From Lama glama (taxonomy: Eukaryota), in the NCBI GenBank assembly GCA_028534125.1, contig CM052816.1, forward strand, positions 60,700,001-60,764,000: a stretch of DNA of 64,000 nucleotides, written 5' to 3'. Below, piece after piece: positions 1 to 64,000 of the stretch. The notes below the pieces were generated by a model. The model saw nothing but the letters and a program-made list of their open reading frames with translations. It was not told the origin of the DNA and did no database searches. Positions within the stretch are counted from its first letter, which is position 1. Each line of letters begins with the position of its first letter. Made by a program: the position numbers and the translations under genes.

Positions 1-1967
1 GTGTTGCCAAGCTTCACGTGACAGAACCAGATTAGCCGATAGACTAGAAAGGACAAGGTCAGCCAACTCCAAGGTAATCGGGGTCCACACATCTGCTGGG
101 CATGCTCTCAAGTGTTTGGTTCAGGGCCAACACCCCTGGACACCAAATGTTTATTGTATTGTGACTGGACACTTGCCTCAATTTTCTGCATTGTTCTCCT
201 AAGTCATGTTAGGCATTGCCTCTGGGAGTCTCTATTGTTTCTGCCAGTCCCCACCTTATGGGAAGGGCCAAGTTCGAATGTCAGTGTCAAGCTCTGTCTC
301 TATGAGATGGAGGATTTTCAAGGGCAAGTCATCACACCTTTCATCTGTTCCCAGTGTCATGACCTTTCTCCCAAGAATTAGGGTTAGCACTTAATAAACT
401 TCAAATCAATTGTCCATCTTTCTTACATACTTAAAACTAGAACATTATCAATTCAGAATGAATATTTTTGCAAAATTACAAATATGTAAATTTTACATAT
501 GTAACTTCAATAGCCCCCAAAATCCTAGATATTATATCATATGATCTTTGAATTATATGATAAGATCTTTGGATTAAAGATGATGATATTATTCACCTTT
601 GGTAGGTTTTTAAATTTTCATTTTTAATGATAGATTTGCCTGCTGCCCCATGACTAATAAAGCACAATTTTGAGACAAATTAAACATAGATAAAAATGTG
701 GCCATTGAGGTGGCCTACATTGGGGTTTTTGATTTATAGCAGAGGGTGTAACATGATACAGAACATGGCGGTTTCTGACCAGCCAGCTGGGAGATAAAGC
801 CTTCACAGCATCTCAAGCTTTTGTTTGTGATTTGAGGTCTAGGAAAGGAAAGGTTATGATACAAGGTTTCAGAAGGTAAGTAGAAGAAGGTTTTAAGTGA
901 TGGTTGAAAGGGACGGGGAGGAAGAGTAATAACATGGTTTGCCTCTAGTGGAGTCTCTGACCTAGAGGTTGAGAAGGATGGGAAACTAAATTATGTTAGC
1001 AAATTAAAATAAGCCTGCAATGGACCAAACGAGAGGAGGCTGCTGATCTGAGCTCATTGTTCAATGTTTCTCCATGTGCTGTCTGTGGAGCACTTGCGTC
1101 ACGTCGCCAGGATCCAGGCAGGGGAGCAGGCAGCTTGTTCTCAGGATCCACCCAAAGGTCTGGGAATATGCATTTTTTTTTTTTTTTACGGAACACACTC
1201 ATGCATGTATCAAGTATATTAAAGCTTGAGGATCACCAAAAAGAATCCTCATTTGAAGATCAAAGAGCCATTTTGTGAGGCAAATGTGCATGGCTCTGTA
1301 GAAGGTGTCTAGAATGAGCTTGACTGATTGCAGTCTGCGTCTCTTTGGACCTCTTTGTTCTTGGAGAACAATTACCTTGGGGACACCAAGGCAGCTTAGC
1401 AGCTGGACAGAATATGCATGTTCTGAAAACAGCTGGAAAAACTGAGCTAATCCACAAAAAGAACTCAGGATAATGTTCCCTCGAGGATTCTGTTTAAACA
1501 AAATTCAAAATGGTGACCTATTTCCCACAGAAGACTCCAGGCTTTTGCACTTGTCTTTCCAAGGTGGATAAGATGGATGTTCACATCTGAGATGCTTTTG
1601 TTATGCTTTCAGCATGAAATTTTCTTTTATTATCATTCTTCATTTTTCAAAAAGATTTATTCAGGACTCTTCACCTGTTTAGGAACTAGAAGACAAGCAA
1701 ACACATTTACTCATTTTTATCCCTTGTAGCAGTTTGCTTTCAGAGTCAAATGGTTCTATTTTCAATTTGTAGAGCAACCGCTTTCACTCTGTCTACACAG
1801 CATGGCAAGTTGTTCCTTCCACCATGAACCTCGACTAATTAGAAAATAAAATGATGTTCAATAGTAACCTAGCAAGCAGTGACCCTTTCCACAATCATAA
1901 GCCAGTTTGCAACCCTAGGGGTGATTTTTAAGGATCTTTGTACTCGAGGAAACAGTGTCTTCTAGTC

Positions 1968-2115
1968 CCTTTTCCCTCAAAGTGTGGTTGCCAATACGCC
2001 GTCCAAGGAACTTGTTAAGGGCAGAGTCTCAGTCCCCGCCGCAGAGCTATCCTGTCAGCATCTTAACAAGATTCCTAGGGATTTCATAGCCAATTAAAGT
2101 CAGAAAAGCAGTGCT
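1968..2115. mobile_element. MER5A-like hAT-Charlie DNA transposon fossil
   Basis: ctcaaagtgtggt...ggaacttgttaag-gcagagtctcag...ttaacaagattcctagggatt...aaaagcagtgctctaga resembles the MER5A consensus. Confidence 0.7.
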
Positions 2116-2117
2116 CT

Positions 2118-2295
2118 AGAGTGGTTCTCACACTTGGCTATATATTAGAATCACCAGTGGAAATTTAAAAATTAATGACCTTTTGGTCCCACCCTCAAGA
2201 TCTTCTGATTTAACTGGTTTGGGTTGTGGTCTGGACACCAAGATTTAACAAGTTCATTAAGTGAAAAGTGATTGATTGTAGGGCCAAGATGGGGA
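2118..2295. mobile_element. MER5B-like hAT-Charlie fossil
   Basis: gtggttctcacacttggct..attagaatcacc..cccaccctcaagat..ctgatttaactggtttggg; begins at a CTCTAGAG Charlie-type target site. Confidence 0.65.
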
Positions 2296-3340
2296 AATAC
2301 AGGATAAACCTGGAACAACTCATGGTGCCACAAATTAAGTAATTGCTCCAGAAAAGATAGGACCTTGTCAGCAGAACACAGGTAACAGCCTAAAGGAGTT
2401 CCTAATGGCCAAAGCTAGTATAGTCTGAGTAATACAATAATTTATGATACTGTTGGATTTAAGCCATTGAATAAAATAAATATTCGTGAATCATATAAAT
2501 AATGAAATAAAAAAGTAAATGGAGAAGAATTCAAATAGAATTCCAATTAACAGGTGCAGAAAGAAAAGAGGGAGGTAAGAATCACCATCAGGCAAATACC
2601 ACAAGAATAACTGTTGCAGATAAGATTCAAAAATGTATGCTCAAATTAGCAGGCAACAGTTTGAGGAGAAAAAGGATTTGCATGGACTAGAAGTACTTCT
2701 CCCACGATACTTGCCAATGCAAAACCTACCAATATAAAGTGAAAGACAGTCACTTTACAGTATAGAAACCGAGCAGACACTAGCCTTACCATACAAATAT
2801 CACTGGTGATAAGACACAGAACACCCTGAACCCCTTGCTACGATGCACGTCATTATTTTTGTGGCATTCTTTTTTTTATATTGAAGTCTAGTTGATTTAC
2901 AATGTTGCATTTCTGTGACATTCTTGACAAAAAAATGCGTAACCTAACTCCAGTCATAAGAAAACAGGACAAACCCAAATTGAAGGTCATTGTTCAGAAT
3001 TACTGATCAGGACTCTTCAAACATATCTAGGTGATGAAAGCTAAATAAAGCATGGGGAACATTACAGAAACTAACAGGTAACAAGTAAATAAAATGTGGG
3101 CTCCTGGTAGGACCCTGGAACCAAAAAAAGGACATCAGTGAGAAAAAAGTGGTGAAATTTGAATCGAGTCAGTAGTTTGGTTAATAATATATCAATGTTA
3201 ATGCCTCTTTTGGACAATTATACTATGGTTATATAAGATCTTATTAGGGGAAGGAGGGTATGGGATACTAAGGAACTCTTGGTACTATTTTTGCAACTTT
3301 TCTGCAAATCCAAAATTAGTTAAAAATAAAATGTTAAAAA
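2296..3340 (+). mobile_element. L1MC-type (L1MC3/4-like) LINE-1 3' UTR fragment
   Basis: aaggagttcctaatggccaaagctag, aaacccaaattgaagg, aactcttggtactatttttgcaacttttctg..aaaataaaa are L1MC 3'-end motifs. Confidence 0.8.
2872..2908 (-). mobile_element. Ultra-truncated artiodactyl L1 3' tip with poly(A), nested in L1MC
   Basis: ttttttatattgaagtctagttgatttacaatgttg matches the reverse complement of the L1 ends near 40050-40085 and 56800-56828; 17-bp TSD atttttgtggcattctt (2855-2871) / atttctgtgacattctt (2909-2925). Confidence 0.8.
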
Positions 3341-3594
3341 GCAAAAATCCCTAGGTGAATAAAATAGTAGCCAAAGTTGACAACTACTATTCCAACTTCA
3401 ATGGGCCACCCTCTCCACTTCTCATTTCTCCTTAATCGGGGAAAATAATGTCTCCCTTCTTGCCCTCATCAAGTGGACTAGCTTGGGGTGCCTGGGACAG
3501 GGGGCATCACTGTAAGTAACAACATTAACACTACACCCAGGGAAAGGTCCATGGTGAGTGCCATGGGGATAATATACTTGGAGCATAAACATCA

Positions 3595-3934
3595 TGGTAG
3601 ACATGTATGGTATCTGTCTGCCTATATCCTTTTGATAAGAGCATCCCAATTGACTTGTGAAGAATTGCCTATTTCCTTTTGATGGTCTTGTCATTCCAGG
3701 AGTGGACTATCCTTGGATTCTGAATCTTGAGACGAGTAACACAAGGACAGTAATGTCTGGACAAAGCTATCAGTTAGCTCCCATTACCTAGGTCTGGAGT
3801 TGCCAGCCTTGTACTTTTCCAAGTCTCAGTCTCTGGCTTTTCCTTTGATTCTCTGAGCTACCAGTAACACCTCCTTCTGACTGAATTAGCTAAAATCAGC
3901 TATTACTTGACACCAAGAAACTCCAAGAAATACA
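3595..3934 (+). mobile_element. Ancient ERVL/MaLR-type LTR fragment (LTR16/LTR33-like)
   Basis: 3' end ttagctaaaatcagctattacttgacaccaagaaactccaagaaataca resembles ERVL LTR ends; highly diverged. Confidence 0.45.
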
Positions 3935-5019
3935 GGTGTGCTGAACTGAATCCACTGGTCACTTAATCCAGGTGAGAAGAAATCCGAATGCCATACAAAA
4001 GTGATTAGCGATACTAACCTTAAAGATATATTCCTGACCTCAATAAGGGTCAAAATTTAGGAAACTGCTAATATTTCAGGTGAAAGGAAGGGATTTCTCT
4101 TATTGCAGGTTAAATTACTTGAGAAAAAAAAGAGTGCTTTGACAGGAAAAAAGTTACTTCAAGTTATGGCAGAAACAGATCTTGGCATATACTATGTTGG
4201 AACTGGCTTTCTACTATGCTATGAGAGTCTTGAAGGCAAAAGCAAACCAGATCTTATTTATGGAGCACCTTATTCGTGCTGACATCTACCACAACGTCTG
4301 TCATACAGTAGTTCATGATAAATAGTTATTGAGTGAATGGATAAAACTATTGCCACCATAAGACTTTAAACCAGCTTTATTAAAACTCTATGTTTATCTA
4401 AAGTTTTCTCAGTCCAAGATTTGTATAGGTTGATTAAAAACCAAAAAAAATCCATGAGGGGAAAAAAAATCTGTTTCTAGAATAATGTGGCCTCATTCCC
4501 AAAGAGTCACTCATTTTAATAAAATGAGTAAGTGCATAAAAATCTGCAGCTCAAACTATCACTATTACTGTCCTGTTGACCGAAGTTCCTCCCCAACTAT
4601 TTGCCCTCCTGAAACAACCAAACTAATAAGAACTGCCTGCTTGTGATGTGAATAGGATGGAAAGAACAACGGAGGAGTGTTTAAGACCATCTACTGGTCC
4701 AGCCTGTCGGCAAGGCGGGAGAGGCTATTGTAAGCTACAAGAACCTTCCTGCCAGCAGCCCAAGGACACTACTCAGACGCTACAGGGTGGGAAGAGTCTG
4801 TGCCCATTTTTATAGAAAGCCTCATTCTTGTGGAAACTCCTTTCTTATATAAGAATATTCGGATCCTTTATTATAGTTAGCCATGTTGCAAAATTAATGC
4901 AAGGGAATCTTTGTGGCCAGGAAGAAGATGAAATTAGATGATGGGGGTGTTTCAGCATTACAAAAGTCAGAGGTCTTAGCTGCCAACCACAGAATCAATT
5001 CTCTCTTGTTTAAGTAGGA

Positions 5020-5390
5020 AGTGATTTATTAAAAGATATTAGAATGCTCACTGAGTCTTTGGAAGAACTGAAGAAACAGGCTGTGGAGTGAACTTCCAGA
5101 AACAATCCCCCAAACCTCAATGCAGAAATGGGTGGGGAGGAAATTGCCACTCCTGATGATGCGAGAACCACACCACCTCTCCCACCATCTGTGCCTGCAA
5201 AATAGATGCCCTGCACCCCACCGGCTTCCTCACATAAATCACTTCTGTATCCACATCTCTGTATATGCATTTGATTAGCAGAATGTGAAGTCACATGATG
5301 CTCCCTGGAGGCAAATTAAACTGAGAAATGTAGGGCTTTGCATCCTATCCTGGGAAGATGGGACTCACACCATGGGGAACCATCATAATG
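5020..5390 (-). mobile_element. Old MaLR LTR (MLT1K/L-like)
   Basis: gcatttgattagcagaatgtgaagtcacatg..ccctggaggcaaattaaactgagaaatgtag motif. Confidence 0.5.
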
Positions 5391-5479
5391 TAGAAAGAGT
5401 GTCAAAAGATTTGGCTAACAGGGTAAACCAGAATGATTTAGGCTTTAAAAGGGTCTAGCCCTTGATTAATTGTACTAAT

Positions 5480-5493
5480 CTGCCCCCTGGTGT
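5480..5493 (-). promoter_or_regulatory. Candidate CTCF core motif
   Basis: Minus strand reads ACACCAGGGGGCAG, 13/14 to CCACCAGGGGGCAG; motif match only. Confidence 0.45.
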
Positions 5494-5597
5494 AATGTTT
5501 TCAGCCATCATGTACAAGTGGGCCAGAGCATCAGCTTCAGGATGCTGGCTCCAAACTTCAGTCATTTCCCCGCTAAGTATCGCATAAGGGAATGGAA

Positions 5598-5815
5598 TGA
5601 TCATGTACTGAGCACCTTCCACGTGCCAGACACTGTGCCAGATGCCTTATATGCATTATGTGTTTAATCTCCTCAGTAACCCAATTCAAGGGGACAGTAC
5701 CCCTTTTACAAAGAAAGAAATCAATACGGAGATGTTAATTTTTCTCAAAGTCACTCAGCAGAGTGGGGCTAGGATTTAATCCAAGATCACTCTCTCTTGA
5801 GTTATGCTCTTTCTA
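5598..5815 (-). mobile_element. MIR SINE
   Basis: tactgagcacctt..gtgccagacactgtgccagatgcctt..tttaatctcctcagtaaccc..ttttaca..ggatttaatccaag. Confidence 0.75.
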
Positions 5816-5818
5816 ATA

Positions 5819-6290
5819 CAGACGGTCCCTGATTTAGGATGGTTCAACTTAGCAATTTTTCACTTTTACGATGGATGAAAAGCAATACTCATTCAGTAGA
5901 AACCATACTTCGAGTTTTTGATTTTGATCTTTTCCCGAGCTGAACTCTCTTGTGATCCTGAGCACCTCCCAGTCAGCCATGCAGTCACAGGTGAAACAAC
6001 CAACACCCATACAACCATCCTGCACCTGAACAACCTTTCTGTTCTCCATTTGCAGTACAAGAGTCACTATGTTACAGGAGAAATCCAACACTTCATCATA
6101 AAACAGGCTTTGTGTTAGATGACTCTGCCCAACTGTAGGCTAATGTGCCTGGGGAACGTTTAAGGTAGGCTAGGCTAAGCTCTGATGTTCAGTAGGTTAG
6201 GTGTATTCAATACATTTATGATTTTGGATTATTTTTAATTTATGATAGGTTTATCAGGACTTCACCCCATGGGAGCTCAAGGAAGCTCTA
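5819..6290 (-). mobile_element. Tigger5/MER47-family TcMar DNA transposon (non-autonomous)
   Basis: Starts cagacggtccctgattt; internal aggctttgtgttagatga..gcccaactgtaggctaatg..taaggtaggctaggctaagc; TA on both flanks (5817-18, 6291-92). Confidence 0.85.
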
Positions 6291-6292
6291 TA

Positions 6293-6448
6293 CTGGTTCT
6301 GACCTAGGGCACTCATGAACCCGCTGAAGGTGGTATTGGCTTCAGGAGCCCTTGTAATTGTGGACGTGCATCTTTCTGGGGGGTGGTGTCATCTATACCT
6401 TTTAGGGGCAGAAGGGCATATGACCCTCAAACAGTAATGAACCACTGC
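6293..6448 (-). mobile_element. MER103C-like hAT-Charlie fossil
   Basis: ggttctgacctagg..ggcttcagg..gtgcatctttctggggg..tgaccctcaaacagtaatgaaccactg. Confidence 0.6.
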
Positions 6449-7959
6449 ACAACCCAAAGATGTAGTCTCTCTGTTTATGATCATAAAGCTATTGTTGAGG
6501 GTGGGTTACGCTCCAACTAGTTTTTTTTTTTTACTTTTGAGCTTAGCACTTATTTATTGTGATGTCATTTTGTAATATAACATTTAAACTTAAAATGTGA
6601 TCCAAGCACCCTATCTCTTGGGGGCAAAAATACGTGTCTGCATAGGAGTGAGCAAGGGCGAAAACCGATGAGAAAGTTTTTCTCTACAAGATGAGAAAGG
6701 GCTGAACAAAACAGGAACATATTTTTCATTTAAGTGCTGAAGTCCAAGCTGTTCATCAGAGGACCTAGCATCTATTTGTGGCTTTGTCACCAATTCCATT
6801 TATCAGGGCCTCCACCACCTGTGTGATGGGAGTAATAGAAAACCTGCCATCATTTCCTCCACCATGATGTTATGAGAGTGTTTGGAAAGTACTTTCATCT
6901 CCCCAACAGAAAGGCATTACAGATCTATATATATACCTGTTATGACTTCTTTGGGGAAAAGGAAAAGAGAAGACTTGGCTTACAACTTCCAGGACTGAAT
7001 GATTTTCGAGCCTCACAGGCATCCAGTGTGGGAAGTTCTTTGTGAAGAACGATTTGCTTATTTCTCAGTTTTTCATTTCTAGTGGGTTGCTTCTTCCTCT
7101 CTTTCCATTTGTTGTGTTTAAAAATTTTTTTCCAATATAAATAAGCCTCTCAAATTGTGTTGGCTAGCTGGAATGTTGCTTTAGATGGTTCATTATTTAT
7201 GTCTTGCTGTCAACATACACATTTTCTAGCAGAACACAAAAGCTTTATGCTAGAAACAAGGTAATAATTGTTTCCAAGCAGAAAGATGCAAAGAAGCCCA
7301 GGAGAGTTAGCCTGGCCCACTTAGACAAGTAGCAGTATATCCCATAAATACAGGAGCATGTCTAAATGTAGCATTTTACGAACAGGGTCAACCATATGAG
7401 TGTGAAACGTCCCCTTCTTTGCCATCTAGTCCCCGAAGCAATCAGTTTTTTAAATGGCATCTTAGAAAGGTAATGAATATCTACTAACACCAGATGTAAA
7501 CTTAATTTCAAAGCCGTGGAACAGGCCATAAATAAAAACATTGAGTGATTTCCAGAGCTCACCCTGTTCATACCAACAGAAATATGGCCTCTTCTCACAT
7601 AGGGTAAAATGTCAGGTAGTATGAAGTTCAATTGTTGGTGGTTGTTGCTCTTGCTGTTACTGTTGCTGATTGGCTTTTGTAAAGAAAAAATATGAATAAA
7701 CTAACAATTATGGTAGTATCCAACATAAGAATTCAACACACGATATTTACGGATCAGGTGGCAGGGAAGAGAGACAAAGGAGAAATTTTGAAAACATCTT
7801 CTCCTTGATGTTTTCTTCAACTACTGTAGCTCATAATTTCAAACCACAGTATTACATATTATATTGCCTGGATGGAGGTTAGCTGTAGTTACTCAATTAG
7901 ACGCCCAATGCATGAGCAAGAGGTAAAGAATTCTTCAGATCACCACTGGCACAGGAAGG

Positions 7960-8520
7960 CTAAGCCACACTGTTTCACCTTCATGGGAAGTAGATGATGC
8001 TCCAGCTCTTAGGATTCCCTCCATAGCTAGTCCATCATCAAGCCTGTTGAGTTTTCCTCATGTAACTCTCCCATTCTCCCCAGCTTTCCCATGTTAAATT
8101 CTGCTTCCCTGACTCAGTCTGTGTCACCAATAAGATTACAGCAACCACCCTCTAAATGATTTCCTAGCTTAGAGTCCAGCCCTTCCAATTTCCCTTGTAT
8201 CTCCATGCCAGATTAATCTTCCAGAAACACTGCTTTGATCATGCCACTCTCTTGCAAATCAATAAGATAAAGGCCAACATTCTTAGCCTAGTATGCAAGG
8301 CCCCATATCTTTCCAGGTTCACCTTCCAAGTCTCACTCTACAGACCTTATACTCATGCCAAACTGGATTATTCATTGTTTGTGACTCAGGCTCTGTTCCA
8401 GTCTTCCCCCCCAGAAGTTTCAATGCACCTAGAAGCCTATTTAGCCCTTCTTCCCATCCATTTAAGTCCAACAACTACTCAAAATCTATATATTTGCCAA
8501 AACTCGACTAAAATCCACTC
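7960..8520 (+). mobile_element. L2 LINE fragment
   Basis: tccatcatcaagcctgttgagttt..attacagcaaccaccctcta..gccagattaatcttcc..gatcatgccactctcttg. Confidence 0.7.
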
Positions 8521-8524
8521 CCCT

Positions 8525-9040
8525 TGATGGCAATTTTAAAACATGTCCTCCAAGTCTTTGACACTTCTCCCACTGAGAAGTAGGCTCTAGGTCTCCTATC
8601 CTCAAATCTGGGTTGACCTTTAGGGATTCTCTTTTAACCAGTGGACTATCACAGAAGGGGATGCTGAATAACTTCCAAGGTTCTGCCAGAAATGGCCATG
8701 TACCTTCCACCTGCTTGTCTTAGAATTTTTGTCCTGGGGGCAGCCGGGAACCAAGCAAGAAAACCAAGTACTTTAAGACTACCATGATGAAGAGACCACA
8801 TCTATAAATTCCGGTTGACAGCCCAGCCGAGCTCTAGCATAACTGTCCTTTAAGGAAAGACATCTTGGGTGTTCAGCCCACACAGCCTTCAGACAACTGC
8901 CCCAGTCAACATCCTAGGAGAGAATTGTTCCCCCAAGCCCTGCCCAAATTTCTGGCCCCCAAATCAGGAGCAAAACAAATGGTTATTTTAAGCCATTAAG
9001 TTTTGGGGGTAATGTGTTATGCCACAATAGTAATTAAACA
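8525..9040 (+). mobile_element. MaLR solo LTR (MLT1G/H-like)
   Basis: TG...CA ends; tttgacacttctcccactgagaagt..aagccctgcccaaatttct..ttttaagccattaagttttgggggtaatgtgttatgc. Confidence 0.85.
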
Positions 9041-9109
9041 TCCTCACAAATTCTCTTCCTGACCTTTCAATCCTTGAGTCATCTCCCTTTTAAATTCCAA
9101 AGCAATTAT

Positions 9110-9760
9110 TCTCTATTTTCATTTATTCTGGAAGTACTAAGCGAGGCATCTACTAAGTCACAGGCCCTGTGTGGGATGCTGGGGAAGCAACAGATTTTGA
9201 GGAAGACACTAATTCCTGCTCAGAGATATTTATAGTCTGGTGGAGACAGATGAGAAAACAGGTAATTATAATACATTGTGTCTATGATAAATATTGAGGC
9301 CCAATTTTGTGCCAGGCCATGTGCCACAGAGAGATGAGTTTGAAAATATAGATTTTTTATAGGCCATGGGATATCGATGCAGAATGCTCCTGGAGATAAC
9401 TGAGTGCATGTTCTGGAGAGAGAATTGGGCTGGAGATTTAGATACGGGAGGGAGTCACCAGCACTTGACGACCGTGAAAGCCATGGTCATGACCGAGATT
9501 TCCCGGAAAGCGGGTGAGAAGGGCAGAGAATCTCAGCAAGAATCCTACAGCAAAGGAAAAGGGTCCTTCAAAGGAAAAGAAGGTCCAGAGAAAAAGCAAG
9601 GGAACTAAAGTCTGTGAGTTCCCCAAATCAAGGCCAACGGGTGTTTCAAGGAGCTGGGGGCGGTCAATTATGCCAAGTGCTGCAAGGGCCAGACAAATCA
9701 GGTCTGAAGAGCATACTTGTTCATGTAGACAATCCGAATGTCTCTGACATCTATTTAATT
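9110..9760 (-). mobile_element. L2 fragments
   Basis: ggatgctgggga..cctgctcagagatatttatagtctggtggagacaga; gggctggagatttagat..ggagtcaccagc. Confidence 0.65.
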
Positions 9761-10771
9761 GTGGTCTAGGGCTGCTGTTTGAAAACCTTTTTAGGTATCA
9801 AGGTCACTCTGAAGTTTCAGCTTCTTTGTGGATGGGACTTGTTTATGTTGCAAATTTGAATTTCACAGTTACAAGACGCAGATGTGTAAGTTGAAAACTT
9901 TTTTGTGTTAACTGAAAGGAATTCTCTGGTTCCCATTCTGGCTGATGGCAGGTTTAATCTTGCCATCATTCATATAATGTAGTTCCTTCTATTTTAAAAT
10001 ACATTTCTTTTTTTTTTTTCAAGAACATGCTCAAATCCAAGATTATCCAGGTTCCCAGGGGTGCTGAGGTATGGCCCTGGCAGGAAATCAGGTTTGCATC
10101 AGCGTCCACTGTGCATGCTAGACTCTGCTTGGGTGTAGCTCATTCCTCCAAATTTTAAGCATCAACTTCTGTCTTCATCGTATCCACTGTTGACATCTGA
10201 GGCCCCAACAACCCCATGGTTGTTGATCCATGCAACCTGAACCATCCCTGTTCTTTCTCAGGGCTGCCAGCTACTCCCTCCTTGCCCTCCTCTTAGCTAC
10301 TTACCTGATCCCCCACTATGGTGGCCAGAATCCTGGAACCCTGGACATCTCCCTCGGTCATCCCTACTCTACCACCCACGGTCCACAGTGGACATGGTGC
10401 TTCTTTAGAGTTCATGGTATAACGCCTCTAAATTTATACCAAAAAGGAAAAACATTGTTATTTCTTACTGTCACAATACCAGTTCAGGGCATAGAATTTC
10501 ATACATGAAGCCAATTTTTCAGAATCTCTCCCAAAACCTATTCGCTCATAAGAGCTTAAGAGATCTTGAAAGTCAAAAAACATTTTGGCTTTCAGACTAC
10601 TGTCTCTGCTCTGGACTTTAATAACCTTCTTGCAAGTGAAAATTGCCTTATTCTAGAATGCATTATTCACCATTTCTTGATCAATAAATGCTATTGATAC
10701 AATGGGGAGAAAACAGGACAACTAAGATTTTTCCAGGAACAACAAAAAAAAATGCATCAGATAGTATTTTA

Positions 10772-10892
10772 TTTATTTATCTATTTCTCTATCTATTTAT
10801 TTATTTATTTATTTTAATGGAGATACGGGGGATTGAACCCAGGACTTCATACATGCTAAGCACACACTCTACCACTGAGCTATACCCTCCCC
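10772..10892 (-). mobile_element. Vic-1-type camelid tRNA-derived SINE
   Basis: Reverse complement GGGGAGGGTATAGCTCAGTGGTAGAG..GTCCTGGGTTCAATCCCC (Pol III A/B boxes) with (TAAA)n tail; TSD agatagtatttta / agacaatatttta. Confidence 0.92.
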
Positions 10893-11699
10893 TAGACAAT
10901 ATTTTAAAAGTCTTATCCAATTATATTGGTTATACACATAGTAAGTAATCAAATTATACAATTTAAAATATGTACTATGGTTATTTGTTAGGAGAAAGGT
11001 AAGTAAGTTGGCCTAACATTTGCTATCTTTTTGTAAATCTGAGTTTTCAAGGTCATTCTTTAAAGGACTCTATTCCATTACTAGGACTTAAACTATAAGC
11101 ATTTAAACTATAAACAGTATCAGTCATCATAGTGTTGGTGGTGGTTATGACTTTGCTGGCCCCCCAAATGATGTCCCATAGGCACTATTAAATGAGAAAT
11201 AAAGATTAGTATGTTTTCCCCTGTAATTATACTTCTTTACATGAAAGTAAAACTCTTGATTAAACCAGACAAGCACCAATACTTATTAATATTACTACAT
11301 AATTGCTCTGTTTAAATGGGACATATAATTAGGATTAACTTAAAGAAATATAAGACTCTTAACACAATTACAGCCTCCTTTCTCATAATCTTTGTTGTTC
11401 ATCATTGCTTAATTTAATCTGGGTTTATCCTGAGTTTAAATAGAATTAATGTACCCTTTACCTTCCCAAAAATTAAACCTCAAGCTCCTGGACCCCTTGC
11501 CTCAAGTGACACACCATTGGCTATTTCTGATTAAGCAATATTCCTATAAACGCTTATTCTTCCACAGTACTCTTAAAGCAATTTTCTACAAATTCTAACT
11601 CTCCTCTTTTTAGAGCATATCCTTGTTCCTTTTCTCTTCTTCTTCTTTTTTTTTTTTTTTTTTCCAGAAATCTTAGCAGAAATTGAGGGAGAGACATGT

Positions 11700-12810
11700 A
11701 GCACCTGGGCGACTACAGCTTAAATGCCCGAGGGCAATCTCTTCCCCAGACTAGAAGACAGTTCATTTCACCACCTCGCCAGTTCTCCCTTTTGAGGAAA
11801 TCTGACTTTCTCATCCAGTAATCCACCCTGCATCATGACTTCATATGTAAAACTGCTTTCAAAATGGGCTAGGTTTACAAAGCAAGGCTTATCAAAAGTT
11901 CCCTTTTCTAGTTAGGATTTTTTAAAAAAGAGATATAAAATAACGTCACTTTCCACTAGCAGAAAAGCAAGGCAGTAATTTTAGATGTGAATACATGCCC
12001 TTGAGAGTGTTTTTGTTTTGTTTTTTTTTACAAGGAAGAGCAAGGAAAGCGCTGGATTAGAAGGTAAAAGCCAATCAAGTCATAGGTTGTGAGTGACCTG
12101 AAAACACAGCAACGTGGGGAAAATAAAGTCGACAAAAATAAAAGAATGGTGGGAGAAAATAAGAAGAAAACAAAATGCTACTAAAGAAAACGAGAGAAGA
12201 AAAAAGTCTGAATCAGACTGCATCTAAGAGAGAGCGAAGTGTTTAAAGTCAACGGGGGGAAAAAGGGAGCACACAGATGATTTCAATAACAGAACTAGGG
12301 AAATGTCGGTCCTATAGTTGGAAAAAAGATTTTTTTTGTTGTAATATTTACGGTGAGTGAAACAATTTAAAAGCAGCGTCTTGTACCTCGTTGGGTCCCC
12401 TGGGAGTTATCAATACATAGCTGTCGACTAACAAAAGCTAGGGAGGGAGGTTCTTGGAAGAAGCTGAAGAGTGCAGAGGAGGAAGGACAAAGAAATTCAG
12501 CTGGATTACAAAAAGAGGAGCGTCTGTTACCCATACCTGACCTATGACATACTGACATAGTTTAGGGATGTGTTTACCCCGTGTGCTCCCTCCGCTGGCT
12601 CACAGAGGGTGGGGATGGGGAGAACCACACTCTGAAAGGCCTCCTACCTGACTTTCTAGGGGATCACACGGAAGAATGTCTCCTCGTATGATCCGTTCCT
12701 TCACTCTTTTTCTTTCTCGATTCAGCGCTAGAAACGTAAGATGAAGTTACAGAAAACCGTGTATACAATTTATGAAGTAAACAGGCCTTCTAGTTATTTT
12801 CAACGTCTTC
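11700..12810. promoter_or_regulatory. Candidate promoter/first-exon region
   Basis: No recognisable repeats; about 25 CpGs in ~1.1 kb by eye; CCAAT (12069-12077), DR1 TGACCT-A-TGACAT (12538-12550), FOX TGTTTAC (12571-12577); minus-strand splice signals. Confidence 0.4.
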
Positions 12811-13199
12811 TGTCTTCACCATTTGTGAAGATTCAGAGGTGATGTTTGTTTATCTAGGAAGGGCATCTATTTCAGTCTTTGGAGGAAGAGGACAAATGAC
12901 AACTCTTTGTCCTCAATCAGGCATAACCTAAATTTTACTTAATTGTAATTAATTTAATTTTACTAAAATAAAATCAAGAACAGTGTGTTTACTTGAGAAC
13001 CACATTTTCAATAATGTTTTCTACTTCTTGTGAATCTTCTAATGCTTTTTCTAATAAATTGCTGAGTTAAAAATTGCAGATATGTCCAACAAAAAGACAT
13101 TGAAATGTTGTTATCTGCTTCATATGACCATTTTCCTGTTATGCCTTATGAGGCAAAGATGTCCTGGATTATTTGCTTTAAAATAACCCACTAGGGAAT

Positions 13200-13900
13200 A
13201 GAGGTTTGGAGGTTATAGGCAAAACAAGATTGGCATGTGTTGATAATTGTTGAAGTTGGTAATAGGAGAAAGTTCATTATTCTATTCTGTTTTTGTAATT
13301 AAGTAAAATGTATATACAAATATGTTCACAGTAACAATGTTTATAACACCAAAAAAGTAGAAATAACTGGATTATTTAATAATAGAGAATGGCTAAAAAA
13401 TTAGAAATGATGATTTTTTTAAATTAAATTATCATAAAAGTAAATTATCATATGGCCACCAAAGAAAAATCATGTTTTCAATGAATATTTAATGACATGG
13501 AATAATGCTTACAATATGCTAAGTGAAAAATCTGGGTGGAAATCCATATGTATAGTATGATACCAATTTTTTTTAATATAAATATTTGGGATAAGATTCT
13601 TCAGGCTGGCCCTATTCTAATTTTCATCCTAAGAAAAAAAATCAGAAATACACACAAAAAAGTTAGGTATACAGATGCTCGTTATAGAGTTTATTATAAT
13701 TTTAAAAATAAGAGACAATTTAGAAACTGGTCAATTTAATATATGCCTACTTAGTGGAAGGCTATACAGTCATTAAAAGACACATTTTTTGAAGATATTT
13801 AATGAAATTGAAAAATGTTTGTAAAATGACGTCAAGTTAAACAGCACAATACTCAAACTCTATATAATAGCATGGTTCACATTTATTGAAAAGGGAATCA
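13200..13900 (+). mobile_element. Ancient L1ME-type 3' fragments
   Basis: aaaacaagattggcatgtgttgataattgttgaagttgg; atgttcacagtaacaatgtttataacacc; atttaatgacatgg. Confidence 0.6.
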
Positions 13901-14734
13901 AATTTAGAGTTAGGTAATGAGGAATTTTAAAATTTCACATATAAGGGCCAACAACTGAAGCAGAAGGTAATTTTCAAGGTTAGAGTTATTCTAAGGTTAG
14001 GATTAAGTCATAGATGGAAATTTAATAGCACTCCTACAGATTTTTAAGTTCTTTTCTAAAATACATGAGTCCAATCAAAGTAGGCTCTCTGACCCAGGCT
14101 TTAAAGCAAAATCTCTTCTGGACAATATGGTAAGTAAAGAATTCCTGATATGAGCTTCTTGGTCCCTGTCCCTCGCCCTCAGTCCTAGGCTGAAGCTTCC
14201 TGGCTTGTGATATTTTGATGACCAACTAGATACCCACTTCTTTCTTGAGCCCCACTATTGCTTCTCCCAGGTGAGGTACCTTCTTAATCTTTGTCTCTGG
14301 GGTTGACAGAAGAGACCCACAGACCTGGCCTTGGCACTGGCACTTAGCATCCATGACCTGTCCTCCTCTGCAGCTGGGAGATACTCTCAGGCGGGCATTT
14401 TCTTTTCTTGGCTTTGTGTAGTTAGGAGATGAACCTAAGTGGGTCAGTAAATAAAGGGTCACTTTTTCTTAAATCCCTACCTGTCTTTATATTTGTCCAA
14501 TGTGGGACTTTTGACATTCCTTTTAGAGGACTGCCCATGCTCATAAATTTGGAACAGGAGACTCTAAAGCACGATTATGCCCTGATTGCTTACTCTTTCA
14601 CCACAACTGCTCAGCATCCGTGCTCATTCAATAATCATCCATTCTTGCTCATAGCTTGGTAAAGTGACAAGGAATAAATGATCCAAGTAATGTGATATAT
14701 CTGGAGGGCAAATCAGTCCTAAAACCACCCCTCT

Positions 14735-14755
14735 ACACACACACACACACACACA
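14735..14755. repeat. (AC)10 microsatellite
   Basis: Directly visible. Confidence 0.95.
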
Positions 14756-14799
14756 TCCACATACACATATACACATGTCAGATAATCCCCACTATAAAA

Positions 14800-15229
14800 A
14801 TAGCTCTTAAAAATCAACCAACAAAGAAAAACCCATTAACCTCTGATAGAAAATGGGGTAAAGGGCATAAAGAGATCATTATACTAAAGAAGAACCCAAA
14901 AGGCCAATACGTGTCAAAAAGAATTATTTAAGCTCAGTGGTAATTAAAGAAAGATCTATTAAAAGACAGTTAAACATCCTGTCTGCCTATCAACGTAGTG
15001 ACTTTTATTAAATGACAGTGTTCAGTTGCAGCAAGAGAGTAGCATCCTGGGTCCTACCGTGTCCTGGGGTGTGGGAGTACAGAAGTGTAAACTTTCTGGG
15101 AAGCAGTTCAGGAGGACATACCAAGAAACAGCAAGAGGTTTGTTTTCTTTCACGTAGTAGTTTAATTTCTAGGAATCTGATATGAGGAAATACCAGCTAT
15201 GTTGACAAAGATTTAAGTACAAGCTTGTC

Positions 15230-15283
<54 letters not shown>

Positions 15284-15990
15284 CAGAAGTACTTATAATG
15301 GTAAGGAATCAGATACAATCTACCTGTGCAGTTGTAAGAGACTGGTTAAATTGGGGTATGATTATATTGGAATGTTATGTAGCCATAAAAGCAATCATAT
15401 TGACAGGCCAACCTCTATTCATCCTTTAGCTATCTGCTCAGTTCTAGAAAGTCCTCCCAGGCAGGAGCTACTCTCACATTTTCTATTCCATGTTATACTA
15501 CCTACTTCTGTTCCATTAAAGTTGCTCTTTATTTGCATGTCTTCCCATTTGACTACAAACTCCAAGAGGGCATGGGTCAGGTCTATTTTTTAATTAAATA
15601 AATCCCAAGTGCCTGGGAAAATGCCTGACACATTGTAAGCACTTAATAAATAGTTGCTGAATAAATATTAAATAATTTGAGGAAATTGTCATGATAAAAC
15701 CTCAGGCTAAAAAATAAAACAAGATAACAAAAATGTGTATAAAATCTGATCCAAACTTAGAAGATAAAGAAAGAGGAGATATTATGTGTATGTATATAAT
15801 CATATTTATTTATATAATTATTTTATACATATAAATATATATGGAGAAGAAACAAAACTGCTTATATTTGAGTACTATCTGGGTGGTATGGATATAAGTC
15901 ATTATTATTCTCCTTTTTAAACTCCTATACATACATTTTCTGCAAAGGGCATGTATTTATTACTTTCGTAAATAGAGACAAAATTTTTAC
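14800..15990 (+). mobile_element. Ancient L1ME fragments interrupted by an L2 3' end (~15420-15665)
   Basis: gatagaaaatggggtaaaggg..aactttctgggaagcagtt..ttctaggaatct; L2 end gcctgacacattgtaagcacttaataaatagttgctgaat. Confidence 0.55.
15235..15276. repeat. (TA)21 microsatellite
   Basis: Directly visible. Confidence 0.97.
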
Positions 15991-17339
15991 AAATTCCCAA
16001 CATAAAACTGAGTGAAAGAGCTCCAGAACTAAGTTTCAATTCATTTTCAATTACTGAATCATTTGGGTTATTTTTCTTATCCTTAAATTCTTCATCCTTT
16101 CTTTTTGAAAGAAAAGAAAAAGATTTTTACTATTAACATCATTTTAGAAAACAAATGGAATGTGAAAATTGTACTGTCTTCTAATCTCCTGGGAGACTGT
16201 GTCTGTGTGTGCATGCATGTGTTTGTGTGTACATGTATTTGCCACTAGGATTTTCTAGGTCTGAAACTAAACTCAGTTATCACTGACAATGACTGTTCAT
16301 GCCACCTACTCAGACTGGGTGTGTTTGGAAACTCGCCCTGCAAACCGGGTGAGCTAACAAGTTTCCCATCGTGCCTTCTCTGCTCACTGTGCATTCCAAT
16401 GTGCAGAGGTAGCTGCCCCAGCTGCTCTCGTTACCATTTTAAAAATGCAACAACACAACAATCTATAGGAAGAATGAAGCCTTTGAAGCTGGAATCACTA
16501 AATATTCACGCTATCACTTGAAAATTAAACAAAGACAATTTTCCCTCTAAAATATGTAGGTATGGATTATCTGAACTTTAATTCCTTACTTTTTATAGAT
16601 ACTGTTAACTATGATTTATGATACTATGAAATGTGATTTCTTTATTTCAGTATTTATACACAACACTGAACACTTGTTCAAATGCCATAAATGACAAAGG
16701 GGACATTTTGAAGGTCAAAAAGGACTTCAAGGACAAAGAAGATAATGGAACAGGATAAAGAGAGAAGTGTCTCAGGATGAATAGAGAAGGGCACTTAGTT
16801 AAAGGAGCACTGCCCTGACCCTTTAACAGCTGAGTCTTCCCTGAAGGAGGTCACTAACTCGAAAATCCTTATCATAGCCACTCGGAGGAGCAGCACCCAC
16901 CTTGCCCCCCCTCATGTGGGGAAGTGGCGCCTCATCTTCCTCCAGATTTCACCAGCCCTCTATGCCCCAGCCTCCCAGACTTTGCAGGCCTGTGGATGAC
17001 CTCCAAGATGAATCAGCAGAGTGGAGCTGAGGGCTTGTATGATTTGTGCACAAGAGCCCAGCGTGTCCTGGGAAGTACAAGGAAGAATGCTTGGTCCCTC
17101 CCAAGACTGAAAGCAGGAACCATGCGGCATTTGGTCTGCAGAATGAAGCAACCCGCTGTGATCATATCTGGCTCCACTGCATAGACCCCAAGTACCTACT
17201 TCTGAATTGGATGCTGCCGTTTTGAATTATAATGGGCTCTACAGTCAAGTTACATAATCCTATGAATTAGGAAAAGAGATGGTGTGAGTGTGTGGGTGGG
17301 GAACAGCTTACGCTCTTCACTCAGAGTGGGGATCCTAAC

Positions 17340-17880
17340 AATTCACTGTTTTTTCTACGTCACTCCCTTCAAGATTTATCAAGTATGTTGTTAATACCTT
17401 TTGGAAGACATTATCAAAAGTCTCAAAATGAAAACAAAAATTTATAAATTTGACCCAGCCAATGCTTTTCTTGAAAATTACTCTAAGGAAATAATCAATG
17501 CACAAATACTTATGTAAAAGGGTTTTCATCAAAGTGTTGTTTATGATACCAAACTATAAGAAACAACCTATGAAGCTTGATGAAATAAATGACAGTATAT
17601 ACACATAATAAAATATTGTTGATGTGTTAGATAGTATAACACAGTCATCTTTATTATTAACTTAGAAAGAGGTCCAGACTTTGTTAAGTGAAAAATTTAG
17701 GTTAAAAATAGGATGCATGGTATGATCCCATTAAATTTTAACATATACACAGAAAACAGTCTAGAAGGTTCTATGCCAAAATATTAGCAATATTTATCTC
17801 TGGAAGTATTGTGGGTAAATATCACTCTTCTTTGTATCTTTATACACTGACAGAACAGTGCATAAAATAAAGCAAGTGAA
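17340..17880 (+). mobile_element. Ancient L1ME 3' fragment
   Basis: tttgacccagccaatgcttttcttgaaaattactctaaggaaataatc..ttcatcaaagtgttgtttat. Confidence 0.6.
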
Positions 17881-19239
17881 AAAGAATCCACGCCTGCCTT
17901 TTGGAACACAGGAAGGTTTTTACTTGAATGATCATTCAAACAGCCTAATATCCCATGTTTCTGTGTAACATCCTGTTTGTGTCTGTACTGGGATGCAGCA
18001 TGGTCCTGGCCTGAGTTTGGACCAAGCAGTAGGTATACAGATATGACATACTTTATTCTCCAACTTACTAGCTCCGGGGTGTCAGGAAATCATCCTGACC
18101 ACAAGTTGAATAAAACGGGTCCAAACAACATTAGCATCTTATCTCCATGCTGTCAGTATGTGCCCATAATCTTGCGATTGCAATCTGGCAACCTCATGGA
18201 TGAACAGTTCTATTCATCAGAAGATTTCTATTCAGGGATTAAAAATACATGGCATGGCTATCACCACCACCTCCTCTTCTTACAACCCTGGCAGACATCA
18301 TTAATCACACTTTGTCCTGTGAACCCAGATGTGACCTCAAAATCCTTTCCAACACAGCTGTGCTCCAGGCAGCCCCTATCAATCATTTATTTCAACTCAA
18401 GTTGAAACCTATTAGCCATATCTGCTCTGATTACTCTGGCTGGAACATTATTATTCCTTTGACTGGTTCCCAGACTATAGAGTTGAGAAGCACGACCACT
18501 TTCTTTCTCTAATGATCCCTCTTCCCTTAAAACGTCTAGAGCTTATAAAGGTGTTACTGACATAACGGTTAATTCTCCAAGCAGCATGTTTTTAAAAGCC
18601 CCCTACCTCCAGCCCCGAGCCAGAGAAAAGAGCTATCTCTTTTCAGGAATTACAGGAAAAAAAAAAACTGAACCCTATCTTCCTGTGATGACTGCATTTA
18701 TATAACATATAAAATAAGAGAATATTAAGAACAGTCACAAATATGAACAGAAAGTAGAACCCCAAAAGGAACATAACAGACTGGAATGGCCAAGGTTGGC
18801 TTCCATGGAACCAAAGCAATAAAGGAATAATTTTTATCTTACATCCACAAAAGTCATACTTCTTCCAAAAGTTTGTCTGAGGAAGGTATTGTGAAATCCC
18901 AAACAGGGAACCTCTCTTTGTAGGACAGGCAAGATCCAGCCTCAGAGAAATGATCACTTGGTAACCTGTATCAATACGGTAGATTAGTTACGTATTTCTA
19001 ACTCCCAGCCTCAAATCTCAAGAAATGGACACACACACACACAGAGTATCAGCCCTGGAAAAGCAGAATTATGTGTTACCAGCAATCCAGAAATGTTGAA
19101 GAAACCCCCAAAAGAAATGATGTGATCACACTAGTTGAGAAAACCACTGCCGAAATCATGTAGAAAAACATAACTAAGAGAGTGGGAGTGGTTTAAAAGG
19201 AACTCCAGAATGTGAGACTATTAAAACTGTCAGAGTAAG

Positions 19240-19600
19240 AAATCAAATATTAATATAAGAAAATTTCCCAGAGCTGAACAGTGACACATGTTCTCAGATT
19301 TAGAGGGCCCACAGAATGCTAAGCAGATTGGAATAGACACATCTTGATGACATTTCAGTATACCAAGGATAAAGAGAGAGTTTCCACAAAGAGAGATGCA
19401 GAGAGAGAAAGAGAGAGAAAAGATCACTTAGAATAAGAATCAATATGGCATCAGACTTCTTATCAGAAACACTGGTTGCTAACAGACAGCAGGAAACCTT
19501 CTCAAAATTTTAAGGGAAAAGTGGATTTTGAACAGAATATTTTGTTCATAGAAACTAACATTCAAGTTAAAGGGCAAAAAAAAAAAGGACCACTTTAAGT
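19240..19600 (+). mobile_element. Old L1/HAL1 ORF1-region fragment
   Basis: aagaaaatttcccagagctgaa..gggcccacagaatg..ggcatcagacttctt..ccttctcaaaattttaagggaaaa. Confidence 0.65.
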
Positions 19601-19764
19601 GTGAGAAATTTGTTGCAATAAAGAATTTATAAAGTTTTAAAATGATGAGGCATTCAGGAAATTGTATTTTACTTTGAGAGGAAGCAGGGTTTTGATTGCT
19701 TTTAAAATAATTCTCAAGAATATTCAGCCAAGTTGCTAAAGATATCTATTTAAAAAAGAAAAAG

Positions 19765-21138
19765 AATGGAGTGAAAGATAGTCTTCTCAACACAAGGTGC
19801 TAGAACAGCTGGACATCCACATGCAAGCTAACAAATCTAGACACAGACCTTACACCTTTCACAAAAAATTTATTCACATTGGATCACAGATCTAAATGCA
19901 AAACAAAAAACTTTAAACTAGAACATAGGAGAAGAACGAGATGACTTCGGGAATGGTGATGACTTTTTAGATGCAATATCAAAGGCATGATCCATGAAAG
20001 AAAATTAATAAGCTAGACTTTATTAAAATTAAAATTTTCTACTCTGCAAAGGACAGTGCCAAGAAAATTGGAAGACAAGCCACAAACTGAGGGAAAATAT
20101 TTGCAAAAGATACACCTGATAAAGGACTGTTATCCAAAACTCAATAATAAGAAACAGTCAGATTAAAAACTAGGCCAAAACCTGAATAGACACCTCACTA
20201 GAAAAGGTATACAGATGTCAAATAAGCATTTGAAAAGATGCTGCATCTCATATGTCACCAGGGAGGTACAAATTAAAACAACAGTGAGATGCCACGACAC
20301 ACCCATGAGAGTGTCCCTAGTCTGGAGCACTAACAACAACAGATGTTGGTGGGGTGTGGAGCCACAGGGACTCTTACTCATTGCTGATGGAAGTGCAGAG
20401 GTGCAGCCACTTTGGAAGACAGTTCGGCAGCTTCTTACAAAATTAAACATACTGCTACCATATGATCCAGCAATCATGCTCCTTGATATTTACGCAAAGG
20501 AACTGAAAACTTATGCCCAGATAAAGACCTATACATGAATATTTATAACAGCTTTATTAAGAATTGCCGAAACTGGAAATTACCAACATGTTCTTCAGTA
20601 TCCAAGTGAATGGATAAATAAACTTCGGTACATCCAGACAATGGGATATTATTCAGTGCTAAAAAGAAATGAGCTATCAAACCATGAGAAAACATGGAAG
20701 AACCTTAAAAGACATATTAGAAGTGAAAGAAGCCAATCTGAAAAGACTACATATATTATGGTTCCAACTATATGACATCCTGGAAAAGGTAAAACTATGG
20801 AGATAGTAAAAATATCAGAGAGGATTTTTAGGACACTGAAAATGCTCTGGATGGCACTACAGTGATGATACGTGTCTTTATACATTTGTCCAAACCTACA
20901 GAATGTACAACACCAAGAGTGAACTGTCATGTAAACTATGGACTCTGGGTGACAGTGACATGCCAACGTAGGTTCATCAGTTGTAACAAATGTACCACTA
21001 TGCTGGGGGTGGTGGGGGATGTTGATAAGGGGGGAGGTTATACATGGGTCGGGGTGGGGAGTATATGGGAACTCTCTGAACCTTCCTTTTAATCTTGCTG
21101 CGAACCTAAAACTGCTCTTAAAAAATCAAATCTTAAAA
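19765..21138 (+). mobile_element. L1MC1-like LINE-1 (decayed ORF2 C-terminus and 3' UTR)
   Basis: ORF 20215-20538 (KRCCISYVTREVQIKTTVRCH..PLWKTVRQLL..LPYDPAI) is the L1 ORF2 C-terminus; 3' UTR gaatgtacaacaccaagagtgaac..aacctaaaactgctct. Confidence 0.92.
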
Positions 21139-21689
21139 GATGATTGCAAATGAAAGGAAGAGAGATGGGCTGGTGAGGAGGGGAGAAAGAAAGAGGAAGG
21201 AAAGGAGGGATGGAGGAAGGGGAGGGTTGGAAACAACTACTTTGAGCAGCTTAGTTAAGGAGCAGTGAAAAGTTATTACCCTCTGACATCCATTTAGTGA
21301 TATGTGAAATGTGCCGGTTCTGAAGTCCAGTTTCCTGTATTTGGAATTTGGGGGTTTACATTCTCAGAAGATATGGCAAGTGCTCTGTGCTTGTCCCCTT
21401 TTCCAGGGCACGGGCAAAGGGCAAACAAACAGATCTACTTCCCTACAGACTCTTCATCATTATGAAAAGAATAGCTGGTTTCCTAGGAGGCTGTACAAGG
21501 TCCTCTTTCACTTATGAAATTAGAAGACAGGAAAGGGCAGTGTTTGCCCTACACAGCAGTAGAGCATCGGTTTCCTCGAATAACCACATAGATGTAAAGT
21601 GTCACTCATTTATAGTATTTTCATGACCCTAAAATATGTAAACAGGAACGTGGTCCAAAGGAATCATGAGATAATCCTTTCATAAAATA

Positions 21690-21890
21690 GTAACAGCCAG
21701 CTTTGTGCTCAAAGTGCTCTCACATAATTCTGATGCCACCCTCACGAACAGCCCTGTGAGGTGGGAAGGACAGATATAATTATTATCTATTATTTTATAA
21801 AAGGATAGTTTTCAGCCCAGAGCATTTACTGAAATGTCAAAGAGCACTCAGCAAGTCAGCCAGGCTGGATCCATGAGGATCTTCTGTGTG
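21690..21890 (-). mobile_element. MIR SINE
   Basis: caaagtgctctcacata..cctcacgaacagccctgtgaggtgg..attattatc..attttata. Confidence 0.6.
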
Positions 21891-21994
21891 TCAACACCTA
21901 CTGTTCTGAACACAGACCAAAAGCTGCTAAGTCCCTCAACAGGGAACTTAAGGACTAGGAGGGGGAGACAGGTGAGAAACACATGTCTTAAGTA

Positions 21995-22323
21995 TGTATC
22001 TTAGTCTGATCAGGCTTTTGTAACAAAATACCAGAGACTGGGTGGCTTATAAACAACAGAAATTTGTCTCTCACAGTTCTGGAGGCTGGGAGCCTGCGAT
22101 CGGCATGCCAGCATGATGGAGTGAGGGAGTCTCTCCCAGGTCGCTGACTCCTCTCTGTGCTCTCACAAGGCAGAGGGGTGAGGGATCTCTCTGGAACCTC
22201 TTTTATAAAGACATTCATAGCATTCACCTCCCAAAGTCACCACTCCTCAATACCACCACCTTTGGGGGTTAAGATTTGCATCTATAAATTTGGGATGGGG
22301 TCACAAACATTCAGAACACAGCA
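21995..22323 (-). mobile_element. MaLR LTR (MLT1A/A0-like)
   Basis: aacaaaataccagagactgggtggcttataaacaacagaaattt..cacagttctggaggctggga..cacaaacattcagaacacagca. Confidence 0.88.
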
Positions 22324-22700
22324 CATATAGATAATTTCAGGCACTGGTCAATGCCACGAGGAGGAAAACTAAGTGGCAGTGTTGAGAAGGAGGCAGGTGT
22401 GTGACGATCTCAGAGAACAGAAACAACCGTAGCAGAGAAACACCTTAAGGCAGGGATGAGCTTGGAAGGTTAGAGGGGTCCAATCAGGACCATTGGAGCT
22501 GGGATCCAGTGAACAGAGAGGAGGCCAGTAGGAAACAAGGTCTGAGAGGTGAGTACAGATCAATCTTGTAGAGCCTTATGAACCACAGTAAGGACTTGGG
22601 GTTTTATTTTAACTGTAGTAGGAAGTTTTGGGAGAGAATGTGGAGAAAAGAGGAATAGGATGAAGGATGAAACCCAAGAGGTATTTCAAAAAAGTTACTT
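22324..22700 (-). mobile_element. L2 fragment
   Basis: gtagagccttatgaaccacagtaaggacttggggttttatttt..ggaagttttggg. Confidence 0.6.
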
Positions 22701-22802
22701 ACAGAGATCAGAGGGTAACCTTGACAATTTGAAAGCTGGATTAGGGTGAAGGTAGGTAAAGGAAGCATCTAGAAACATGTTCAGTTGATTAGTGAGTACA
22801 CC

Positions 22803-23100
22803 TGGGCCATCCAATACCGTAGTCACTGGGTGAGCACTTGAAATGTGGCTCATCGAACTCATACATGTGTAAGTATGAAAATACACAGTGGATTTCAAAG
22901 AATTAATAAAAGAAAGAATGTAAATCCTCATTTGTAATTTTTACATTGATGACCTGTTGAAATAACATTTGGATACATTGGGTTAAATAAAACTATCATT
23001 AAAATTAATCTCACCTCTTTCTTTGTACTTTTTTAATGTGGCTACTAGAAAATTTTAAATTGCACATGTGGCTCATCTTCCATTCCTAGTGGGCTGGTCT
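22803..23100. mobile_element. MER33 hAT-Charlie fossil
   Basis: gagcacttgaaatgtggct..aaatacacagtggatttcaaag..ttgggttaaataaaa..tttaatgtggctactagaaaattttaaatt. Confidence 0.85.
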
Positions 23101-24084
23101 ATAATGTTCTGCCCACAGTCTCATCCTTGTTTTCCTGAAATATCATTGTGGCACATTAAGATAACTTTGAATTTGAGGACTCCATAGGTATTTGCTGCAA
23201 GTCTTTCTAAAGGCATCCATCATGTCCATGACTTAAAGGAAAAGTGCCAATCTTGGGCATGTTGGATACATGCTTACATTCTGCAGTTAGACCTATATTT
23301 TTGGAAACACAATGCCACATGGGTAATTTGAGCCTTGCTGAACTAGAAAACTGTTAAAATTGAAGTACCATACCCTTGATAATTGCAAGACTTAAGATGT
23401 GCTTGCTGACTATGAAAAAAGTTCAATCAAATAAATCCCTTCTTCCATCTGGTGAAATGCAACTTGATTAAATGAAGAGAAACTTAATTATTTAGTAAGG
23501 TCACAATATGAGTTAGTAATTACTTGAGTTTTTCTTTATCATCTATGAGATTCTTAACATACCACAAAAATCAGTTACATCAAATTCTGTTCCCATTGGT
23601 ATTAAGGCAAGAGTTTCCCTTCAGAAATAGAAAACATTTCCTTTGATTAGAGATCATAGAAATAAACTATGTGGAAGCAATTTGGTGAAACTTCCCCATT
23701 TTTCCCTTGCCTCCAGTGAATAAGGTCATTTGAACAAGGTAATACCCCCAAAGGGTTAGAGCTACATAGTTTTTAATGTTTTATGAGACAGGTAACCGGG
23801 CAAATTTTATACAGATCACTGTGAGAATTTTTGTGATCTCAGTATAGAGTTTTCTCTAATGCTTATGATTAAAATATCGAACCCAGAGGTATAGTAAGAG
23901 CTTATTCATCTAGACCATTGAAGCACTGGTTGGCTGTTCCAGAGATGAATTTTCTTAGTGGCTAAGTATTGTACACGTTACTTCTTGTAGCACTAAATTT
24001 TCCCTTCTGAATACACTACCCTGTGGCAGGCTGGCTGCCTTGGCAGAACATGCTAAACACACTTTCATCCTCACTGCGTAACTC

Positions 24085-24240
24085 AGAGAAGCTGCTTGTT
24101 GTAGAAAGATGATTGAAATTGTCTAGAGACTAGGAGTCTGGTGCTGCTATGCCATTAACTTTTCATGTGACTTAGGGAAAGTTACCCAACCTCTCCGGGC
24201 TTCAGTGTTCTCACCTACAGAATAAAGGCATCAGCCTAGA
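24085..24240 (+). mobile_element. MIR SINE
   Basis: tgtgacttagggaaagttacccaacctctccgggcttcagtgttctcacct. Confidence 0.65.
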
Positions 24241-24241
24241 T

Positions 24242-24420
24242 CAGTAGTCCTTAAGTAAACTTCAGCATGCCTCAGAGGGCTTGTTAAACAAATTGCCCAG
24301 CCCTACCCTCAGAGTTTTGGGTGTAGTAGGTCTGAGCTGGGCCTGAGAATTTGCATGTCTGATCATTTCCCAAGGGATGTTGTTACCGCTGTTTGTGGGG
24401 CACTCTGAGGACCCCTGGTC
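24242..24420. mobile_element. MER5A
   Basis: agggcttgttaaacaaattgc..cctcagagtttt..gtaggtctgagctgggcctgagaatttgcat. Confidence 0.8.
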
Positions 24421-25399
24421 ATCTCCGCCATGTCCCTGGTAGCTCGGCCTTTTCTGATGTTACACGTGTTAAGTGGAAGTTTGCTTCTTGGTTTACTCAC
24501 TTGAGGCAGAAATCCCCTAAAGATCTCAGACAGTCTGATAACTCTAAAATAGGATTTCATAAAGCAAAGCAGTCATCAGAAATTTAGACACCTCTAATTC
24601 TGATAAATGGAAACGAGATTATTTTATTAGCATTCTGAGATTCTGTATAAGAAATGCAGTTTGGAGAGGAGATAAGTCAGTATTAATTTCTTTCCTCAAC
24701 GTACCACTTACTGCTTATCCACCTACCCGTTACATCTCAGCTGGAATATAAATTTGGGAAAACATGTAGCCCAGACTGCTCTGTCCCTCCCTGCACAATG
24801 CTCTCGGGCACGAGAGCTTTTCTCCTTGGGTTGCTTCCACAAGGCAATCATGTTTTATTTTTCATTTCTGTTGCAGAAAGCTGAAAATCAAAAAGATTAT
24901 TTAAAATAGTGTGCCGTGAAACTAGCCTTATTAATTCAAATCTTTGCCACGGGAATTGGCCAGCATTTCAGTGTTTTAGCACTAAATCAAACATCTTTCC
25001 TTTCCTATGTCTGATGCAGAATCTAGTTTTTGGTACAGTATAGAGACTTTGAAATGTCCTAAATCATGAAAACTTTAGGAAAGTAAATACTATTCTTAAC
25101 TCTGCTAGGGGTTTGCTAGTGATAGTTGGAGAAGATATTTGTTCTTATTTTAGTTTTGTTTTTTAATTTGTGAAACAAGAATGGAGGTTTCCCTGTACGC
25201 AGTGTTTATCGAGGACATAATTCATTTTAAGCAATATATTTTCTTAAGTTATTGTCTGAAAATGCTGGATTCCCTATCAAAGCAGGTTGTCCCCTTTCAC
25301 CATGTATGCAGCTTCTGAAGGTATAGGCGCCCATGGAGGAAGGCAGCCAGCCAGCTGGAGGTGAGCATTATAGCCCACTCACCTCACACTGAAATATCA

Positions 25400-25870
25400 A
25401 GCAGTAATGATCATCAGCATCAGAAATCATCAAGAAATGACTATTTGAAAGGATTGAAAACAGTATTCAAGGCTGGCCAGGGCCCAGTGTTAAGAGGAAT
25501 GAAAGCTGATACATCATTTCTGGAAAGTAGTTTGGCAGGAATCGTCACGATCTGTAGAAATGTACTTCCTTTAACTCAGTAACCCCCTTTCTAGGAATCC
25601 ATTCCCAGCAAATGTCAGCGATACTGACAAATATTTACATTTGTATTTATATGCAGAGAGTTACTTCATTGCTCTTTGTAATATAGAACAGGAAACATTC
25701 TAAGTTGCCAATAACAGAGAGATGGTTAAAATAAATAATGGTTTATCAGAATGTCTTCCAAATTCGTTTAGAGGAACAACGATACAGGAAAATGTTTTTG
25801 CTAGGTCAAATGGGCAGGGCGGGGAAAAGCCAGATAACAACTTGCAAAACTGTATGATCTTAGGTTGGAA
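25400..25870 (+). mobile_element. Ancient L1ME fragment
   Basis: catttctggaaagtagtttggca..ttaactcagtaacccccttctaggaatc. Confidence 0.55.
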
Positions 25871-26252
25871 TATGCTGTGTAGACTTAGTTAAGCTGGGAA
25901 CCACAGATCCCAGAACTCTGAATTCTGCTCCCTGCATGGTTAGAACTGGCCCAAAGAGAAACTTGTGTGAGATTTACAAGGCAAAAGTAACAAAGCTGCC
26001 ACTGCTTTCCGAAGGTGTCTGTAGCCAGACGTAGTGAAGGACTGACCAAGAGTTGACTAAGAGGGTCCCAGCTCTTCTCTGCTCTGCGCCCAGCACTTCC
26101 TGCTTCTGGCCTTGCTGACCAACCCACAGTGGTCTTGGCCCAGCACCAGGTGCACATGCAGACCCACAGAGGACGCAGCTACACAGAGGCAACAGCTTTC
26201 AACAGGCACCTGCAGACACGCTCCCTTAGCGATCTCACTTTGTGACTGAATG

Positions 26253-26592
26253 TGTGCATTGGTTTCCTCCTGCTCCTCTAATGAATTACCACAGACTTAG
26301 TGGCTTAAGACAACACAATTTCATTCTCTTGCAATTCTGGAAGCCAAATGTCCAAAATCAGTTCCACTAAGCTAAAGCCAATATGTCAGCAGGACTGGGT
26401 CCCCCTGGACACTCTAGGGGAAAATCTGTTTCCTTGCCTTTCTAGCTTCTGGAGACCACCTGCATTCCTTGGCTCCAGACCCCTTCCTCACAGGCTCCAA
26501 TTGTCATCACATTTCCTGCTGCTGTGGTCAAACCTGCCTCCCTGTGTAAGGACACACTATACTGAGTCCACCTGGATAATCAGGACAATGTG
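26253..26592 (-). mobile_element. MaLR LTR (MLT1D/E-like), partial
   Basis: aattaccacagacttagtggcttaagacaacac..ctctaggggaaaatctgtttccttgcc..cacctgcattccttggct. Confidence 0.82.
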
Positions 26593-27484
26593 CTTGGCTT
26601 CTTAGTTTTCTGGTGAATGACTCCTCTCCTCCTCCAACACCCCATCAGGGACCCTCATTCTCTCCTTCTGACAACTGTGGACTGTCGCATTAATACAACG
26701 AGTCCCACAGCTTGGTGACTCTGCTCCCTGTTTGAACTCTAACAGATAAACATCCCAATGGTGTATGAAATGTATCCTTATGTATGAATAAAAAGGGCTG
26801 AAAGGAAGTACAGCAAATGTTCACAGTGCTAACGTCTGGGTGGTAGGACTACAGCTGTAGAGAGGAAGAGGTCGAGACGGGAAAAGCACTGAGGAATGAG
26901 ATGCAGAGCATGTGAGAGACACTGGCTTAGCTGGGAGGGGAGACCATGCAATACAAGGAAGCAGGTGTGGGAACAGGGGTGCTGGTAGGTTTGGTGGCAG
27001 GTTTCTCCTGGCTCCTGTTTTCTCTGTGAATTGGAAAGTAAGTTCACACGTTAAAATAAGAGGCAAGTGGCTGGGTCTGAAGTTTGAGAGAGAAGAGCAT
27101 TTGGGAAAGCCCTGACACAGAGTGAAAGAGGGAGGGGCTGGAGGAGCAGGGTGGTGTTCGCAGTGTTAAGGTTGTGGTGGAGCAGCACCAGCCAGCCTGG
27201 GTCTGTGATTTTCTCTAGTCACACTCCTCCGTAGCTGGGGTGCCGGGGTGCCGGGAAGGGAAGGCAGATAGTAGGGCTGTCCAGAGTTGGGGTTTCCCAG
27301 GCAGGGGAGAAGGAAAGACAGTGGGTCAAGTAAGTTTCAGATTCTCCAGTGCAGTTTCTCTCTCTGCTCCCATGTGCTTTAGAGGAGGACATAGAAACAC
27401 AGGGAGTTACAGTGACTTGTCCAAAGCCACGGACCACTAGCAGGCGAGGCTGGACCTAACACCCCCTGCAACTCCCCAGAAGAA

Positions 27485-27635
27485 CAGTGCAGGGCAGCTA
27501 AAAGTGCGGCTGGTTAAAATGCAGGCCCCCAGGCCCAGACCTCTGGAGTCAGAAACACAGGACAAATGGCCCAGGAATTTAACAAGCACCCTCAGGGACT
27601 CTGAAGCCCAGCAGGATTTAAAGACTATTGGGATA
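27485..27635. mobile_element. MER5-family fossil
   Basis: gttaaaatgcaggcccccaggccc..gagtcagaa..cccaggaatttaacaagcaccctcagg. Confidence 0.6.
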
Positions 27636-28678
27636 GGGCAGAGTCCTTGTCTTGCAGAATTATGGCCAGGAAAGCAAGGGAGGAAGGAAGCAGTCACAGT
27701 TCGGTGTTGAGAGGCAAGATACAGGAACATCTGGGGAAGGCAGGTTGGGCATAAGGGGGGTGGATGGATACCAGATGCTGGGTAGGTCTGCAGGGGTGGG
27801 CGGGCTTATGTTAGGAATGGAGGAAAAGCCGAGCCAACCCCGCCCTTTACACAGCATTTTCTTTTTCCTTTTGCCGAAAGTTCAAGGGCGTTCATAATCC
27901 AAGCAGTATCTCTACTTCTAAGTAAGACATGGGGAAATTCAACATCATCTCAATTTTCCTACGACTAAATTCTCCAAAGCAAATGGAACTACCACAGACT
28001 CGCTGGGCTCGAACTGCAGACCCAGAGTTGGGATAGGCAGTGAGACTCTGAGAGTGCCAGAAATGACATACTGCGTGCCTGCAGCTGGCAGGGGGGCTGT
28101 GACTGCTTCACAAGATACCAACGTCCAAAACTCACGCCAACTGGGGGGAGGAATGGCTGTTCCTCCAAGGGTAGTGAGCCGTGTGGGATCTGCACTGTCA
28201 GTACTAAGCCAGAAGTTGGCTTCATGCAGCAGAGACTTGAAGGGAAAAGCTACCTTCTTTCTACTGCAAATTTATCTGAAATTTATTGTCCCATATAAAT
28301 GGGATACATTTATCTAAAACACATTTCTACCTATAAAACATCCCAGATCCAAGGAAAGATTTTTGTTTGTTTGATTCTGTTTTGATCAACACCTGATTTA
28401 AAAAACACTAGCATACGTGGCCTTGAGACAGTGAATATGTAACATAAGTATCTCCTTTTGCCTGCCCATGACCTATTAGCACCGAGGACCTGTCATCTTT
28501 AGAAAGATAAGGGTTTTTAGAAATGTGAAGAGAAAATCATAAAGTGATTACTTAAATTTCCTACTTACTGTTACTAAGAAGTTCAATCTCTGACTCCAAG
28601 GCCTGTTGTGGTGGTGTTCTGCATATCCCAAGTTACCTTCACAGGTATCACAAAAATATCAACTTAATATGTCATAGC

Positions 28679-28810
28679 GGGGAGGGTACAGCTCAGTGGT
28701 AGAGCACGTGATTAGCATGCACAAGGTCCTGGGTTCAATCCCCAGTACCTCCATTATAAACAAACAAAGAAATAAATAAACCTAATTACCTCCCCCTAAA
28801 AAACCTAAAT
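28679..28810 (+). mobile_element. Vic-1-type SINE (long-tail form)
   Basis: ggggagggtacagctcagtggtagagc..ggtcctgggttcaatccccagtacctcc..aaataaacctaattacctcccc. Confidence 0.93.
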
Positions 28811-29189
28811 ATATATATAATATATATATCACATACACCACTTTAAGGGTTAATAAAATTGAACAATAACAGGATACTACCATGCCAGACCAGTTTGTAT
28901 TTTAATATATAAATACAAAGTATCTTGAAGAAATTTTCATAAGAGGTCAACTTTCAAAATATACTGCTATGTAGCAAATTTAGAAATGCTTTTCCCTCTG
29001 ATATGTCAAATATATTCTGACAGATACACATGCCCTCATACAAAATGATGAAGAGTTAAGATTACTATTTGAAGCTTTTTTTTTTTATAACAGCGACAGA
29101 CTGACTTAATTCAGCACGTAAGGTTCCCCATGATCACACAGCTGCTGACTTTTCCAGGCTCATTCCTTCCTAGTCCTACACTCCCCCTC

Positions 29190-29800
29190 CCAATGCCACA
29201 TGGAAAGCATGCAGCCAGCTTTCCCAGCCCACCACCTCTTGTCTCCAGGCCTTTTCGAGTGCTATTTCCTCTGCAAAGACCACTCCTCCTCTTCTTGGTT
29301 TTCTCTGGCTTACTGTCATTTGTTCCTTAAGCCCCAGCTCTGGTAAAATCATTGTGGGAAGTCTTCCCTGACCACCCCCTAATAGATCTCACATTTTAAG
29401 AGTTAAAGAAATTGAATAATAACAGGATGCTACCTTGACAAACACAATACAAGATTTACCAGTTTATGTTTTAATATAGAACTACAAAATCTTGGAGAAA
29501 GTTCCCAGGTTATGTTGGAGTGATTGACTTGCTAAATATCACGCTGTTTAGCAGATATGAAAATGCTTTTAGCCTTTCTGGGTGAAGTAAACTTTCTTAT
29601 GAACCTGTATCATGTTGCACCCCGACCCCTTACACCCCGCATTCCTCTACCATAGCACTAATCAGGCCATTTTATAATTGTCTGAGTCCCTCACCAGACT
29701 GTTGGCTCCTTGGGAACAGGGACACTTCTCTTTAATTGTTGCATCTCCAGTGCCTAGCAGTGTTGACTGTAACCTACATGATACTAAGCAAGAGGTGATT
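29190..29800 (+). mobile_element. L2 3' fragment, interrupted at ~29390-29620
   Basis: gggaagtcttccctgaccacc ... caccagactgttggctccttgggaacagggac..tgcatctccagtgcctagca. Confidence 0.7.
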
Positions 29801-31909
29801 AAAGGGCAATGCCTACTTTGGCCAGGGAGGGTGTCAAATGGTGTTGTACAGCAATTGTCATGGGCTCTCTATTTCTGATCTATGACAAGGGTCTTTACAG
29901 TTCGATGTCCAAGCGGGAAATGACTCTTCTGATTTAAAGAGTTTTTTAAATGCCTCAACAAAAACCACAGGGCTGAGAAACAAAATCCCACAGTGAGAGC
30001 ATTTGGAGAGATCTCATAAACAAGACCTAGAGCAGTCCTTCCCAAGGTTAAGACACAAAGTCGAATCCCTCTCTGGGGCTAGTAATAAGATACCGATGGT
30101 AAGGAGGGTATTTCCAAATCCATATAGGAGGAGGCCACATAGATACACAACTACACTGGAAGAAAACAACCCAGACTGGACCAGAACTCTTCTCTCTGTT
30201 ATAGTAGTGAAAGAAAGATTCTCAATTTCTCCAGTGAGGAGAAATTAGAGGCTGATCGCAGACTCACTGTGTGAGCCTTTATTATCTGTATACTATAGGA
30301 TGAATTAGTAAATACACAATTTTCAACTATAGATTGAGTTACTCTTAACAAAGTTTGTGTTAAACAACCTTAAGTTATCGATTTTATAGACACCTAGACC
30401 CAGGGGCTCCTGCCAGTAACTAGAATCAAAATTCTAGCCTAGTTCAGAATGGGCAAAACCAAGTAAGTAGCTCCCCATTCCCCTGCAACCCTGTGCATCC
30501 TTCCTGCCCCACATCCCTTTCAGATTGGGTCTTATTATAGTTTATTTTTATCTCATGCACGCATAATTGATGCTGAAGATTTGTTGAATGAATAAGTGAA
30601 TGAATGAATGAAATATACATGTGCACCTGCCAACATTTCAAGTTCTACATCTTAACATTTTATACCTTGTGCCACTTTCTCCATCACAAGCATAAATCTA
30701 ATAAATGGATTTCATGTACTCTTCTCTGTTATATTAACAGCTAGATGTAGCTCTAATGCCAAAGACTGTATTTTCTTCTACCATTAATCTTTCTCCAGCT
30801 TGTGAGCTGGAAAAGTCATAATGATGGGAGTTGTCATAATGAACCCAAACAGTAATTGTAATAAGAAAACGGAGGAAGAAAATTGAAAAAGAAAATGTCT
30901 CTCCCAAAGCACCACAGATAAATGACCTTATTCTCTCCTGAGTCCAAATCCACATGGTTGTATTTGTTCTTGTCAAGATCATTAGGTGCCAAAAGACCAT
31001 CTGACATTAGTGGAAATGATATTTTTAATAGGAATAATATATTGATATATAAAAAAGAACATACATCTTCTCTCTGCAGGTTTTTGTCTAATTTGCAAAA
31101 CTTTAAGAGTTAAAATGCATTTAAAATACTTAATACAAAGTTTGTATGAATGAGACATGGAAGTGAGTACCCCGCCTTAGCCAATCTTCCTAAAGCAAGA
31201 TAAGCAATTACTTCTAATAAAGCAATCAAGGACTTGAATGAGAACAGGTTTAATGCTAACTTAAATATTAATTTGGGGATTTAAAAGACTCTTTCCGTAG
31301 GTCTTTTCTAATCTGTAAAAAAAAAAAAAAGATGTTTTCAAAGTCATTTTGATAAGTTACATCTTCCTGTCATTCCAAAGCATTTAACATACAATGAGAA
31401 TTACTACAGAATACAGAGAAATTTATAAGACTGCTAAATCATTCTGACACCCTCTGGGTCCTGATGGATTTAGTAATGAGTTTCACAATGAGATCCCAGA
31501 CAAATTAAGTAACGAAGCACTTGATCCAGAGGAAAAAAAAAAACATGGCCTTATTCCAAAGTGCCAAGAGCTTAGTTTGCAATGATTGCTCTAACCACTC
31601 TGGCCATCTGGCAATGAAGCCACAAGAAGGCGTTACTTATGTTAAACTGACACTCATATCATATTGTCTCCTTCCACACTGCCCATGTTCTTGCCCTGAT
31701 GCTCAACTTCTCTCCAGGTAAGTTCAACACAGAGAACTCTGATCTTGTCCCAGTATTTATGCTTTATTTTAGGAGAGTGGAATAGACATTCTTAAAATAG
31801 AGAAATTATTTCTTCTGCTATCACTTTATCTTTTCTAGCCTCCTTAAAGTGATGGTTTTACACTCAACCCAAATCTTAGAAAGAAGAAATCAGAGATGCA
31901 CTGGGTTAA

Positions 31910-32088
31910 GCCCAGATTCTCAGTCCTGGCTGCACACTGCAATCACCGGGAAGCTCTTAAAATAGTCCCACACCCAGCCTCCACCCCAGGTCAATTATGC
32001 AGAAGATCTAGGGTTGTGGGGCTGGATCCAGGGATCTGTTTTTAAAGTTCTCCAAGAGATTCCAGTATGTCGCCAGTGTTGAGACTCT
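31910..32088. mobile_element. MER5B
   Basis: ctggctgcacactgcaatcaccgggaagctcttaaaa..tttaaagttctccaagagattc. Confidence 0.7.
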
Positions 32089-33259
32089 TTAGGAGAGTTG
32101 AGACAAGTCGATGAAGTGTGCTTCAGTTCATCAAAAAAGCAGTTAGCTGAGTACTCTGCCCATGTGCAGCACTGGGCTTGGAGATGCCCTAGCAACCTAT
32201 GGCATAAAAGAACCTGCAGAATGATTTATGTCTAAAAAAATTATCTGTGAAAGGACTTCTACTTGGTTTAGTTTAAAAGACTCTTCAAATTCACATACTC
32301 TGCTGGTGTAGGGATCCTCAATGACCTACTATAGCAGGAGGAATCAGATGAAAAAGGAAAGCCGTGCTCTGCACCCAAGGATCCCAGCGCCAGCTTCTTC
32401 ATCAGGTTAGTTTCTCCCTGCAGAGAGGTCTGCAAAGGCCTTGGTGACTTCTAAAGATAGTCGATGCAAAAAGCATCACAACCTCCTGGGAAAATCAAGC
32501 CAATCTCTTCTTTAAGAGGAAAAATGAGAAGAAAAATTCTATCCAAGTTGAAGGAGATGATGCTTTGCTGTCATCACCCAAGGTGGCAACCCCGACCGAG
32601 TGTGGCTTATGGAAACCTTTGTATCTCAGGGTTAGAGGACTGGTGACGGGGCAGATGACTGGGAGCAAGATGGCACTTTCAGCTACTGGAACTGATTTCC
32701 TGGAGGGATTCCTAGATGGCTTTTTCAAGAACTCCCTCTTACACTGAAGTGAGACCATTAAATCAATAAGCGCAGTGCCCAGCGGCCAAACGTATGATCA
32801 TCGTGGCAGGCAAAGCTCCATTACATGGGTGGGTTGTATCTGCTCTTACAGCATTGTGCACAGAAGCGCCTACATTATTAAGGCCAATTTGACTCATATT
32901 TCTCGTTCAAGAGTGTTTATTCTGTTTGTTCTACTCCATCCTAAGCCCAGTTCACAGGAATGAGCTGTTTTTTTTCTATATTTATTCCTCTTTCTTTTGA
33001 ACTGTGACATATAAGCTCTGTGAGGGTAGGGCCTCTGCTTTGAAGCTCTCTACAAGCACTGAAAAACAAAATTCTTTTAGGGGTAAGAGATCTTGTCTGT
33101 CTTTCTCTATTAACTTAGTAGTATGGTGTAGTTTCTAAATTTTACAGTTTTGCTACTAACCAGCACATTTGGCCAGGATTACTTTTAATGAAAATATCCA
33201 GGGTTAGCAGGTTAATTTGTACAGACTTTCTAAAAGACAACTTGCTCAAAACTGATTTT

Positions 33260-33910
33260 AAAAAAATTCTTAAACTATGCAAACCCTTTGACCCAGAATT
33301 TCTGCTTCTAAAAAAGAGTCTAAAGGAAATAAATAAATATATAAATGAGCATATGTGCCAAGATTAATGATAAAGATGTTCACTGCAGTGTTGCTTATAA
33401 CAGAAGTTTTTTGCAAATAACCTAAATTAAGAGAAATCAGTTAAATATATTAGGGCACATTTGTAACGACCCTTGGATCCACAGGGTTCCTTGGTGGTGC
33501 CTCAGGGGCCATGAGGTGAAGGGGAGGTAGAGCAGGAAGAAAGCCAGGGGGAGCCTGAGTGAGTGGGGCCCTGGATCTCCCATTCCTGCTTTAACCTCAA
33601 AAGCTTGAATTTTATGTTTCATGTTGGGTGGTTCCTTTTGCAGAATTAGTTCTGCTGCCAAAAATAGTTGGAAATGGTCTGAATATTACTGAAACAGGAG
33701 GATATCTATAATGCTTTGTAAAGTGGAAGAAAGCAGACTACAAAACTACTTCAGCATCATCTCATTTTTGTCTCCATATATGTATATGTATATATACATA
33801 AAAATACACACACCAATCATTTATACAGCGATGAGCATGCTATCCTTTTTGGGTGATCGGCAAAAAGTTATTTTTAACTTTAAAAACAGGTTTTTTACAT
33901 GATTTTCAGC
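33260..33910 (+). mobile_element. Ancient L1ME fragments with a small inserted element (~33455-33680)
   Basis: ccctttgacccagaatttctgcttct..aaagatgttcactgcagtgttgcttataac. Confidence 0.55.
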
Positions 33911-34469
33911 ATTTTAAGTTTTTCAACCATTATAATGCCTAAAATCAAATCAATAGTTAACTATCAGTTCTTGATCTTAAGACTAGAACTTTCATGTAAG
34001 AATCTTGAAACGAATTGTTCTTCTGTCCCTTTCAGAGGAAGAGAAACTAAGGAATGAAATAATACTGTGAATTACTGTAAAACTGAGAAACTGCCGTGGA
34101 TCCCGTGGACAGTTTCCTTTTTGAGGTATGTGTCAAGTGTCACCGCAGAATCCTTCAGTTTTTCAAAGGTGGATAAATCACTTGGTAGATAGGGGAAAAC
34201 CGTATGTTTTCATGGTAAAAATACAAAATTCATACATGTTTTGTACTCAATGAAATTATCAGAGCAAAGAGATGCTAATGAAAAGTTAATATAACTAGAG
34301 GCACTTGGCAAGGTCGGAGGAAACCAGCAGGCAGGAGAAGGTATGGCCCTGAGAACAGCTGAGGACAGTGGGGAACAGCGGGCAGTAGCTTCAGCAGCAC
34401 ATCATGGACACCAGAGGCACTTAATTCAACTCTAATCAATGAAGGTAAGGATGATGGCAATGGTGATGG

Positions 34470-34680
34470 TGATGGTAACACTAACGTTTACAGAGAGATT
34501 ACAGTGGCCCAGGGACTGCTCTAAGCACTTTACATGTATGAGCTCTTAATCTCACCACACCCTTCCAGGGTAGAAACTATTAATAGTCCCATTTTCCCAA
34601 AGAGGAGACTGAGGAACAGAGAGAATTCACAGTCAGTGTCCATGCCAGGATGTGAAGTGCTTCATTCATTTTATTATCAG
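34470..34680 (-). mobile_element. MIR SINE
   Basis: tgctctaagcactttacatgtat..ttaatctcacc..cccattttc..gaggagactgagg. Confidence 0.7.
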
Positions 34681-34744
34681 TATGCTAACTCTAAAAATAC
34701 AAATGAGATCATTTTCATTTGTTTTGTTTTTGTACACACAGAGG

Positions 34745-34930
34745 CATAATGACAAAAGACTTCTGATGCCAACAGACCTAGGCTCAAGTTCTGGATCTCA
34801 CCTTCCTCTTGGAGCCTCAGTTTCCTCACCTGACACACTGTCAAGGTGCTGTGAATAAGGTGATTTTGTGTATCCAGATCTTGGCCCAGAGTGTGCTGTA
34901 AGTGGGTGCAGAATAAATGGAAGCTAATAA
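34745..34930 (+). mobile_element. MIR SINE
   Basis: cagacctaggctcaagttctgg..gagcctcagtttcctcacctg. Confidence 0.65.
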
Positions 34931-36649
34931 AGTTACTAAGACAAGAAAATGAAGCAAGTGAGGGGACTTAACTGGATAACATTTTAAGTTATTGAGTAAA
35001 TGAGTAAATGCACCTGAGTATACTTTTATGGTGACTATATAATTTATTATCTAAACCAGGAGAGATTAAAGAGGAAAGGGGTCCTATTAATAATTACTCT
35101 GGGATAATAGGTATAATCAGATTCTGTCCTGGGCAAATCGGGCTGTGCAGTCACCTCCTGGTAAACAGTGGTTCTGAGCCCACAGCTATGGGACGTTTTC
35201 CCGGCTTCACCTAGCCCATCAATCCCTACTTCAGGATGGTCACTAGGCTGGGGAGGGAGGGGCATCAAAGATGAAACTCTCTAGGCTGTGCATTAGCAAT
35301 AATGCAGGAGATGGGAGTCTATATATCTGCGTAGATGAACTCTATTCTTAAGAATTATCTTAATTATTAATTACTGGAAAAACCAATCCTCATCTAGTAT
35401 TTATGCTCCACTACGACACCTTGTCTTACGATCACTCATCCCTCTGTGGTCTTTGAAAGGAAAGACTGTACAAGCTCATAGGTAGAAATTTAAAATCAAA
35501 CCTCACATACATGCCCTCCTGCAAGAGGCTCTGCCGCGCCGACAGCCGTGATGACTGAGCACCGGCAACATGCTCTCTGAAGCTATGTACCCCTTGCAAT
35601 GACATGGTACGTGGCTTGCAAACAGCACTTCTCATTCACAGGATCACAAGATAGCAGAGCGTGGAGGGATTCTTTGGTCCAGTCCCTTCATTTCAAGCCC
35701 AGAGTTCTCAAGTGACTTAACTTAGGTGAAGCCACACACTTGGCTAACTGCAGAAGAGGAACAAGAAGCCAAACCCAGGATGGGGCTCAGAGCACGCTAT
35801 TCTTTCCATTGTTTTCCAGCAGCTTCCCTGAAAAATAGCCCTACTAGCTCAAAGAGCAATATAGTAACTCCAAAAATAACACATGATTTCAGGTGTGTCA
35901 GAGTTACTAGTAGGAACTAAATATTCTCCCATTGTAGTCTACAGTATTCTTATAATTAGACATATTTTCAGTTCTTATTGGGAGAAAATTAAAATTAGAT
36001 TTATGTTTAAATTCTCTGCATTGGCCAGGTAATAAGGAGTTTAAATAACACATGTGCAGCAAAGACCAGACGATAAACAAAGCCTCTAATTTGGGACATT
36101 TACTTCCTAACACTGACAGGTGGGAATTAAAAAAAAAAAAAAATCAGACAGCCCAAGCCAGGGTGAGGAAGCCAGAAAAGAAAATAGTTACTAATCTGCT
36201 GGTTTGGGGATGCCTGACCAGGTATATAAATGAAAAGCAACCTTGTTGGTTATTTGTTTGCTTTCTATTGTTTAAAATTTACATTTTCCTGACCTTTGGA
36301 TCCAGCATGGTAGTTTATGATAAGATAGAAGTTTGGGGTGAAAGAGAGCTGGATGAATGCTCTTTGCTGGGACACTGAGTAATATCCAAGGTCAAGCTTT
36401 TTTAAAGAAAGAAATAAAAGTACTCTGCCTCGAATATATATTCCGTTTTAAATAGGAGAATCAGAGAAGAGACATGGCTTAATTGGAAATGAAGAAAGAA
36501 AAACACCAACAAATAGATTAATTTGCGAGATTCTGAGTTCCTAGATATTCTTGGCCTTGCCCTTCTGAACTTTTCCTCTTATGACAAAAGAAATTCTACA
36601 TTCTCCTGACTCTTCTTAAATTGGGTTTAAAATACTCGATGAGCCAGGG

Positions 36650-38810
36650 TAATCAGGTAAGAAAAAGAAATAAAAGGCATCCAGTTTGGACAGAAAGAAG
36701 CAAGATCTATTTCTGTTGGCTGGTGACATGATCTTACATACAAAAAAACCCCAAGGAATCCACCAAAAACACTATTAGAACTAATAAACAAGTTTAGCAA
36801 GGTTGCAGTGTTAAAGGCTGATCTTCAAAAATCAATTGTATTTCTCCACACTAGCAGTGAATAATCCAAAAATGAAATTAAAATCACAGTTGAAGTTATA
36901 ATAGCATCAAAATGAATAAAATACTTAGAAATAAATTTAACAAAAGAAGTATAAGATTTATACACTGAAAAGTATAAAACAATGTTGAATGCATTAAAGA
37001 AGACCTAAATAAATGGAAAGGTATCCCATTTCATGAATCTAAAGACTTCGTATTATGAAAATGGCGATTCTACCTAAAGTGATCTACATATTCAGTGCAA
37101 CCCTTGTCAAATATCCTAACTGTTTGTTGTTGGTTTTTTGCAGAAATTGACAAGCTGATCATAAAATTCATGTGGAAATGTAAGGAATCTAGAAGAACCA
37201 AATCAATCTTAAAAAAAAGGACAAAGTTGGAAGACACATTTCTCAGTTTTAAAACTTACTACAAAGCTGCTGTAATTAGGAGAATGTGGTACTGGCATAA
37301 GGATAGATGTGTAGATAAATGGAATCGATACAAAATTCACTTACGGTCAATTAACTTTTTTATAATGTGCCAGACAATTCAATGGGGGAAAAGGCCTTTT
37401 CAGCAAATGGTCCTGGGAAAACTGGATGTTCACATGGAAGAATGAAGTTGGATTTCTATTTCACACCATATACAAAAATTAACAGAAAGTCAATCAGAGA
37501 CTAAATGTAAGAGCTAAAACCATACAACAAATTAGAAGAAAATACAGAGGCAAATCTTTGTAACTTTGGATTACGCAATGGTTTCTGAGATATGACACCA
37601 AAAGCGCAATCAACAAAAGAAAAAAAAAATAGGTAAATGGGACTTCATCAAAATGTAAAACTTTTGTGCTTTCTTCACCAAGAAAGCAAAACACAATCCA
37701 CAGGATCAGAGAAAATATTTGTAAATCATACATCTGATAGCAGACTTGTATCCAGAAAATACAAGGAGCTCTTATAATTCAACAATAAAAAAACCCAATT
37801 TAAAAATAGGCAAAGGATTTGAACAGACATATTTTAAAAGAATTCATATAAATGGTCAATAAGCATACGAAAAGACCCGCAACCATTAGGAAAACATTAG
37901 CCATTAGGAAAACATAAATCCAAACCACAATTAAGAAAGGAAGGGGAGTGATGAGTTATTGTTTAACAGGTAGTTTCTGTTTGGGATGATGAAAAATTTC
38001 TGGAAGTGGATGGTGACGATGGTTGCCCAACATGTGAATGTACTTAATGTCACTGAATTATACACTTAAAATGGTAAATTTTATGTTATATATATTTTAC
38101 CATAGTAAAATTAAAAACCATAATGAGATGCTATTTCACACCCGTTGGATAGCTATAATCAAAATGACAAAGAATAACAAATTTTGGTGAGGATGTGGAG
38201 AAAACGGAACTCTCATATAAATTGTTGGTAGGAGTACGAAATGATGCAGTCACTTTGGAAAAGAGACTGGTAATTTCTCAAACAGCTAAACATAGAATTA
38301 CCATATGATCCAAAAACACCCCTCCTGGGTAAATACCCAAGAGAATTTAAAACCCGTTCCCACCTGAAAATCCTGTACATGAATGTTCAGTGAAGCAGTA
38401 TTCATAATACTACAAAAGTAGAAACAATTTAGATGTCCATTAATTGATGAATGGGTAAACCAAATGTATATTCACACAATGGAATATTATTCAGCCATAA
38501 AAAGTAACATGGCACTGATACATGCTGTAACATGGACAAACCTTGAAAACATAATGCTAAGTAAAAGAAGTCAGGTGCAAAAGGTCACATATTGCATGAG
38601 TCTACAGAATGTCAAGAACAGGCAAATCCATAGAGACAAAAAGTAGACTAGTGCTTGTCAGGGGCTGGAGGAGGGAAGAATAGAAAACAACTGCTAAGGG
38701 GCACAGAGTCTCTAATAGGGTAGGAAAATGTCCTGAAATTAGATATTGGGGATGGTAAGCACACTTTGTGAATGTGTAAATTATATTTCAACAGATCTAT
38801 TATTTTTTGA
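36650..38810 (+). mobile_element. L1MB-type LINE-1, decayed ORF2 3' part and 3' UTR
   Basis: ORF 37095-37445 (FFAEIDKLIIKFMWK..FKTYYKAAVIRRMWYWHKDR..DKWNR) is L1 ORF2; multiple stops and frameshifts. Confidence 0.93.
37932..38114 (+). mobile_element. Second L1MB 3' end nested inside the L1
   Basis: gagttattgtttaacagg..tttgggatgatgaaaaa..tgaattatacacttaaaatggt; TSD aaaccacaat (37922-37931) / aaaccataat (38115-38124). Confidence 0.85.
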
Positions 38811-39288
38811 AAATGATCATCAAATGGAGTGCTGAGTAGGCATGACACGTCAAAGAGTTTAACACCCTATAATTATAACCCAGCTTAACTGCATTGAAAG
38901 CAAATATTTTAGGGTTGGAAAAACTACTCGCTTGATGTACCCCTTTCTCTGCCTGAGGGCACTGTTCATCATTCCCAAGTGATTCACATCCCTCTGCTCT
39001 GACCTCTTGCTCTACGTAAGAAGGATCAGACAAAAGAATGAAAACATACAAGCATCTGTGGTTTCCCTTGTAAAATATCGAGAAGACAGTGATGACCGTG
39101 CATGTGACTCACTGCTTCACTCATCCCTGGCTTTGGCGAGGGCAGAGAGCAACATTCTGGGAAAATGAAGCCAAGAAGACATAATTATAGGTAAGTCCAC
39201 TTTGGCCAGAGAGAAGCAGTGCACACTCATATTTGAGACAAACCTTGCACTCTCAGCATCCCCAGAGCCAACTACAGTGAAGTCTGTG

Positions 39289-39788
39289 NNNNNNNNNNNN
39301 NNNNNNNNNNNNNNNNNNNNNNNNNNNNNNNNNNNNNNNNNNNNNNNNNNNNNNNNNNNNNNNNNNNNNNNNNNNNNNNNNNNNNNNNNNNNNNNNNNNN
39401 NNNNNNNNNNNNNNNNNNNNNNNNNNNNNNNNNNNNNNNNNNNNNNNNNNNNNNNNNNNNNNNNNNNNNNNNNNNNNNNNNNNNNNNNNNNNNNNNNNNN
39501 NNNNNNNNNNNNNNNNNNNNNNNNNNNNNNNNNNNNNNNNNNNNNNNNNNNNNNNNNNNNNNNNNNNNNNNNNNNNNNNNNNNNNNNNNNNNNNNNNNNN
39601 NNNNNNNNNNNNNNNNNNNNNNNNNNNNNNNNNNNNNNNNNNNNNNNNNNNNNNNNNNNNNNNNNNNNNNNNNNNNNNNNNNNNNNNNNNNNNNNNNNNN
39701 NNNNNNNNNNNNNNNNNNNNNNNNNNNNNNNNNNNNNNNNNNNNNNNNNNNNNNNNNNNNNNNNNNNNNNNNNNNNNNNNNNNNNNNN
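39289..39788. other. Assembly gap (500 N)
   Basis: Run of N; the round length suggests a placeholder size. Confidence 1.
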
Positions 39789-40089
39789 AAAAAAAATGAC
39801 CCAAGTGAACTTATTTACAAAACAGAAACAGACTCACAGACATAGAAAAAAACTTATGGTTACATGGGTGGGGGAGAAAGGGAGGGTGAGGATACTAACT
39901 ACTATACATAAAATAAATAAACAACAAGGTCCTACAGCATAGAACAAGGAGCTATATTCAATATCTTATAATAGCCTATAATGAAAAAGAATATGAAAAG
40001 GAATATATACATGTATAACGGAATCACTATGCTGTACACCAGAAATTAACACAACATTGTAAACTGACTACATTCAATTAAAAAAAAAA
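39789..40089 (+). mobile_element. Artiodactyl/camelid L1 3' UTR with poly(A)
   Basis: gaacttatttacaaaacagaaacagactcacagacatagaaaa..gaatcactatgctgtacaccagaaattaacacaacattgtaaa. Confidence 0.9.
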
Positions 40090-40190
40090 GTACTATTGAC
40101 ATCATAGGATTGTTGAGAAAATTAAAGAGGCCACAGTGCAGGTAAACTGCTTCACGTGGAGCCTGACACACGAAAAGGACTTGACTGATA
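40090..40190 (+). mobile_element. MIR 3' fragment
   Basis: cataggattgttgagaaaattaaa..gtaaactgcttcac..gcctgacaca. Confidence 0.6.
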
Positions 40191-40859
40191 ATCCTACTCT
40201 CCTGAGTGACAATTCTCTTTCACTGGAGTAGGGAACATGAAGGTCTGGGAAGGGCCTTCCACCAGGGTCTCTGTGCACCAGAACCCTAGTCCCCTCCTGT
40301 CTTGGCCTCCATCTCCCAGCAGTGACATTGGGCTCATCAGGACCGTCCTTCTGTTCTTCCCACAAATCGCCTTCTCCTTCAAATCTCACCATTTGTCTCA
40401 ATGACAGCTCATTGTTCCTCTGTTATCTTTGACTCTCTGTCCATTCCCTACATCCAAAAAGTGTTTCAATTCTTGCCAACTCTTCCTTTCCATTCGCGCT
40501 TGTTCTCTGACTTTCACTGTACAAATTGTTCTTACCATCCCTGTAATCTAAGCCCATTCTTGTCCCTGATTGATCTCCTTACCCGCATGTCCTTGTAAGG
40601 CAAACTACTCTGCTGCATATTGGATCACAGCTAAATATCAGTCCTGACTTAGCACCCAATCATTTTGCCAGTTCAGTTTCATCCTCTACCATGCCTGAAT
40701 ATGAACTGTTTGCTTTATTTTATTTTTAAAATCATATTATACAAGTAAAAAGCTTAATCCCTTATTTTCATCAATTTAATTTTCTTATCATCTGTCACAA
40801 ATACCCAGTAATTTGGCCCTAGTTCTTTTTGTACATCAATTTGATTCTAAAAATACCAA

Positions 40860-41050
40860 ACAGTAAAATTTACTTTTTTCTTTTGATGCGCAGTTGTATG
40901 TGACATGTTAATGCACGTGTAGCTCCATGTAACCGCCACCATAATCAAGATACAGACCAGTTTCATCATCCCCCAAAGCTCCCTTTATAGTGCTGTCCCT
41001 TTGTAGTCACCCCTTCTTCCTACCATCACCCCTGACAACCTGACCTACCT
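40860..41050 (-). mobile_element. L1M 3' fragment within L2-derived sequence
   Basis: catgtaaccgccaccataatcaagatacagaccagtttcatcatccccc..ccctttgtagtca. Confidence 0.7.
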
Positions 41051-41425
41051 TCTGCTTATGCTGCTCTAATTACCTGGGATGTCCCCACTCCTCTTCTCCT
41101 CCAAGTCATCTAGAACTCATCTGTCACGACATCACACAAACTCCACCTCTCTGTGAATCACTGATTGTGCCCGTTCAAGAAGCACTTGTGAAGCACTGAG
41201 TACATGACAGATGCAGGACTGGCTACAGGGAAGACAAAGATGGGTCAGAGCATCCGCCTGCCCTGACGAAGCCCACCAACATGCTGTGTGCCACAGGAAT
41301 GGTACCTGCACGAGCTACGGTGACAGTCCGGAAAAGCAGGTGGCAGTTCCATCAGAGGGGGACAACATTTACACCATGTCTTCAGAGGAAAGGAATGTCC
41401 TCCGAAGAGGGAGCCTCATGGGCTC

Positions 41426-41945
41426 CAGGGACAGATTTGGTTTATTGGGCCTGAAACTGATGCCATTTGGGGGTCTTCAATTAAAAAAGAATGCAATGTT
41501 TACAAATATGAAGTTAGGTAAAACTACAAATTTTCTGAAGCTGATAAACACCATGAGCGTATAAATTCCAGAACAAGACACTGTTGTTATTGTTGTTGTT
41601 GTTTATTAGTGAATTAACTGCCCCAAATGCTTCTATGATATTCTCCTCCTACGCTTTGGCCTCCTTCTCTGATTGGTTTTTGTTTGTTTGGTTGGTGTTT
41701 TTGTTTTGTTTTGGGGGGAGTTAATTAGGTTTATTTATTTATTTTAATGGAAGTACTGGGGATTGAACCCAGGACAACATGCATGCTAAGCATGTGCTCT
41801 ACCACTGAGCTCTACCCTCCCCCTTTGATTGATTTTATAGCATTTTCTGTAGAGAGACTAGGAAGACCTGTCTTTCCTCTGGCATGGGTGTGAGAAATCC
41901 AGTTTTTGTTATGGTTTTAGAAGTTTCTTTCAGTTTCACAACTTT
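41426..41945. mobile_element. hAT-Tip100 (Zaphod-like) terminal fragment
   Basis: caggg..ttattgggcctgaa..atttgggggtc..aaaaaagaat..aattaactgcc..tctttcctctggcatgg..gtttctttcagtttcacaact. Confidence 0.7.
41681..41823 (-). mobile_element. Vic-1-type SINE nested in the hAT fossil
   Basis: gtactggggattgaacccaggac..ctctaccactgagctctaccctcccc; TSD tctgattggtttt / tttgattgatttt. Confidence 0.92.
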
Positions 41946-42714
41946 GTTTCAGCCATGCTTCATCTGTCGCTTCTCTCTGCAATGTCTTTCTCAGGCAGAG
42001 GAAAGCCCGAGAGTTTCTCCATCCCCCGATAGTGGCCCTGGGTTGGAGGAGGGAGTGTGAGGTGGCTGTGGAGCCTGAGTCAGAGTGGCCCCCTCGCAGG
42101 GCAGAGTGGCTCTAGTTCAGATCTTCCCCTGGAGGTCAAAGACAGGCAGACACTCAATGAGATGGCTGGGAGCAGGCTGTCACTGGGGTCTGGGCAGGTG
42201 GGGAGGAAGTACAGACAGACAATTGGCCCTGCCTGGAGCCCCAGGACTTCCACCCCAGGGTGTGACAGTGCCCTTGGCTCAGGCCCCCAGCAGGGCTGCT
42301 GCTTCCTCTCTGAGTCCTGGAAAACATGCCAAGCCTTGGAAGGTGCACATGCAAATGCCCTGAGGCATAAACTTTGTATCATCACTGGAAATCCACTTCT
42401 TTGTAAAGCAAGGGTGTTTAAGACAGCAGGGCATATTCAGGGAACTGCACACTATCTAGTTTGCTGGAGGACTGCTGAGAAGTTTGAACTTGATTCTTTA
42501 GGCAAAAGGAAGCCAAAGTAGCTATCAAAGCATGTAAAAGAAGTAGTCAGCTTTGTCCTGTAGGAAAGGCAACAGATGAAAGTCACAGCATGGATGAGGG
42601 CAAAGTCTTGAAAAGGTCATTAAAATGGTCCAGGAGAGGAATGACAAGGCTGTAATGAAAGCAGTAGGAGTAGAGTGGAAATGTAACAGTGATAATGATC
42701 CTAGAAACATCAAT

Positions 42715-42890
42715 AAAAACTAACATTCATTGAGCATGGCACTGAGTGCTTGTAAGTGTCTTAAGTTGTTTAATCCTCATAGATCCTCCAAGAACAGATG
42801 AGGAAACTGAAACTTTCAGAGGTTAAGTAACTTGTACTTGGTCAGTAGGTGACAGGGATGAGGACCCAATGCATCTGTTTCCTGAGCTGT
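42715..42890 (-). mobile_element. MIR SINE
   Basis: taacattcattgagca..tttaatcctca..acagatgaggaaactga..gaggttaagtaacttg. Confidence 0.75.
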
Positions 42891-43129
42891 GGAAAATGAT
42901 GCCAGATTAGATTTGGGGGTTGAGGGAGACAAAAAGAAACGATGGAAAGGGGAGCATTTAAGGTGAATAAGATAATGAAAACTGAATCAGGAAATACTTT
43001 TTCCTCTTCTTGATTCTTTGAGCAAATAATTTCTATTACTGTCTAGATGTTTTCACAGTTGAATGTACTGTTTTTACAACCAGACCGTAAACTACCTGAG
43101 TAACTGCCTAAGTACAGCATTACCTATGT

Positions 43130-43680
43130 TCTATATCATATACTCAGTCAACAATTACTGGGTGTCTACTTACAGCCAGAGCCTGGGGTGGACACCAGGA
43201 ATACAGGGATGAAGAAGACAAAATGCCGTCCCTGAACTTTGACATTTACAGCCCAGCGGGAGTGATAGCGGATTTTATTGTGATTCTACAGGGCAACCCT
43301 AGAGTTATAAATATTGTCATCTGAGAGCCCAGAGGGGGAGAGCACATCTGGACGCACCCTCCCCTGAGGAGGTCACAAAAGTATTCAACAACAGTGTTAC
43401 TTAAACTAGGGATCAACATATACACAGGGTCAGCATATGCATAATATGGTCCTTCCAGCCTGATGAGACTCCACGTACAGAGGCTTGAGATGTTAAGTGT
43501 GTTCAGTAGAAGACAAAAGTGACTTAGATGGAATGGAAACCTAGTGGTGAGTGGTTGGAGATTGATGGTAAGTAATTCTGAAAATTATCTTCAGTGACCT
43601 GTCTGTACTTACTTGACTGCCTGGAATAATTGGTGCATGGGATGATTTAACCAGGGTGTTGAGAACAGGAGAAGCAAGAC
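43130..43680 (-). mobile_element. L2 fragments
   Basis: actcagtcaacaattactgggtgtctact..ggaatacagggatgaagaagaca. Confidence 0.55.
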
Positions 43681-43689
43681 GTCGCTGCC

Positions 43690-44264
43690 TACGGTAGATT
43701 GTAATTCCTTATATGTACACCCTTTCCAATTGGATTTCGCTGCTCTTCCCATCAAGAGGTGGGTCTGTTTCCTCATTACTTGAATGTAGGCTTGGCCATG
43801 TAACTAGCTCTGAGAAATGGGTCATTCACAACTGTGATGCAAGCAGTAACTTGAAGAGTGCTTACCCACTGGGGTTTACTATTTTTTGCTATTCTCTGGG
43901 AATTCTTTCACCATTATGTGAACAAGCCCAGGCTAGCCTTTTGGAGGATGAGACCTAGTGGATAGAAGCTCTGTCCCAGCCATTTCTAAATCATCTAGAC
44001 ATCTTAGTGACACCAACCTAAATGAGGAGCCTCAGCTAAGCTGGCCTAGATAAGAAGTGCTGGGAGGGGTGGGTATAGCTTAGTGGTAGAGCACATGCTT
44101 AGCATGCAGTAGGTCCTGGATTCAATCCCCAGTATCTCCATCAAAAAAGAATAAAAAAGAAATGCCCACAAAACCCACAGAGTAGCAAGAAATGATAAAT
44201 ATTGATTGCTTTAAGCCACTAAATTTTGGAGTGGTGTGTTACATAGCAAAAGCCAGGTGACACA
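43690..44264 (+). mobile_element. MaLR solo LTR (MLT1F/G-like)
   Basis: tcttcccatcaagaggtgggtct..tgtgaacaagcccaggctagcct..ttgctttaagccactaaattttggagtgg; 5-bp TSD ctgcc (43685-89 / 44265-69). Confidence 0.88.
44062..44156 (+). mobile_element. Vic-1-type SINE (short form) nested in the LTR
   Basis: gggtatagcttagtggtagagcacatgcttagcatgc..gtcctggattcaatccccag; TSD aagaagtgc / aagaaatgc. Confidence 0.9.
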
Positions 44265-44322
44265 CTGCCCTACTTCCTCTATTCATCATCATCACACTCT
44301 GGATTATGAACATCAAACAGCA

Positions 44323-44471
44323 GGGGAGGGTATAGCTCAAGTGGTAGAGCTCATGCTTAACATGCCGAGGTCCTGGGTTCAATCTCCAGTACCTCCTCCA
44401 AAAAATAAATAAATAAGTAAACCTAATTACCTTCCCCCCCAATCAAAGAAAAAAGTAAAAACTAAAGTGAA
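44323..44471 (+). mobile_element. Vic-1-type SINE (long-tail form)
   Basis: ggggagggtatagctcaagtggtagagc..; 19-bp TSD tatgaacatcaaacagcag (44305-44323) / tatgaacatcaaacggcag (44472-44490). Confidence 0.95.
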
Positions 44472-45872
44472 TATGAACATCAAACGGCAGTTATTCACCT
44501 GGATTCTTTCCTTCGATTTTGGGAGGGGAAAAGTGAATCCTCACAATTAGAAAAAAAAATTAATCTTCCAAACCTGGATGCCATTACTATTTTGCTTCTA
44601 GGATTCCAATGTCCTTGTAGTCTATATGAGTTGGTACAAGGTCTTTGCTGGACTATGAATCAGCTCACTTGTCTCTCTAACCACACCCTTCCTGGAGACG
44701 CTGAATTGAGTTTAGGCTCAGGGGTAATATCAGCAAAGGGGCCTCATGTTCTGTGAAGAGGACTGAGTCTTGCTCCCCTCTTGAACTTTATTGACAAATT
44801 GTGGAGAGATATTAAGGGGCTGATTTTCCCACCTCAAGGGGAAAAACCCTGGGTTATTGTCTGGATTATTGTCTTTTCACAAGCCTAAATTGCCCTGGCT
44901 GCTCTACAAAAGAAACTGACCGTCTCTTCCTTGTGATCCCCACAGAGTAAAGCTCAAAACTTTTCACTTTGTCTTCCACATAGTTAAGTTTGCTGGTTGC
45001 TCTCATTAGTTAATCTGAAATATTTTGGAAGAGTGTTGAAAGGGGTTTCTCAACAACAAGTAATTCTCCTAGAGGGAAATGTTAGAAACTCAGCTGTGGA
45101 TGAAATAAATGTGAAACATGTAATACCTATCTGTCCCACTCCCCATTCCACCCTCTGAGAAATCAGTAGAGATAAAGATGGAAGATAGTAATTTTTAATA
45201 CTTGGAACTTTTCTACAGTAAAACTGACTTGAGGCTAAAAATAAAAAGACATTTCTTAAGTAAGCATTTGCTTAAACACAGAGGGTGAAGACAGAGCTAC
45301 AGAAGAAGGAAACAAATCTGCATTCCTATCTCTGAGTTCTGAGACTCCAGGCAAGACCACCAGGAGTCCAATTTGCATGAAAGCAAGTTTAAGACTCTTA
45401 AGCAGTGAAAGGAAACAGAGGTAGTGTTCCAGTATTCACTTTCTCAGAAAGCAGCTCTCCAATTTACACCCTGGGAAGGCCACTCATATCTCCAAAGTCA
45501 ATTCAAACATTATGTCTTCTAGAAGCCTTCTTGACCACTGTACCCTTAAAAAAAAGTTCATAATTTCTGCTTCTACCTTTGCCCTTACCAGCCTGCTTTG
45601 TAATGTACTCTTCACATATCTGCTTCTTCCACTAAATTCAGAATGGCTTCAGATTGAAAGGGATGGAGAGGCTGTGCCTTATCCATCTAGCAAAGGAGTT
45701 ACAAGAGATAAAAAATTTGTTGAATTAATGAATTAACAAATTAGACACCAGTTAATGGAGACTGAATAAGACAGAGGGTAGAGCTAGTCAAATATTCTTT
45801 TGTACAGATACTAAGGAAATTGTTCCAAATTCCTCAATAAGTGGAATAAACAGAAGGCACTCAGTAACCTAC

Positions 45873-46150
45873 ATACTCGCTATTTGAAGTGTGGTCCACA
45901 AACTAGCAGCATCAGCATGATCTGAGAACTTGTTACAAAAGCAGAATCTCAGGTCCCACTCCAGAACCACTGAATCAACATCTTGATTTTAACAAGATCC
46001 TTAGGTGATTCACATGCACATGGCTGAGAATCACTTATTTAAGATACTGGCTTTCATAGCTGTCTGTATATAGGAATCACCTGTAAAGTTTTCCAAAATG
46101 TTAATGTCTGGGTCCCACTTCTAGAGATTCTAATTTGAATGGTCTGGGAC
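45873..46150. mobile_element. Adjacent MER5A and partial MER5B
   Basis: aagtgtggtccacaaactagcagcatcagcat..gcagaatctcagg..ttttaacaagatcc; then gaatcacctg..ctgggtcccacttctagagattct. Confidence 0.8.
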
Positions 46151-46252
46151 TTCTTTCTAACCAAGATGGAGTCACAGAGACCTAATTTATCCTTCATGAC
46201 TTAAATGACAGAACAAAAATTGACAGCCTATGTGAAACAATGATTTTCAGAC

Positions 46253-46831
46253 TGCATTAATTGTCTATTGCTGAGTAACAAGTTACCGCCAAATTTAGCA
46301 GCTTGAAAAATGCACATTTATTACCTCACAGTTTTTATAATTCAGGAAGCCAGGCATGGTTTAACTATTATGAAATTGTCACATATTATCAATATTAGTA
46401 ATGATCCTCTAGCTCAGGTCTCTCCCAGGGCTGCAGTTGATGTGTTGGCCAGTGACATGGTTTCATCTGAATGCTCAACTGAAAAAGACTCCACCTCTAA
46501 GCTCACTCATGTGGTCGCTGGCAGGACTCAGTTCCCTGTGGGCAGTGGGACTGCGGGCCTCCATTACTTTCTGACTATTGGCTAGCAGCTGCTCTCAGTT
46601 CCTTGCCATGCAGGAAGGAACTGCATGGCAGGGTGCTTCATCAAACAAGCAAGAGAGAGAGTCTTCTATCATGATGGAAGTCAGTGTATTCTGTAACATT
46701 CTGTAATCATAGAAGCGACATCCTCTCACACTTGCCTTATATTTGTTAGTTACTAGATCCAGCCCTGGCTCAAAATATGAATACCAGAGGGTGGGGATCA
46801 TCGAGGGCCATCTTAGATGCTTCCTACTACA
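46253..46831 (-). mobile_element. MaLR solo LTR (MLT1F-like)
   Basis: tctattgctgagtaacaagttacc..aagctcactcatgtggtcgctggcagg..gggccatcttaga; TSD cagac / cagat. Confidence 0.87.
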
Positions 46832-46929
46832 CAGATAGCAAGTGTCAATGGTTTCTAACTGAAGGGTTACAAACAAAATTGGATGGACAACTATACTTAC
46901 CAGCTTACTGTCAGCAGGCAGTTCTAGGC

Positions 46930-48520
46930 TGCAGTGCATGAAATGGGAAATCAACCAGAGTTCAGTGGTTTCTATGAAGTGAAGATACAGAGAGGCCAAG
47001 GCAGTAAGAATTAATGAGTAAGAGTACTAGTTGCAGAGAGAAAGCTCAGGAAATGTATTGAGGGGTCCCCTTGAGTCTCTGGCTGAGTACTCATCCGTGT
47101 ATGTCTGAGTAGGAATCACCTGAATACACAGAAATAACCATCAGGAAGGAGTAATGAGAAAAAATTCCAGAATTCACAGAGGGCAAGAGTGGAAGTGACC
47201 ATAATCCACAAGACATAGAGTGGAAGCCCTAGATATTCCTCAGCCTACACTAAAGGCTGCTCTGGACTTGTTCTAACAAAATTTAAAAGGAAGTCTCTAA
47301 AGTTTCAACTAATTCCGAGTAAATTAAATGTGTGCCAGAGCAAACCCAACCTTATTTGAAAAAACAGTACAAAATCCAACAATCAATAATGTAATATTCA
47401 CAACAGTTAACATTTAATAACAAATTAGTAGGCATGCAAAGAAGTAGGAAATAAGGCCTAAAACCAGGAGAGAACTCAATCAAAAGAAATAGATCTAGAA
47501 GACAGAGAGAATGGAACTAGCAGAAAAGAATCTAAAAAATAGTTAGAACATTAGCATATTATAAATATGATCCAAATGTTTAAGCAGGTAAAGGAAAATA
47601 TGACCATGATTTAGAGAAAAATGGAAGATACGAAAAAGACCTGAATGAATGACTAAAGGAAAAAAATCCAACATGTGAAATGAAAAATACACTGTTTGGG
47701 ATTAATAGAAGACTAGATATTGAAATGTTCAATGACTATGAAGGTACAATGATAACAATATCCAAAATGAAACAGAAAAGCAACTGAAAAAAATATGAAG
47801 AGAGCAGCTGTGACCTGGGGGGCAATGTCAGGTGGGCCCATATACATGCAATTGGTATCTCAGAAAAAAAGAGGGGGAAGGAAGAAAAAATATTTATGAA
47901 AATAATGGTCAAAATTTTCCAAATTTGATGAAATCTATAGACTCACAGATACAAGAAACTCAATGAATTTGAGCAGAATAAGCATTAAAAAACACATTAA
48001 ATGACTAAAGCTGGTGATAAAGAGAAAAAAATGAAAGCAGTCACAAGAAGATAGTGTATCCAATAAACAAGCTTCTTGTCAGAAACCATGCAAGTCAGAA
48101 GATGATGGAAAGTCATCTTTAAAGCATGAAAAGAATAAAATTACCAACCAAAATTCTTTACCCATAAAAACTACTTTCAAATTTGAAGGCAAACTAAAGA
48201 TATTTCAGGCAAACCAAATTTATTGCTGGCCTCCATGAATTCTGAGCGCTGTGAAGGCAGTTCTTTAGGCAGAAGGAAAGTGATATCTGCAGGCAGATGG
48301 AAATGCATAAAGGAAGAAAGAGAACCAGACACGGTGAATATGTGACTAGGAATGACTTCTTTCCCTTTCAAAAAATCTTTTTTAAAAGTAATTTTTAAAT
48401 AAAAATAATAAAAATGTATTCTGAAAATGCAAAATATAACATAGAGAGAAGTAGAATTTGTAACAATATCACAAAAGATGAGCAGGTAGAAATGAAAGTA
48501 CCAGCCGGAAGGTTCTTGCA
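46930..48520 (+). mobile_element. Old L1 (L1MC/MD-type) 5' UTR and ORF1 region, decayed; its 5' tip lies at ~46150-46252 before the LTR
   Basis: gaaatgaaaaatacactg..ggattaatagaagactaga..aaataatggtcaaaattttccaaatttgatgaaa..cagaaaccatgcaagtcagaaga. Confidence 0.8.
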
Positions 48521-48584
48521 CCAGGTGCTGATCTAAGTGTAACTTCTGAGGTGAGAGTTCTTCTTCATCCAGTTCTACCATAAC

Positions 48585-49285
48585 TAGAAGGATAAGGAAA
48601 AAATGGTAATGCTGTTAAGGGTTTGAGTCCCAGAGAACCCACCGGAAGAAGGGAGGCTGGGAGGCCCCCAGGCCTCAGAAATAACAGGGTAGTGGAGAAT
48701 TTGGATGAAGGATGCTGCAATTGCCACCTCTAGCTTGATTTCCCCCCAGTGGTGGCCTAGATCAATAGGTTTCTCACAATTTAAAAAATGAATCATTTTT
48801 ATCACGTACCTACGAAAGTGGCCATAACTTTTGTTTATGTAAAACTAGCTTTAAAATAAGAATGAACCCCAAATAAACATGAACCAGATTTGCAGTCATT
48901 AATTTAATCCACTGGCAATTTTACTTAACTGTGAACTGAGTCTGTAAGGATACACCTAACGGCTTCTTTGAATTCATATATCAAAAAAGTAATTACCAAA
49001 AACAAAATTCTGCAACATTACCCTATTCCTCAAACTTGATGAGATGTGGCTGGGATGCTTTCCCACGTCACAGGGTGCAGACTCAGCAGAACAAGCCTGG
49101 GGAGTTCAGGAGTCACAGGCTTAGGAGGCTCCCCTGCTCAGGGACCAGGTGATGAGACCACATCCAGCAGGAGCAGGGAGTCACATTTTTGGTCCAGGCT
49201 TGAAAAGAAGAGCCTGGGGGATATATATATATATATATGGGACTCAAACCCTTAACAGCATTACCATTTTTTCCTTATCCTTCTA
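48585..49285. repeat. Perfect 48-bp inverted repeat pair (48585-48632 / 49238-49285)
   Basis: tagaaggataaggaaaaaatggtaatgctgttaagggtttgagtccca and its exact reverse complement. Confidence 0.97.
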
Positions 49286-49600
49286 TATATATATATATAT
49301 ATATATAGTCTATAAGGACAGTTATGAACAAATTAAGGAGACTGAAATTAGGATCTATGAGGGAAGCTTTAAAAAGTGTTGGAGGTAATTTTGCATGAAA
49401 AAGAAAAAGATAAAGGGTGACTAGCTGTCTTCAAATAAATTAAGAGTAATTACCAATAGATAATTAACAGTATTGCTCATTCCTACTATAGAAGATAGAA
49501 ACAAGAAGAAATGAGTTCAAATTTCAACAGTGAAGTTTGGTCACTGAAAGTAGAATTTATTGACCAGAAGGGTAATTAAGCACAGAGAAAAATCTAGGTT
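49140..49600 (+). mobile_element. L3/CR1 fragment
   Basis: agaccacatcc..; tctatgagggaagc..tagctgtcttcaaata..aacaagaagaaatgagttcaaatt resemble the CR1 3' region. Confidence 0.5.
49221..49307. repeat. (AT)9 and (TA)12 microsatellite split by the 48-bp insert
   Basis: Directly visible. Confidence 0.95.
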
Positions 49601-50252
49601 CCCAAAACATTTCAAGTGAAGCTAGGCTTTCCTGACAGCAGAACATCTGGTGATACTGAAAATTTCATCCAGCTGACCTTTGAAAGTCATGTGGGTAAAA
49701 CATCTGTAAGATAACTGGAATTTTTTAATGGATTAATTGAACTGAGTAAATGTTTTGTGGCTTTGGGGCAATTTCACCTAAATAATGAAAACAAAGGAGC
49801 ATATTCTGTCTGACCTTTGAGAGGAATAATTTATATTACATAATTAGAATAATACCCTCCATCTGGCCATGGACCTGCTCCTGTGGGCTCATACACACAG
49901 CAGACACAGCGCTACCTAACCCTCCAAGTGTCTTCAGTGAGATTATAGTGAGAGTTACTTAAACACTCCATGTCCTGACTCCCCAGTGATTCTCTGCTCT
50001 CTACCACCTATGAACCAAGCCGTCCAGAAGCTTATAAAAACCTCAACAAACTGATAATTTTTTAAAACAGAGACTGAAGGTACTGAGATTTCTCATCATG
50101 TTCCAAACATGTTATCTTCTTGGATTCAGGCAAGAAAGGCCTTTACTGACTAATGTTTTAGAGCATGTAAAAACTAAGATGAAGTGAAGCTGGAGGACTG
50201 TCATGCATCCAGAAGCTGTTTTTCCAGAAATCTAGTCACCAAATGATAAAGG

Positions 50253-50437
50253 CAGGGGTTCTCCAAGTGTGTTTCCAGATCAGCATCAGCATCCCCTGGG
50301 AACTTGTTGGAAATGCAAATTTTGGGGTTCCACTCAAGACCTATTAAATCAGAAACTCTGTAGGTAGAACCCAGTAATCTGTGGTTTAATAAGCCCTCTA
50401 GGTGACAGATACACATGAAGGTCTGACAACCTCTGGA
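50253..50437. mobile_element. MER5A
   Basis: caggggttctccaagtgtg..cagcatcagcatcccctgggaacttgttggaaatgcaaatt..aatctgtggtttaataagccctc. Confidence 0.9.
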
Positions 50438-51571
50438 TTAAAGGAGTGATTATTCCCAGCTGAGCCCACACTGGGTTTCAGAATCTGGCTGCTTGTGTAA
50501 CTGGTCTTTACAGGTCTTTACAGGTCTCTCTCTCTCTATGAACTGAGACACATAGGAGTTTCAGGTTTTCTAGATGAAGAAAATAGACACAGAAGATGGG
50601 AACACAGCAAGACGCCTGGATATTCAACTTTATAGTGTATATTAAATATCTACTGATTTTTTAAAATAGCAGATTTACACATAATAGAATCCATAATAAT
50701 TTGTTGGTTATCTAATTCAGCTTAGTCCTTCTGCCTAATGCACTGGTTTTGATCCCCAAAGAAATGGGGAGAGTCAGAAGCTGAAAGATGGATGCTCAGT
50801 GAAATAAAATCAAACCAAACCAGTCATGGGGCTTAGAGCATAAGCAACTGCTCCAGCGCCCAGGAAGAAAGGTGGAGATCAGCCCTGGACCACTTTGGAG
50901 CCTGGGCAGTTGAGGGGCTTAAAGCAGCTCCAAGGAAAAGCCAGTTGTGCCAAGTTCAAGAGTTCTCTTCCGAAACAGCAGCAGTAGAACCAATGGTAGG
51001 AAAACCGGAGAAACCTAGAGAAAGACTGAAATACTACAGCTGCTGTGATCTGAACGCCAACAGGACCATATCTCTGTACCCACAGGCTGGTCAGGCCTGG
51101 GACAGTCATGTTAAAAATATAATATACGGCAACACTAAACCCAACTGGGAGAAGTGAAAAAGCACGTTACCGACATTCCCCTCAGGGTGTTACAGAGACA
51201 GTAATCTGAAGTTCTGGCAAGCTTGGTCTAGGTGCTTCGGATTCCAAGCAGTGATGTCAGGCTCAGTGGCCAGCTAGCTGTCTGTTGATGTCAAGGGCTT
51301 CAGAATTATGCACCCCGAGAAAAATCAATTCCTATAAAGTTTTTTATACAGAGTAAGCTGCAGTAGGGTCTATATATACGATCAGTAGAACAGAGAATAT
51401 TAAAGCAGAGAGGCTTCAGTTCAGTCCTGAACCAGTGGTCGACACATATTTATTGCATTTATAATGTGCTCCCTTAACTCATTCTAGAAATACTTCCTAA
51501 GTGCCTCTTTGCTTCAGGAATGGTGCTGGACACTGAGAGCCACTGAAATACAACAGACTGTGGACAGGTGC

Positions 51572-51712
51572 TCTAGAGCTGCTCTCTTCAGTACAGGAGC
51601 CACCCGTCTCATGACCACTGCAATTCATCTCCTCTGTCGCATTTGCACATTTCAAGTACTTAATGGCCGTGTGTGGCTAATGGCTGCCATCTTGGAGAGC
51701 ATGGATACAAGA
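51572..51712. mobile_element. MER3-like hAT-Charlie
   Basis: gcacatttcaagtacttaatggccgtgtgtggctaatggctgccatcttgga. Confidence 0.75.
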
Positions 51713-52399
51713 CACAAGGTAACAGAGGGGAGTTTCCCATTGTCTGTCCTCCCAAGTCCCAGTGCTGAGCTTTTCCTTGCCTACTTCCATCTCCCTCAAG
51801 GGATCAAACCCTTCCTCCTTTCTAGGCTGATGTTGTCATGAGAGTCCTGGACCACAGCATTGCCAGAAGGTGTCTATGGAGAACACTCTGTCTGGGTCTC
51901 AGAAAAACCTTGAGGCAGAGGCAGGCCTCCATCAGCTGAGAGGACCATGGGCAACATGTCACATTCTCTTTCTAATTCCACCGTTAAGGCATACACTCTG
52001 GGTATGGTATAAAGCCCCTAGACTTCCCCTTTGGATTCTCAAAAACTCTATTTTGGAGATGAAGGGAAAAAAAGAGAAAACTGGCACATTAACAGTTTCT
52101 TGCTTTTTCTTATTCCTGTTTTTCTCCCTGAGGTGATGTAGATGCCTCTGCCCGAGAGGAGGAAAGTCACTTGCAAGGACAAGAGGAAAACAAAACCACA
52201 AAGATTAATATTTCAAGATACTATCTTGCTATATCAAAATAAGAGAAAACATGATTCTTGCCTCTAAGCTGCCTATAGAACCGAGGAAACATGAAAAATG
52301 GGGAAATTCATGAAAAGTTAATAACCATAAAGAGTAAAGTAACAATATTAAATAGAAAGGAAAAAGATGCCACCCAGATCTACAAGATTAATAGCTCAG

Positions 52400-52980
52400 T
52401 GCTGGTACAGACCCTAAGTGTGACTTGTCACTGAAAGGTGGGGTCTAAGCTGCAAAGATTTAGGTAGGTAGAGTAGGGAAGGCATAGAACTGCAGGTGGG
52501 GAAACATGATAAGCAGATGTGTGAATGTGGAGCACAAGTGCTGTTGAAGGCACAAAGAAGGTGGGAGTTTATCCTGCAGAGAGAGGGGAACTAAGGCTGC
52601 AAGGGTAGGCAGGGGAACACCATGGTAGACCCTGACCATCAGGCTGAAGGATTTGGTCCTTATCCCTTAGTGGGATGGGGATGTCACTGACGATTTGAAT
52701 AGGGAAGTGATACAGCTAAGGCAGAGTCACGATGAAGTATCTGACACTGGACCCCAGCAGTGATAATCTGCAGGTTCAGAAGCCAGGTGGGCTGGAGACT
52801 GGAGAGTGGTCAGGAGGCTACTGCAGGGGTGTAGGCACAAGTTGCAGGACTGGAACACGGTGAGGAGCAGTGGAATAAAAAGGGTGCAAGGAGTGAGTAG
52901 CATGTTGAAGGGAGATCAACAGAGCTTTGATTTTTGGAGCTGAGGGAGGGAGAGAAGTCAAATATGCTATTAACTTGGGC
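52400..52980 (-). mobile_element. L2 fragments
   Basis: caggctgaaggatttggtccttatcc..ggagactggagagtggtcaggaggctactgcagg. Confidence 0.65.
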
Positions 52981-54942
52981 AGATTACTTAGCATCTATAA
53001 AACAGTGATAATAGCTATGTTTTACAGGTTTGCCATGTGAATTAATAAAAAGACCTTTGTAAAATGCAAGAAGTCTCTGGCATACAAATGCAATTGAAAT
53101 CCACTGTTTGGAACCCAGATGGCCCAGAGCTGCCCTCTGCATTCCAGCAGTCAGGGCCCCAGGCCAGCAGACCCAGCTGCAGGGCAAGACCAGCGGACCC
53201 TCTTTCCTTCTGGTCCCAGAGTCGTCAGGCCTGGCCCGCAGACACACAGTTCTGAATTCCTCTTGCTCAAACAGGTTTATGTCTTCTTAGCCCAACCCTC
53301 AGTGATGGTGTCAGGCCAGAACCCACTGAAACATAATAAAATTCACCAGAACATACTGGGTCCCTGTGCTCTATTTTCAAGCACATGCCAAGTTTCAGGG
53401 CTCTTCTGAGGCCTCTCCCCTTACAAATAAAAAACCAGCTCCAAAGCCTGATGTGCTTTTGTCTTTTATTGTCTCGAACACCTAGTCTCATCCTGTAAAC
53501 CACCTCACCGCCTGCTTCCCCGTTGTTTCTAATCATTCCTAATAAAACGGCGCTTGTATTTCCACATAGTCCGCAAAACCTTGTTCAGCACAAAGTACTG
53601 CAGCACATGCCTTAGATTTACAAGGAGAAATAGAAATAGGTGCTGTTATACCGTTAGCTATCATTTTCTAAAAAGTAAAACAAAAAAAGAGCAAGAAAAT
53701 AAGAAAAAATGAGTAGGAAAAATTTTTCTTCTGTTTATGTTGAATACTAGTACATGAGGAAAAGCTGGCTAAATTAGTGGACATTAAAGGGGTGGACAGA
53801 GATTTCCGCAAGAATTTTGAAGGGAATCTGAGCACTTTCAAGTAGTCCATAAGTTAAAGGTCCTGAGTCTTTATTATGTTTAATGTAAAATCTCTGACCC
53901 TCCCTTTTACTTCAAACACACACACACATATATATCAGCAAGCTGTGAGGATTAGATATGTGTGTGCACACGTGCAGGTGTACAGACATACATATATGAA
54001 TGTACATACTCATAAAATATACACAGGAAAGGAAAAAGATGGTAACACATCAAAAGAAAGATTTTTTTCCCGAGGGACCTCTAAATAAGGGAAAAAGGGG
54101 AAAGAAGTTTAAAAAAGAGCATATGTATATAGAAGAAGGAATGAATTGATCTGTGAATAGCAAAAGCAGAAAAGAAAAAGGAAAGAAGGTAAAGACATAA
54201 GTCTGGCACCTCTGGTGTGTGGTGGTGGTGGTGTAATGAACAAGAACCCAATGCAGAGGCCATGCAGCTGAGCAGTGGCAAGAGGAAAGTCAGTGTCTGA
54301 CTAATCATACAAATGTTCAAGGTCTGAATTGGTAGCTTAGAGAGTGTCTCTATTCTGGAAACAAGAGTCAACACAAATTGAAAGTTGGATTATAAATAAT
54401 GGTACTTTCTTCCAAGGGACATAGTATCTCTTACTGCTCTGGTTAGACAGGAAGTACCACTGAGGCACCGACCAGAGCACCATGCCCAGATTTCCTTATT
54501 GCCCTGGCCCCATCAAAATATTTCTGTCTGCTGCTCTCTCCTTTCAGAAAACCATTCTAAATGATGGTCTGCTCAGTTTATCTATACATATCTGAATGGG
54601 AATGCTAGTAAGTTAATTTGCAATTTCTAGATGATTGTAGATGATTTTCTAGAAATAATCATTTGGGCTCCAAAGGTCTCTTGGCCAAGCTGACAGGTCT
54701 GTAGGGAAGACCAGTTTGGATAAGAGAGTTTCTTTTGGCACAACTTCTTAAGCCAGGCCGTATAGAACTTTGACTCAGCCTGAACAGAGGAGGCAGGGAG
54801 AGAAGGTTCCTTTTACCTTCCATAGCCCATTGCCAAGGGACAGGGCCTGAAAACTGAGAGAGGTCCAGGGAGCTGGAGCTATTCTGCCCTTTTCTATTTA
54901 ATTCTCAGAGAACCCAACCAAGACTGCTGGCAGCTCTTGGAT

Positions 54943-55054
54943 GAGGGTGACCAACTGTCCTCGTTTGTTTAGATCTGGGCAGCCCCACGGACATGGAGCT
55001 CTCAGTACTAAAACCAGGAGAACCCTAGGCAAACTCAGTCAGCTGGTCACACTA
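54943..55054. mobile_element. MER81 hAT-Blackjack MITE
   Basis: TIRs agggtgaccaac / gctggtcacacta; internal tcagtactaaaaccagga. Confidence 0.8.
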
Positions 55055-56399
55055 TTCCTTCTCAGCAAGGTCAGGCACTGACTTGAGTGAGGAATACCAG
55101 GAACAGATATCGATCTACCATCTGAACCCCAGGTAGCTCTTTAGTAAAGAAGTGGTAGGGCTCAATATACGTACGATCAAGTCTTTAACATTTCCCAATG
55201 TCCTCTCCCCTCCCCGGACATGTCTATAGTAACAGCAAAGGTCCGTTCTGTTGTTTGGTATCATCAGCCCAAGTTAAACAGGCAAATTCAAAATTATTGG
55301 CAGTCACAAAGCATCCCAAGCAATTGAATGCAGAATCTACAGCCCCTACAAGTTCCAAGTCTCTGTGGTTAGTTACCGCACTAATGGTCTGGGTTTATAA
55401 AGTCTGAGGCTGGCCTTGGGAAAAATCATAAGGTACCCATTTCAGGTGTCTCAAGTCCATTATGACTGTCTCTCAGACAGGACTGGAGTACTTCACCCCC
55501 CTTCTGCCTCACAGTTAAACCTGTGCCCAGGGAACGAATACCAGCAACTTACTCATTAGTGTGAATGAAGTGGTATCTCCCCCAGGCTGAGTTAAATTGT
55601 TAATTCTTATCTTTAATTATATTCTTTCATTCCTTCTACTAATAAATATTCACTGAGAGTGGGAATACCAGAAGTGAAAAAGACACAGAGCCTGCCCCCA
55701 GTGAACTTACAAACCCTGGCCTCCATTAATTGCAGGCATCAGTTTTCCAGCAAGAAACGAGCAGTTCCTGGTGGAGGTGGCTTTCCTCAGTGCCCCTGAG
55801 AGAGAAGCTCTTAGGTCGGCACTGAGACAGGTTGTTGTGTCAGGGAGAGAGGGTTCCAAACACACTGGAGAAATTAATAAGGATACCAAAGCTTAAAGCT
55901 GAAAGTCTCAGAGTCTTGTCTTACTTCTGTTTTATATGTGTTCTGAACTGAATGATGATGTGAAGAACAAAGGGGAGGGAGACTGGGGGATTGACTCCAC
56001 AAAAGTCTGGACAAGGAATAAAATGAAAAAGGAGAAAATTTTAAATAGAGAAACATAAAATCTTGATTGTGCTCCAAAAAATTATTTGATTTCAGGACTA
56101 TATTAAAATCTCCCCAACCCCCACAAAGAAACCATTTTATGTACAATAATAGAGCCACCTTAATGTCTGAGGCAGAGAGTGGGTGAGTAAATATGGTACA
56201 TCTTACTATGGAACTTAATGTGGCTATTTTAAAGTACAATTATAAAAATATACAGCGACTTGGGAAAATGTTAATATGCTAGCCTTTAAATTCAGGATAT
56301 GAAAAATTGTCTAAGTTATGTTGAAAACTATATAAAACTTACATAAGCTTATGAGCAAGGAGTAGAGAGGAACTTGGACAATTGAAATCATTGGAACAC

Positions 56400-56846
56400 T
56401 AGCAATAAAAAAAGAATGAAATAATGCCATTTGCAGCAACATAGATGAACCTAGAGATTATCATACTAAGTGAAATTAAGTCAGAGAAAAACAAATGTAT
56501 GATATCATTTATATGTGGAATCTAAAAAAAAAAATGACACAAATGAAGCAGAAACAGACTCACAGACACAGAAAACAAACCTATGGTTACCAGGGAGGAA
56601 AGGTGGGGAGAGGTAAATTAGGATTTTGAGATTTTCAGATACAAACTACTATATATAAAATAGATAAACAACAAGTCCCTACTGTATAGCACAGGGAACT
56701 AGAATCAATAGCTTGTAAATACCTATAATGAAAAAGAATATTAAAAATATATATATATGCATAACTGAATCACTATGTTGTACACCAGAAACTAACATGA
56801 CATTGTAAATCAACTATACTTCAATTTAAAAATATAAGAAAAAAAA
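56400..56846 (+). mobile_element. Artiodactyl/camelid L1 3' end
   Basis: aaaagaatgaaataatgccatttgcagcaacat..gagattatcatactaagtga..aactgaatcactatgttgtacaccagaaactaac..tatacttcaat. Confidence 0.93.
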
Positions 56847-56959
56847 TTGTCAATGTGGGCCTAGTAAGATTCTAGGTCACATTTCATTTCCATCTATCTT
56901 TTCAAATATTGCTTGTACAACAAACATTACAAGGAATCAATTGGACAGGTGAGGATGGA

Positions 56960-57595
56960 GGAAAACAAATGCTTGTTTGCAAAACACCTGGTGATTTGAT
57001 TGACTGCAAGTTCAGAATAAGCCAAATGACATTGTTATGAGACTACTTTTTAAAAAACTTATGAAATCAGACTTTATTAATGGAAATACAATCCAGATCC
57101 AGCAGAAACATAAGTTTCAGCATACTGTGCATTAATCTGACCACATCTGGAATATTCTTTTTGGCTCTGGATGACACATTTTAGAAAAGACATGGATAGA
57201 CTACAGTAAAAGAAGTCAACTAGAAGATCTGGAAAGATCCGAAAAGAACAATACATGACAAATGGTTTTAGAAGCTTTGCAATTCTAACACAGAAAAGAT
57301 GAGACTCAGAGTGGGTGCATCTGAAGGATTGTTACTATGAAAATTGTCTCAGGTTTTTTTATAAGTTTAGAGAGCAGAATTAGAATCAAAAGATAGAAAC
57401 TTCAGCATAGCAGTTTCCTGGCTAAAATTAAGGACAAATTTTCTAATGAGAACTGGCCAATAATGCAATGAACTATTTCAAAAGGTAGTGAACTTCTCAT
57501 TGTGGAAAGTATTTACATAAAGACAAGGTGCTGACATCTGTTGGGAGATTGTTCTGAATGGTACCTAAAGACCCACTGAATCCTTAGATGCTATG
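56960..57595 (+). mobile_element. L3/CR1 LINE fragment
   Basis: tgactgcaagttcagaataagcca..tctgaccacatctggaatatt..cacattttagaaaagacatggatagact..aggtagtgaacttctcattgtggaaagtatt. Confidence 0.7.
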
Positions 57596-57939
57596 TTTTT
57601 GTCAAACTTGAGAATGAGAGAAATTCTGTTGTTTCTACAACTCTTCAGGTATAGACATGAGACAGGTCAAGTCTTCCCTTCCACATCCTCATCCAATTTA
57701 AAGACATAAAATGTAATTAGGCTGAAGCCGGATGAGAAGAAACAGATTTTGTCAGTTCCCTTTGGATTGTGTGGGTGTATCCTCAGATTCTACTTTAAAA
57801 TTCCATTGCTCAGCACCCATTTGAGTACTCTTAACCTAATTACTTTTGGCCACACTGTAATTATATTCTTGACCTTCGGTCTAATCACTGAGGAAACAGT
57901 TAAAATAAGTAACTTGTATGAAGCATCCTGTGTGACCCC

Positions 57940-58110
57940 AGCACCACATTAGGCATATTATATACATAATTTAATCAAGTTCTCCAACCTTATGAGGAAA
58001 GAATTATCATCCTGAGTTTATAGTTAAGCAAACGCATCCAAGTTCCCATAGCAAGAACCAGAGCTGGACTTCAAAGCCTGAGTCTGGGGTATTCTAAGGC
58101 TCTGCTTGAG
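57940..58110 (-). mobile_element. MIR SINE
   Basis: caaccttatgagg..attatcatcc..ccagagctggacttcaaa. Confidence 0.55.
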
Positions 58111-58315
58111 CTCTCCCCAAATCAGACCACTGTGAGACTGAAATTCACCCATAAGCAACTACTACTCCACCTCTGTGTAAGATTCTGCCTCTGTATTCTG
58201 CTTGTTTTGTTTTTGGAAACTGAGCTCATTCCCACAAGAGGACGGAAAGCTGCTTGTTCTTTCAATGAGAATGTTTAAGCCGGTAACTGGCTTCTGGGGT
58301 TACTGGCTTCACAGC

Positions 58316-58727
58316 TGTGGGAGAAAGAATTATGGCCCCAAAGACGTCCATGTGGCATGGCAAAAGGGACTTCTCTGATGTAATTAGGTTTAAAAGTTTG
58401 AGACAGATTGTCCTGGATGTCCTAGTAAAGCCAGTGTAATCAAAGGCCCTTATAAAAAGGAGCCAGGAGGGTCAGAGAAGGACAAGTGATGATGGAGTCA
58501 GAGGAAAGAGAGAGTGACTGAAGATGCTACGTGGCTGGCCTTAAAGATGGATGAGGGACCATGAGTCTCTAGAAGCTGGAAAAGGTAAAATTACAGCTTC
58601 TCTCAAAGAACTTAGCTTGCTGATACCTTGATTTTAGGACTGCTTTACTTCCAGAAATAAGATAATACATTAGTGTTGTTTTAAGCCTCTGGGTTTGTGG
58701 TAACTTGTTACAGCAACACAGGGAACC
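58316..58727 (+). mobile_element. MaLR solo LTR (MLT1D-like)
   Basis: tatggccccaaagacgtccatgt..catggcaaaagggactt..tctagaagctggaaaagg..gtggtaacttgttacagca; TSD acagc (58311-15 / 58728-32). Confidence 0.88.
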
Positions 58728-58889
58728 ACAGCCTTAAATATTCCTTCTATTTGAATAAAGAGAAACGATCACATTGAAGAACATCTTGACAGCTGTAGAG
58801 AGGCCAGGAACCTCTTTCCGTTTCTTTTCAGTCCTGCCTGCCCAGGAGAGAACCAAGATGACTGTGAGTGTCCCTGGCAGACCTACGAC

Positions 58890-59010
58890 CCAGGAGGGAA
58901 AGAGGAGGAGGGAGAGGGGAAGGGAGAGAGGGGGAAAGCAAGGAGGGAAGTGGGGTCAAGAGGAAAGGATGCTAAAAGAGTAAAACTGCAGAGGAGAGAG
59001 AAAGAATAAC
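58890..59010. repeat. GA-rich low-complexity tract
   Basis: ggagggaaagaggaggagggagaggggaagggagagaggggg. Confidence 0.75.
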
Positions 59011-59264
59011 GTACAGAGGATAATGAGCTGCACCTTACCACTAAATTTTGTTCCACCTAGAACGACATATTTCTAAGTAGTCTATTCCTGAGTGAATTTA
59101 CCATGTTGATGATAACAGGTACTGTATTAATACAAAGAGCAGCAACCTGATTCAAGTTGTGAGAATGATTTTCACTTGTTTCTAAACCTCTCGGATTCAC
59201 TCCAGCATTACTCTCTGTCCACATGCACAACCTACGGGAGAGGTGGTGAGAAAGCCACACTGTG

Positions 59265-59415
59265 GGCAGGGATCACCTATACTTAATAGCTGGTGATGAC
59301 CTGTAATGAAAACGAATACGAAAAAGGATATATACGTATGTATAACTGAATCACTATGCCATACACCAGAAACTAACACGACGCTGTAAATCAATTTTAC
59401 TTCAATTTAAAAAAT
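59265..59415 (+). mobile_element. Artiodactyl/camelid L1 3' end (short)
   Basis: acctgtaatgaaaacgaatacgaaaaagga..tataactgaatcactatgccatacaccagaaactaacac. Confidence 0.88.
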
Positions 59416-60439
59416 TAATACATTAATTTTTAAAAAGGTAAGCATTACCCCTAGCTCACGGCCCACCCAAGTGAAGGGCACTGCCATCCTGCCCTGCTCC
59501 TTTGCAAGAAGCAGCACTCAAGCTGTCAGCCTGGTAGCAAGTCCCTGATTCTAACCTTCCTCAGTTTTCCAAACAACAGCCACAAAGTGTGGGCCCTAGA
59601 GGACCCCTCCACCACCGCCAGGGTGATGATATGTGTGCTCACGGGACTGCAGGTAATTCTAACCCTACCAAACCAGATGGATTTGTCCTTAAATGTTCTG
59701 TAATATTAGGAACTTTTGTCTTTCTGCAAGGTTTGCCTCATTTATCTAAACCAAACCATAACCTGATTTGAGCTGACATACCCAGAATCTATACAAAATG
59801 CTGTATTTGATTTAGCATGATCGCTGCCTGTAAAACTAGCTAAGGAACCTTTGGGATTCTAAGAAACCATGGAAGCTTACTATCTGTGGGGTCCTGGTAG
59901 ATTTATTTTTAGGTAAATGCTTCTTAAAGATTCTTTAGTATACTGCATTGACAGAAGTCAGCACAGCATTCGGCTGTGTGGCTTCAAGTAAATTACTTCC
60001 CTTCTCTGTGCCCCAGTTTCCTCTCCTAGGGTTCAGCTTGAGCTGGGACTCTTTGAGTCTAAGGAAATGCAAACTGCTTTATTCCTGTTTGTATTTCAGT
60101 AACATTCTCCCTGGTCCCTTTATTAAATGGTACATTTTTCTAAGTCATTTTGTACTAAAAGCTCACTTTAATGCCAGGAAATATATCTTCTCTAAATACA
60201 AAATTCAGTTGTTCCTCTGCTCTCCTTCATCTATTCTCCATTTAAAATGGATTCATCATCTCTGTAAACCCCAAAGTCATCCATTGTGATCTTTTGCATG
60301 GTTGCTTTGAATGCAGGAGAAAAAAAAAAAAAAGATTCAGAGCAGAGTAACTGGAGAACCAGCCCCTAACAATCAATAATAACAATAATGTATCTCCATG
60401 TCTTGACTGAGCTCCTCCTATAAAAATTAGTCCTTCAGT

Positions 60440-60600
60440 TCTTTCCTTCATGAATACTTAGTGAGAACCTGCAATGCATCAGGCCCTGTTCTAGGCACTT
60501 GGGAGGCAACAATAAACAACGGAAAAGTTTCTGACTTGAAGGAAGTTAGCTGCTAGTGAAGGAAGACATACATACTGAGCAATAAGCACGAATCAGAAAA
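60440..60600 (-). mobile_element. L2 3' fragment
   Basis: ttccttcatgaatacttagtgagaacct..caggccctgttctaggcacttggg. Confidence 0.65.
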
Positions 60601-62893
60601 ATAACTCTGGGTGAAGGGGTAGAGAGCGCTGAGGTAGGCAGAGGTGGGCAGCCATTTCGCTCTGTTGGGCAGGGCTGTGAGCAATGGCAGGAATCAGAAA
60701 ATATCATCCCTGTGATGAAAAGTTTACAGTTTAGATCAAAAGATCGAACACCACAGGATGACATTCAAGGGACCAAATAAGATAGTTTATGTATTTGAGC
60801 TAAATTCAAAAAGGCTTTGGGATACACTGGGCAATTAAAGAAATTGGGAGGGAAGAGAAAGATACAGAACAGAATTCCCACCAGAAGGTCCCTTGGATCC
60901 ACTGTGTGGATCAGAAACAGGGGTGCAGTAAAACAGAGGAGCTGCTCCCCTGCCAGCTCCCCTGGTACAGGAGCCCTGCCATGGACAAGGGAGCCTATGT
61001 TCCTTTCTGAGCCGGGACCCACATCTCTGAGTCGCGTTCCTACAAGGAAAGCCTGATGTCTGCTTTCCTCTTCCCTAGCACACCTCACCCCAACTCTCCC
61101 CAAGGACCACGGGGAGGGTTGATGAGGTAATGTCTCCAAAGGGGTGAGTTAGTGCTCTGATAGCTCTGTCAGTAAAATGCAAATTATAACCAGGTGAAGT
61201 CACAGTCTAGAATGGAAATCCTGAAGCTCAAATATTCTAAACATAACACTGAATACATAATCTCGCCCTAACCAGATAGCCGAGAGTATATATGATGTGG
61301 CAGGTTTTCCTGTTTCTCCTGACCACTGGGAACACTAACCTTTGGCTGGTAGTAAGTGGGTTTGGGGATGCAATGTGGAAAAAGCACAAGTGACTTTCTG
61401 TGAGCCATGGAGCAGAGTTCCAAAGTAAATCAGGACACACATATATCAGGCATGCTCACTTCCTTGGCTCTGTGTTTGGCCAGATGATGTCAATACTTAG
61501 TGTGCCGCCCTTCTAGTTCCAGCTGGCAAGCGGCGCCTGCTCAAGTTATAGGATTTGAAGGACTGAAAGAAGCAGCATGACCCAGAGGATGAAGTACAGG
61601 ACAGTGAGATAGAAAAACATCACTTTCAACAGGCTCCACAAATCAGCTTATCCTAAAACTTCAATTCATCATCTAAGTGAAAGCCTCTTGTAGAACTGTG
61701 AGGGGTCTGATTAGCAGACACTTTCAAAATACATGTCAGATATGAAATTCTATGGCGCTCCTGAAGGACAATCATATTACATGCCTTAATTCTCCTTTGT
61801 GAAGGTGTTGCAGCTGCTGTTGAAAGTGACAGGCTTCAGCATGGAAAACTGACCAAAGATATGTGTGTGTATTCTTTTCTGATAATATATCTCATATTTT
61901 TAAATTTAGGATATGCAAAAATACATATAAAAGTAAATTAGTATCACCCATAATCCCACTGCTCTGAGATCATCATAGAAATAATTTGGAAACTAGCCTT
62001 CCATATTCTTGAAAAGCACACATGTTTTTAGTAAACTTAGGATCTTATTTCCTATGTTTCATAACTGGCTTTTTTAAAAAATAATTTTCACTCAGAATAG
62101 AAATTATATGTGATGTGACTGATTCCTTGAAAGGCAGGTCAAAGTTCGACCTTCTCAAATATGTTTTCTAATGTTCATTTAATGAATGCCAAGGAGAAGC
62201 AATGAAAGTCCCAAGTCCCAGTACACAGGGAGTGGCTCTACCATAGGACTTTCTTCTGTATAGCCTGAGACTGAACCAATGAAGAGGACGTGGCGTTGGA
62301 GTGATGGACGTCAACGAGTCTCTGCTCTTTTGTGGGTGGTTCAGTGAGGTTTTCCATAACACCTGCTCCTTTCATATACTTACTGGATTTTCTAATTGGG
62401 CTGCATAGGGACTGAACTGACCCCAAGAAGACATAGGTCTCTGATTGCAGGTAACAATAACCTACATGTAGGCATTTCTTTCTCAATCAAAGCAGTTCAC
62501 AGATATTTACTAATTTCTATTTCAACCTAATTTATTTTCCAACATGCTATGGAACTTGTGAGGTGAAGTGGGTGAAAGCTATTTTAACTCTTATTTTACA
62601 AATTATGAAAGAATGGCAAAAAATGTACAGAACTTGTCCAGAGCCATTAAATAAGCCGATTAGTAGTCTCTTAATACGAATTCAGCTCCCCAGTTACTGC
62701 ACTAATTCTTTTAGCTCCTAGGTAACGCTAAAGACTAATTCTTTAATGAAAGTGTTCTTGTTCTAAATAATATATTTTCTGAATTTTTTTCCTTCCCTGA
62801 CTTGAATTTTCATGAATATTTAAAATGATGAATTTTTTTTAAGAGTTCATCAGTTTCTGCTCCATACACCTCACTGCAGGCATAATGTTCTTT

Positions 62894-62967
62894 ATTATTA
62901 TTATTATTATTATTGAAGTACAATCAGTTACAATGTGTCAGTCTCTGGTGTACAGCATAATGTCCCA
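62894..62967 (-). mobile_element. Truncated camelid L1 3' end with (TAA)n tail
   Basis: attattattgaagtacaatcagttacaatgtgtcagtctctggtgtacagcataatg; TSD gcataatgttcttt (62880-93) / gcatattgttcttt (62968-81). Confidence 0.85.
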
Positions 62968-63235
62968 GCATATTGTTCTTTTAATGTTGGTCTATATATG
63001 ATTGAAGTAAGCAACATGGATATAGGGAAAATGAGCTGTTTCTTCAAGCCCTATTTCCTGTTTCCTCATCACCTCTTTTGCTCTGTCATACCCTTTCAGG
63101 TGGACCAGTTACTATGTGATGCCTCTATAAATGACTCTTATCCCAGCTAGAAATCATGGCGGGAGCTTACTGTTCCCACCTGTGGGTCACACAAGGGGAC
63201 CTGCATAGTCTCCCTGCTGAACACTATGGTCAGAG

Positions 63236-63416
63236 CAGTGTGCTGGTAAACTGGCTCTTTGTGGAGAAAAGCCTTGAACTGTAGCATTTGTCAATTTCCG
63301 TGGTGTCAATACCACCACCAAAGCTGGTTTCAAGCTACCAACTTTATGTCAGCAAGCATGGAGGTGGGATGAGATGCATGCAGGTAGCTCAGGTATAAGC
63401 CAGGGTTGGAACACTG
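63236..63416 (-). mobile_element. MER63A-like hAT-Blackjack
   Basis: cagtgtgctggtaaa..tgtagcatttgtcaatttccgtggtgt..tttcaagctaccaac..acactg. Confidence 0.8.
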
Positions 63417-63624
63417 CTGCATGGAGCCCTGTGGGGACCACGTATGCCTTTCTCCAGGGTGGCACTGGGGGAGAAGCCCTTGTAAAATCACACAGTACAG
63501 GACCCTGAGATGCCCCTTCAGCAATCTTTTGCTTAACATACATACATCCTGAGATTGTTCTGGGCTCAGGGTGAGGTCTCAGATGCCCTAAGAATAATTG
63601 CCTTTCACAGGATGGTCCTGGGTG

Positions 63625-63770
63625 AGGCTTGTACCCACAGCGTGGTCTGAGGACCCAAAGCGTTGGCCACACCTCAGAGCTTGTCAGAAATGCAGAATCT
63701 TAGGTCTTACACAGACCTATCGAATCTGAATGTGCAGTTTAACAAGATTCTCAGTTGGAGAAGCCCTCAT
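63625..63770. mobile_element. MER5A
   Basis: gagcttgtcagaaatgcagaatcttagg..cagacctatcgaatctgaat..ttaacaagattc. Confidence 0.8.
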
Positions 63771-64000
63771 CTAGTAAATTTCAGCCAATCTCAAAGCTAT
63801 GATGCAAATTAAGACCCAGGAACAACACTGGATATCCCATACTGAATTCTGTAAACATTTAACAGAATCTAAATCTGACCAGAGGCAGCAGATGAAATGA
63901 GCCCCCTAAAATGAAAATAAATATATGAGTAAACTTCTTAGGACAGGTGGATTTTAGGATCCCAAAATTGCTAAGGGGAGAAAGACTTTATTCGAGTTTG

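Follow-up and report, generated by a model that had tools for sequence, protein, structure and literature searches.

The closest described counterparts of the locus analysed here are templated insertions of several kinds. MMB-TI events (Osia et al. 2021, PMC8421209) are inverted copies of nearby sequence, at least 25 bp long and joined through short microhomology, and they occur among germline variants: two normal individuals are given as carrying 10 and 11 classical events, and junctions with at least 1 bp of microhomology made up 138 of 155 and 135 of 148 in two individuals. That survey looked no further than 100 bp for templates and excluded microsatellites, the 100-bp range being a limit of the software search and not of the mechanism. 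The four-point template-switch model (Loytynoja and Goldman 2017, PMC5453318) describes a switch and return that leaves a reversed middle fragment and a new perfect inverted repeat; it is a short-range model and was applied to sequence outside repeat and low-complexity masks. The inverse-repeat class of Pol theta TINS (Carvajal-Garcia et al. 2020, PMC7165422) comprises reverse-complement insertions from AT-rich templates with very short priming homology; they span 3–30 bp, with a template typically within 30 bp and a first tract rarely longer than 10 bp. Class 2 TSIPs (Onozawa and Aplan 2016, PMC5110952) are germline patches without a poly(A) tail or clear target duplication, copied from templates in distant regions.

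Cruciform formation and breakage are known properties of TA tracts. In a Nature 2026 report on MMEJ at TA repeats of ecDNA (PMC13645644), small templated duplications, less than 5 kb in size, arise near the TA tract; TA repeats account for 11 of 20 break peaks on ecDNA, with no such enrichment on linear chromosomal DNA, and FANCM loss on cancer ecDNA leads to the small templated duplications, whose formation requires Pol theta. For FRA16D Flex1, chromosomal fragility is cited at 23 or 34 units (PMC11797062).

We analysed one stretch of 64,000 nucleotides (64 kb) from Lama glama, called the window throughout, in which a perfect inverted copy of nearby sequence lies inside a TA microsatellite. 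It resembles MMB-TI products in its inverted orientation, length and short junction homology, whereas its template is 605 nt away and the insertion sits in a microsatellite. It likewise has the reversed fragment and new perfect inverted repeat of the four-point model, but at mid-range and in a TA tract within a probable LINE fossil. With TINS it shares reverse-complement orientation, AT-richness of the template and very short homology for priming. Unlike TINS, it consists of one 45–48 nt tract drawn from 605 nt away and so lacks two defining TINS features, despite which it could work in the same way. Like class 2 TSIPs, it has neither a poly(A) tail nor a clear target duplication, but a perfect local template exists here. 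The TA tract as a presumed break site recalls the ecDNA events, which are, however, somatic, on circular DNA and tied to FANCM loss. At about 20 units, the tract is slightly below the fragile lengths of FRA16D Flex1. The features are as follows.

48585 to 48632, plus strand: donor (template) copy, 48 nt in a non-TA context; exact inverted match, with flanks free of CR1-like signal.
48633 to 49237, no strand: spacer of 605 nt between the arms; the longest open reading frame overlapping the finding is 79 aa.
49149 to 49388: open frame of 79 codons crossing both TA runs and the insert.
49150 to 49220, plus strand: probable upstream part of the CR1-type element listed at 49326, reaching to the TA run; profile residues 31–53, weak.
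49214 to 49218, plus strand: CTGGG, part of the outer left flank and recurring in reverse at the inner edge of the donor (48629–48633).
49221 to 49238, no strand: left TA run, (AT)9, a weak hairpin.
49238 to 49285, minus strand: inserted inverted copy, 45 nt unique (49239–49283) plus the T and TA common to the runs.
49284 to 49307, no strand: right TA run, (TA)12, which keeps the phase of the left run once the insert is discounted.
49306 to 49309, plus strand: TAGT, marking the outer right edge and recurring in reverse at the outer edge of the donor (48583–48586).
49326 to 49422, plus strand: decayed sequence apparently coding for a CR1-type RT C-terminus, right of the tract; profile residues 63–94.
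57092 to 57316, plus strand: better-kept LINE fossil taken to be CR1-type; HMMER matches it to 17 RT-tail proteins (E up to 0.001).

The sequence, orientation and distance of the two copies, the junction bases and the phase of the tract can all be read directly from the assembled letters. Positions 49238–49285 are the exact reverse complement of 48585–48632 (48/48), with no further exact base on either side, and the arms are separated by 605 nt, a gap that is unchanged when they are extended to 53 nt at 96% identity. A sequence-only reading had described a perfect 48-bp inverted copy between TA runs, about 600 bp from its source, and it was right about the identity, the distance and the presence of both runs. 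No other non-simple exact repeat in the 64-kb window is as long (the runner-up, 27 nt, joins two SINE copies), and only about 1e-19 inverted matches of 48 nt would be expected by chance in 64 kb. A 23-nt core gave two matches in the window at up to three mismatches, against none in 100 shuffles; neither this search nor sensitive blastn and nhmmer revealed a further copy of the 48-mer within the 64-kb window. An Rfam scan of 48400–49800 with E up to 1 returned no matches, and no look-alike of the inverted pair appeared in the other genomes scanned.

Taken as a whole, the window consists of non-coding mammalian DNA in which old repeats abound. One short SINE family is present in five copies (10794–10893, 28679–28801, 41698–41836, 44065–44163 and 44309–44454), whose listed pairs are 79–88% alike; two of the copies share an orientation and are separated by 160 nt. 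Directly after a gap of exactly 500 N at 39289–39788 comes a LINE 3' end (39789–40088) that carries an A tail and is 77% like 56546–56832. At 50503–50527, a perfect 10-nt tandem repeat of 2.5 copies beside a short TC run resembles a young slippage duplication, and perfect 16-nt palindromes at 17924–17939 and 33785–33800 probably arose by chance or by local slippage.

When 46 or 48 nt of insert are left out of account, the two TA runs join into a single in-phase tract, A(TA)20 or A(TA)19, respectively. The left junction has 1 nt of microhomology (T49238) and the right junction 2 nt (TA at 49284–49285), that is, at least 1 bp at both; the T and TA overlaps previously noted are therefore present, each common to insert and run. 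Homology of 1–2 nt is nevertheless too short to exceed chance within a TA tract. The stretch 49215–49245 folds as a weak hairpin of −1.5 kcal/mol (DNA parameters). The 79-codon frame that spans the runs and the insert is most likely a product of chance, because the TA runs contain no stop in that frame. Elsewhere in the window, an uninterrupted (TA)21 at 15235–15276, about as long as both runs of the finding combined, offers a usable internal control.

Perfect identity also bounds the age of the event. With 46 identical non-TA bases, and assuming 3e-9 to 1e-9 changes per site per year, the 95% upper bound is roughly 11–33 Myr, and the event is very likely younger than the SINE copies of the window, which are mostly 79–88% alike. 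The earlier description of the event as very recent goes beyond what 48/48 identity can prove, as identity limits the age only to that bound.

To decide which copy is new, we looked for continuity of coding sequence across the flanks. The better-kept LINE fossil at about 57090–57320 served as the query for RT-tail proteins, on which the flank-continuity test was then based. A word-based protein search with the copy at 57092–57316 gave no matches, and HMMER gave the 17 proteins; Pfam RVT_1 was present in two of the eight of these that were scanned, and we take the fossil and its 17 matches to be CR1-type. A nucleotide-level profile built from five of the 17 proteins recovered the control LINE copy at z 20.7. 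Right of the tract, the same profile scored z 3.9 (3 of 500 shuffles as high) and, with another background, z 3.7 (2 of 500). Left of the tract, an anchored test gave z 2.0, with 42 of 1,000 shuffles and 219 of 3,246 stretches of the window scoring equally high, for a test chosen only after the translations had been read; unanchored, the left flank was not significant (124 of 500 shuffles reach its score). The register across the tract runs from residue 53, ending at 49220, to residues 63–94, starting at 49326. The claim that CR1-like sequence lies on both sides of the right copy thus holds on the right and is weak on the left.

The CR1 signal appeared only in the nucleotide-level profile, and other alignment and HMM approaches were without significant signal. 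DNA alignment of the flanks with the second CR1 copy of the window showed no significant likeness (best z 1.7). In hmmsearch, the frames of the right flank ranked first after the control, yet at E 0.35–1 (0.35–0.44 for 49326–49422), and frameshift-aware, codon-level protein alignment, from which the repetitive row P0004 was left out, yielded signal in neither flank. On profile scores that lend modest support, the right copy probably interrupts an old CR1-type element; if its frame is indeed interrupted there, the right copy is the insertion. Inversion of the spacer was considered as well and rejected, as the reversed inner flank does not fit (z −1.4, 973 of 1,000 shuffles as high). Further along, 49638–49732 is weakly like 56979–57084 (z 1.7), possibly an upstream CR1-type piece placed after the first one.

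At its edges the donor is similar to the outer flanks of the tract. The shared motifs, CTGGG and TAGT, are separated by 47 nt in the donor and by 44–46 nt in the empty site, and among donor candidates that start with T and end with TA, 5 of 2,018 match equally well in 48000–51300 and 48 of 40,952 across the window, a rarity that is overstated because the thresholds were set after the match had been seen. Should the likeness be real, the end may have stayed anchored by the flank while the TA portion formed a loop, or a TA-less allele may exist; anchoring of this kind would explain priming on one base.

Sequencing runs were compared with the locus through shared words. The interval 46800–51200 is contained in 19 of 24 listed runs (8 studies, 4 organism labels) with word shares of 0.95–0.98, the 5 remaining rows, with shares of 0.00–0.04, being ignored. 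The best 8 runs hold 0.98 of 456 words (7–11 absent), and none of the listed runs is higher. By expectation, 5.9 words belong to the insert only, 10.3 touch the TA runs or junctions (close to the number absent), and 3.2 are lost per SNP. The ceiling of 0.98 fits absence of the insert, as a private or rare allele or an artefact, and also fits TA drop-out or length variation, or three SNPs. According to its description (bioRxiv 10.1101/2024.07.30.605881), Logan discards only isolated contigs shorter than 150 bp and keeps short ones with connections in the graph, so that true junction words are somewhat less likely to have been lost. Metagenome contigs were scanned twice with exact patterns for stray host DNA; both scans gave 0 matches and are uninformative about the locus.

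Could the insert be an artefact, with a chimeric molecule, gap filling or polishing having written a reversed nearby piece into a low-coverage TA consensus? The identity between the arms is perfect, the donor lies within a typical library insert size, the window comes from a scaffolded assembly with a 500-N gap, and no listed run exceeds 0.98, including the 9 flagged as possible sources. Given that Logan retains connected contigs, real junction words need not vanish. The word ceiling, however, also fits three SNPs or drop-out and length variation of the TA tract, and an artefact would need two independent junctions 48 nt apart with 1–2 nt of overlap. The same assembly spanned a plain (TA)21 at 15235–15276, so a tract of such length forces no gap fill. 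Graph assemblers are not known to build double junctions of this kind without supporting reads. On balance we regard an artefact as unlikely, at something over one chance in five.

Three further explanations were weighed. In one, synthesis copied a different genomic instance of the 48-mer, in a dispersed repeat or at a distant locus as for class 2 TSIPs, and the neighbouring copy merely belongs to the same family; the window holds no third copy (at up to three mismatches on the core, or by sensitive blastn and nhmmer), and its repeat copies are 66–88% identical, so that 48/48 at 86% identity has a probability of about 7e-4; we consider this origin very improbable. The perfect inverted arms are each bordered on the outside by TA, which has suggested instead a MITE of 697 bp (48587–49283) whose terminal inverted repeats would be 46 bp long and whose target duplications would be TA, although the right-hand TA belongs to the microsatellite. 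Against it, the CR1-type frame of the right-hand side finds no continuation in the flank left of the donor (z −0.5, 657 of 1,000 shuffles, in what is a weak test), whereas it finds a weak one in the inner sequence; a TA run adjoins the inner end of the right arm; a transposase-sized open reading frame is absent, the longest being 79 aa; and only two arms occur within the window, with no look-alike among the other genomes scanned. The GAAG ends are unlike the CAG-type ends of Tc1/mariner, and we know of no young DNA transposons in camelids. The sequence-only reading had judged a MITE less likely, a view borne out by the outer-left flank, the TA run at the inner arm end and the lack of a transposase-sized frame, and we consider it the remotest of the origins weighed here. 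A history in two steps or two alleles, in which a clean switch through the CTGGG and TAGT anchors replaced the TA tract to give a TA-less allele and the present sequence is a recombinant or a consensus mixture of the two, would account for donor edges that match the outer flanks at near-equal spacing. The thresholds of that match were fixed post hoc, though, the full TA length is retained on both sides, a TA-less allele was never seen and a single switch needs fewer steps; we give this history only a slight chance.

The best explanation, to which we assign a probability of roughly 0.68, is that the insertion is real and heritable and that one switch and return of DNA synthesis templated it into a TA tract about 20 units long. 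That a locally templated inverted insertion into the tract is the best reading had been proposed before, and it agrees with an inverted 48/48 match unique in the window and with TA runs that rejoin in phase. The tract, within its old CR1-type LINE fossil, would have stalled or broken; the stall or break, the strand used and the germline origin are what we infer from the arrangement of the letters. Most simply, the event was a fold-back of the plus strand. Having passed the left flank and nine AT units, the plus-strand 3' end (...ATAT) would have folded back about 600 nt upstream or, alternatively, crossed to the equivalent template at the fork. Priming at A48632 on 1 nt of exact homology would then have been followed by 47 nt copied in reverse, and the copy, released at TA, would have re-annealed in the other half of the tract. 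Fold-back appears simpler than the mirror route because, in a break model, it would call for resection over about 650 nt but could do without strand invasion.

As to the machinery behind this switch-and-return insertion, a tract of 45–48 nt and a distance of 605 nt exceed typical Pol theta insertions, so replicative switching of the FoSTeS/MMBIR type fits at least equally well. We lean towards such switching as the source, and hold Pol theta end joining to be a substantial, less favoured possibility. An earlier attribution to Pol theta does not stand as written, given 45–48 nt from 605 nt here against the 3–30 bp and templates typically within 30 bp of TINS. The earlier label of a germline scar likewise goes further than the word shares allow, no listed run exceeding 0.98.

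The insertion implies no function. It would be a further instance of already known templated-insertion events and, as a single, probably neutral scar, of little importance; if it were an artefact, it would point to a particular kind of error that arises at TA tracts. The fragility of such tracts is established for yeast, cancer cells and ecDNA. A broader and rather doubtful proposal is that long TA tracts are germline landing sites in mammals for a distinct class of mid-range (0.5–2 kb) inverted templated insertions, in which a TA hairpin loops out and the donor is picked by its likeness to the outer flanks. Surveys would miss such a class because microsatellites are masked and the search extends only about 100 bp. 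The literature searched, which largely lay outside subscription journals and so gives a weak negative, contained no account of a class of mid-range inverted insertions into germline TA tracts. A polymorphic case confirmed by reads would display the repair products of TA tracts in the mammalian germ line, and would fall in the range of size and distance that template-switch surveys have left out.
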